DNA of 63,758 nt, filler included, from Bigelowiella natans CCMP2755 (lineage: Eukaryota; Protista; Cercozoa), in NCBI GenBank assembly GCA_000320545.1. It is 6 parts of 6 records of this genome, joined end to end, with 100 filler letters (N's around TTAATTAATTAA, not from the genome) between each part and the next. Parts side by side here need not be neighbours in the genome. Positions count along the whole stretch, not along the records: positions 29,299 to 52,254 come from ADNK01001263.1; 5 more parts are not named here. The stretch is one strand, 5' to 3'. A program made the position numbers and the translations under genes. Positions 1 to 63,758 of this stretch are shown here, piece after piece; position 1 is the stretch's first letter; the number at the start of each line of letters is the position of its first letter. The notes under the pieces were generated by a model. It was not told the DNA's origin. It did not search any database and worked only from the letters and a program-made list of their open reading frames with translations.

Positions 1-1445
1 GGTGCCTGTGGAAGGTGTTCCTCCTCCTTCCTTAGCGTCCGTATCGCCCTTCCTTTCCTGTTTCTGCTCGTGCCCTTGCACGGCCTGCGAGCCAAAGTCC
101 TGCTGTTCCTTCTAGCTGCTGTGACATTGTTAGTCAAATCGTTTCCCGTGTGTGGAAGCCAAAGGTTGTTGCGCGTAAGGTGTTCACAGGCCGAGGCGCT
201 ACGTGCACAAGTAGGCAGGGGGGGGGAAAGGCACGTTTGCTTCCTTTTGAAGAGTTGTGTTTATTTTTATTAAAGATTATATTTTTATTAAATCGTGCAC
301 TGCGTAATCATTCGCGAAGCTTTCGCGAATGCCGCCGCACGTGGGGCAGCACACTTCCGGTGTGCTGCCATGAGTCCCGCCGGAACCCACGTGCCTATGC
401 TGTATTAATATCTACGTTATCTATATTCTATATCCGCGACAACCCCTTTGTTGTCGCACGTGACTTGTGCCCGCGTAGTGGTACGCGCTACACGCTGATG
501 ATTTTTTTGGCCCACTACTAGGCAGAGGCAGCAAACGCCACGTGTTTTAATTTTCATGCAACGTGTGGGGTCATGTACGAGCCGAAGACGTACAGTGTCA
601 ATGATGGACTCAATGACACATGCGAGTCCTGTGTGTGCAACATGCATTGACAAATGAACATGTTCACACATCGGTACTGTACATCTAGGCGCCGCACAGC
701 GCCAACCCCCGCACACATGTGACGATGCGACGAGCTGGGATGAATCTATGAAGCTCTTCTCGTGCGCAGTAGCACGGTAGTCTAGTGCAGCATTAGCACG
801 CAAAATGCTACAATGAATGATGGGTCTGACATGATCTGTTTTGATGCATGCCACAAGGAATCATGCGAACACGTACAGAAGTTTACGCACCTCCAACGCG
901 TCATAGCCATTGCAACCCTCGATGCAATTGCCCTAGCTGTGTAGACCTAACTGTCCAATTCTGGCGATGCGTGATGAGTGGAACGAGGAATACATACATG
1001 TCGGTACCGGGTACGTAGCTATTAGCTCGGTGCATCAACAATAAATAAAATGACGAAGAAGACGAGCGATGTCGTGTTTATTTCTTCCCGCCTCAATTTC
1101 TCGCCATCTTTCATCTGACGTGCATCTCCATTCTTCATTGCGCAGAAGCGCACGCTCTTGACATGCTGCGGCATGCTGCCTTGAATGGTGATGAAGTAAT
1201 TGTTAATGAAAATTATTTTGACCACGTACTTATGGCAACGAGTTTAAAATTTGATACCGCGTGCATAATCGATGGTTGCTTAAAGTTACAATCATTATGC
1301 GCAACTTTCGGTTTGCGCGATTTAAACATGCACTAACTTTTCTAGCTTTCTAGAGTTCTTTGGTCGCTAGTGAGCACGTATCTGTACATTTTAAAAGTAT
1401 GATCTCGGGGAACTGGCCAAGATCTAACTTGTGGATAAGTTTGAA

Positions 1446-2639
1446 TCACGTCCTAGATACTGGAGCTTTAGCAGAACTTTCATCAAAAAGCATTCCTACG
1501 CGACTTTTGGAGAGATTTTCCTCAGCTGGGGATTGGCTTTCATCAACAAGCATTCCAAAGATGGGACTCTCTAGTGCTGCACTAGTTTTGGAACGGTTCT
1601 TCTTCTGAACCTGGCTGTCAGACGCATAGCCAAACGTGGCTTCACGATGATTACATCCAGCGCCCCGCTTTCTTTTCTTATTTGCACTCTTCCTCCCTAG
1701 GTTGCATTTTGACTCTCGTCTATTTTTCCTTTTGATGTCTCCTATCGCTACCAGGATGGTGGAATCTCTTTCATTAAGGGCAACCTTTTTGTCACTAGCT
1801 TTTGAAGGTTTTGATTTCGACTTTGACTTCACGACTTTCTTCAAAGCTCGATTGCCCCTTGGTTTACTCTCGGATGTCAACAGGGCTGAATTCGGTTTTG
1901 TCGGTTTGTGCTCGGGAGTCAAAGCTTCACTTTTGAACATTCCTTCAACATGTTCTTTCTCGCTCCTGGCCAAGTGCTCTAACAATCTCCGCGGTGTACG
2001 AAATATGTACGCCATTCCTTTGTAATAGAGGTTCACTGCAAGTTTGTAAAGGCGTGCCTGCTTTCCCCTCCCGACTGGGTCGCCTCTTTGCGCAAGTTGT
2101 TTGAATCTATCGAAAGCTTTCTGAACAGTATCATCACTGCTCTCGAGCAAGTTACAAATTGCAGCCACGTCTCTCTCGGTCATGGAAATTAGATCTGGAG
2201 GCCATGACACGTGCTTCTTCCTTTCTGCTTTTCCTTTCTGGAGTATACCTTTAACAGCTCTCCTTGAGTTGTTGCAGACAACTACATCGTAGCTAACAAA
2301 TGGATCAGATGAAACAATCCATCTGCCCTTACCACTCATAACCTCCCATTGCATTTCCGAATTATGATTCTTGGCCGAGCACTCATAACCGCTTCTGCTC
2401 GATTTTCCACATTCGAGTGAATGGACAGCCCAGTGGGCCCTTTGGCATTGGCCGTTGCAGTAAGCAACTTCTTTGCATCCGCCACATGTCCAAAGATTTC
2501 CCATCTTGCCACAAAAGGCACACACTTCGGCGCCGATTCCTTCTCCTCTACTCTCCACCCGTGGTTCCCCTCCCCCCTCCTCCCCGCAAACCGCCTTCGA
2601 TTTGCGAACATCGCTCTTGATTGGACAAACATGATTCAT
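1446..2639 (-). CDS. MYND-type zinc finger protein, apparently intronless, with basic low-complexity C-terminus
   Basis: 397-aa ORF with CAFC..CGGC..YCNGQCQRAHWAVHSLEC, which fits the zf-MYND consensus. Confidence 0.8.
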   Translation of the reverse strand: MNHVCPIKSDVRKSKAVCGEEGGGEPRVESRGEGIGAEVCAFCGKMGNLWTCGGCKEVAYCNGQCQRAHWAVHSLECGKSSRSGYECSAKNHNSEMQWEVMSGKGRWIVSSDPFVSYDVVVCNNSRRAVKGILQKGKAERKKHVSWPPDLISMTERDVAAICNLLESSDDTVQKAFDRFKQLAQRGDPVGRGKQARLYKLAVNLYYKGMAYIFRTPRRLLEHLARSEKEHVEGMFKSEALTPEHKPTKPNSALLTSESKPRGNRALKKVVKSKSKSKPSKASDKKVALNERDSTILVAIGDIKRKNRRESKCNLGRKSANKKRKRGAGCNHREATFGYASDSQVQKKNRSKTSAALESPIFGMLVDESQSPAEENLSKSRVGMLFDESSAKAPVSRT

Positions 2640-3123
2640 TCTCTGCTTTTAGGTGCTAATCTAGCAGTGGGGAATGAAGGTCCTTTCGGTTTTGTCTTCT
2701 TCTCCTCCTCCGCTTTTGTTGGTGTATGCTCGTCACTCTGGTTCCTGGGTTCTAGCGATACTTTCAGGAATCTTCTCAGATCCCGTGTGTAGCATGCCAA
2801 TTATCACGAAAACACTATTTTATTTGATGTCGCACTGCGAAATCACACGGCGATGCTGCATCGGGAAAGGCTTCCTGCGCCATCGGGAGGAGGGGCCCTT
2901 CTCGCGTGCAGCGACAAGGACTTCGCGCACCCCAAGCCCGGTAGCGAAGGTTCTGGGAAAACTCGAGGTCCGAGGAGGTGAAAAGAAAAGCGAAGGGCGA
3001 ATTTCGGCTGTTCCTCTGCCAAATCGTTGTCGTCGTCGTCGAGTCAGTCGTCCGCTGACATCAAATTCCACTTGGCTGGTGGCCCGTGGCAGTTGTTCCA
3101 GCCACCCCCTTCCCAACGGACGC

Positions 3124-3693
3124 ATGCCTGGCAGGGCACTCCTCAGAACGGCAGTGTCTATGGCCATGGTAACGGTGTTGCTGCTGAAAGATGCCCTTTT
3201 TTTCTCGTGTGAGCTCTCTCTCCCTCCCTTTTCATCTAGTTGCTCTGGCTGGCTGCGGGTCGAACCCCCTCGACTGGGGTCGTTCCCAAATCCGTCTCGG
3301 GTCTTCGCTCACGTCTATTTCGAAGCTGTAATCGGAATGCACATATAGCTCGGGCTGCACAGTTCATTACATCCAGAAGGAATTCTGGAGACAGACGAGC
3401 CTTCTTAAGTGGGGGGGGAGACTTTGGTGGCGACCTCGTCGGATTAAAGACGACTGGTCGGAACGTGAATGTTGCAGCTGATATTGAACCTCAAGAACCT
3501 CCTGTAGAGAAGCACAAAGGTGTCAGAACCTTTTTGGAAGAAGGTATATACGCGTATATTTATACTTCCCTGTCTCACCTTAAAGGATTGCACACAGGAT
3601 GGACAATCCTCGTGGGGAAGAACGCCGAGGATAACGACCGCCTCAGCACGAAGATTGGCAATGTAGGAAATAGCTCCAGCGATAGTATATGTT

Positions 3694-3761
<68 letters not shown>

Positions 3762-4267
3762 AATATTATATAAAGTTGATAATCTTTTTTTAAAAAAAAC
3801 AGGCTGATGATTTCTGGTTTCATGTGGCTGGCGTACCTGGATCGCACGTTGTTGTTCGCAACCCATACAACTATGCCGACCTTCCTCGAAATGTTAAGCC
3901 CAATATAACTTTGCGTGATATAGATATACCGAATGAAATCCCGATGAATCAGGTAAAAAATGTTGCTGCTGGGCTAGCAGCATGGTATAGCAAAGCAAAG
4001 AATGCCGGAAAGGCGAGCGTGCACTACACGACGTGTAGATATGTTAAGAAAATTCCCGGTTCTCCAGCCGGACAGGTGTGTAAGATGAATACGTGTAAAG
4101 TGGAAGCATAAAAACCTGCAGCCTGGTTATCAACCTTACGTATTTTATTTCAGGTGTTGCTAGGCAAATATAAAGCAATATCGGTTGGACCTTTGAATCC
4201 TGAAAGTGTTACGTCTGCCACGGCTACGAATCCAACGCAGAAGAAGAAATCGAAAACTTTGAAATAA
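3124..4267 (+). CDS. Stand-alone NFACT RNA-binding domain (DUF814) protein with N-terminal hydrophobic leader; multi-exon
   Basis: Spliced peptide GWTILVGKNAEDNDRLS..DDFWFHVAGVPGSHVVVR..AAGLAAWYSKAK..VHYTTCRYVKKIPGSPAGQV is the NFACT-R signature; stop TAA at 4265-4267; start tentative. Confidence 0.8.
3700..3757. repeat. (TA)n intronic microsatellite
   Basis: Direct reading. Confidence 0.95.
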
Positions 4268-5234
4268 TCACTGTCACTACAAGATGCTATATGCCAAAAT
4301 TTTGTTTAATTTATGATAAATCGAACCGGCTCTCTCGACGCAGTTTGTGCTGTGCGAATCGTAGAAAACAGTGCATACGCAGCCTTCAGAATTAAGCAAC
4401 ACCGAAAGAAAGACACGTGCAAGTATATATGCGGATACATTTCTAGATATGCGTGACAGTGCCCGTGTGGTAGCTCTAGAGCTGGCGGGCGAGCAAAGCT
4501 CGTGAACGATCAAGGGGTTGATGAATATATGAATGTTTGCTATATACCCTATCGCCATATAAAGCAGCTACCGCTATATATATGCTTGTACATGTACTTG
4601 AGCGTACGGCATGCTCGGGACTCGGTTTGCATATTATTAGCGCACACGCATCGCACTTCCCCCATACAGCAATATTTTATAATTTCCATACAACTTGCAG
4701 CGCTGTAGCGCGTGACAGAATAAAACTAATACGTACAATCCATGCTACTACGCTCGAGGACTGTTGAAAGCAATGAGGATCGAAGCCAGCCGAAAGGTCG
4801 GTCGGTCGTATAGTCGATCTCAGAATTCATTGATAGGTTGAAAACTAGCCTAGTTAGCATATATGCAAGATGTTGCACGATCTAGCGATGTCTACATGCA
4901 ACTTGAGATCCGTCGATCAGCGACGCACTTCCATCGTATATTACTGCAGCGCTTGCTTGCATGCAGCTAAGCACATTTTGCCGCTAATTCTAATGGGACT
5001 TCTCTATAAACATTGAGTATGCAACGCTTGAAATAATAAATCGATATTCTTTGGTAACTTTGCAAGATATATTCTGTAAAAATCTACAAATATCCACATC
5101 AGATGACGCTGGCGAATAGTCTGCCTCTGCTTAAGAAACTATGAAAAGAATTTTACACTACACTGCGTGACATTTACTGCTATCTTTGCTGGATTAACGA
5201 TAATTAAAATAATTTATAGAGCAGCGAGCCACTG

Positions 5235-6610
5235 CTAGGTTTTCGAGCCGGGAGCCACAAATTTAAAGTAGAATATCACACAAATCACGAAAATCTGCAA
5301 TTAACAAAAGGTGAAATTAGGATTTGATTCGAATTGTCTTTGCGAGTGCAGATACCTCCAAAAGAATTATGAGTGCAGTGGTAAGCTTGTTTGTTGTTGC
5401 CGCTCTTGCCATTCCATCAAGCACTCGTTTCGATTCCTTTAGAACCTCTCCAGTGTCCAAAACCTGGACAAAAGCCTCCTCTTTAATCTATTTCTTATTG
5501 CCATTGTCCCCTCCCCCCTTTTTTCCCCTGGGAGTGCGAAAATCGAGCTCGTTCAATATGTTCACGGTTCTCTTACCCTGTCTACTGTTCTCTTTAGTTG
5601 TTCGCTTTGGCCTTTCAGATCACTCATAATGACGCCTCCTACAAGTTAGGCGAGGATGATCATACCTTGACTTAACATTATTTGAACACAAGCAGCACCT
5701 GTTTCTGTTGTTTCATTGAGACGTCTGATCCCTGCTTCCATGGCGCTTGTGTTGCCCGCCATAAGTTTGTTTTCCACTATCAGCCTTGGCATACGGGATT
5801 CAAAGAAAAAAAACTATCATTGATTGTCACTTTTTTGACTGCCTTTCTTGTTCTTATTTCCACCCCCTCCTTCTCTTTAAGCATTTTTTTTTGTCCTTCT
5901 CATTTTATAACCCTTGGCGCTCCTCGTCAGCCTCATTTGTATAGCGAACTAGTTCCTCCCTACACATCAACTAAGAAACCGTATCAGCAAAGAAGAATAT
6001 TTTAATAAACGGTGGATCAGCAGCATTTGCACACGACGACGCTGTACCCTAGTATACTGTTCCTCAAATCGCTCGAAATCCTTTGCACAGAGCCGCATGG
6101 AGCTGAGAAGGGGGGGGGCATTGAGTATTGCAGGTCAGCACTAGAAAGGCTGAGTTCGATCTGGAAAAAGAAGACCGTGCATAGCGTGATGCGTTCGGAG
6201 TTTCATGGGCCTCTTCTTCTATCTTTTCCATCAACTCTTTTGCAGACGCGTAAAGGTCCGCTAGATGGCGTACATTTTCCTTCAGCTCGCCTGAAAATGA
6301 ATGGAGAGGTTGGGGGGGGAAAGGGGCAGGGAAGGTATTTTAGGTTCCATACCCCTCATCAAAAGGAGGAGAATGAGTGATGAGTACCTGTTGCAACATG
6401 TGGGATGATATTCATCTTCCTTCTGCCTTGGCTGACCACTCCTTGGAACGTGGCGATGAGCTATGATTAAGTAATCGATGATAAGGTAAACATCTGCACG
6501 ATATTCGTTGCCGTCTCTCCGTTCAAGCAGACACCTCCATCACAGCGAACATCTTGAGTGCGTTAATTAGATGAACATACCTCGTCAATAGGATCCGAGT
6601 TCTCGTCCAT
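5235..6610 (-). CDS. VTI1: Qb-SNARE of the VTI1 family; multi-exon; absent from the ORF track
   Basis: Spliced: MDENSDPIDE|LIATFQGVVSQGRRKM..ELKENVRHLADLYASAKELMEKIEEEA..TTETGGVIMSDLKGQSEQLKRTVDR|VLDTGEVLKESKRVLDGMARAATTNKLTTALIILLE|IFVICVIFYFKFVAPGSKT*; SNARE motif and C-terminal TM resemble VTI1 (TTNKL..IILLE); two central exons less certain. Confidence 0.85.
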
Positions 6611-7118
6611 GCTACAAGAAATAAGTAAAGCCGGTGATTAGACGTAGGCATTGTTTTGCTATCGCTGCTCCTCAGATTAATGGATCCACAGAAACTGGTA
6701 ACATGGCTTAGATGTGGATACAGGGGCGGGGTACAAACCTATCATCCATCTCGCCGCCTCTGAGCGGGTCCATCCGGCTCATCGCCACAAGCGTTCTCTC
6801 TAGCGGAATCTCGACATAAAAATTCCTCGGCTCTTGACGGAAAATATCCTATATTTTATTTCTACGACAAAAATGATTTCATGTCGCAACATAATATCAC
6901 CATTGATTGCCTTCATCGTGGAATTATAGCCTTAAAACCAAAACTCGCGGAGATGATCTTTTAGAATAGAATACTGGGATATTATATCGATTTTAAGATA
7001 CATTTATGCTTCGAGGTATGACTTAAAACTATTAGCATCAACCGATTAGTCCAGTCCCATGAGCGGATCTTCATACCAGAAACATCTACGTAAAGTTTGG
7101 ATATGTCGGAGAGATAAA

Positions 7119-8786
7119 ATGCCCAGACGGTTCTGTTTTCGTTGTCGCAACGTAAGGACACAGGGAGATTCCCATTTTCGTCGGCCGCCTACCCGAAAAC
7201 CCAACCTCACCCCCTGCTACCTCGGAACACGCCACTGTGCTGTTTATGCTCGTTGCCGTCGTTGGACTTCTTAGTTTGACGGGGTCAACTTCATTACGCA
7301 CACATTCGGGGACAGTCTCGACGTCCGGGCGAACCCATCGCTTTCGAGCTTTGAATTTCAAAAGCCACTTGAGGGGGGCCATGCAGCAGCTGCCCATCGG
7401 AGCGGCCAAAAGCAAGGCTTCGAAAACGAGGAAGAGGGAGTCGACCGACGTTGCCTTTGTAAAAAGGTGAGTGCAGTCATTAGGGGGAGTATCTAGTGAG
7501 GGGTATAGATCATGGGGTCTTTAAGCGATAGTCGGAAAGTTCCCTTATTGGTAGTTTCTGAGCGCCGTATTTGGCTTTTGCAGGGTTGTGTTCCTTGGAA
7601 CCTCATCAGGTCTAAACACCGACACCAAAATAAAATTGGCGCCTAGATTCACAACAGACATTCGTAGATTATGATGAACGGACCCAACAGACACGAAATA
7701 ATACCAACAGGAAGGCCGACTCGAGAACGAAACACGTCCGCTGTAGCGTTGCAGTTGAACACGAACAGAGGTTTTGAATCAACGTCGCCCCATCACACGC
7801 CTTCAAAACTAACTTCAATTCATTCCTGGTCTCCTCTTGATACGTATGCTTCATAGCTCTCCTCTTTGACTGCGGCGAGGCAACACAACACCAGCTAATG
7901 CGCTTGAAGGTTTTGCTAAAGCATATCACCATGATGGCAGGCAGTGGATGGTGAATTTATTCGTATCCTTCTAGGGTTTGGGAGCAGGCCAGATCGATCA
8001 AGTGTTTCTGACACACCTGCACGGAGACCACTGCTTCGGCATATTCGGTAGCAGAAATCGTCGTCGTCGACACATAAAAAGTCTTTTTACAGAAGAAGAC
8101 TATACATAAAGAAGTCTCTCTTTACAAAAAGAAGAAGAAGAAGAAGAGAAAATTTAGTAGCGTTTTGTAGTATCAGCAGTGCCATTCTAATCTGCTTTTG
8201 CTGGCAGGGTTTCTAAGCTCCATCGCATTGGGAGGAGTCCGTTCTGAAAAAGTTCATTTGGTACGCGATTTCCTCGATTCAGACAAGCACGAGGGCTCCC
8301 GATCACTCGCGACTAAGTGTTTGTTGCATTATTTTACGTCACAACAGCACGGCCCGGCCGGAACGCGGAAGCTGCTGCAGACGATCGCAGATTTGACGGT
8401 TATTGGAATGCATTTCGTAACGCGAGCATAAAATGCTTTTGCGGTGTTAGGAAAATGGTGTGTTTTTTTGTACTATCCACCGGAACCAAAGCCACGAGAA
8501 AGTAGTCATTTTCCTTTTCCGAAAAAAATGCATCGTATTCTGGCAGGCGTCAGATTTCAGTCACGTGTGCATCCACGAGTTTCCGTCCTACAAGCTGGAG
8601 GAAGGGGAAGAGGGGGGGGATGTAAAGCGAGCGAACTCTCCTAACCAGGAAGGCGATAGCAAGGCCAGCGGGCATCGGCAGTGTCTAGTGGAACCGATCG
8701 ATTGTGGAGGAGGTTTTTTTTAAAGGAAAAAAACTTTTGTCTCTTCACTAGAATTCTTCCTGACTTGAAGATGATGATGATGATGA

Positions 8787-8825
<39 letters not shown>

Positions 8826-10208
8826 TTATTATTCATACGCTCGCACGCATAAGAAGTAGCTGTTTTTCCATGCAGGCATCCAGGTCATTCCACGTCGGAT
8901 AAAGCACGTTAAGGTGCAGATTGCAGCGTAGCAGATGGAGCAGGGGGTGCATGCATGTGAATCGCAAGCGGAGAGGGAAGAATACGGTGTCTACCACTAT
9001 TTTGCAGGAGCTGGAGACGTGGGGATATATCGTGCAAGAGGCTTCTCATCCTGGAAAGCTTGATGCGAGCAAAGGTTGCATGCAGCTTCCGGATCTCTCT
9101 TATCCTCTATCTCAATTCTTCGATTCAATTCTCATTCCGACCCCGTATTTTTCCTTCGACGTGTAGCGATGAAACTGGGAGCTAGAGGCAAACAGCTGGG
9201 CGCGCTGAAGGCTGGGTTGGACGTTTTGGTAGCCATCCTCTGCTGCTGCTCCGGAAATATCTGAATTTTTTAAAAAAAAGAACTCGTTTCCACGAAGCCT
9301 TTCATTTTGATCCGAGAACTCCCAACGATGCTCGTTCTGCGACGTAGCGCTTTGGCCAACAGAATGAGTGAAAGCTGTCTTCGCAAGCCCGATGCCTTTC
9401 GTGCGCAGTTTCAGATTCTTTGTCATTGATGCCACGCCGCTTCGCGCACGCACTGGTCGCTGCGTTTCCATTGTTTCGTCTCCACTGTACCATCCGCCCT
9501 TGCATTGTAACATGCTTTCAGGACGAAGACGGGAAAGTCATGATCCGAGCTGCAGATGTGGTCGCCTCACCGACAGAAGGCGCCAAAGTAAGCCTAATGT
9601 GGGACACGTTCGATGCAACCAACGCGAAGGAGGCCAGTATGGGATGCATGCTCTTAGTCCACGAATCGACGTTTCGGAGCAGGTTCGAGCCTGAAAGAAC
9701 AAATCCCTCCCGCATCAGCTCTCGAATAGTTTTTTTTTTTTTTTGCTCTGCTGCGATTTTTTGCCTTTCCTTTATTGATCTGTGCGAATTTCTTGCAGCG
9801 AGAAGGAGAAGGCACGGCAATGGGGGCACTCAACTGCTGGTACCACGGATAAAAACAAATATTAAAAAAAATCGCTTTTTGATCGACGCTACATGTAGCG
9901 CTCACCCTTATTTTTGAATTTGAAGGAATGGCGGGACGATTTGCTGCGGAGGTACGGATAAGATTGAGTCATAGGCTTCTTGTATCATTCGTAATATTTT
10001 TTCCCACTAAAAGGTGAAGGCCAAAGCACTAGTGCTGACACACATCAGCAGCCGTTATAGCTCTGAGGAGGAGCTTCAGGGCCTTGTAGATGAAGCAAGA
10101 GAAGCAGCCTTGTCCACAGGGAAAGAGAAAGAATTCAACGTACGAATTGCAAGCGACTTCCTAGAATTACATCGCAAGAAACCTGCTGATTGCTTTGAAG
10201 TTGCATAA
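7119..10208 (+). CDS. rnz: Short-form tRNase Z (RNase Z/ELAC1-like) with N-terminal hydrophobic leader; many introns
   Basis: VVFLGTSSG|RPTRERNTS, LLFDCGEATQHQ, THLHGDHCFG (HxHxDH), exosite PGKLDASKAMKLG, VHESTF, GHST, LVLTHISSRY; start uncertain (7119 or 7246). Confidence 0.88.
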
Positions 10209-10603
10209 GCAGTGATTTAATAAAATAAATGATGGTTGAAGCTACGCAAGTAGCGCAATACCATGCAGCATTGTTGTGTATACGGCCATTTCGCAAACAG
10301 CACATGCAAGGTTTGAGCAAACCTGTTATTACTGCGTAGAGTACTATGAAGGATTTGTGCTATACACAGCATGACCATTGAAAAGATTTGACCATTTCAA
10401 TATATCCGTCTCTTACATAGCGCTGCATGCATCTTGAATGGATGCATGCGTTCTGCACAGTACATGTCACATTCTCACGTACGTAGGTGTGCACTTGAGC
10501 AACAAACACGCATAGCCGCAGATTCGCTCCTTCATTGATTATAAAAATAGAAGAGCACTAAGATGCACCATATGTTACAATGCCTCATTCGTTTCTACAC
10601 ACA

Positions 10604-11673
10604 CTACCGGTGGGACATTGGACAGGCACTTGTGACGAAAGTCCCAAGACTTCGTAGGTGCCGAACCGGATCTCTGAAGTGAAGGTCAATATCAAGCGTT
10701 AGCCTTTTCAAGTTAGAAAGTCTCCGAAGTCCAGAGGGTAGATTGGATATCCGATTTCCATCCAGATGGAGGATTTGCATCTCCTTGAGCTTTCCAAACT
10801 CTGCAGGGATGACTGTGAGAAGGTTATCATTAAGCCATAGCTCCTTCAGAGCTGATAGTGCTGTGATTCCTCTTGGAATGGATTTCAACGCGTTGAAATT
10901 AGCATACAATCGTCTCAGACTTTGTAGCTTCTCAATACCAGCTAAAGTCTTAAGGTTGTTATGAGCGATCTTCAACGTTTGGAGCGATTTAAGCCGGGAA
11001 ACTATCGGAGGAATGGAGGTGAAAAGGTTTTCCGATATGTCCAAACACTCAAGCGAGTCTGATAGTTCCGATATGTCCTCGGGAAAGCTCATGAGTTCGT
11101 TCCTTCTTAAGGTCAACTTCCTCAGGTTTTTCATAAGCCCAAAGCCATGGGGGAGGTGATAAAGCTTCTCGCGGCCGAAATTAATCGGCAACGTCGAGTT
11201 ACAGTGAATCTCTTTCACCCATCGTAGCTTTTCAGCTTCGACCCATTCGTGGGTCGCCTGCGCCTCAGCTTCCAGGAATATCACCTTACCCCCCTGGTAC
11301 AATGCACCAAACGCCCCTTCCAAAGCCTTCTTAGCCTCGTAAAGCCAGGAGTCATCGTAGGCGAAAATGAGCTCGAGGATCGGCCCAAAGTTCCTGCTAT
11401 TCAGGCTTCCGGCGATAGCAGCCCCCCTGCTCTGCATAAAATAGTCGTTAGCCTTGCGTCGGCAGCACTTTGGGTCGACCTCCTGGATCCACATTCGAAT
11501 AGGACGGAGAGCGCGACGCAAAAAGTCTCGTGGTGTTTTCGCTCTGAATTCTGGGCCGCCATTCCTACGCTTCCGCTGGCGTCCTGCAAAACAGATGCGG
11601 TTTCGAACGTTGCGACAAGTGTCACTAGGGTTCCCGGAACGTTCTCAGAGGCACCGGGAAACTTCGGCGACAT
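10604..11673 (-). CDS. Leucine-rich repeat protein
   Basis: About 8 LxxLxLxxN repeats in ORF 10604-11521; probable first exon MSPKFPG.. from 11673 and one intron near 11430-11490. Confidence 0.8.
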
Positions 11674-11846
11674 TTCGACGAAAATCTTGGGTTCCGGGAA
11701 CGGACGGAAGCTAAAAAGGGAAACTGCAATGGCCGGTGGTCGGTAACGTCTAACCGTTCTTCTGCCGCACGTAATCTGCAACTGCAGCGGCAGCAGCGGC
11801 GGAGGAGGAGGGGGAAAGGGTTGACCCAGAAGGGGTTTTCACAGAT

Positions 11847-14800
11847 ATGTCGAGGCAGCACGCGTGGAGGGCTAAGCCTACGACGGTAAGAGGACCTTCC
11901 ATGTGCTCCTTAGAGCAACACCTAGGTGATTATTCGTGCTCTTGTTTCCAGGACGAGAAGGAGATGATGGACTCTCTCGATAGTTGTCGACTCTATGTTC
12001 TCCAACAGCGCGGTCCCCTCAGTTTTATTGTCAAGGTTAATTATATTTAGGGAATAATGCAAAGACTGCCTTCTCTGAGTGTTTGCATCTCACAGCGCGA
12101 CGGAGAAAAAGGCAAACATCGCGTGATGATCGGGGTACGCCTTGGCAACTAAGCTCGCTCCAAACCCGATCGATCATCAATAACTCCTATCACTTTGTTC
12201 TTTGTGCTGCAACCGTTTCAAGGAGAAGCAATCCTGCAGTTGCCACCAGGATAATACAAAGCTCTGCCAACATCTGTTCTTTGTGATGATTAAAGTTCTC
12301 CGAGTCAGCAGAGGTCGGTGTCGGAGATGTGACGAAGCAACTAACTTGATCCATACGATTTCATCTGCTCATGAAGCCTTGAAACTGTTTTCCAGATAAC
12401 CCTTTGGTCTGGCAACTCTCGCTTGTTGACAGAGAGGTAGCAAATTCAAAGACTCGTGTCAAACGGCAGCTGCAGCCTCACGATATGTGCATTGTCAATA
12501 GATCGGTGATATTCTGGCTGGGAAGTATACAAAAAGAACAAGGGAAACCAAACCTCTTGCATTTCGCAAGAAGGAAGCTCAGACTTCGAAAGTACTCACG
12601 CCATTAAGATAGAGGTCATACCTACGTGGGCCCTTTTGTAACAATTTCGCGCTTTAGGCGGAACGGCGGCAAATTATTTCTGGAGAGCCATGTCCAATCT
12701 GCTATAGTGAAATGGTAAGAAAATAAAGAGTCACTCTCGCAATCGATATTTAACAAGGCCTGATAGATTAACATATACAAACAATCAGGAAGAAGACAAC
12801 GAGGCAATCGTATTCTGTGACGTCAAATGTGGGAGGGGGTAAGAACTGGACTCAGCGCATCCATTCTTTATCTCTTATTCGTTGTTATACTAACTCTTAG
12901 AATCCATGCAAAATGTATGCAAGTCTGGGCACAGGTATCTCCGACGAGCACGATGATTTTCTGTGAGTATCAACGAACCCACGCTCCCACGTTTTAACCT
13001 AAACAGCACCGGATGGAAGAGAGAGAGCCGATATCCTGTCCCCTTTGCCGATCTGATTGGGTAACCAAACAGTCGTTGCTTACTCTTTCGATCGTAGAAA
13101 ATAAATGCAACAACACTTCAGGGTGCGGACTCGATGCAGCAGATCTCGAAGGTGCTATTCGACTGGGAGAAGGGGAAACGCAACGACGCCGCGACGAGTG
13201 GGCCTGGACAAGAATCCCAACTGAAACCGGCATCAAAGCCCGTTTGTTCTCAGTGCAGAAGAACGATATTCTATCAAAGGTCGTACGTGCGACAAAGCTA
13301 GACTCCACAAAATCGAGCTGCAGGAGAATAAATGTGCACGTTACATACCCATTCTCCCGTTTGACGTTTCTTTCGAGATACTCAGCACTCGCTCGACTAA
13401 CACAGGTACCGGTGTGTCGTCTGCAAAGTGCACAATCTATGCCAAAGCTGCTACCACTCGTACACTAGAAAGGCGAAGAATAAGGTGTGGGCGACTTTTT
13501 CTGCATCGCTTTGCGCGCGCCACGATGACGGACAGCCTGAGATGCCTTCTTTTCCACACCAGATGAGCTTGAAGCACGTGTTTGTGAAGCGAAAGGAAGA
13601 TCAAAAAGACATGGTGCCTGGGCCCTGGACAGGGCCTCCAAAAAAGAAGCAGGATACCCGCGGTACGTGGAAGAGAAAACAAAAAACGAAAGCATAGAAC
13701 TATAAAAGGGTCGAATTTTGTCAGAGATTGCGAGGGCGTTGCTGCAGATGCAGACGAGGGAGATCTCCACCAGGTGCACGATACGTTCCGTGTCTCCCTT
13801 CAACTTATACTGAGTCTTTGCCTGTATTACGTCGATGGCAGCGACTACGAGTTGCTTCTGCGGCTGGACAGGGGTTCGAAGGACATGCCAGCCTACGAAT
13901 ATCTTGCCTGGCATGGCCTCCCGCAGGCCGATCCCGACCCTCTCAGCAGCTGCAACATTTGCAAGTACAGAGCTCTTTCTCGTTGTTTTGATAGAATCTC
14001 TCGCGTGGCAGTGATAAATCCCAAATTGATCGTGCTCTGCTGACAGCCTGCCATTGGTGGCGAACCAGGGAGACACGCTCAAGCTGCTTCCATGTGGCCA
14101 CAGGTAGTTTAGGAACAAGCAAGCACGCACTCACTGACACGCATACATATACAAATTGGATCTTGTCACGTGGACTTGTGTCTGATTCTTCTTTTGCGTG
14201 CGCAGCGTGCACGCACGATGCCTTCTCGGGGAGTTAATGTATGACATTTCCAAGCCCTGTGGAACGTGCAACGAGCCCGTATGTTAACACATTAAAAAAC
14301 CGTAGATAGAGATGGGACCATGTGATTGCTTCGATACTGTATTTCCATGCCGTTTAGATTTTCCCTGGATTACTCCCTAGCAATCTATCTCTGAGAGTCA
14401 AGCGAAAGAAGCCAAAGGCTAAGCCGAAAATCCCACTCCATTCGCATCCATTGAAAGGCCAGCCGTTTTCATCATCATTATCAACATCAACAACAACAAC
14501 AACACCATCTGCACCAGCGGCAAAAGCACACCCTCCATCCTTGCTGCGCGGTCCAAGGAATGACCTGTTGCAAATGGTCTCCATTCACGGTCAATGTATA
14601 ACACGAACGAGCGAGTCCAAACGCTCACGGTCATACGGTCGCGCACAAACATCCTCTCTTCCCGAGATCAAGTCTGCGGGGGGTACAAGGTTAAGAACAC
14701 GGTCTTTACAGCCCGCTCGTCTCCATCCTCGGTAGTTTCAGCACATCACAAGCAGTTAGTAGGATAGGGGTAGGGATCGAAATAAGTCTTAAAATCTTTT

Positions 14801-15256
14801 CCATTCATAGAACCGTAGAGCCAATGGACTCCAATGGAAAGAAATACCTATTTTTTGTACCCCCCACCGTGCACTGCTTTTCAAATAGTCCCCAAGCTGC
14901 AAGGAAGGCTTCGACTCCGCCACTCCCTCACATTACGAGTTCCGGTCGCCGACGAACTTCCTCAGCTGTGCGCCCCGGCTTGCAATCCCAGAATGGACGA
15001 CATGTAGCTCTCGAGATTGGAACTCCGAGTCGTGCCCGGCCTTCACATGTTGCTCGAACCATACCCGCCAATAGGACGCGAATAAAACGTGGAAATTCAA
15101 GGAGGCGAAACAACGATTCCGGTCCCAACAACATACTTGTACATATGCATGTGAGTGTCTTTCTTTCTGTGTGTCTGCGTATCAGCGTTCGAATTTCAAA
15201 AATATACTGTTACATTATAATTTGACAGCATGAGATACGTACTGTAGTGCGTAGCA

Positions 15257-15287
<31 letters not shown>

Positions 15288-15516
15288 CAAGCATTTCGTA
15301 AACGGGAATCAGAAGAAACTTATGAAGATATTGAGGAAAAGAAGAAGAAATTATCTTGTAACATTGCTATTTACGAAGATCTATGTTGTTACATATCTAG
15401 CATATGCTCACACCCAACGGAACACTGAAGGTGGCAGGGGCCGCCCACCTGGAGTAATATCGATTGTGGGCCGAACCTGTACTGAAGAGACAAATGGCAA
15501 TGGCTCCAGAGGATGA
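11847..15516 (+). CDS. ZSWIM2/MEX-like E3 ligase (SWIM, RING, ZZ, RING, low-complexity tail); multi-exon
   Basis: QQRGPLSFIVK, CSC..LCQHLFFVMIKVLRV (SWIM), NPLVWQLSLVDRE, CPICYSEM..C..C..IHAKCMQVW..CPLCRSDW (RING), CSQC..YRCVVC..NLCQSCY (ZZ), QTREISP..DYELLLRLD, LPCGH..HARC; 3' end approximate. Confidence 0.78.
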
Positions 15517-16327
15517 TTCATCGGATCCACGGTCCTCCCCGCATCGTCGCGGCATGAACACGCTAGCACGCATGACGGAAGTTTCTGTGTCGATGAACTA
15601 CGCTATAACACTCTAGCACTACTACTATAGACTACTACTCATGTTTGACGCAGCGCTAGAACGCAGTCAGCATCGATCTTCGATTCTACGCATATACCGC
15701 GCCTAGCAAATCTGCTGGCTCAGCTCATGTAGAATGAACAAGAGCACAAATAAATAAAGCTCGCTTGCATTGCTCTAGCTAGTCAAGCTAGTAGTAGTAG
15801 TGCTAGAGTGCTTGCTCCTACACTGCGCTCTACTAGTCGATCATTGCTAGATTTCCATGTCAATCATCGTTGTGCATCTCATTTTGAGGATGATGCGCAT
15901 TTGCAGCTCGCCACAAATGGCACATGATTTGCATGCATGCTGTCGGCTGCTGCGAGCGAGCAATGAAATCGGTTCAGAGAGCAGGCAGCGAGCAAAGAAA
16001 TCGGTTCTGCTTGCTGCAATCAGTACGTAGCGGTAATATTCTTGTGAAGCTGAACACATTTTGACATTTTTTTTACTACCAGAGACTAGATGCTACGTGT
16101 ATCTTAAACAGTAACACAAATTTGTTAGCATAAGCTTCGAACCCATCCTGCAACTACCATTTCAATTGCTCCGTCGTTCAAATATGAGCTAGTTTTCCAT
16201 TTCGTGCCTTTCATTATAATTGATTGTTTGGTCTCCCAATATGCTATAGATTTGTTTTCCCAATGGCGTCTTAAAGTTGACATCATTTGGTGTGCTATAC
16301 ACTTGACTAGGAATGTAAGAATACTAT

Positions 16328-17197
16328 TTAACTTTGTGGGTTGAGGAGAGGCCAACCAAAATTAGCGGTATCGAATGAAAACGGCATTGGAGCTCCAAAT
16401 ATGTCATTATCCCCCTTAATATTCCTAATATTGGTCGGCATGCCAGATGGTAGTCGAAGTCCGCCACTTGATTCATGTTCTTCTTTCACAGTAACTGAAC
16501 GCGTCTCATTCCCGGAACTCTTTGTTGGGAAATTTCCATTATCCAGATTATTTCGAAGGGTTTGAAGCATATGAATGGGAAGAATTTTCGTGTATTGTTG
16601 TACAACGCCTTCAAGGCGGGCATGACTCTTCGCAAGTTTTGCGTAGTTCTTGCTCAATTCTTTGATAGAACTCCGAAGATCGTTCAAAATGCTCTTCTGT
16701 GTTGTCTTCTTTCGAATCTTCATCAATAGATGCTTCTTTCCCTTGCGAAACTGGGGATGCTTGAATCGGTAGTGTCCTTCTCTAGCCTGCTTTCGGCTAC
16801 GAAATCCATACATATTTAAATTTCTAACGAAGGAGCGAAATCGTTTGGTTCTGAAGTAGCTTGGAAGGATTTTGGCACAAAAAGATTCGGAATTTTTAAC
16901 TAAGAATCCGTTTCCATCCTCTGCCCAACAAATTATGTGATCGGTGTGCGGGTCGTCAACCATCTCGTAAGTCTTCCCAACGAGTGAAGGAAACTCGCTT
17001 TCAGTTTCCTCTAAAGAGTCATCGAGCATGACGTCACATCCTTTTCCGTCCCCCTCGCCCTCGGAGTTGAGGTTTAATCCATACTCCGAAAGATCTAAGT
17101 CGGTTCCTACGCCATTTGCATTCAAAGAAGGAGCCGTTTGAAATTTGAAATCGGCGTGAGGCTTTGGGGTTGGTGGAGGGAGGGCTTTGGAGGTCAT
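16328..17197 (-). CDS. HSF-type DNA-binding transcription factor, intronless
   Basis: KTYEMVDDP..IICWAEDGNGFLV..ILPSYFRTKRFRSFVRNLNMYGFR..FKHPQFRKG..IRKK followed by a coiled coil. Confidence 0.92.
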   Translation of the reverse strand: MTSKALPPPTPKPHADFKFQTAPSLNANGVGTDLDLSEYGLNLNSEGEGDGKGCDVMLDDSLEETESEFPSLVGKTYEMVDDPHTDHIICWAEDGNGFLVKNSESFCAKILPSYFRTKRFRSFVRNLNMYGFRSRKQAREGHYRFKHPQFRKGKKHLLMKIRKKTTQKSILNDLRSSIKELSKNYAKLAKSHARLEGVVQQYTKILPIHMLQTLRNNLDNGNFPTKSSGNETRSVTVKEEHESSGGLRLPSGMPTNIRNIKGDNDIFGAPMPFSFDTANFGWPLLNPQS

Positions 17198-18056
17198 TTG
17201 GGAGTTTGGTTTGTCTGGGTCCCCCTTCGCTGCACTCTCTCTCTACTTTTCCTTTCATCCAGATTACTTTATTCACATTAACGAAATAATTACTAGATAT
17301 TATTGTATTAATATTTCCATTGACTATGTCGTACTACATTATAGCACGATAAAAAGGAGCCTACGCATTCTTAATACTGTTGTTTATGAATCTGAAGAGG
17401 AACTTCGCGTTAGACATCCTTCGACAAAGCTAAAGCATCGATTTTACACTTTTATTCATGATGTTTAGGAGTTTTCTTTCTGGTTCCGGGGATCCCGATG
17501 TTCGAATTTGTCTCTTTCAGCCGATGAATTTCCCCGCCCGAAACCAGATGTACCAGGATACATTGGTCTACGACAAGTATATTTTGCTTCTTCAGTGGTA
17601 AAATATGTTAGATTTTGATCAATGTTTGCCGTAGGTCACTTTCAGTTCACGATCGCAGTCCACTGGTGGCTGTAGCACAAGCATCATTTTACCGAAAGTG
17701 ATCCAGAAATCTCCGTGTACACGTCAGGCGGAGAAATTCTGGTTTCTCAAAAGAACTTTACTGTAAACTTCTTTGCCCAAATACCCTATTACAGTCTTTA
17801 TGAAGAATGGCTGCATTTCGTTCATCGATAGATCGATTTTGATGTCGTAGAATGAAAAGGCATATATCAGATATTGCACGATGAAGTACAAACTTCATCG
17901 ATAAAAGAAGTACGAATTACTCGTCTCTTTCTTCTTGACACAACCAAGCAAAGGGTCTCCCGCCAAAAATGAGTTTGTAAACTGGATGAAGGAGATTTCC
18001 ATCATGCGGTAATGAAGATGTGGTGTCGTATACGATAACAGGTAAAGGTCAAGCAA

Positions 18057-19919
18057 ATGGCGACCGAGGCGGAAGGACTTGTTGAGGCCTTAAAGAGGAC
18101 CTCCTTCCGGCCTCTTCCCTCTCCAAAGGCGCTTCAATGGATGTATCAAATCAATAATCCACGGACTCAAGAATTTTTGAGATGGTTCCAAACGAACGTA
18201 AACCAAGACAACATCTTAACACGTACAGAAAAGGCTGAGTATCTGAACTTGGAGGAAAAAAAATTGCTCAAAGGTAAGGAGGAGCTGAAAAATGCACTCG
18301 ATATTGCGCTATCTGAAAGGAAAGAAACGTCTGCATCTCTTCAAAAGGAAATAGCAAACCACGATGACGAAATTAAAAAAGCAGAGCGCCAACTCAAACT
18401 CCTTGTGCAGCAACGAAATGCTCTTACGGAGCACAATGGCTTGCTTAGCTCTGAGCTTGAAAGACAAGAGTCTTATCGTAAAGAATCCATGTCCAATATG
18501 CGGAAGGCTGAAGTTACTTCACGCCATGCATCTGAAAAATTCGATTCTGAGCTAAGAAATCTCGCTGGTGGATGCGAAAAATATAAATTGGATTTTATCG
18601 AAGGAAAAGGAAGGGAGCAATCCAAGACCAAGTATTTATTCCAGATGAACTTGCATGACTATAGAAACGCAGAAATTGGTTTTAGTAAAGCCCTCAACCA
18701 CTATTGGGGTCGCCAATTTCACCCCAGCTTTGAGCAGGAACTAAAACCAAAAGATGATGCATCTGAGTTTCTAGATTTTGCGAATGTTGAAACGACCAGC
18801 CTCTCAATGGGAAAAGAAGAGAAAGCAGCCCTAAAAGAAGTTTGGCGAGAAATGATTCGTTTACAAGGAGTGTATAAAATCAGCATGGCTCAATGGGTAC
18901 GCGCTGGTGAGGAGTTAGCAAAAGTTTATGCTGGCGACAGAGAAAAACAGCAGGGAAAGTTAAGGAGGGATGGTGGAATAATCGCCTTGGACGGTTCTGA
19001 GATTGATCAACTGAAACTAGAAAATGAGAAGCTCGAAAAGAAGCGAGATTCTCTCTACACGCAAGTAGATATCCTTTTGAATGAATTACAACAACTCCAG
19101 GTTCAGCCTGTATTGCTTGGAAACTACCAACTGAAGTGCGCTCGATATAGATACTACAGCGAAAAGCTGAGGTACCTTCGGAAATCTATAGTTAGCCAAA
19201 TCGCACGGAAAAGAGTCTTGATCAAAGGATTGAAAACTGAGCAAAGTATTTTGCGAAAAGCCTCAACTTTAGTAAGTGACCTCTCCCGGTGCTTGGAAGG
19301 TGAAGGTGAAGCTCAACGTGGCAGAATCTCAGAATATAAGAGGCTCAGCGAAAAGAACCAAATGAATCAAAAGAACACCATTGATGCACGTGATGAACTA
19401 ATGAACACTGTGAAGTCTCTTATCAGATCTAATTCCCAAGAGGTCTCCATTGGATCAGACAAATTCGTATCGTATAAAACGTTAGAATCCCTAGTGCGAC
19501 GGCGCCTACTCTCCACTACAAATGAAGAGATTCTAGACATAAAACAACGCCAGGAAACTCTTCTCGAAAAACGTATGGATACTTTGTCGAATTTACTTTC
19601 CAAGACATTTGGGCTTGAAGATGTACAACTTCACGGCCGATGGCCAAAGCCTGAGAATTTTTCGCGAGTCAGCTTACATTCATTGCAACCAAAACGATTT
19701 TTACAAAGCTTGGATAGTTTCGACAAGTTGCAAAACACATTACACCAAGAGGTTGCAAATCTCAAGGGAGAATTTAGCGCCATTCAACAGAAATTGAACG
19801 CCAATAGAAGTGACACGAGAATTCGGAGGGGACTTTTCGTTAACTTTTTCACTAAACGGGATAAGTTGGCAGCGGACTGGGAAGAAATGAAAAAACGCAT
19901 CGATGCCCAGACTATTTAA
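18057..19919 (+). CDS. HAUS3: Augmin complex subunit 3-like, intronless, 620 aa
   Basis: N-terminal LVEALKR..LQWMY..FLRWFQTNVNQDNILT..E..Y, central PVLLGNYQLKCARYRYY and C-terminal RGLFVNFF match the HAUS3 motifs as I recall them; coiled-coil composition and typical length. Confidence 0.75.
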   Translation: MATEAEGLVEALKRTSFRPLPSPKALQWMYQINNPRTQEFLRWFQTNVNQDNILTRTEKAEYLNLEEKKLLKGKEELKNALDIALSERKETSASLQKEIANHDDEIKKAERQLKLLVQQRNALTEHNGLLSSELERQESYRKESMSNMRKAEVTSRHASEKFDSELRNLAGGCEKYKLDFIEGKGREQSKTKYLFQMNLHDYRNAEIGFSKALNHYWGRQFHPSFEQELKPKDDASEFLDFANVETTSLSMGKEEKAALKEVWREMIRLQGVYKISMAQWVRAGEELAKVYAGDREKQQGKLRRDGGIIALDGSEIDQLKLENEKLEKKRDSLYTQVDILLNELQQLQVQPVLLGNYQLKCARYRYYSEKLRYLRKSIVSQIARKRVLIKGLKTEQSILRKASTLVSDLSRCLEGEGEAQRGRISEYKRLSEKNQMNQKNTIDARDELMNTVKSLIRSNSQEVSIGSDKFVSYKTLESLVRRRLLSTTNEEILDIKQRQETLLEKRMDTLSNLLSKTFGLEDVQLHGRWPKPENFSRVSLHSLQPKRFLQSLDSFDKLQNTLHQEVANLKGEFSAIQQKLNANRSDTRIRRGLFVNFFTKRDKLAADWEEMKKRIDAQTI

Positions 19920-20971
19920 TATATTCCCAAACGTACCCTCACTAGCCTCACCAAGCTGTACATATGTTAGCAACCTAACTTGTCTGAAAGCTGCGCACAA
20001 GGCCTGTCATCGCTGCTTATGGTCGCATGCCACGCATCAGCGCTGGGGAAAATGCACTCTAGATATGTCCGGGTGTAGTATAGCTAGCAGCACGCAGCAT
20101 GCTGCGTCCTTGCAACGTTGCAGCAGGAACTCTGCCCATCGACGGCTGCGGATGCACAATGCTAGCGCGCATACCTGCTACCTGCCTTATGCTAGCTTGA
20201 TCGCAAGACCTAGCTTGTGGAGGAGCACATATATATAGGTACGGCGGGACTCCGCAATCCGCAATGCATAAAATGTGGCGCTGGCTACGCACAATCAAGC
20301 ATCTAGCTGCGATAGCCCGCTGCTTACATATGCTTTTTATGTATATCGTCGTATCTGGCATGCATGTTTGCAATGATTGCGTGCAGCGACGGCACATGTA
20401 TAGAGGCTACGTGTAACGTACGTATATCATCTTTATTAATGCTTATTAGCACGTCAAACAGATTTAATGGTGTTAACGACAACCCTTGCTCTTGTCTGTG
20501 CAGCAATAAGTAGTCTAGTAGTACCTGGAGTATAAGCTAGGCGATTACATTTAAATTTCTTTGATTTAATGGATATGACAGGGATATATTAATGAACGGC
20601 ATATTCTCCTCGCCAACGTATAAGACTTGATGAGAGGAAAATCTTCTAATAAACGAGTCATCATCTCGCAAATAGTTCAAATTATAGATGGAAAATGTGC
20701 CAGCACTCCAACTACAATGATGAAAACCAACATACTAATAATTGCACGATGCTCCGGCCTGATGAAACACACAACACACACACACACAGTATTAACAAAC
20801 ACAACACAATACATAAACGCTGTAAGACTTACATCATGAACAAGACGAAGCCTAACGCCAAAACAAAGCCCTGAACATTTAAGACTCGTTTAGGTTTGAT
20901 TCCGAATGAAAATATTACAAGAAAAAATCGTACTATAAGATGGATGGGAGAGTTTCTTCTCGATGCCAGGG

Positions 20972-22999
20972 CTATGTTCGGCTGCGACAAAGAGCATCGT
21001 GAGGCAAGGAATACGTTTCTAATGAAAGCATTATACACACTGGCTCATCTGGCTCGTCTTCTGGAGGTGGAAGCATGGCCATGAGCTTTTGGCGTGTAAC
21101 TCCATACTTTTTCGCGTCCGCAAAATAGGCCCTGACAAAAATTTTGATGCCTCCGTTAAACTCTGGCTTCAACTGTAATTGTAACGCACGCACGCGACAC
21201 AAACACACACACACGCCCGCGCGCGCACGCACACAACTCAGAGTCGTGGAGTTGATATCCGACCTAACAAAGTCTTGTTCATTCTTATACTCGTGGAACT
21301 TCCCCGGGAGGAATTGCGCTGTTCTGTCCGCAAATTGCCTGAAAAGGTGCGAGAGGGTTACAAAAAGAACAAAAACGGATCGGCAGGAGACCAGAGGCTG
21401 CTCTCCCAACTTCTGGATTCAAAACCAAGGAATTGCAATCGCTAGAATCATCGGTATCTTCAGTATCGTTTTAAAAGTTCGCGTGGATGGATGGATGCTG
21501 TCGTTCAGATTGTTCCCTGAGTGCTTTGTCGACCTGCCGTCTTGCAACCGGATGCAGATGCACGACATGTTGTCCTTGCTTCCATGGTGCAGAACCTCGT
21601 CGAGCAATTCGGCAACGATCTGAAATGAGAAAGGGAGAAGGGAATGGTGGTAGTAGTAGAAGTAGAAGTAGCAGTAGTAGTTCCAAGATTATTAGAGAAA
21701 ATCTTCGTTTTCATTCACGAATGGCAAGCTCCTACCGCTGCCGGATCGCGCCTTCGGTCCTTCTGCAAGCTCTAAGTATGTTTATCAGAAGTATGTTATC
21801 ACACAATTGCGTATTTCCTCCTCCCCTCCCCCTCCCTCCTCCTCCTCCTCCTCCTCCTTGTTATGAATAAACTGTACAACCTGATGAACGAACTTTGCCA
21901 CTGCCTCGCGTGAGAGCTGCTCGAAGAGGCCGTCACTAGGGGAATGATGTGGGCAAGGCGGCAACATCGATAATCATCTTTCGATCGGTCAAACAAAGGT
22001 TGCAGTGAAGGAAAACTCAGCTCTGTCGACCTACCAGCAGACAAGGAGAGTGTCGCCCTCGTACATGATCTCGTTCGTGACGTCGGGCACTGCGATTACT
22101 TTCTGCTCGTGATAACTAAGAGCCGAGTTGTTCTTGTACGACCAGTCTCTGTTTTATTTCGCACCACCATCGTAATCATCATCACCACCGCCATCGTCCA
22201 CCATTCGAACGCAGACTATCGTGGGACAGAGGATGAAATAATTACCCGAAGGCTCTCGAGAGCGCCAACTGCCCGTCCACGCGATTTTGCTTCACGAAGC
22301 TGCGGATATGATGCAATTGAGGGTGAAGACGTCGCAAATATATCGGTGAAAAATCTCTAACCCGCCGGCCATGTAAATTCTTCGCCTTTCGACACTGTTT
22401 TCAGGCTTGTGGTCCATAGTCAAGGGCACCATGCGCCCGTTGCTGCGAACGATTAGCGCGCGAGAATCACCGACGTTGCACACCGTCACTTTGTAGCCCT
22501 TCTTGGCTCCTTCGGCCCCCCCCAACGGTTGACACAACGCGAAAACACAAGTAGAGCCTGCCCCAAGAATGATGGATGATCGAATTTGATTAGGTTGCGT
22601 CATAAATTATTGTTGTCGCTACACAAGGGAATACACGCACAGACACGTTTATACATACAGGCACACGTTCTTTTGCGCTTTGCTTTGTGCATATTTTGTT
22701 TAAAATTCAACTCTGACCATCCAGCCGAATATCCTGATGCTTGAGGAATTTCTGGTCGAATTGAACAAGGGCATCGGTCTGCACAAAAAAACAGGTCATG
22801 CGATTGATTCTGCAACCGATGGATTCCTCAAGGGGAAGGAGCATAGGATGATACTTCACAACTACCAGTTCTTTCTTCGATGTTGGATCCTTCAAATTGC
22901 CTATCACGTTCGGGAGGTGGTCCTCGAGAAACTTTGAGCATTTACTCCCACGATGGCCGTCTAGAGAAGGATACAATGGATAGGAAGGAATGGTCATAA

Positions 23000-23067
<68 letters not shown>

Positions 23068-23089
23068 TCTCTCTCCCCTCTCCCCCCCC

Positions 23090-23150
<61 letters not shown>

Positions 23151-23538
23151 GAATGAAGCCATAGTGTCGACTTACCGTAGACACCGAACATAGAGAGGTT
23201 ACGATGCTTCTCGCTAAGCTTAAGACGAATAGTCATTGCATCTTCCATGTGAATTCTCCATCCTGTACCACATACAATCTTGTAAAGTCCAGTCCTGAGA
23301 CTTCCAGCATCGGTCGAACGATGCGGCAACCCATGATAGATCAATCTATGCTCTTTTATTATACCGTGCATCTCCGCAGCACCGACGTGGTAGTTCTCAT
23401 TCCCCGCACGTTTCAGTGCTTTGGAAGTCACTGGATGCGGCAAAGTTGCGCCCTATGATATGGTCCAAAGGGTAAACAAGTTGATTCTACACGACCAAGG
23501 TAGCAAATTATATTTAAAACTTAGGCGCGTGCCACCAT
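20972..23538 (-). CDS. PP2C (PPM) Ser/Thr phosphatase with MG start; multi-exon
   Basis: M|GATLPHPVTSK, GWRIHMEDA, FGVY|DGHRG, GSTCVF, NVGDSRA, DHKP, RVDGQLALSRAFG|D, CC|DGLFE, GSKDNMSC; 3' end approximate. Confidence 0.9.
23000..23146. repeat. (CT)n/(GA)n intronic microsatellite
   Basis: Direct reading. Confidence 0.95.
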
Positions 23539-24412
23539 GTCAATCCTTCGTTGAGGCCCCTTCCGAAGTTCTCTCTCGGTGATGTGCGTACACTCTCCAC
23601 GTTCTATTCCTTGTCACCGTCTCCGTAGGACCACTTGTCGACGCGCTTGTGGCTTCACTCTCCCCTGCCTGTGCTCGATCGCGCTTGGTTGAAGGTGAAG
23701 AAGCTGATGATAGATCTAGTTTGCCGCTTTATTATCTCAATTTGCCAACATTTTCCTCGTTAAAACACATTGTGTTTCACACCAGCGACATGCCTCAACA
23801 CCGGGAACAGCTAGCAGGAGGCAGGAGGACCACGAGCAGTCCGCTGGGCTCGCAGAAAGGAAGCTGCCTATTAGATGTTTCTGGCTCGAGAAGTTGCCAT
23901 GGTCTCCCAGCAGGCGAGGTGCGCTTGAAGGGGAATTTAGGGCGTTTTCAGGTTGTCGCAGGTCATGATGGACCGGTATTTGGGACAAATTTGACACAGC
24001 CCCTCAAAACCCTCCTAGAGCTGAGCAGCTAGTCGGAAGGGTGGGGGGACACTCGTCTTACATGCCTTCAGATATGGGGCTGGGGAGGCGGCGGGACGGC
24101 GGAGGAGCTAGTCTGAGTAGTAGTTCTGGAACTAGCGACAACAGAAACCAAGGTATGAACTGTGCAATACAGAACAATGAGGCCTACCGTGGAAGCCATG
24201 TGATAATATCTGACAACGCTCTGGGCCTTACTCAGATGTGCAAGGCATGAAGGGAACAACTGACTCGAGAAACTCTACATTACGCGACAGTGGAATGGTC
24301 TGCGGCACAGACAAGAAAATGATGGCAGTTGACCGTACCATTCCGATTTTCTTTATGTGATGATGCAAAATTACTACGACTAGAGATTATTCATAGATCC
24401 TCCGCATCTTTC

Positions 24413-26085
24413 ATGAAAATGCTCTTATCCCAAAAGGTTCGCACAGTTTTGTACGTAGCTGCAGTGGTGAGTTTGATATCCTTGCTGTCGAACAACGGGA
24501 CCACGACAAATAAACCCATTCCTCCCTCCTCCTCCTCCTCCTCATCATCATCACCACCACCGCCGCCACTAACAGCAACCTCGTCTTTCTCCGGAAAATC
24601 GCCCCCTGAACCTTCAACAGAAAAAAAAACCACGTTGAGCCAATCGGAATTGCAAACGAAAATGCCGCAGGTTGTCTGTGGAGCGTGCTTTCCCTAATGA
24701 GCGACGTGAATTAGAATCATCATGCAATAGCAACCTGGTTCTTATGCAGTTTCTACTTGTGCCGCATTGCCTTTGATGGTGATGAGTTCCCCCCCCCGAC
24801 TTAATCAATTTGGATTTGAAAAACAACCTCCAGGTCGTTCCTCCTGTAGCAAAACGAAGGAAGACACTCGTCTTCAAACGCTCATTCGGCTCTCTTGAAG
24901 CAGCCACGTATGCTATACGCGTTGGAGACGAGCTTCTCGTTTCTGAGAATAACCATGTCACGCGCATTTCGAGAGAAACGGGTCGAAAATTGGGCCCCAT
25001 CCCTATCTCAGACCCCAGCGTTGCGTTTGAGAACCCGACCGGCCTCGCACAGTATAAGTCGTCGCGGCGTGCAGAAGATATGCTGCTCGTCGGTGAACAA
25101 GGTTGACTGTAGCTATTATGCCAGCTTTGCCCCCCCCCTCCCCCCTTTCCATCCCCTCTTCCCGCCTCCCTTGGCCGAAAGCGGGATCTGCTACCATAAG
25201 CCGCACACCCAAATGCTTTTTTGCGCTTCGTTCACATGGACTCCGTATAATACGTGGGCAGGTGGCAAGGGCCTCAAGAAGATCCGGCTCCGCGACATGA
25301 AAGTCGTAGGTGTTACCGGACAAGTGGGGGTCCCGGGTACTGGAGAGTCCGCGGCGATTGACAGCGCTCTCGGCGTCGCTCATGGGAACGGGATGGTGTT
25401 TGTTGCCGACGTCACAGCATACCGGGTCACTGCTCGCAAGGCTAATTTCAGACAACGACGACGACGACAAGGGGGAGGGGGAGGGGGAGGACGCGGGAGA
25501 AGGGGAGGGGGGAAGCTGATCTGGACCTTCTCCCAAGACGACATTGGCCCCGAGCTCAAAGCGAAGATCCGCTGCGAGACTAAAGCCTTTGATTTGAGAA
25601 CGGGTTATGATGGCCCGGCTTGCTTCAACCCCCACGATATTGCTTTCTCGCCAAGCGGAGGAGGAGGAGGAGGAGGAGGAGGAGGAGGGCGCTTATTCGT
25701 AGCTGATGCCGACAACGGGATGATTCTCGTGCTTGATGCGACCAACGGCTCACTCGTACAGACAATACGCACGGTGGGGGGGCGGCCTTTCAAGACCCCG
25801 CGTGGAGTGTCGATTGTGGAGGCACCAGCCATGTCCTCGCCTCTGCTAATAGTAGCAGAGCTGCAACGTCTGCTTTTGTTGGACCTCCAGGGCGATCTAA
25901 AGAGCGAAATAGCCGTCCCGGGATCTGAAGCCATGCTCGGCATCACCAACGACGACCAGGCCGATGCTGTCTACGTGGGAGATCCTGGGGCCAATAAAGT
26001 GCATGTCTTCGAATGGAGCGAGGAGGGCAGCGACGTCAATGAAACTACCGCCGATGATGATGATCATGGTGAGGATGATGCATGA
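24413..26085 (+). CDS. NHL-repeat beta-propeller protein with N-terminal signal or anchor and acidic C-tail; multi-exon
   Basis: FENPTGLA, SALGVAHGNGMVFVAD, FNPHDIAF..LFVADADN, FKTPRGVSI, VYVGDPGANKVHVF; hydrophobic leader VRTVLYVAAVVSLISLL. Confidence 0.72.
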
Positions 26086-27165
26086 TCATGTTGAGATGAA
26101 GACGACAGTAATATATTAGATATTACATGTCTCTCATCGTAAATAGCGATGAACCTTGTCCTTCGATTCGGTATGGTTTTATTGGTTTTTTATCGCGGGG
26201 CCCAACATTTAATATTTTCTTCTCAAGTGGATGATGGTGGCGGTGGTAAAGCGAATTGTAGCAATTTAGTCTCCATGTTCCAAGTTAATCATGGAGTGCA
26301 CATGTTTCGTTGTTTCGCGAAATGGTCGCCTACGAATGCCAGATCTGAAGAAGAATAAGCGAACATAGATCTCACTGGATGTGAGCATGAACGCAACTTA
26401 CAACTTAAGACAAGAATCGTCTTTATTATGAAAAATCACACATACTGTTTCATGCAGGGATGGGGGGCATTGGATATGCATGCCAAACAAAATTGTTGCT
26501 GTGCTTACGGTGTGATCAAAATACAAAGGAATGCTACATGAGCGCTGCAGCCGCTGCTCGGTCTGTATGTGTAACGTCTAGAGCCGATAATGCAAAATAC
26601 TGCATGATATGTACGCAACATGATGAAACGATCGCATCTTTCAATGATAATTACATATCATTGTAATCTGCAGGTCTATAGTGCAACCAAGTGGATGATC
26701 AAATCGTTGGATGCCTTGCTCATTTTTCGGGTTCTTTGATGTTAAGCTTGTTCGTTAAATGTAAAAATCTATTGCTGATAATGTTTCTGTGGATATAGAA
26801 TTGATGCGCTGCTCCTGTTTAATAGTGTAGAGCTTGTCATGCATGACGCTGCAGCAATACAGCAGCTTTATTGCCGCAGCAGGTGTTTGTTAGTCGTTCG
26901 CATGTTGGGACAAGGATGCACCTCCTCATTTCAGTAGAATGTAACAGTAATTTTATACATTGAAAAGTTGGGAATGTGTCATAGGTGCACAAATAGCTTA
27001 TATTGAAAAAAATTAATTTATTCATTACATCCGTCTCATACGACACGCATGTAATATGTCGTTTGTTTTATGTATTTTTTTTGCGCTCGTAATAGCTAAG
27101 CAGCAGGGCGGCTCGGGCTCAGGCATTTGCATAGCTTAATCTTTCCGAGCCTGTAGAAAGCAACT

Positions 27166-27412
27166 TCAGCTACTTCCAATCGATGAAGAAGAGTTTTCTT
27201 CCACGCTTTTCTGCTTCGCAACGATCTCCTGCACGATCCACACATGTAAGAAAGCAGATATCAGGAAAAGAAAGGGGGCCTCGGAATGGGGGGGCAAAAA
27301 AATGACCTAATCAATTACGTCATATAATATGCGTGCACATGTCCGTATTAGGTTGACGATTGAAAAATCTTGGATGATTCATCACATCCGTCTCATATAT
27401 ATATACATATAT

Positions 27413-27459
<47 letters not shown>

Positions 27460-28035
27460 CCTCCAAACGGCAATGAAAACCGACCGTGAACTTCTCCCCG
27501 CTGATTCCTGACGTCATCAAGCTCTTAAAGGCCGCAAACATATCATCCGAAAACTGGGTCCCCTGCGTCGAGAAACGACGATGGGTGGTTGCGGGGAGGG
27601 AGCGAAGAGAAGGATTATAAAACGGAGTTTATGCATTGAGCGGCTATTCGCGCATTCGCCAGTTGATAAACTACCTCGAGAGCGTCCATCATGCGGCTGT
27701 ACGTGTTCTCATTGCGCTGCATACCTTCGCAGAAGCCATACAAAACGTCGTGTCAGATTTGGTGCTGGTGGATGGAGCGACGGGGCACGATTCCAATCAG
27801 CGTTGGTGCCCACATCACCGCGAAAAACCAGTTTTGCAATGAATACCATCAACACCACCACCACCACCACCACCACCTCCTCACCGTAGTCGATGATCTC
27901 ATCAAAGAGCTCGATCGCCTTGGAGGGGTTCTTAGCCTGAGGGTGATCACGAGCAACCATGGCGATGACGGAAATACATTGTGTCTCTTCAGCTGAATGC
28001 TCCACGATTGTGTACACACACACACACACACACAC

Positions 28036-28074
<39 letters not shown>

Positions 28075-28086
28075 ATTATAATTATA

Positions 28087-28148
<62 letters not shown>

Positions 28149-28286
28149 ACGTTTCCCGCAGCACAGATGAGATTGTTGAACGTGTCCACGTCGGGCTCAA
28201 CTCTGCGAAGAGAGAAAACAAGATACGCCGTACTCAGCCAAAACGAAAAACCTCAATACCGCATAAGCGCAGGTATCCATTAATGC

Positions 28287-28325
<39 letters not shown>

Positions 28326-28407
28326 ATACACACACGCGCGCGCGCGCGCGCACGCATGTATTCTCGAAAAGAGAGAGAGAGGGAGAAAGAGAAAGAGAAA
28401 GAGAAAC

Positions 28408-28440
<33 letters not shown>

Positions 28441-29157
28441 AGGCAGGGACGATTGATTTTTGGTCGCCGTGCAACGGCTCACTTTCGAGCCTTCATATCC
28501 GCGACGAACGACTCCGCAAGTTCCAACTACCAATAGGCCGAAGCACACAGCACATTAAAAATGGCAGATGTGCATGTACAAACCCGCCACCAATGGAAGG
28601 GCAGCTCGACGAACAAGCACACACACGCACACACACGCAACACACACAACACAGCACCATGCCGCTGCCGCAAGCACCAGCACACGCGCAGCGCCACAGA
28701 AGCAGTACCACCACACGCTCAAACACACAAGAGACCTGGCCTCCCATTCCAACGGCGTAGATAACCGTATTGTACAGCTTCGTGTCAGGCACCGCGCTAT
28801 CACCTGTGAGAGAGATCCCAACAACGGCCAACAAGCGAGAGATTAAAAATCAGTAGGAAAGGCAAAACTGTCTCCATACAACATCTTGACCGCATTCACA
28901 AAAACTCCAAATCCAATCACCGCCCCCCCCCCGGGGGGGGGGGGGGGGAAGTCGGAGGGAGGAAAGTGATGCTGTGCGAGGGGCGAGGGGGCGCGTGAGC
29001 AGCACACACCGGAGATGAGGTCGCGGAAGAGGTCTGCTGCCGTGTACCTGACAACGACGAAGACAAGGATGTGATAGTATTTGATGAAATGAGTGTGCGT
29101 GCGTGTGTGTGTGTGTGTGTGTGTGTGTCTGTGTGTCTGTGTAATCGAGAGAATGAC

Positions 29158-29198
<41 letters not shown>

Positions 29199-30270
29199 NN
29201 NNNNNNNNNNNNNNNNNNNNNNNNNNNNNNNNNNNNNNNNNNTTAATTAATTAANNNNNNNNNNNNNNNNNNNNNNNNNNNNNNNNNNNNNNNNNNNNCC
29301 CCCCCTCTCTCATGAAGATTGATACAGCATCGTTGATGGCGCATTCCGCTGAGGTTGCGGCCTCGCACGTGGGAATCCCGGGGATTTCGAATGTCAAGAA
29401 GGACAACAAGGACGGATCCAACGGTGGTGGAGTTAGAGGAGAGCTTACTAGAGCTTAGGAGGGATAGCGGGGGGGGGAGAGGGGGTTGCTGCAATTGTTG
29501 CGCAAATCCTCCTTTGTCATGGCAGTCTGCTCGGTGTGTCATTGGGGTTGGAGTAATCGTAGTTTTGACACGTCCTCTTCCTCGTTCTGTATGCCTTCTT
29601 TCCCTCCCCAAATGTTGATGACGACGGTCCGTCTCAGGTGGGGGCGATGGTGGTGCAACGACCGACAGCACGAAAGAGAAGGAAAGTGCTAGCGGTATGT
29701 ATACCCAGTGTCATAGTTGTGCACGTAGTTTATATTTTATATGAGAAGTCTATCCAGTACTGTACAGCATAAACCTCTTGTAACAAAGAATTCCTGAAAA
29801 TGCAATTTCACACTCCCATTGCGGACCCCTCTCCCCCCCTCCCCCACATAGACCCAACAGCTGCCAAGTCGTCTTTTCTAGATATGGGAAAGGCAGGAGA
29901 GCGCAATGGCAATGCGACATTGTCATCGTCATCATCGTCATCATCATCGTCATCGTTGACGACGACGAAGCAAGCCCAAAACTCCAGCGAGTACGTGATG
30001 AACGAACACGATGATTAAGAAAGACAACATAAAAAGAGATGACATGCATTTATGGCCATTTACTCGCAAAAGAGTGTTATGCTGATGTATTAGACGGATG
30101 TAATGAAAGGTTATGCTGATGTATATACACATTGTTATGCTCGTAGGTCAACTTTGCAACAACAGCAGCAACAGCAAGCCAAGGCTGAAACTACTTCGTC
30201 TCACTCGCTCCCCCCGGCCCCTCGAAGGATGCTCCAGTAGAACGAGGTTATTGATGAAGATGGCGGTGTG
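27166..30270 (-). CDS. Pentatricopeptide-repeat (PPR) protein; fragmented, spans a gap
   Basis: Exons read VPDTKLYNTVIYAVGMGGQ, VEPDVDTFNNLICAAGN..AKNPSKAIELFDEIID, GMQRNENTYSRMMDAL; linkage across the 29.2 kb gap and the 5' end are uncertain. Confidence 0.6.
29199..29298. other. Artificial contig linker N44-TTAATTAATTAA-N44
   Basis: Same 100-nt structure occurs five times; the 12-mer has stops in all six frames. Confidence 0.97.
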
Positions 30271-30974
30271 CTGATAATGCGGATCAATAGATCGCACTGA
30301 TCACTCTTGAGGGGACATGCGGAGTGCTGCATGTGTGCATCTTGCCAGAAGTTGACACATGTGTGAGTTTATTCGATCAGCATGCCACAGTCCAAATTAT
30401 AAAATAAGCGTTTCATGCCCCGCATGCGCCCATGCATGGTGACCAATATCTCTGCTAGCCTGGCGCGCAGAAGTTGCGCTGTGTCTATGTGATCAGAAAT
30501 TTGATACCACAGCATGCATCGCGGCATGCGATGCGTGTCGTGCTTGTCCGTATGACAGATTGCTCCAATTGTTGGCCTTCATTCGGGGCGCTATGCCAGC
30601 ATGCATGCTGTTCAAATAAGCCTAAAATTGAAAATGTCTCCATACGGATGACTGACCATTGAACAAATTTAATTGATTAATCACATCCGTCATACATCAC
30701 GTCACGAACACACATGGGTTAGGCTCGCGAGTCGTATTCGCTGTGGTTGTAGACCACTAGCGACATTGCAGCTCGCTTTCGATCGATAGCCATGTTCATA
30801 CACATAGATATTATCATTGTTCTTGTTAATAAGCTGGAATTTCTATTTTTCGCACAACTCTATAAAACTTTATGATCTCGTCTTCATTACCTAACATCCT
30901 GTCGATGCTGTGCTCGTCGTGTTCTGAGAAACATTCACTGCTAATAAATTTTGGATACATGAATATCCATATGA

Positions 30975-31417
30975 TCAAGCCATTAATCCTCGTACTGACG
31001 CGATGACGTCATCCTTATGGATTTTTAGCGTTCTCTCGGCAGCTTCCTGCGACATTTCCATCTCTTTTACCAGGAATTGTACGTTTTGCTCTGAAATCTT
31101 TACTTTTGCCAATTCCCGTTCCCTGACACAGAAAAACAAAATATTAAAACCCTTATAGTCCGCTTCTATTTGGTTTCGTTACCTTTGACGACGAGCCTCG
31201 ACTTCTTTCCGGTGACCATCCTGTATGCTACTTAACGCCTGAATGAAAGTGTTCGCTTTGTCAGTCTCCATTTTTCTTCGGTTCGAAAACAGTAGAACAA
31301 TTATTCAACCTTTTGTGCCTTTGCCTGGTCCACTCCCTCCTCCTCGACGTACTTATCGACCTCGGCGAGCTGCGATGCCTCGCGCGCTGCGGCCTTATCA
31401 GCATTCTTGGCCTCCAT
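30975..31417 (-). CDS. HYPK: Huntingtin-interacting protein K (NatA regulator), 3 exons; absent from the ORF track
   Basis: MEAKNADKAAAREASQLAEVDKYVEEEGVDQAKAQK|ALSSIQDGHRKEVEARRQR|ERELAKVKISEQNVQFLVKEMEMSQEAAERTLKIHKDDVIASVRGLMA*, with clean GT-AG introns and a UBA-like C-terminus. Confidence 0.85.
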
Positions 31418-32137
31418 TGCCAACTACGTGCGAAAAAAATGAGATATGGGAAAATCAAAATGTCGGTCTTATCCGCGATATTTTAATTTATCGGGGTTTC
31501 GGAGATTATTAGCGCAGGGCGGGATTCCTGAAAATCGAACGAAATGCAGACAGATTTGTGGGTGATTCGACGCACACGAGGTTCTTATCTGGGGAAATTC
31601 AGATTTATCAGATGAAAGGTTGGATGAGAAATACCTTATTTTTGTAGATTATAAGACTTAGGACCTGGTCGTACATCAACAGTACATAACTATATAGATT
31701 TTATTGATAAATTTGTACGAATTCCTACAGCTGCAGAAATGGCCGTACGGGGAGAATTTTGAACCCAGAAAAGGCATAACAGAATTTAATATTATGATTA
31801 ACGTCTTACTAATATGAATAACGACAATAAAATTTTGTGGTCGTAACTTTTTAATTATCACCTTTCGGGTTTTTGCTGGTGCGGATACGCGAGGCGCTGA
31901 GTCTGAAGCACATACACCTGCCCCCTCCCACTACATCTTCGGCTTGCCCCGAACAAGGTCCCCAAAACCTACCTCTTAATGTTGTTGATTAGAGAATACG
32001 GTGGGTATGGGTTTGATGGTGTTCAAAAACTTCCCTGCCACAAAGACCCGGGGAAAAAAACTCATTATTGGCAAATACAGCTGAATGCGAGCAGCATCAT
32101 GTTCGCAGAGATGCTAGAAAGCTTTCTATTCACCATC

Positions 32138-32254
32138 GCGTGTGATTGATTCGACTGGCCTTCTCAACATAACTGTGTTCTTTGGGTTTATGAGAAAGGC
32201 CAAACTTTTTTAATAGAGAGCGAAATTATGCTGTTTCTAAATCTGAACTCACGT
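32138..32254 (+). ncRNA. Candidate structured RNA (box C/D-like) just upstream of NOP58
   Basis: Terminal stem GCGTG/CACGT, imperfect C-like GTGATTGA, two hairpins, D-box CTGA, then a CAG acceptor at about 32270. Confidence 0.25.
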
Positions 32255-32300
32255 AATTGCATGCTACCAGGTCAAACCACACGACTTTCTCGCGGGAGAG

Positions 32301-34311
32301 ATGCTAGTTCTCTTCGAGGCCGCGGCAGGCTATGCGCTCTTTAAATTGAGCGACAAAGGCGCGCTCAAGAATGTTGACAACCTGAAAAAACAATTCGAGA
32401 CGCCTGAAGCTGCATCCAAGATGTAACTTAATAGCTAGCTGCCTCATCACCACTTTCGACATTAACTCCAATCACCTGCCTGCATCATCCCTCAAGTAAC
32501 ATTGTGTCGTAGAACTGAACGTTTTTTCGTCTGTCAGGGTGAAGTTGAAGGCCTTCAAGAAATTCAAGGACACGACGAAGGCTCTGAAAGCAGCTGCTGC
32601 CATCTGCGAGGGCAAGCTCGACAAGAACCTTGAGAAGTTTCTACAAAAGAAGGGACCGAAGGAGGGGAAGGGGAAGCTGGCTGTGATGGATAGCAAGCTG
32701 GGGAATCTTATTAAGAAGAAATTAGGAATCCAGTGCCTCTACAACGACTCGGTGATCGATCTGATGCGCGGGATCCGACAACAAATGGACAGTCTGCTGA
32801 ATCTCCCCGCAGCAGAGAAGATGGCGTTCCAGCTAGGTCTCTCGCACAGCCTCGCGCGGTTCAAGTTAAAGTTTAGCCCGGACAAGGTCGACACGATGAT
32901 CATCCAGGCGATAGGTACATGCACTAGAAGTAACAGTAGTGATAGTAATTGTACTCGTCGTAGCCACCGTCGTCCTTCAATATCGTCGTGGGGAGTCACG
33001 AGGGTTGTCAGAGTGCTAGCAAGCTCTAGCTGCCTACCGCTGCCACCTATTAGATTTCACCTTTCTGGTCCCCCCCCCTCTCTCTCTCTCTGCGTATTGC
33101 AACCATCCCTCCCCATTTACTCCATCTTCTCGGGGACACCTTTCATCGAAAATGAATACCCAACACCACCCTTCTCTCATATCCGTAATATCCCCATTAG
33201 CTCTCTCTCCCTCTCTCTCCCTCTCTCCTTCCTTCCATATAAAAACATATTTCAAAACTCATCGCCGTCCGCCCCCCCCCCCCCGTATTCTCCTTCAGCG
33301 CTCCTGGACGAGCTAGACAAGGAGCTGAACACGTACGCCATGCGCGTGCGGGAGTGGTACGGGTGGCACTTCCCGGAGATGGTGAAAGTCGTCACAGACA
33401 ACCTCATGTACGCGAAGTCGGTCAAGGCCATGGGCGTGCGCACCAACGCCAAGAACATCGACTTCTCCGACATCCTGCCCGAGGAGGTGGAGAAGGAGCT
33501 CAAGGAGACCGCCGAGATCTCCATGGGCACGGAGATCGCGGAGGAGGATATCATGAACATCCAGCAGCTGTGCATCCAGGTGATCAACCTGACGGAGTAC
33601 CGGGCGCAGCTCTTCGACTACCTGAAGAACCGCATGAACGCCATCGCACCGAACCTCTCCCACATGGTCGGGGAGCTCGTCGGCGCGCGGCTCATCGCGC
33701 ACGCAGGCAGCCTCATCAGCCTGGCCAAGTCGCCGGCCTCCACCGTGCAGATCCTCGGCGCGGAGAAGGCGCTCTTCCGCGCGCTCAAGACGAAGCACGA
33801 GACGCCCAAGTACGGTCTGATCTACCACGCGTCGCTCGTCGGCCAGGCCGCGCCCAAGCACAAAGGAAAGATCTCGCGTATGCTGGCAGCGAAGACCGCG
33901 CTGGCGACCAGAACGGACGCCCTCGGCGACGCGGAGGGGGTTACCGTGGGACTGGAAGGAAGGGAGAAGGTCGAGGAGAGGCTGAGGCAGCTTGAGGGGG
34001 GGCAGCTGCGGCAGATAAGCGGCACGGGAAAGTCGAACGTTACACAGAAGAAGTACGCGAAGCCGGAGACCGCGGGGCAGACGTACAACCCGGCGGCTGA
34101 CATGACCACCACAGCCGCGAAGAAAAGGCCGCGCGACGAGGAGGACGAGAAGGAGGCGGCGACGAAGAAGAAGAAGGCGAAGAAGGAGAAGGGGGAGAAG
34201 AAGAAGAAGGTGAAGAAGGAGAACGGCGAGAAGAAAAAGAAGAAGAAGAAAAAGGACAAGGACGGAGATGAGAAACCCAAGAAGAAAAAGAAAGCTAAGA
34301 AAGAGAAGTAA
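32301..34311 (+). CDS. NOP58: Nucleolar protein 58 (box C/D snoRNP), 3 coding exons
   Basis: MLVLFEAAAGYALFK, LKFSPDKVDTMIIQAI, LDKELNTYAMRVREWYGWHFPE, ALKTKHETPKYGLIYHAS, KKE/D tail; introns about 32423-32538 and 32915-33298. Confidence 0.95.
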
Positions 34312-35029
34312 AATAATAACAATAATGAATGCTGTTCCTATGAGCTAGCTAGCTTCCGTTGTAGTTAGGTTGTGGATTGTCGCAGTCGAAGAAGAAGAAG
34401 AACAAGAAGAAGCAAACAGCAGTGTAGATAGAACCCCATTTTAGTCGTATTACTAGTTCGGCGAGAGAGATGAAAAAAATAGGGACACAGCGAATTCACA
34501 ATGCTGAGAAGACGCATCACCCTGTGTTCATTTATGGTTTCGCTCATGCAAGTGACAAATAAGCACGGTAATTGCAAATTGTCCACAAGCTGCAAGAAAA
34601 AACAGACGAACCATGCATGCTTTGAGTTACGATGTCACAATGCGTCACGTTAGTCATTGCGCCTGCTCCGCTTCACGATGCCTAGCTAGTGTTAGCTAGC
34701 TAGGCCCGATTAGCCGGTTTGTGCACATCGTTACGCAGTCCGGCGCGGAGATGTGCAGTGCACTTCTTCAGCAAGCATCGTGCAATGCTCGATTTGCATT
34801 TGAACATTTGAAGCGGCCGCGTCGCATCCGCCTGCATGCATTGTCATGGATGGCCAGTCGAATATGCGTAATCGAAACATGCATGTGCACGTGTAGCTAC
34901 GCTTTGATCATCGCAAACCCGCATGTTTATTTCCATCTTCGCGACGGCTTTGGTTCATTCACACTCTGTGGTTACAGTTGCGCATGTGACAGAATGTGCT
35001 GAGTCATGCCGCTAGGGCTTTTTCTTGCC

Positions 35030-37381
35030 CTAAGGAGCAGTCTTAGTTCCTGCACCAGCAACGTCGGCCATCGATTTGATTTTGAGGTCTGATCCTTGAG
35101 TGATGCTGAGCTCAGCAAGGTCAACATCTCCACAGCATGTCTGTACAAGGAGCCGAGTCACAATGTATGGGCAGCAATTGGCTGCTGGTCTACGATCTTC
35201 AAAGTAGCCGCAGCCTTTCTTGTGAGTTTCAGTGGGAATCCGAATGCTTGAGCCGCGATCTGCGATTCCAAAGCTAAACTGCTCCATTGACGCAGTTTCA
35301 TGTTTCCCCGTCAGCCTAATCATGGATATTAGTGTTGGGTATGTGCTTGCTTGATGCAACACGTATCAGCTGCGAAGGATACTCAGTGTTACCTCTCTTC
35401 ATTTCCCTCTCCATAGGCTGAGATGTGCTTTTTGTGCGTCATCTCCAATTTGATAAGCATCTTCTTTATTATCTGAATAATTGAAAAGAAATTCGTATTT
35501 TTATGTCAATCGGATATGAAAGTTCAGAGGAGGATGGGGATTGGAGATTGATTATTTTGCTACTGACTTCCGCTCCGCTGTCTTTCGATCGCGTTCCCTT
35601 CGTTGAGAAGTTCGCATGACACCCAGCACCGTTCCAATCTCCTTTCATTGGCTTCGGAGCGAAGCTGATATTGATGTTGTAGAATTCGGAGCATCGATAC
35701 AACAAGTATCTAATACGTAAAACAACGAACATATGCATCATCATGCAAGGTTGTCCGATCTCCGTGGCAAAGGATGTAAGCAGGGGGAGTCTTTTCAAAC
35801 CTTGCAAACCACAAATCATCTCCCATCCGGATACCTTCGCACGGGCCTACCTGTACAAGGGGGATGATAATAAATGGAAGGAAGAAGAATCATATTCCTC
35901 TCTTCACACCTTTGCATCTAAAGAGAGCAAAGCGGGTAAGACAAATAGTAGAAGACAGATAGAGTGAGGAGAATAGAGAGACCTGGAACTCCCATTGTGA
36001 CGGCATAACCTCGGCATTTATGCCTGAGATCTTGACCCCAGCGTACAAGCAGCAACGAAGATGCGCCTCTGCAAGCTCCCGGCCTTTAGCATTTCCAGTA
36101 CCGACCTAGTTTATCACTCTGATTAGATATTGGTTACGTCGTATGTACAGCTTGTATCACACTAATATTAGAGAAGTACCCCGCAGTAATATTGTCCCTG
36201 AGATTGAGCAAATCCAGTCTTTGGGAAACCCAGAGGTTTCGTCTGGTAAGGTTTATCGTGGAACATGGTGTATTCTTGCTCAAGACCGAACCAGGGCTCA
36301 TGAGTCTAGTAGAAGTAGAAGTAGTAGTAGTAGTAGTAGTAGCATCGTCACATAAATGATTAATTGCTTTCATGTGCATGGGGATTAATGATTAAATTGG
36401 CAATGAAGAGATATACTTTGAATTTTTCCATCGCTTCCATACAGGCTGCTCTGTGGTTTGTAGGCAGTGGGATTCCCAGAGAGTCATATGCATCACAAAG
36501 GACAATGACATTATCTCCTTTCCTGAAAGGGTCTCTATAGATACGACGAGGTCGAATCATTACCTATTCAAAATGAGTATGAATGATATGTTACATCTGC
36601 GTCTGGTTTCAGCTGCTAGCGCTAACTGCAAAACTAATCGATTATTCTTTGGCGTGTTACTCAGAAATGTTTGCATGACATGAAGCTGAACTCGAAAATC
36701 ACCACCTCAGAATTATTTCCTGGGGCTTGGCCGGTGCTGGATCCATCGTAGTTCCATTCTGGGAGCTTTTTAACATCTTCGGTTCCTGGCTTTACCTTGA
36801 AATCCAGCGTGCGAGATTTGGATCTGTACCCCCCCGAAATGATGATATCTTCATTTTGACAAAATATTGATGATAGTGAATATATGTTTACCGAAGATCC
36901 CAGAGAGATCCTCCTAGCCAGATATACTCTGCAATTATCTACATAGAAGAAAGAGGCCTAGAGTGTCACTTTAGCATGGCGTAGGACATATACAAATGAC
37001 GAACCTTTCCATTAAGCTCTTGAGGAGCAATCATTACGTTTCCCATGGCCTTTTTTTTCTTCTGAAACGATTAGAGGGGAAATTACCACGAATATCACGA
37101 ATCAGAAACGATCAGGATAAGCGATCGTTGTAAAACCTACGTCTTGAACGTATTTCTGTCCTGGTGGAACATAAGCTTCCCCATTTTTGCTGGGCGAATC
37201 TCCATTCTCACGAGGAGGAGCACGGCTTACGGACTTGCTGCCCGAGTTCGTTGTGGAATTGCAAGCTCCCTATTGTCATTTAGTATCAATTTATTGTATC
37301 TTTCGAATAAGTTTTTCCGAGGACATTCTGTGCTGTCCTAACTAGCGAAAGGGATGGGAGGGGGGGGGAGCCTCGTACCAT
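35030..37381 (-). CDS. GLN1: Glutamine synthetase type II, copy 1 (leader M|GACNSTT.., long C-tail)
   Basis: [94 protein letters not shown]; ATG-only first exon at 37379-37381. Confidence 0.93.
35131..37146. repeat. Left arm of ~2 kb inverted repeat (GS core including introns)
   Basis: Near-identical reverse complement of 44118-46161. Confidence 0.95.
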
Positions 37382-37713
37382 GGCCAAAGATTGTGTGGAA
37401 GAGAGCGCTTCCGGAAGAAGCTGCAGGCAAAATCCCCTACGTTTTCACAAGAAATGACGAAAATCGGTTGTCTTTCGGGTGAGTTTGGAGATGTCTTCGC
37501 CCGTTTCTTACTTAGTGTTGCTGCATTGCGCAAGATGTTGCGGATTTCCGTGGAAATTGAAAGTGATTTGGATACCCCTCCCAGTGTTCGCCCTGCGTTT
37601 TTAGAATCCTTGAAACGAACCGCTATTTATCCCTGCGACATGCTCGGGTTCGCCGAATTTAGTAGGGAAGGAAACTTCAAGCAGCTGTGTTGGAAAGAGG
37701 GCAAGGGCGAAAC

Positions 37714-42163
<4,450 letters not shown>

Positions 42164-42869
42164 AGCAGGCTGGGAAAAAAATTATAAAATATGTTACAAT
42201 GTCTACAGTAGTTCGAAAGATTTTGCCGATGAGCAGAGTGAGCTCGGTTCGATTCACCATGACAAGATGACGCACCACGTGATGATTGTGTGGTGAGCAA
42301 GTAAGGGGAACATGTCACGCGGCACAAATGAAGTGCATGTGGCAGATGCGCTTGCATCATGGCTTGACTTCTGTGTCTCAACACATGCATTTCTAGATTT
42401 GCATTGTTTCACAATTCGCATTTGCATCAACTCTAGAGCTAGCAGCAGGTCTTCAGATTGGACATGGGCTAGCAGGGTGCACCTGTCATTCAATTGTGCT
42501 AGCCATGGTGTGGATGCATGCATGTGAAAGATGTTGCAATTAGGCAATTGCGCGCAGCTAGACAGGACAGCCACACCCATTTGCTAGTTTGGTGCAACAC
42601 AACAGTTGACACAAACTAGCACAGTGTTTTGTTCGATCTGTGAACCATGGCTTTCACTAGCTGGCGCAGCATCGCACAGCACTGGAGCAGCTTGCCACAG
42701 AAAGATCCATTTCAAATCTGTTGCACGGTCCAATTGTGCACGCGCATTGAATGAGCGAATGAATCATGAAAGAAACATTCTAGCGTTTCCAACGGTCCAT
42801 TCTGGCATTGTGAGCCAAAGAAGAACAATCAGAAGCACACATTGCTAGATTGTCATGTCATGTGTGTGC

Positions 42870-43701
42870 CTAGAAGATGTGGCAAGAACTGGAGAACACG
42901 AAGCAGTTTCTTGATGACAAGCTGCATGGAAGGTCACACCAACATTCAAGTCTGTGAGTAGATCTAGAGAATTTCAGCCCTCATCCACAGCTCCAGAGCG
43001 GTTGGTGTCACTTGTGTGACTCAAAGAAAATTGATCTCCTTGGAAAACTCGCTTCTCTCTTGTGAGGCCACTTGGATCCAGAGGTCTTCAGGTGCTGGTT
43101 TTGAACGAAAGTCCGGTCGTCTACCCTCTCTCAATCATCCTTCGGAGAAAAATCAGGTGGGCACAGGAATCAATCTGCACACAGCAAACATCGTCCAGCT
43201 CGTGTTGTCAAAAAAACAAACACACTCGGAAACACGCAAAATTGTCCCCATTCCTCCATCGAGAGAAAAGGAGAAGAAGAAGAAGAAGAGGGAGAAGAAG
43301 AAGAAGAGGGAGAAGGAGGAGGAGGAGGAGGAGGAGGAGGAGGAGGAGGAGGAGGAGGAGACGGGAGAGCCACAACACGTGTGTCCTGAGTGAACGAACG
43401 AGTGGGCAGCATTGTGAAGCGGTTCCTGAGAACGACAAGAACCAGATCAGCATGCAGCTGAGAGGATCATGAGTCACGCCAACTCATCCGTGACTTCTCC
43501 CATGAACAAGACCTCCATGAAAAGTTAAGGGTTCGTTTCACATCCGCCGGCCACAGCACATGGAAGATGGACGGATGTGACCTGGCAGGCGCAAGAGAGC
43601 GCGAGGACAATCAGAACAGCGGCGCGCGCTTCCGATGCTCCAAAAAAATGCCCACAAAACCACGAGGTTCGTCTCCTGAAACACTCGTCATTCCATGGCA
43701 T
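42870..43701 (-). pseudogene. Probable decayed gene remnant within the TpA-depleted patch
   Basis: First-exon-like ORF MPWNDECFRRRTSWFCGHFFGASEARAAVLIVLALSCACQ|gt, then short coding-like segments broken by stops; no family recognised. Confidence 0.3.
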
Positions 43702-44048
43702 TTCAGAATAGCGACAAAGATTTTTAGCGAAAATTCAAAATTTGCCGCCGTTCTGTGTCACATGGTCACATGCACAGCTTCCTTCGCCGGATCGCTAGCT
43801 TTTCCCATCAATAAGCTTAGGGCATTTTCCCCGTACGACAACCTTCTGAAGGGCACACATCGCTAAAATCGTCGAGCAGTTTTCGCTTTTCGGACGGAGC
43901 TGTTCCAAGCTGTTCATGTTCCGGCTCATATTTCAGTTCCCCCCAATGATTCTCACCGTCGCCGACTGTTAGGGGAGGTCTGCCCAGGGAAGCAGTTTTG
44001 GAAAACTCAGCGTGTTTCTAGTTTTTACGGGCACGTGGTCACTCTAGC

Positions 44049-46190
44049 ATGGGCTGCGGGACTTCAAAACCAAGCGTGCGCGCTCCTGGGAATGAAAATG
44101 GAAAGCGGACATGCATGCAAGACGTACGTTTTACTGTGATCGCTTGCTCTGATCGTTTTTGCTTCGTGATATTCGTGGTAATTTCCCCTCTAATCGTTTC
44201 AGAAGAAAAAAAAGGCCATGGGAAATGTAATGATTGCTCCTGAAGAGCTTAATGGAAAGGTTCGTCATTTGTATATGTCCTACGCCATGCTAAAGTGACA
44301 CTCTACGCCGCCGCCGCCGCCGCCGCCGCCTCCTCCTCCTTCTCCTCCTCCAATACAGATTATTGCAGAGTATATCTGGCTAGGAGGATCTCTCTGGGAT
44401 CTTCGGTAAACGTATATTCACTATCATCAATATTTTGTCAAAATGAAGATATCATCATTTCGGGGGGGTACAGATCCAAATCTCGCACGCTGGATTTCAA
44501 GGTAAAGCCAGGAACCGAAGATGTTAAAAAGCTCCCAGAATGGAACTACGATGGATCCAGCACCGGCCAAGCCCCAGGAAATAATTCTGAGGTGGTGATT
44601 TTCGAGCCATGCAAATATTTCTGAGTAACACGCCAAAGAATAATCGATTAGTTTTGCAGTTAGCGCTAGCAGCTGAAACCAGACGCAGATGTAACATATC
44701 ATTCATACTCATTTTGAATAGGTAATGATTCGACCTCGTCGTATCTATAGAGACCCTTTCAGGAAAGGAGATAATGTCATTGTCCTTTGTGATGCATATG
44801 ACTCTCTGGGAATCCCACTGCCTACAAACCACAGAGCAGCCTGTATGGAAGCGATGGAAAAATTCAAAGTATATCTCTTCATTGCCAATTTAATCATTAA
44901 TCCCCATGCACATGAAAGCAATTAATCATTTATGTGACGATGCTACTACAACTACTACTACTACTACTACTAGACTCATGAGCCCTGGTTCGGTCTTGAG
45001 CAAGAATACACCATGTTCCACGATAAACCTTACCAGACGAAACCTCTGGGTTTCCCAAAGACTGGATTTGCTCAATCTCAGGGACAATATTACTGCGGGG
45101 TACTTCTCGATATATTTCTATTAGTGTGGTGATACAAGCTGTACATACGACGTAACCAATATCTAATCAGAGTGATAAACTAGGTCGGTACTGGAAATGC
45201 TAAAGGCCGGGAGCTTGCAGAGGCGCATCTTCGTTGCTGCTTGTACGCTGGGGTCAAGATCTCAGGCATAAATGCCGAGGTTATGCCGTCACAATGGGAG
45301 TTCCAGGTCTCTCTATTCTCCTCACTCTATCTGTCTTCTACTATTTGTCTTTACCCGCTTTGCTCTCTTTAGATGCAAAGGTGTGAAGAGAGGAATATGA
45401 TTCTTCTTCCTTCCATTTATCATCATCCCCCTTGTACAGATAGGCCCGTGCGAAGGTATCCGGATGGGAGATGATTTGTGGTTTGCAAGGTTTGAAAAGA
45501 CTCCCCCTGCTTACATCCTTTGCCACGGAGATCGGACAACCTTGCATGATGATGCATATGTTCGTTGTTTTACGTATTAGATACTTGTTGTATCGATGCT
45601 CCGAGTTCTACAACATCAATATCAGCTTCGCTCCGAAGCCAATGAAAGGAGATTGGAACGGTGCTGGGTGTCATGCGAACTTCTCAACGAAGGGAACGCG
45701 ATCGAAGGACAGCGGAGCGGAAGTCAGTAGCAAAACAATCAATCTCCAATCCTCATCCTAACCTCTGAACTTTCATATCCGATTGACATAAAAATACGAA
45801 TTTCTTTTCAATTATTCAGACAATAAAGAAGATGCTTATCAAATTGGAGATGACGCACAAAAAGCACATCTCAGCCTATGGAGAGGGAAATGAAGAGAGG
45901 TAACACTAAGTATCCTTCGCAGCTGATACGTGTTGCATCAAGCAAGCACATACCCAACACTAATATCCATGATTAGGCTGACTGGGAAACATGAAACTGC
46001 GTCAATGGAGCAGTTTAGCTTTGGAATCGCAGATCGCGGCTCAAGCATTCGGATTCCCACTGAAACTCACAAGAAAGGGTGCGGCTACTTTGAAGATCGT
46101 AGACCAGCAGCCAATTGCTGCCCATACATTGTGACTCGGCTCCTTGTAGAGACATGCTGTGCGGACGCAGACAGCGTTTCTGCAAAATGA
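44049..46190 (+). CDS. GLN1: Glutamine synthetase type II, copy 2 (leader MGCGTSK.., short C-tail)
   Basis: [25 protein letters not shown]|[19 protein letters not shown]|[10 protein letters not shown].. then the same GSII motifs as copy 1; ends [14 protein letters not shown]. Confidence 0.93.
44118..46161. repeat. Right arm of ~2 kb inverted repeat
   Basis: Near-identical reverse complement of 35131-37146. Confidence 0.95.
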
Positions 46191-46485
46191 CACATTTGAG
46201 CTCATCAACAGACCATGTGCAAAGTGTGTATGGAATGAACATGCCTTTCGCCATGATCACCGCGCTGGGTGACGAATTGGGAGCGCCATCGAGCATGATG
46301 AACGTGCACATTTTGCACATGGAAGAATAACATCTTTACGTACATGCCAGCGTGATTGCCACTCATGGCCGCACGCCTGCATGCAGCATGCACAGCAATA
46401 TGTCGATCGTCGATCGAGTCACATCACGCTGCACTTCTCGTCCGCTCCACTACTGCGCGTCAGTTGGATCGTGCCCTTTCGAAAT

Positions 46486-46724
46486 TTATTTTCTGACGCG
46501 TCTAATCTCTCCCTCGAGTCTGCTACGTACAGCATGAGCCATCCCCCCATCGTTCGGAACGCCTCGTGGGGATACATCAGGCCGCAGCTTTCGGAGGCCT
46601 GGACCAACGTCTTTGCCACTGCGCCCAGCACAATCCAGGGAAAATCCGAGCTTCCCATCTGATAGTGTTAGCAGAGCACGAGAATCGAAGTCGTTAGAAT
46701 TGCTAGTTCTCCGAAGATTCGACA

Positions 46725-46768
<44 letters not shown>

Positions 46769-47647
46769 CGCACACACACACGCACACGCACACGCACACA
46801 CATATACACATACATTGCTCCAGTTTCAATCCCCCCCCCCCCCCTCCCTTCCAACTCACCGGTCCTAAGCTGTGTCGGAGGTCTTGAATGCATTCCTCCA
46901 GGTCCTCCTCAAGGCGCCTGAATCTATGCGTATCTTCGCAATAATCGTTGAACTTGTGTACCATCTCATAGGTGCCCCTGACCATGTCCTCGAGGTGCAG
47001 GAGCGCGTTTTCCTTGGAACGACGAAAATGCGAGAGGGCGAGCAGCCACGAATCGCGGGAGGCACCATCGGCAGCTAGCAAGGTGTAGCTCTCAACCTTT
47101 CTCAGGGCGTTGGGCAAGGACGACGGGGGAAAAGGCAGAGAGGAAGAAATCGATATCATGTACGTGTTCGATAACAGGAAACAACTGCCCAAACGTCCAC
47201 GGTGACATAACCCATTTGAAGTATGCAAAAATGAGATGTCTGCTACGCAATCAAGCTGCCCCCCTCTTCGCTGAGTTTCACCTCTCTTGATCTTCTCCCC
47301 CCCCCTCCTCCCCCTCCCCCCCCTCCCGCCTTTGACTATTTCCTCACATCCAAAGAAACTGTTCGCAGCACCTTATTTGTCAGCGGCGATTTGCCACGAA
47401 TTGAGAAACCCCTCCTCGCCTCATCTTCGTCTCCATCGCTGAGAGGGGTGGATCTTGCGTCTATGAGCTCGATGGCAAGGGCCACCTCGCTCTCCTCGTC
47501 ACGTGAGGAGGTAGGGGAAGAGGAGGAGGAGATGGAACTCCTGCTGCTACTGGTGGTGGTGGTGGTGGAAGACGAGGCAGCAGCTAGATATGATTGGAAT
47601 TGGGTAGAGATAGGGGGGGGGGGAGGGGTGGGAGCTTGTCACCAGTT

Positions 47648-47678
<31 letters not shown>

Positions 47679-49252
47679 AAGTGTGTGTTTGTGTGTTTAT
47701 GTGTTTATGTGTGTGCAATTGTCACACCTAGAGATGATTTCTGCTCTCCCTCGTCGTCGGCCCCACTGCGACTCATGATCAAGACAAAGCGTTCCTCCCA
47801 TCCTCCTCCGGCCGCACGCGCCTTCTCCTTTTCATCCCTTTCGGCCCTGCTGCAGATCCCATCCTTCCCGTCAACACTCCCAATTACATCCTCCTTTTGT
47901 TTCTCCATCGTCATCATACCCATCCTCGTTTTCCTACTACTCTGTTTCTTCTTCTTCCTTTTCTTCCTCTTCACATCGTCATTGTACGAGGCCATTTCGA
48001 TACGACACTGCATCGTCTGGAGCCCCTCTCCAAGATCGCTGCTGCTCCTCCGCCTCACTGCCCGGTGCTTCTCCTTCCTCTTTGTCCTCTTCGTCGAATC
48101 TCCCTTCCCTCTCCTCCTCCCCCTTTCGTCAAGAAGGGTAAGTTTGCCGTGCATGAGCCACTTCGCGTTGTGCAGGGGCTGAGAGTAAAGGGCGGCGATG
48201 ATCTCCGGATTTTCCCGCCAGAACACCTCGTAGAGAATGCTCTGGATCCTCCTCATCGGCACTTTGCTGAACACCTGTAACACCGCGGGGGAAGAGTATG
48301 GAGAAAGGCATCATGGACGACAAGTACACACATGGAAGAAGAAACAGATTTTCAAAGCATTGGGATTTCGCGGCGAGATGCGTACGATTAATACACAATG
48401 AAGGGAACCCCACCTCTTCGTTCGCTTCAATGACTTTCCTAATTATCTCCTCATAGTTGGCGAAGACCCCCCTCCCTATACGCAGCAAGATCTCATCCTC
48501 GAGACTTTCGAGGATGGGTAGCCGCTGCAAGCCCCCAATCCCTTCCGGCGCTGCCTTTGCCCTCGAGATCACAGCGGAGACAGTCTTGTACTCCTGGTCA
48601 TCCAGCAAATAATGTGGTGACGACGACAACAATGATGATGGCGATGATGATGTATCTGCTGCTATCTCGCCGTCCCTTCGAGTCTGGACGAAGTGGTCGC
48701 GTATCATCTGTTCTGCCCTTACGACGAAGTCATGGCGGATGTTGTTGAGGGTGCATAAGAAGCGGAACTCGGAGCCAAAACCCCCTTGCTCGAGTAACGC
48801 CTTTAGTGTCTGGGATGATGATTGCATCTTGCCGATGAATAGCCGGCAGAATGCAATATCCTTCTGCTGCTGCGGATTTTCGGGGAGGGCTGCTCGCTCT
48901 ACACGAGTGGACGAGGCGATTACTTTTGAATCCCCTTCCTTGTCTTTCGTTTCCGGGCTGATGGGAGAGGAGGCGGTAGTGACATTACCCCCGCTGTCGA
49001 TCCTGCCCAACTCTTTTCTGGTCGAACTTGGGGAGAGAAATCCTGCGAAGTAGAGGAGGGCGCTGGCGATCTGCCCGACATATTTTAAGAGAAGAAATTC
49101 GGTTGGTTTGAATGCGTAACGACACACACACACACACACACATACACACACACATACACATACACACATACAAACACGTTTTTAACACATCGAGAGGCAG
49201 ATTTAGAGGACCATACCATAACAAGGACGGTGGCCAATGCAACAAAGATCAT
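46486..49252 (-). CDS. Hypothetical protein: N-terminal TM, RGS-like helical region and insert-split PH domain; multi-exon
   Basis: MIFVALATVLVM|IASALLYFAGFL; LKALLEQGGFGSEFRFLC..AEQMIRDHFV..EILLRIGRGVFANY; LMHGKLTLL..WEERFVLI..YTLLAADGASRDSWLLALSH. Confidence 0.55.
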
Positions 49253-49586
49253 CCTCAATGGTGGACACAGGTGGGTTCCGAGGAAATTTTGTCATCATTT
49301 ATTTACCGCAAAAAAATGCAGGGATTTACCAAAACGCCCTACGATTCTTTTCTGTGACAATAAACTTTGGCAGAAATTACCGCCCGGTGTTCGCGCCATA
49401 AATACCAAAAGTGACGTGCGCCGTTCAGAGCACAGGGTGCACAAGTACGTCTACAAAATGCAAGGCGTTTACGGTGAAATGTCGATAAACACTGGGAATT
49501 CCCAAAAAAAAAGGACGCTCTGGCATGTTTTTCAGGCGTTTTTCCCTCTAATTTCGCCCAAATAGCGTCGGCTCGGTCCTCTTCGC

Positions 49587-51267
49587 ATGCCGAAGGTCTT
49601 TTGTCTCGGAAAGTTCGCAGCACCTTCCGAGACGGGGGCGGCTGGCACAGGCAAATTCTGGGCACATACCACGGGGCAAGGGCGTTGTCGTAGGATCGAA
49701 ACACCACAGCGATGCCACGTCCGGAGAGTCGTTTGTTTCTTCAGAGCACTCCTCTGCTCAAGACTCACCGCAGCACTTCTCGAAGTCGCCCCCACTCATG
49801 ATTTCTGTTCCACACTGGCCACGCTCGCTGGGCGCCACATATGACGCCAGGAAATTCCCGTCTTTGAAGAAGGGATATGTTAGGCGGCTAGTGAAGAGGC
49901 TTCGGAACGCCGAGGAGGCGGAGAAGGAAAGCGAAGCCAAGGAGGCCACAGCCGACTTTCCAACACGCGCGTTCAGGCGCACCATCTACGGTTATTATGT
50001 GGAAGGACGTGTCTGCGGGTTCTCACCAGCGAGCAGGGACAATAACCACAAATATTTCGTCCACATGAGATATCCGAGGGAGAGAAAGGCTACGATCGGG
50101 TGTCGGTATGTTGCTGGAGAAGCACACGACAGCGACGACGAAGAACAAGTTATGGAAATGGGCGTGACAATGCCCTGCCTCCCGATACACGGCGGAAAAT
50201 ATGGCGGCCTACAGCTAGGGGGGAACATGGGCGACAACAATGATAAGCACAGTAGGAATGATCAGGGAGGTGAGAAGGGGAAGGGGGGAGCGGAGAAGAG
50301 AGGCCAAAGCCTTGACGATGGAAAGATGGAACGGCGGAAACAATTACCTGCTATGAAAGCAAATGGGATCTCTCCAGCTAACGAAGAGGATGGCAAAGAC
50401 GATGTTAAGGAAGAGTGCTGCAGCAGCAGTAGCAGTAGCAGTGGAGTTACTAACAGCGCTTCGACGTCTCCGCACTCTCCTCCCAAGGAATATTACTTAC
50501 TAAATCCGAAGAGATCAAGCCTACGTGAAGGTGCAACAGTTCTGTGCGCATTCCGACGTATGCGCGCCTCCCCATTCGCACGCAGCGTAGAACAGAGATC
50601 ATTTGAACATTTCTGGATTCGAGGGGAGGTGACTGCCTTCAACGGGACATTCTTCCGAGTGCGGTATGACGATGACGTTTCATTCATTGACACGGAGGAG
50701 GGCGACGACCCGTTAGCGACCTCCCCGGTTGAGTACATGGTATCTGCGTGCTTGGAGAACGTAACCCCGAGAAAGTACTCGAGCAGCACCCTGCCCTTCG
50801 TCCCTGCTGATGTTGACCTGTCGGAGGAACACCCCACGCTGCCAGGCGCCCTCCCCGTTGTAGTGGTTGTCGATGGGGGTGGCGGGGGGGACAAGAACAA
50901 AGGCAATGCTGGGTTAACGCCGAAGGAGCGTTGGCCGCGCAACTGGCTCGATGCGAAGTTTCACTTCGGAGAGGCTGTTTGGGCGCGCTGGAACGGAAAC
51001 TTATTCTACAGAGGTACAGTGCATGCGATGAATGCCAACGGAACTTATCACATCATGTTTGACGATGGAGACGAGCAAGCGGAGACGCCGCCATGTTGGA
51101 TGTTGCGCAACAGACCACCGCCACACCGCACGGAGCTAGGGCTAGACGCACTAGATGCGCGACAACGAGCCCAGGCTGAAAGAGAAGACGACAATGTCCA
51201 TGGCAGAGATCCTCCGGTTTACACAGACGTAAACCCCATAGCTGATGCTGAAGACGAGCAGCAATGA
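49587..51267 (+). CDS. Tudor/Agenet-like domain protein
   Basis: 489-aa ORF 49798-51267 with FHFGEAVWARWNGNLFYRGTVHAMNANGTYHIMFDDGD and an earlier degenerate copy (WIRGEVTAFNGTFFRVRYDDD); start uncertain. Confidence 0.65.
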
Positions 51268-52171
51268 TCGAACACAAGGCGCGCTGAAGGCTGGCGAAGG
51301 AGAAGAATTTCCCCCTCTCAGATCGCGATAGATGAATGGTGGCCACGTCGAAGAAACGTGAACCGCGTGGAGATGGGTTGGACGCCTGCGATGTTCTCAG
51401 AACTTGGAGCAGGGCAGTGCGTCAGATGAGCGACATGCCTTTTCCCGGGTCTAACCAACAGAGTGACATCAAAACGGATGAAGGAACTTGTTCCTGCGTC
51501 GTGCACGTCCAATCAACATGCAGTCTAGCAGTGTGTGGGCATAGAAACTTTGTCTTTGTGTTGGTTGATAGGCTTCATTATTCGTGGATCGTTTTCACTT
51601 AGCAGCGCGTGTTTAGCAGATGCGCAAGACGCGCATGTTGCATCGCAACAACGTGCGCCAACCGATGTTCAAATCCGCGGCCATTGTGCATGTTAAGCGT
51701 GCACGCACGCATTTCTAGATTCATTCATCCACATGCGCTGGCTCCGATCCAATGACGAATAAATAAGGGTGTGAGATTGTCAATGTCATCTGTCACATGA
51801 AACGCGTGATTTGTGATGATGTGCGCGTCAAACCATTGCATGCATCGCAATGAGTACACAAATGTATTGCTAGCGCTAGAGCGGTCACATATTCTACTTG
51901 AAGATCGTCGCTTTGGCGTTTGCAACAACGACGGAATAGTATCTCTTTCGTATCGGTATACATGTCTACATGTACGTGTAATCAACTCGTTTGAATGTCA
52001 GAATGCGGTTCAATGCATGATCGTTAGCCGCCGCCACCCGCCGCTACCAACCCTAGTTTTTCGGCGACTTCTACGCCGATTAGGGTCGAAGCTACTCCTA
52101 TCATGACGGTCAGGCTGACCTGCAGGTCAATGTAATATATAAATAACAAATTTATATCAAATGTATATTTG

Positions 52172-52214
<43 letters not shown>

Positions 52215-52254
52215 TTGTGTGTGCGTGTATCTTTTCGTAGACTGTGCTAGCCGT

Positions 52255-52354
52255 NNNNNNNNNNNNNNNNNNNNNNNNNNNNNNNNNNNNNNNNNNNNTT
52301 AATTAATTAANNNNNNNNNNNNNNNNNNNNNNNNNNNNNNNNNNNNNNNNNNNN
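52255..52354. other. Artificial contig linker
   Basis: N44-TTAATTAATTAA-N44. Confidence 0.97.
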
Positions 52355-54625
52355 AGCAGGATTCCTGCTTCACCGAAGGGGAGGGGGGGGAAGGTTTATT
52401 GCCTGCAGCAGCAACTGCAACAGGGTGAAACTCTGGATCATACGTTCATTCATTCGTCATCGGGTGTAGCGCAGACCAACACAAGTTTATGTACTTTATT
52501 TCCCAATATGCACACATATACACATTTATACATAGATACATATACATATATCTCCACCCCTGGATAGATGCACGAGAGCCTTACTTTTCCTCCTCCTCCT
52601 CCCCCCCCCCTTTCTTTCGCCGGCCCAAAGACTCATGCAGCGATCTGGAAGAAGTTTCGCAAGCTATCGATGAGCTGCTCGATATATTCGGCATGTATCA
52701 CGTCCTACCAAGCCATGCCAGCAGTTCTCTTTGCCGTTCCAACCACCTTCCGTAATGAGGAAGAGGGAGAAGGAAGAAAAGAAGAAGATAATAATAATAA
52801 TAATAATAATGATCAAGGAGGAGAAGATTAGAGCAGGGCAAATCACATATTTGGATAGAACAAAGAAATATATCAACCACCCCGAACAATACAGAGAGAG
52901 AGAGAGAGAGAAGAAAGAGAGAGAGAAGAAAGAGAGAGAGAGATTTCGCATGCGGCGATGTGTGGCATATATCCGCTCATCATGTATATGAAACGTGGTG
53001 TTTAGGGTACGAAATCCTGAATGTTTGCTTTCGCGAGGGCAACGTGCGGATGGAAAAAAAGGTTATTTCCCAGCCAAATCTCGCTTGGAATGTCACACCG
53101 CGTCTTCCATTCCCATCAGTACCATCACCACATCATCCTTACTAGCCTCCTCCGCCCCGCTTCTCCACATTTTGTGTTTCTCTGAAAAAGGGTTATGTGA
53201 GTACAAAGGCCCAAGTCGCCCCATTTATTGTCACAGCTGCGCAGAAGCTACTGAGGAGCAGCGACGACGACGTCGATGCAAGTAAATGCAAATTGTAGTA
53301 GTAGTAGGAGGAGGAGGAGGAGGAGGAGGAGGAGGATGAGTAGCAGCAGTAGTGTGGCTGGCGGTGTTCCTTGATTGTCGCAGTATACGATGATGACCAG
53401 TAGCATGAATCGGCCCATTAACCAATCCTCCATCTATCTGACTGGGTGTCTATTTCGAGGAGCAGCACTAATGTGCATGTATCTCCCCCTCCCAATTTGT
53501 GAGTTTACGATGATGTTTCTGCCAGGAGGAAGAAGCGCCGGCGGCGGTGGCAGCAGCAGCAGCAGCAGCAATCAGAACAACTCAAACTTGAAGGAGGAGG
53601 AGAAGGGGCTAAAAAATGCGAAGCAGGAGCGAGCAGACGTGCACGAAGGCGAGCATAGAGACGACACGATCGAAGTGATAAGTCTGGAGGATCTACTTGC
53701 GGAGACTGACGATGGAGCAGGGGGTGGTAGTAGTAGTACTGGGACCGGGACTAGAAATCAAGAGGCCGGCGAGAAGGCCACCAATGGCGACGACCTTCCT
53801 CCAGGCGCCATCAACGCCAGCACCGCTGCAACGACGAATCTGAAAGCTAAGAACGATGATGACACAGATGAAGGTCCCGCCGCCAACAGCGTGCTGCCTG
53901 ACGATGATAAAACGGCATCTGACGTGAAGCGACGGCTGGTAGAGATGAACGACACTCTCAGACAGCAGATCATACCGAAGGCGCCCTCCTCCTCCTCCCC
54001 GTCATCATTATCATCATCATCATCATCATTGAACCCTTTTGGCGACTCCCTGAGGAAGGCCAAGAGGCAGCATGAGAAGCAGCAACAGCAGCATAGTAGT
54101 AGTAGTAGTAGTAGTGGTGGTAGTGGTGGTGGTGGTGCTGCTGCGACAACCAACCCTTTTGCAGCTGCGATGACAACAAAAGCTGCTACCAGTAGAGCAG
54201 CTACGAATAGTGGTAGCAGTAGCAGTAACGGTGGTAGTAGCGGTAGGAGAAACCATAGTAACAATGGGAGCGTCGCCTCTACCTCCACCTCCACCTCCAA
54301 TCCATTCGGTCCGGTATCTAGACGAGGAAAAGCAGCAGGAGGAGGAGGAGGGCGGTCGCAGAAGCAGCAGCAAGCTAGGAAAAAGCCCACGCGTTTGTTC
54401 GGTGACGCAAAGCGTCGCAAGCCTACGGTGCGGAGGCGGAGGCCAAGGAAGACAAACTTCTCTCCTGCGAGCTTCTTCATGAAGCCTGAGAAGAAAAAGT
54501 CGAAAAACCCGTTTGCAAGAGAGCTCCAGGTCGCCGCGTCCAATCCCTTCAGGTTCTCCGAGCAAGGGGAGAGGAAGGGGGGGGGGGGGGTGTATAAAAT
54601 GATGAATGACTCCACGATATGTACG

Positions 54626-54661
<36 letters not shown>

Positions 54662-55014
54662 ATATTGCTACGAGTATTGATATCCGTGCGTTGTTCGTAT
54701 CCTCCAGAAATAGTGGTGGTGGAGGTGCAACACTATTCTTCTCCTCCTCCTCCTCCTCGACTCCTCCGCCGTCGATCACCGTCAGCCCACACAATCCGTT
54801 CTCCTCAGCGCTCCTCTGTGACGAAACCAAGCACGAAGCAAAGCAACGGCGGCATCCTTCGCAGCGTCGTTTATTTGCAGAGACCAACCCTTTTGCAGCT
54901 TCGGGGTCTCCTCCTGCTGCTGCTGCTGCAACTGCTTCTGTGGCCGCGAGGGAGGATGTGAAAAATGGAGCTGGTGATCGAGAAGCCGGCAGCAGTGGGA
55001 GTTTTAAAATATAG
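52355..55014 (+). CDS. Disordered NPF-repeat protein (EH-domain ligand-like); 5' part uncertain or in the gap
   Basis: Seven NPF motifs between about 54030 and 54895 in low-complexity exons. Confidence 0.55.
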
Positions 55015-55801
55015 GATCATGTGTATTAGAAATGTGTAGTCGTTTAGTTTCCTGGCCCACAATTCCATGCACAAAATGTTGCTATAAGTGCGTACACACA
55101 AAACACGCTGCGTGGCCAGCGAATATGCATGCATGCATGTGTGTGTGTGTGTGTGTGCGCGCGCGCGCGCGCGTAGGCTGAATCTGTGCTCAATTCGCTT
55201 GCACACAAGAATTACGAGCTAGAGCATGTGCACGTATGGAACAGAAAAACACAGCATCAACGCTGGCACTTACAGCCTGCTGTGTGTTGTCTCACAAGTA
55301 GAGTGTAAACAGAGATGACTAGCTAGTAGCTGCGCACACACTATAGCAACACCTCGAGGCTGTATCTGTCTGGCAAAATATAACAAGATGTTTTAACGAG
55401 AATGATGTAAATGCCCTCGCTCTCTAGCTCCACATGCAAGGCACAGTTTTAGTGCTCCCCAGCTAGCTAGCATTCATGCACATCTAGGCATGATGTACGT
55501 GAAAATTACTGCGCAAACGTCGGTCCGCGTGAAAGTGAAGGAAAAGGAGCAAGTTACACGTATGTGTCTTTTGCGCGTGTTATTACAATATCTGTACATG
55601 AGGTGTTTGGTGGTGCCTCTCGGGGAACGGGAAGGGGAGGGGGCACTCTATATCGGCCTGTAGCTAGTAGGTTTCTAGGGAAACGGCGGCTGGATTGACA
55701 TCAGGGAAGGATGGATTTAATGATTATTTCAATAATAGCTAAGTCTCCAGATAACTGATTCCCGCCATTGTTTCCTTCTGCTCTCCAATGCCCTTGAGCT
55801 C

Positions 55802-56002
55802 TTATGAATGAACAATGCAACTCAGCTTGTTGTTCTTGTTTATCGTCTCTGTCTTCTTGAGGACCGGAGCAGCATATTCGTACGTCAGGTAGAGCGGGAA
55901 CGACACTGCCAAGACCTGAGGATGGATTTCGTACAAATCACGCAGATGCACGTGCATTCTAAACAGACATAAACACAGTTACAAAAATTACACACACACA
56001 CG

Positions 56003-56063
<61 letters not shown>

Positions 56064-56386
56064 GTGTGTGTGTGTGTGTGTGTGTGTGTATGCCATATTG
56101 TGGATACTACGACGAAAAGTTGTCTATTCGAAAGGAGAGATTCGACCTGGCCAGTAGTGAGTAGCAAGTTCGCCACGAAGAACGACCTGCACACGAGAGA
56201 AGGAGGAGGAGGAGGAGGAGGAGATAGGCAGCACAGCAGAAGAGGTCTCTTCAGACAACAAGTGCACGCACATAGAGCACCTTTAACGTCTAGCATTCAA
56301 GAATCGCTGCAAAACCAAAAAAGAGGGAAAATGGACAAGGCGCCGTCGCGCAGGTAGCCCCATCCCTCGTCACCATCGTCGGCATC

Positions 56387-56418
<32 letters not shown>

Positions 56419-56915
56419 CATCGCTGTCTTCATTGGTAACAAGCAAAGAACACACACATACCCTTCAAAGTATTGAAACGACATCTTCGTCAGCGGATAG
56501 ATGCTCAAGGCACCTGGTGGTAATGATGATATTACTATTCACGGTGGAGGGACAGCGCTGAGATAATACTACTCACAGCAGAGGAGGAGGCTCCTACCTA
56601 CTGAGACCCCGTCAAAAGCATAATCTACTCCTTCGAGATATTATTACCTGCGCCGCATGTGATGTTCACGATGCCATACAGCCTACCGTACATCGACAGC
56701 TAGAGGGAAGAAGAAGAAGGCGCAGGAAGGAGAAGAAAGAAAAGAAAAGCACCACCACAACGAAGGAGAGAGGTTAATAATAATGTTGGATGGACAGCTG
56801 CTCGCATCAGTGATGATGATGACGGCGATGACGACGATGGTTTTCTAGAATAACAACAACAGTAGCAGTAGTAGCAGCAGCAGCTTCTGTGGTGGTAGTG
56901 GTAGTAGTGTAAGTG

Positions 56916-56949
<34 letters not shown>

Positions 56950-57400
56950 CAATACGCTGATACGGAGCGTGATGGAGGAACTCCGCGGCAGCAGCCCACT
57001 GAAGACACATAACAAAGGTAAATTTCCTATCGTAACTCCATCGTTGCGTGCAGCATTGCGCAGAGAGGAGAGAGATACTGCTGAGGCAAAAAAATGGACC
57101 AATTCATAGAGCTGCTGGGCGTCCCTTCCCTTTTTTGGGGGGAGGGGGGGGGGGGGGGGTCATCGAGCATCTATTCTTCCAACCCACCTCTGTCCTACTC
57201 ATCACTGATTTACTATTTATTTTAATATCTAATGCTATCATCTTTTCGTCGTCGTTGTCGTGTAAACAATTGCCTTGAGAGGCTTGAGCACGAAGAAGAG
57301 CATCATCGCCAGGATCTGGCCGTGGTACGACTCCCGCATGAACGTGTTCAGAACCGCTGCGAGCGGGTGGCGCATAGGTAATAATAAGACACACAGAGGG
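55802..57400 (-). CDS. MFS transporter, SLC43 (LAT3/4)-like, C-terminal part
   Basis: Exons ILAMMLFFVLKPLK, WAAAAEFL, MYGRLYGIVNITCGA|GALSIYPLTKMSFQYFEG, SFFVANLLLT, VLAVSFPLYL resemble the last TMs of SLC43. Confidence 0.55.
55991..56088. repeat. Compound (CA)n(TA)n(TG)n microsatellite, self-complementary
   Basis: Direct reading. Confidence 0.95.
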
Positions 57401-57471
57401 GCGGAGAAGAAAGCAGGAAGGGTTGATCGATTGATGACGGTGATGGACAAATCTTTCTAGTCTCTCTCTCG

Positions 57472-57510
<39 letters not shown>

Positions 57511-57695
57511 ATGTTGGGAAGACAAGCAGCAGCTATAGCAGCTATAGCTACGTAATATGAGCGGTTATGTAAAGGAAATAAACTGTGATATCCTACATCT
57601 AATCTCCCTTCCTCCCTCCCTTGCAGGAAGACTGTACCCCTGCGAATTATACCACTACTTCTGCCTCTCTCTAGATCTTCTTCTTCTTCTTCTAC

Positions 57696-57795
57696 NNNNN
57701 NNNNNNNNNNNNNNNNNNNNNNNNNNNNNNNNNNNNNNNTTAATTAATTAANNNNNNNNNNNNNNNNNNNNNNNNNNNNNNNNNNNNNNNNNNNN
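57696..57795. other. Artificial contig linker
   Basis: N44-TTAATTAATTAA-N44. Confidence 0.97.
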
Positions 57796-57821
57796 TAACC
57801 CCCCCCCCCCCCCCCCCCCAC

Positions 57822-58255
57822 CTGTTTCAGGGAGTCTTTGGGCAGAGATTTCCGTAGGATGAATCTCCAGAATTGCTGCATGTTTCTCGGTGGCTCGCCT
57901 TGTCCCGCTGTAGCAGTAACGAAGATCACGTTTGATTCTTCTGGTAGCCTTTTGAATAAGTAGGGTGGAAGGAGGGGGGGGGCGGGGGATAGACTGCATC
58001 AACGATCGAATACTCAGTAGCCTCGAGAACTATCATCGCATGCCTCTCCCACCTTATAATGCACTACGCGCACATATATAATACACAATTCTAGCACCTT
58101 CTGACTGGGTACTCATCAAGCGCCATTACAATGGGAATGAATCGCTCCTGGCTGGCGAATGAGCGCCCCACGCGCTCCGCTAGTTCTTGGGCGGTGCCGG
58201 TGTCCGAGCCGTACAGGACGACGATTCGCTCTTTTCTCTGCTCAAACGAAAGCAT
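57822..58255 (-). CDS. NDOR1: NADPH-dependent diflavin oxidoreductase 1 (Tah18/NR1), N-terminal flavodoxin part; truncated by the gap
   Basis: MLSFEQRKERIVVLYGSDTGTAQELAERVG..ALDEYPVRR|LPEESNVIFVTATAGQGEPPRNMQQFWRFILRKSLP. Confidence 0.85.
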
Positions 58256-59269
58256 TGGCGCGCAAACGAAAAGATGAACTTATGCATAAAATTGCGATGC
58301 TCACTCGTATTTCTCACGTGGAACTGTCTTTTTTGGCGTTTGCGCCGTTTCTAATGTGGGTGGCAAGCAACACTACTGATCTCCTGGAAACATGAAAGAG
58401 TATTACCAGCAGCAGAGAGTCGCTGGAGGGGATGACGACGAGGAGCAGCAGCCAGGCCAATTGAAGGCTAAAGAAATGTCTACCCGAGTATGCACCCCGT
58501 GACCTAACCAGCCTATCCGTACCTGAAGTGGACGTCGCCGTTACCGTCGCCGTTCTCGTCGCTGATACGGCTTTTCGTGTACAGCCCTCGTGCTGCCGAC
58601 ACCCATCGCATCTGTCATGTGATAATGAAGATGAGCATGCGACGGCCATGCTGTGTGGTGACTCTGTGCAGATGTCCTCCCACGAACACGTGCTGCCTCC
58701 TCACACGCGCAAACGGCTGCAGGGCAGTGGGACCATCCGGCCTGCGGCTCGGAAGCTGCTTTAGGCCAAGAAAATATTGGGAAATATTCTATGCATAAAA
58801 CATCGTCATATTATTCATTAAACTTTCGATGAATCTTTCAGACTGACAACGATGGCGAGCGTAATATCATTCTAAGTCAACGATAAATATCATAAAAACT
58901 TCGTATATTTTTGTCCTGCGGCATGGACGTGACCTGTCGCATGTGGGGAAAAAGCCGTAGGAAGTTGTCAGGATCTCTCAAAAATCCAATTTATTTTGTC
59001 GCTCTGAGGAAATGCCCTCTGTCGTACAATTAACAACCTTTTTATTGCGATATTACGGCCAAATATCGTAGAAATGCATTCGTTTTTACCACTACGACAA
59101 CAAACCTGTTCCGATCTTAGAGCACGCACTCGGAACAATGGGGGCCTGCATCTCAGCGATACTCGACTGGGCATACTGTCTGGCGGTCTTTCCAATGAGC
59201 GTGTTTAACCTCGGTCATTCGATGCATGAAAGCAACATCCTATTCCCCGACGTTTTGCAAGTGTAGAGG

Positions 59270-59654
59270 GGGAATGGCGACGAGGAATGGTGGGTGGGCG
59301 AGAATGAACGTGGTTTCTTCGAGACTGCCCATACTTCAATTTACCTCCTTCTTCCTCTCACCTATCAGTACACGTTGGTTCAACAGTGGCTCGCCTAAAG
59401 ACTGAAGCTAGAGGTTATCTTTCTCCATCTTCAAATTTAAACGAAGCATCGTCAAGCACTTTGACATACTCCCCCCCCCCCCCCCGGTCGTTAACACCTC
59501 AGTGCAGAATTCGGTGTCTGTTACGGCGCAATTCACTTGCTTCCAGCGGTATTTTCTGGCATCCGGCGGAATGTGCGATGACCATCTTGCTCCAGCTATA
59601 GCGAAGGAGCTGCCTCTGTACTCGATTGCCTGGGTAGGAGCTGAAAATGATGTT

Positions 59655-59687
<33 letters not shown>

Positions 59688-59835
59688 ATAATAGAATACC
59701 ATCAAGAATCGACAATCATACCCTTCGTCTTGTCTCAATAACTACAACTGAATGTAGAGAGCGATGTATTATGCTTGCTGACTAACCTCCTTCCATTTGT
59801 ACTGTAAAGGGGGTTAGAGGAGGGGGGACGAACCA

Positions 59836-59885
<50 letters not shown>

Positions 59886-60130
59886 CCCACCACCCCCCCC
59901 CGCCACCCTCTCCTCGAACAACACAAACCACGTCTGCCCGGATGATGTCTTGTTTCTATCTTCCCATCCTGCTGATCGTCCTCTTCTCCTCCCCCCTCCC
60001 CCCTCCGGAAAAACACAAAAACGCCACTCATCTCCAGGTGGGGCTTGCCGTGTGGAGGAAGAGAGTCAGTGGGATATTCAGGATCCCAAGACTGCCGTTT
60101 GTGAGGAAGGAGGCCTACATCGACAACAAG
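59270..60130 (+). CDS. Hypothetical protein fragment, exons only
   Basis: Splice-bounded exons NSVSVTAQFTCFQRYFLASGGMCDDHLAPAIAKELPLYSIAW|VGLAVWRKRVSGIFRIPRLPFVRKEAYIDN; family not recognised. Confidence 0.35.
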
Positions 60131-60142
60131 TCAACGATGCAT

Positions 60143-60198
<56 letters not shown>

Positions 60199-60394
60199 TT
60201 ATTGCTCATTTTAAAATATGATGAAGAGGTCAGAGAGGCGAAGGTGGGAGAGGGGGGGGGCGTGCTCAGTATTGCTACCTCTTACTTTTCAACGTCTCAT
60301 CTTCTCGTTATTGTAGCGTTTTGCTAATGTTTTGACTGGAAAATATGCCCCTTACTTGTTCCGCGTTCTTTGTTTGGTCGCAGCATCTGTATGA

Positions 60395-60494
60395 NNNNNN
60401 NNNNNNNNNNNNNNNNNNNNNNNNNNNNNNNNNNNNNNTTAATTAATTAANNNNNNNNNNNNNNNNNNNNNNNNNNNNNNNNNNNNNNNNNNNN
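60395..60494. other. Artificial contig linker
   Basis: N44-TTAATTAATTAA-N44. Confidence 0.97.
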
Positions 60495-61601
60495 TGATAA
60501 TGGAGCAAAAGGAGGCGGAGAGCCGAGTCAACTCGCCTCCTGGCCACGCATCGTCGAGGGAGTAGCACAGTTCTGTTTCGTAAGTAATCACCGTGCCAAA
60601 AGAACCTCTCTAGCTCTCTCTCTCTCTCTCTCTGTATTTGTCATTGTACGTGTATATCGGGCAATATATGATAGCGTGTCTTTTTCCCACAGATATCAGG
60701 CTCGTATAGCACCAGGCGCACGATTTCCACACTTTTGAGTCACGACAGGATTCCCAGATGTTACTACTGTTGATCAGGCAGCAGCTGCTACTGCTTCTTC
60801 ATCATTATCATCATCCTCGTCGTCATCATCATCGTCATCATCATCTTTCACGTATGTGCTACGTGCATAATATCTATGACTTACGAAGAATTAAGATCTT
60901 CTTTCCTTCGGTTCCTTTCGAAACAAGAAAGTCGAGCAGATACAGCGATGATGTCGTGGGCCTTAAGGCATCGATATCAATCACTTGTGAAAATCAACTG
61001 CTGACTCTAATCGCAATAATACGAATTTACGACTCTTCCCATCGGATGTTTGTGTTGTAAGTAGAGGAAGGAAATATATTTATTCAGATATACTCACTTC
61101 TGCATAATTTTCATCCTCCTTCTCCCCCTCCTCCTCCTCCTCCTCCTCAATCTCTTCATATTTTGTCGCAGGTCCTCGTCTCCGTCCATATTGTCATCAT
61201 CGCTGGACCTCATAGCTCAGCTTTCTATGGGGCGTGGTGGGGAGGAGGAAGGGAAGAAGCAGCAGGATGATAGTTGTGTGTTATCCCCTCCAAGCTGGGT
61301 GCTGCTTGTTGATGCAACTACTGGGGAACAGAAAGGTGATAGTGAGATCAATAATTAAATATATTGTTATCAATCTCACGTATGGTTATGATCGAATGAT
61401 CGATATCTCATCATCATTATCATCACTATCTTAACTCCTCCTCCTCTTTCTCCTCCCCTCCAAATCGTACAGCTGATTTGCAAATCGGCACCCCCCCCTC
61501 AGCTGCTCATCGGCTGGCATCACAGGGTTGTGCAGTTGTATTTGTTCATCGAATGCCAACCCCACTGAACGACGGCCAGGAAGCTTTACCACCACTACCA
61601 C

Positions 61602-61638
<37 letters not shown>

Positions 61639-62067
61639 CTTCATGATTCCTAGTGGCATTGAGGCATGGCTTAAAATGAGCAGCAGTGCTGCCTGTGATG
61701 CCGATGACCGTTTCAAGTACTGGAAGGCGAATTCTTGCCGCGATGTGTGGGACGTGGAAGGTCACTGGAATGCGCTTGTTCGTCGAGCAAAAGGACACCA
61801 AGGCGAAGAAGGGCAATTCTGCGTAATAATCATAATAAGCACACAAACACACACTAGGGATACAACCAGTTAGAAATATAGCACATGCAGGGTAGCTGCT
61901 GTCAGTAGTCTACTTGAGCAAATATGAAGAGGCCGCAATGAATATGAAGAGGCCACACTGTCTCTTACATGTTTAGTCACCCATATATACATGTCTAGTA
62001 GACCTCTTTAGCATTCAGCTCATACGGTAGCTTTCTGCGACGCAATTATGATACACAGGTGCTCGTC
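60495..62067 (+). CDS. FAD-dependent (PheA/TfdB-like) monooxygenase, C-terminal region; partial, with an in-frame TGA
   Basis: KYQARIAPGARFPHF*V (cf. PGxRxPHxW), DVEGHWNAL, and a last exon starting VLV at the gap edge (VLVRPDG expected). Confidence 0.5.
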
Positions 62068-62167
62068 NNNNNNNNNNNNNNNNNNNNNNNNNNNNNNNNN
62101 NNNNNNNNNNNTTAATTAATTAANNNNNNNNNNNNNNNNNNNNNNNNNNNNNNNNNNNNNNNNNNNN
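62068..62167. other. Artificial contig linker
   Basis: N44-TTAATTAATTAA-N44. Confidence 0.97.
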
Positions 62168-62335
62168 CTTGACTGGATCGTCATCTCAGGGTCAATCGCA
62201 AGGGGAAGGACCGCTCCTGTCAGAGTGTGATTGAGGGCCGTAAGTGAACACAGCTGCCGTCATCAGAAATAGCCTTTTCCCTCTCCAACCAACTCGGAAA
62301 GACACAAAAGATGTGCAAGGAAAACGAGAAGCAGG

Positions 62336-62376
<41 letters not shown>

Positions 62377-62987
62377 GGGGGGGGCTCACCCAGCCATATT
62401 TTCTGGAGAATCGTGTCTTGAGGGTAGCACTCAATCTGAGCAATTACAGAAGCAATCCAGCAAGCGAATCGGTGAATCAACTCAGAAAATATTCATCAAT
62501 AGTCTTTGTGTTTTGATCTCCGCTTCAACGATATATATGGTGAAATATTCAGCGCAAAAGTGAAACGCTGCCGACGGTAATAGCGGCCAGCTTGATCACG
62601 AGGGCGGCAGCGACGTTTTAGCTTACAAGTTGAGTAACTATAAACAACTACTCTACTGCTGTTACTACTACTACTACAACTACTACGCACCAAGTTGGAT
62701 ATCGAGTCCATGCCCTGCTTCCTGACGGAGATGCTGGCATCCATACAAGCATCAAAGATGGCCTGCAAGTTGGCCTCCGAAAGAAGTCCTTGTACCACAG
62801 CCAGACAGGAAACGGGGAAGGGGCGGGGAAGGAGAGAGAGGGTGAAATAATGTTTAGCTTATTTCGCCATTTAAGGCTGTACTTCTCGCACCACCACAAC
62901 GTCCAGAACGCAGCAGCAGCATCACTACTAATCGGAGTCTCTCTCTCTCTCTCTCTCTCTCTCCCTCCTTCCCTCCCTCACGCACAT

Positions 62988-63070
<83 letters not shown>

Positions 63071-63245
63071 TGTTCCTGCCCCCCCATTGGATATCTGCGG
63101 GTCGCACGTGAGTAGAGCCTCCAGCACTTTGACCGAGGCCTTCCGCACGCCGGGGCGGGGGTCTGCACAGCGCTTCTCGAGAAGGTGCAGGAACCTGATG
63201 GTTAGGTAGCAGCTGAGCAATCCGTGTGCCTCCTCTAACTTGCTC

Positions 63246-63281
<36 letters not shown>

Positions 63282-63566
63282 TGGTATATGTACGCGTGTG
63301 TTTATGGATTGCAACCGTCGCGTGTCCTGGTGATTCTGTTGGAAGGAGCCGTTGTTGTCGATGGAAGTGTTTCCGTTGCTGGACGCCGAGGTGATCTCCA
63401 TCGGGAACAAGGAAAACGAGCCAACAGGGCTGGTGTTACCCCCCCCCCTGCTGCTGTTGCTGCTGCCGGGTGTCTGGAGCCCAGCGGGAGAGAACATCTG
63501 TTTCCAAAGCAATTGAACAGTTCTTAAAATTCAGCCCACCTCGGGAGAGCTAGATTATTAGATATC

Positions 63567-63619
<53 letters not shown>

Positions 63620-63718
63620 CTTGCTGCTTACGGATACCTCGTTGATTCGCACCAAGCTGAAGAACTCAGCCGATAGGAATGGGCTGCTCGGAATGGCTTC
63701 TATTGTCTCGCCAAGCAC
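62168..63718 (-). CDS. NCAPD3: Condensin II HEAT subunit CAP-D3, internal fragment
   Basis: LEKRCADPRPGVRKASVKVLEALL..LQAIFDACMDASISVRKQGMDSISNL..YPQDTILQKIWL|GAVLPLAIDPEMTIQS follows the CAP-D3 HEAT motifs in order. Confidence 0.78.
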
Positions 63719-63758
63719 CTGAGGGGATGAGGTAGACGGAGTAGGAGTAGGGGGGGGG

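What the first reader, a model, noticed from the sequence alone, without database searches (positions are those of the whole stretch)
44049..44260. GS copy 2 has a different dual-acylation leader MGCGTSK: a membrane-anchored GS system
Seen: [25 protein letters not shown]|KKKK (Gly2, Cys3, Ser6, Lys7, then a polybasic patch). Two leaders with no alignable DNA and different exon structure both keep MG-C-S6, which argues for selection rather than chance. Inference: lipid-anchored GS that fixes ammonium at a membrane or flagellum, perhaps next to AMT transporters. I do not know of this being described for GSII.
Basis: partly seen in the sequence, partly recalled or inferred. Interest (0 to 1): 0.8.

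Follow-up and report, generated by a model that had tools for sequence, protein, structure and literature searches.

The report
Lipid-anchor leader on algal glutamine synthetase
Two neighbouring glutamine synthetase genes of the alga Bigelowiella natans have an unannotated, transcribed first exon that adds a classic fatty-acid anchoring signal (Met-Gly-Cys...), so part of this normally soluble nitrogen-assimilating enzyme is probably tethered to a membrane.

Summary
At 44049-44123 an exon encodes [28 protein letters not shown] contigs from two studies splice it (GT..AG, phase 0) to exon 2 ([10 protein letters not shown]...) of an 11-exon type II glutamine synthetase (GSII).

The organism is Bigelowiella natans. 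Both JGI gene models (92485 is this gene; 53980 is the paralogue on the minus strand) start at the internal ATG, so the leaders are unannotated.

They are diverged homologues (SK..RAP..ENG) lying just outside a 2.06-kb homogenised block shared by the inverted gene pair.

The paralogue's leader is conserved in a related species' transcript: 43 codons, no indel, only the GS frame open, dN/dS 0.20. A third, more distant genomic contig has an in-frame first exon starting MGAC...SVSRGP. Gly2, Cys3/4 and a small residue at position 6 are kept in all four. Neither the other chlorarachniophyte-type GSII nor any of 134 GSII proteins examined has such a motif.

Best reading (about 0.55): a translated N-myristoylation/S-palmitoylation plus polybasic signal anchors GSII decamers to a membrane, possibly alongside a shorter cytosolic form. 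Acylation and localisation are inferred, not shown. I rate it a new variant of known kinds, of moderate interest.

The parts
43884..44048 (+). 5' UTR of GS copy 2. It contains an out-of-frame 18-codon uORF (ATG 43916, weak context) and an in-frame stop at 44019.
   Evidence: The RNA contig of run X1 begins at 43884 and that of X5 at 43903.
44049..44123 (+). Exon 1 coding part: the 25-residue leader starting MGCGTSK (Gly2, Cys3, Ser6, Lys7). The start context is agcATGG.
   Evidence: Transcribed in runs X1 and X5. It is the only ATG of 993 in the piece with the consensus plus Cys.
44124..44202 (+). Intron 1 (79 nt, GT..AG, phase 0). Its 3' part is identical to the paralogue's intron.
   Evidence: Joint 44123>44203 in the X1 contig. 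blastn block.
44203..44259 (+). Exon 2: a polybasic KKKK patch, then the internal in-frame ATG at 44218 (gccATGG). That ATG is the start of JGI model Bigna1 92485.
44359..46190 (+). Exons 3-11 of GSII copy 2, with introns. The C-terminal tail reads ...[13 protein letters not shown], then the stop codon.
   Evidence: Gene model. PDB GSII matches. Splice joints in RNA. Aligns to P0273.
37141..37269 (-). Leader exon of the paralogue (GS copy 1): 43 codons starting GACNSTT..., in frame with its exon 2. In-frame stops lie directly upstream of the acceptor site.
   Evidence: Its last 115 nt sit at the 5' end of the main GS contig of run X5. Conserved against L001 with dN/dS 0.20.
37379..37381 (-). 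Putative start codon of copy 1 (gccATG), followed directly by a GTACGA...AG intron (37378-37270). This is inferred.
   Evidence: The related transcript L001 begins TG|GGAGCT, where an unspliced RNA would read AG. The B. natans contigs L026 and L027 instead keep 32 nt of this intron.
35030..37061 (-). Exons 2-11 of GS copy 1 (JGI Bigna1 53980 starts at 37046), with a longer C-terminal tail.
44118..46161 (.). Homogenised block shared with 37146-35131 on the opposite strand: 2062 aligned positions, 35 mismatches, 8 gaps. Both the leaders and the C-terminal tails lie just outside it.
   Evidence: blastn. Paralogue-specific letters seen in RNA at 44226, 46079 and 46149, and the alternative tail after 46161.

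Best explanation
Exon 1 of this Bigelowiella natans GSII gene is coding. Translation starts at 44049 and gives a GSII with a 30-residue, hydrophilic N-terminal extension whose first residues (Met-Gly-Cys-Gly-Thr-Ser-Lys) form an SH4-type dual-acylation signal. Inferred steps: the initiator Met is removed and Gly2 is N-myristoylated co-translationally by N-myristoyltransferase. Transient membrane contact then lets a DHHC acyltransferase palmitoylate Cys3. The Lys26-29 patch adds electrostatic binding. Because GSII is a decamer of two pentameric rings, with its N-terminal domains on the outer faces, up to five anchors per face would hold the cylinder flat on a membrane. There it would trap NH3/NH4+ as it crosses. 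The paralogue 6.7 kb away carries a diverged homologue of the same leader (MGAC...), so the anchor is an inherited, selected feature of this GSII lineage. A shorter cytosolic form from the internal ATG at 44218 (alternative transcript start or leaky scanning) may coexist. Shown: the exon, its transcription and splicing, the open frame, and conservation of the motif. Inferred: translation from 44049, both acylations, and membrane location.
For: (1) RNA contigs from two studies include exon 1 and join 44123>44203 at GT..AG. (2) In such an mRNA, 44049 is the first ATG in a strong context (A at -3, G at +4). Seven ATGs would have to be passed to reach the annotated start at 44218. (3) The motif meets the N-myristoylation consensus with an adjacent Cys. 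It is the only ATG of 993 in the piece that does. (4) The paralogue's leader is coding: against the related species' transcript L001 it shows 43 codons with no indel, only the GS frame open, differences by codon position of 5/5/13, dN/dS 0.20 and Fisher p 0.002. In contrast the 3' UTRs are unalignable and intron 9 carries large indels. (5) A third taxon (L030, genomic, 81% identical GSII over three exons) has an in-frame GT..AG-bounded first exon starting MGACHT... with SVSRGP. Gly2, the Cys, an Arg and a Pro are invariant in the four-leader alignment. (6) The leader has no hydrophobic core (maximum Kyte-Doolittle value over 9 residues below 1.2), so it is not a signal peptide. (7) An NMT sequence from B. 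natans was included in an NMT phylogeny. (8) In yeast Gln1, N-terminal-domain residues (R23, T49, P83) lie in the back-to-back interface of decamers, that is on the outer ring faces (PMC4011332).
Against: No protein-level evidence exists: no N-terminal peptide, no acylation assay, no localisation. No orthologue of the copy-2 leader itself was found. Its support rests on homology to the copy-1 / L001 / L030 leaders. Both JGI models start at the internal ATG, which has a perfect gccATGG context and corresponds to the start of leaderless GSII in other chlorarachniophyte-type sequences, which begin MDYQSLDQGGK. An 18-codon uORF precedes 44049. One RNA contig (X4) starts inside the intron before exon 2, and MMETSP contigs L026/L027 keep intron sequence upstream of the copy-1 leader, so leaderless or unspliced transcripts exist. 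Logan contigs are mosaics of the two near-identical paralogues, so isoform proportions cannot be read from them. Copy 2 looks like the minor paralogue, at about 7-40% of reads at diagnostic sites.
Confidence: 0.55

Rival explanations
1. Exon 1 is only 5' UTR. The protein starts at the internal ATG at 44218 as in JGI model 92485, GS is soluble and cytosolic, and the MGC reading frame is a by-product.
For: Both JGI models start at the internal ATG. Its context gccATGG is optimal. Related chlorarachniophyte-type GSII start at the equivalent place, with an in-frame stop upstream in the mRNA. A uORF lies in the 5' UTR.
Against: Seven upstream ATGs, two of them in strong context, would have to be skipped. 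The homologous leader of copy 1 evolves as coding sequence (dN/dS 0.20, only one open frame, no indels) while true non-coding parts are unalignable. The MG(A)C start recurs in a third taxon. The chance rate of the motif is about 1 in 1000 ATGs.
Confidence: 0.15
2. The leader is translated but is not a stable membrane anchor. It could be a regulatory or disordered tail (phosphorylation, turnover, partner binding), or it could be myristoylated only, giving weak and reversible association.
For: The leaders are Ser/Thr-rich, hydrophilic and fast-evolving apart from a few positions. dN/dS is four times that of the core. The conserved SVSR(A/G)P core is not needed for acylation and hints at a second function.
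Against: The invariant positions are exactly those required for dual acylation (Gly2 and the Cys next to it), with a small residue at position 6 in all four leaders, followed by basic residues.
Confidence: 0.15
3. The extension is an organelle-targeting presequence (mitochondrial, or part of a plastid route) rather than a lipidation signal.
For: Hopkins et al. 2012 (PMC3542566) report that none of the five B. natans GS genes has a bipartite plastid leader. They nevertheless recovered a GS without targeting signals in a plastid-enriched proteome. The L030 leader is Arg-rich.
Against: There is no hydrophobic signal-peptide core, which chlorarachniophyte plastid import requires. Acidic residues are scattered through the leaders. 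What is conserved is Gly2/Cys, not an amphipathic pattern.
Confidence: 0.05

Closest known systems
SH4-type dual-acylation signals (Src-family kinases such as Lck/Yes/Lyn, G-alpha i/o, trypanosome calflagins, plant CBL/CPK proteins). The examples are from my own knowledge, not tested here.
   Same: Met-Gly-Cys start, a small residue at position 6, Lys at position 7 and a following basic patch. The expected mechanism is the same: co-translational myristoylation, then palmitoylation, then membrane trapping.
   Different: Here the cargo is a decameric core metabolic enzyme rather than a signalling protein, so up to ten anchors per particle. Modification has not been demonstrated.
Canonical cytosolic GSII, including JGI models Bigna1 92485 and 53980 and the chlorarachniophyte-type GSII P0154-P0158 (Amorphochlora amoebiformis is P0155).
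   Same: Same enzyme family and domain pair (PF03951 plus PF00120). 70-75% identity. The internal Met aligns with their start.
   Different: Those proteins start MDYQSLDQGGK, about 11 residues before the conserved AEY[IV]W motif, with an in-frame stop or plain UTR upstream. The Bigelowiella genes and L030 have an extra upstream coding exon with the MG(A)C motif.
Mammalian glutamine synthetase (GLUL) self-palmitoylation and transfer to RHOJ (Eelen et al. 2018, as summarised in PMC12541607).
   Same: A GSII that carries palmitate and acts at membranes.
   Different: In the summary read here, the enzyme palmitoylates itself and passes the palmitoyl group to RHOJ. No N-terminal myristoylation leader is described, and the function described is not ammonium assimilation at a membrane.
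Docking of soybean cytosolic GS on the symbiosome-membrane channel nodulin 26 (Masalkar et al. 2010, as cited in PMC4266029).
   Same: The functional logic is the same: GS is held at a membrane next to an NH3 conduit to make a strong sink.
   Different: Recruitment there is by protein-protein binding to a channel tail, not by a covalent lipid anchor encoded in the GS gene.

Membership tests
Glutamine synthetase type II (GSII) | Gln-synt_N (PF03951) plus Gln-synt_C (PF00120) domains. Eukaryote-type length of about 350-390 residues. Similarity to solved GSII decamers. | tested here: met
   The last exon matches GSII chains 4bax, 3fky and 2d3a at E 1e-19 to 1e-22. The database proteins that the window encodes (P0273, P0152) carry both Pfam domains. 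The gene model has 392 codons.
N-myristoyltransferase substrates | Gly at position 2. An uncharged, non-bulky residue at 3. Ser/Thr/Ala/Gly/Cys/Asn at 6. No Pro at 7 (PROSITE PS00008-type rule). | tested here: met
   MGCGTSK fits. The paralogue (MGACNST), L001 (GACNSTE) and L030 (MGACHTH) also fit. The internal start MGNVMIA fails at position 6.
N-myristoyltransferase substrates | Myristate actually attached to Gly2 of the mature protein. | not testable with these tools
   This needs metabolic labelling or mass spectrometry. The only related fact found is that a B. natans NMT sequence was used in a published NMT phylogeny.
SH4-type dual acylation (myristoyl plus palmitoyl) | A Cys within a few residues of the myristoylated Gly, often followed by basic residues. 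| tested here: met
   Cys3 in copy 2. Cys4 in copy 1, L001 and L030. This column is invariant in the alignment. KKKK follows at residues 26-29.
Chlorarachniophyte plastid/periplastid bipartite leaders | An N-terminal hydrophobic signal peptide followed by a transit peptide. | tested here: not met
   The maximum 9-residue Kyte-Doolittle hydropathy is -0.2 in exon 1 and 1.2 in exon 2. Hopkins et al. also found no such leader on any B. natans GS.

The most novel reading that the evidence does not exclude
Bigelowiella and its close relatives have turned cytosolic GSII into a lipid-anchored enzyme. It would sit on the cytosolic face of a specific membrane, either the outermost plastid envelope or the plasma membrane next to ammonium channels. 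This would make up for the absence of any plastid-targeted GS in this alga, by trapping the ammonium that leaves the four-membrane plastid after nitrite reduction. It would be a covalently tethered ammonium-assimilation metabolon, and could explain why a GS without targeting signals turned up in the plastid-enriched proteome.
Probability: 0.15. Interest if true: 0.7.

Novelty: new variant of a known kind. Interest (0 to 1): 0.5.

Why it matters
GSII is treated as a soluble cytosolic or organellar enzyme. A genetically encoded lipid anchor on it would show that primary ammonium assimilation can be placed at a membrane by covalent tethering rather than by protein docking. In B. natans it bears on an open point: nitrite reductase is plastid-targeted, yet none of the five GS genes has a plastid leader (PMC3542566). 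That leaves unclear where plastid-derived ammonium is captured. Practically, both reference gene models (Bigna1 92485 and 53980) appear to be truncated at the N-terminus. Localisation predictions made from them therefore miss the signal. The finding also gives a simple, testable construct: leader-GFP with Gly2 and Cys changes.

Tried and rejected
- Pfam on single exons was mostly blank because the exons are short. GSII identity was taken from the PDB search and from database proteins instead.
- The search for homologous proteins restricted to the leader region of the L001 product found nothing. The collection holds no full-length protein with either leader.
- The one metagenome scan, with the exon 2-3 peptide, returned only distant GSII: plastid GS2 types, virus-like AT-rich genes and MDALK... 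types. None has an MG-Cys start.
- The protein atlas gave only generic GS clusters.
- The representatives search with the last exon gave mostly fragments. It was useful only because P0001 led to the MMETSP contigs.
- No orthologue of the copy-2 leader itself could be retrieved.
- Supplementary tables of Hopkins et al. are not held, so which GS they detected is unknown.
- DNA for Amorphochlora P0155 was withheld.
- Isoform ratios from Logan contigs were rejected as unreliable, because the contigs are mosaics of the two paralogues.
- I considered and rejected a signal peptide and independent origin of the two leaders.
Exons were searched by reference, and natural cDNA contigs and database proteins were used instead. 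Inside scripts, exons were concatenated only briefly, to count stops and list ATGs. Nothing joined was saved or searched.

Full report
**1. What is at the coordinates**

The stretch 44049-44260 holds an ATG-initiated exon, an intron and a second exon.
- Exon 1 (44049-44123, 25 codons) reads [25 protein letters not shown].
- Intron 1 (44124-44202) is 79 nt, GTACGT...TTTCAG, phase 0.
- Exon 2 (44203-44259) reads [19 protein letters not shown].

Nine more exons follow, to a stop at 46188-46190. All ten introns are GT..AG (68-133 nt). The model has 392 codons with no internal stop.

The last exon matches the C-termini of solved type II glutamine synthetases from Streptomyces, yeast, maize, Drosophila and mammals at E 1e-17 to 1e-22.

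**2. Organism and annotation**

A search with a related natural cDNA product found JGI model Bigna1 53980 at 92% identity (P0152). Its 90% cluster also holds Bigna1 92485 (P0273).
- P0273 ends ...[11 protein letters not shown] and aligns to 44218-46187, so it is this gene.
- P0152 aligns to 37046-35033 on the minus strand, 100% identical in the last exon. It is the paralogue.

The window is therefore Bigelowiella natans, a chlorarachniophyte in Rhizaria. Both reference models start at the internal Met (MGNVMIAP...), so the leader exons are not part of the annotated proteins.

**3. Transcription and splicing**

Twenty runs from seven studies hold about 0.3-0.38 of the sampled words of 43800-46400, which is roughly the exon share. 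Laying four runs gave the following.
- Run X1 has a 1560-nt contig that starts at 43884, runs through exon 1 and joins 44123 to 44203 (GT..AG). It has the copy-2 letter T at 44226.
- Run X5 has a separate contig 43903-44123 that continues with the first 11 letters of exon 2.
- The other predicted junctions are seen in three runs.

The contigs are mosaics of two near-identical genes. Paralogue letters appear at 44226, 46079 and 46149, and a different tail follows 46161. The main X5 contig carries 115 nt of another leader before exon 2.

In the raw-read run X21, 10-16 of 37 reads at the diagnostic 3' sites are copy-2 type. In X4 the copy-2-specific exon 9-10 junction has depth 36 against 505. 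Copy 2 is expressed but is the minor paralogue.

**4. The paralogue and the duplication**

Copy 1 lies head-to-head, 6.7 kb away on the minus strand. blastn shows one block, 44118-46161 against 37146-35131, with 2062 positions, 35 mismatches and 8 gaps.
- The block starts six bases before the exon 1/intron 1 border.
- It ends 29 bases before the copy-2 stop.
- Introns are as similar as exons, which is the signature of gene conversion between inverted repeats.
- The leaders and the C-terminal tails lie just outside the block and are strongly diverged.

Copy 1's leader exon (37269-37141) reads [12 protein letters not shown]..., 43 codons in frame with its exon 2. In-frame TGA and TAG lie just upstream of its acceptor site. 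A start must therefore come from an upstream exon. The sequence gccATG|GTACGA at 37381-37379 fits, giving MGACNS.

**5. Are the two leaders independent?**

No. They share [13 protein letters not shown] / [13 protein letters not shown] (8 of 13 identical; 70 of 5000 shuffles reach that score) and the final Gln-Asp. They are old homologues.

**6. Evidence that the leader is coding**

*A related species.* MMETSP contig L001 is a polyadenylated transcript with intron 9 retained. It begins TG followed by GGAGCTTGC..., and reads GACNSTETSLSK... through [10 protein letters not shown] into GSII. I compared it with the B. natans transcript L026.
- The 43 leader codons have 23 differences, split 5/5/13 by codon position.
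- There are no indels, and only the GS frame is open.
- For the leader, dS is 0.58, dN is 0.115 and omega is 0.20 (Fisher p 0.002). The core has omega 0.05.
- The 3' UTRs of the same transcripts cannot be aligned, and intron 9 has a 23-nt indel.

The leader is therefore held as protein-coding sequence. The initial TG, where an unspliced RNA must read AG, fits splicing from ...ATG. This rests on two terminal bases only.

*A third taxon.* Contig L030 (Logan, run ERR15116648) is genomic, and its GSII is 81% identical to B. natans over three exons, against 70-77% to other chlorarachniophyte-type GSII. It has the following structure.
- An ATG at 154 is the first ATG after an in-frame stop.
- It opens MGACHTHDRESM...SVSRGP... 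for 33 codons, up to a GTACGC donor.
- An 18-codon exon follows (...DLGDLGEK), then [10 protein letters not shown].
- All three exons are phase 0 with GT..AG borders.

In the four-leader alignment Gly2, the Cys, an Arg and a Pro are invariant. Residue 6 of each protein is Ser or Thr.

*Scanning logic.* In the exon-1-containing mRNA, two weak-context ATGs form a short out-of-frame uORF. 44049 is the first ATG with A at -3 and G at +4. Seven ATGs precede the annotated start at 44218.

*Chance.* One of 993 ATGs in the piece has the consensus plus a Cys at position 3-5. It is this one.

**7. Distribution**

The leader is not a general GSII feature.
- The nearest other sequences (P0154-P0158, including Amorphochlora amoebiformis) start MDYQSLDQGGK. 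One has an in-frame stop upstream in its transcript (L028). Another has a plain 57-nt UTR, and its intronless genomic copy has stops upstream.
- None of 24 marine GSII loci from the metagenome scan has the motif.

One caveat applies: predicted proteins can miss upstream exons, as the JGI models did here.

**8. Mechanism proposed**

MGCGTSK is a textbook SH4-type signal; that comparison comes from my own knowledge. The leader is hydrophilic and has no signal-peptide core.

The likely sequence of events is N-myristoylation of Gly2, palmitoylation of Cys3 and help from Lys26-29. A B. natans NMT sequence is used in a published phylogeny.

GSII is a decamer of two face-to-face pentamers. In yeast Gln1, N-terminal-domain residues R23, T49 and P83 lie in the back-to-back contact between decamers, that is on the outer faces (PMC4011332). 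Five flexible 30-50-residue leaders per face could therefore pin the cylinder to a bilayer. All of this is inference.

A short soluble form may be made as well.
- The internal ATG has the context gccATGG.
- One contig (X4) begins 40 nt inside the intron before exon 2.
- The MMETSP contigs L026 and L027 keep 32 nt of the putative start-codon intron of copy 1.

**9. Literature**

Full-text searches combined glutamine synthetase with myristoylation/palmitoylation terms, and Bigelowiella with glutamine synthetase or myristoyl. They found no description of an N-acylated GSII. The nearest concepts are these.
- Mammalian GS self-palmitoylation with transfer to RHOJ (PMC12541607 citing Eelen 2018).
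- Soybean GS docking on nodulin 26 at the symbiosome membrane (PMC4266029).
- For B. natans, Hopkins et al. (PMC3542566) note five GS genes, none with a bipartite plastid leader, and a GS without targeting signals in a plastid-enriched proteome. That fits membrane association but fits contamination equally well.

**10. Verdict**

It is a new variant of known kinds (a known enzyme plus a known lipidation signal), restricted to Bigelowiella and close relatives, and missing from the reference annotation.

Exons were used by reference, and natural cDNA contigs and database proteins stood in for the full-length product.

Noticed in passing
window 35030-37381 (-) and 44049-46190 (+): The two GSII genes form a head-to-head inverted pair with a 2.06-kb homogenised block covering exons and introns alike. 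Strain contigs (L026/L027) and the JGI models show different mosaics of the diagnostic letters: Ile or Val at the first codon of exon 8, and Glu or Gln in exon 2. This suggests ongoing gene conversion.
   Followed up: partly
window 46150-46190 (+) versus 35030-35150 (-): The C-terminal tails differ. Copy 2 ends ...[13 protein letters not shown]. Copy 1 continues for about 30 more residues (...[21 protein letters not shown]...). A Cys-Cys pair precedes both tails, and L001 has the long type.
   Followed up: no
window 37715 to about 39160 (+): An intron-rich protein kinase gene (Pkinase hits on two exons; N-terminus MSLEAQEG...) starts only about 330 nt from the putative start codon of GS copy 1 on the other strand. 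This is a likely bidirectional promoter.
   Followed up: partly
window 43916-43972 (+): An 18-codon out-of-frame uORF (two weak-context ATGs) lies in the 5' UTR of GS copy 2. It could modulate use of the 44049 start against the 44218 start.
   Followed up: partly
window 32539-34311 (+): A Nop56/58-type snoRNP gene (Nop domain, E 8e-86) with a long Lys/Glu-rich tail. The long open frame reads through at least one intron.
   Followed up: partly
window 49798-51267 (+): A 489-codon open frame with weak Tudor/Agenet-type matches near residues 264-306 and 391-426.
   Followed up: no
window 43270-43360, 44310-44350, 44950-44975, 46740-46800, 47560-47700: Microsatellites in intergenic DNA and in GS introns: (GAG/GAA)n, (GCC)n in intron 2, (ACT)n in intron 5, and (CA)n. 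The read tool skipped two of them as repeats.
   Followed up: no
L026 and L027, positions 1-32: Both MMETSP isoforms begin with 32 nt of the sequence I take as the start-codon intron of copy 1. Either this intron is poorly spliced or some transcripts start inside it. L026 also retains intron 8, and L001 retains intron 9.
   Followed up: partly
L031 (ENA metagenome scaffold), 2501-3556: An intronless, leaderless GSII (P0157, starting MDYQSL...) sits in a very gene-dense eukaryote-like scaffold next to presenilin and succinate dehydrogenase genes. The organism is unknown.
   Followed up: no
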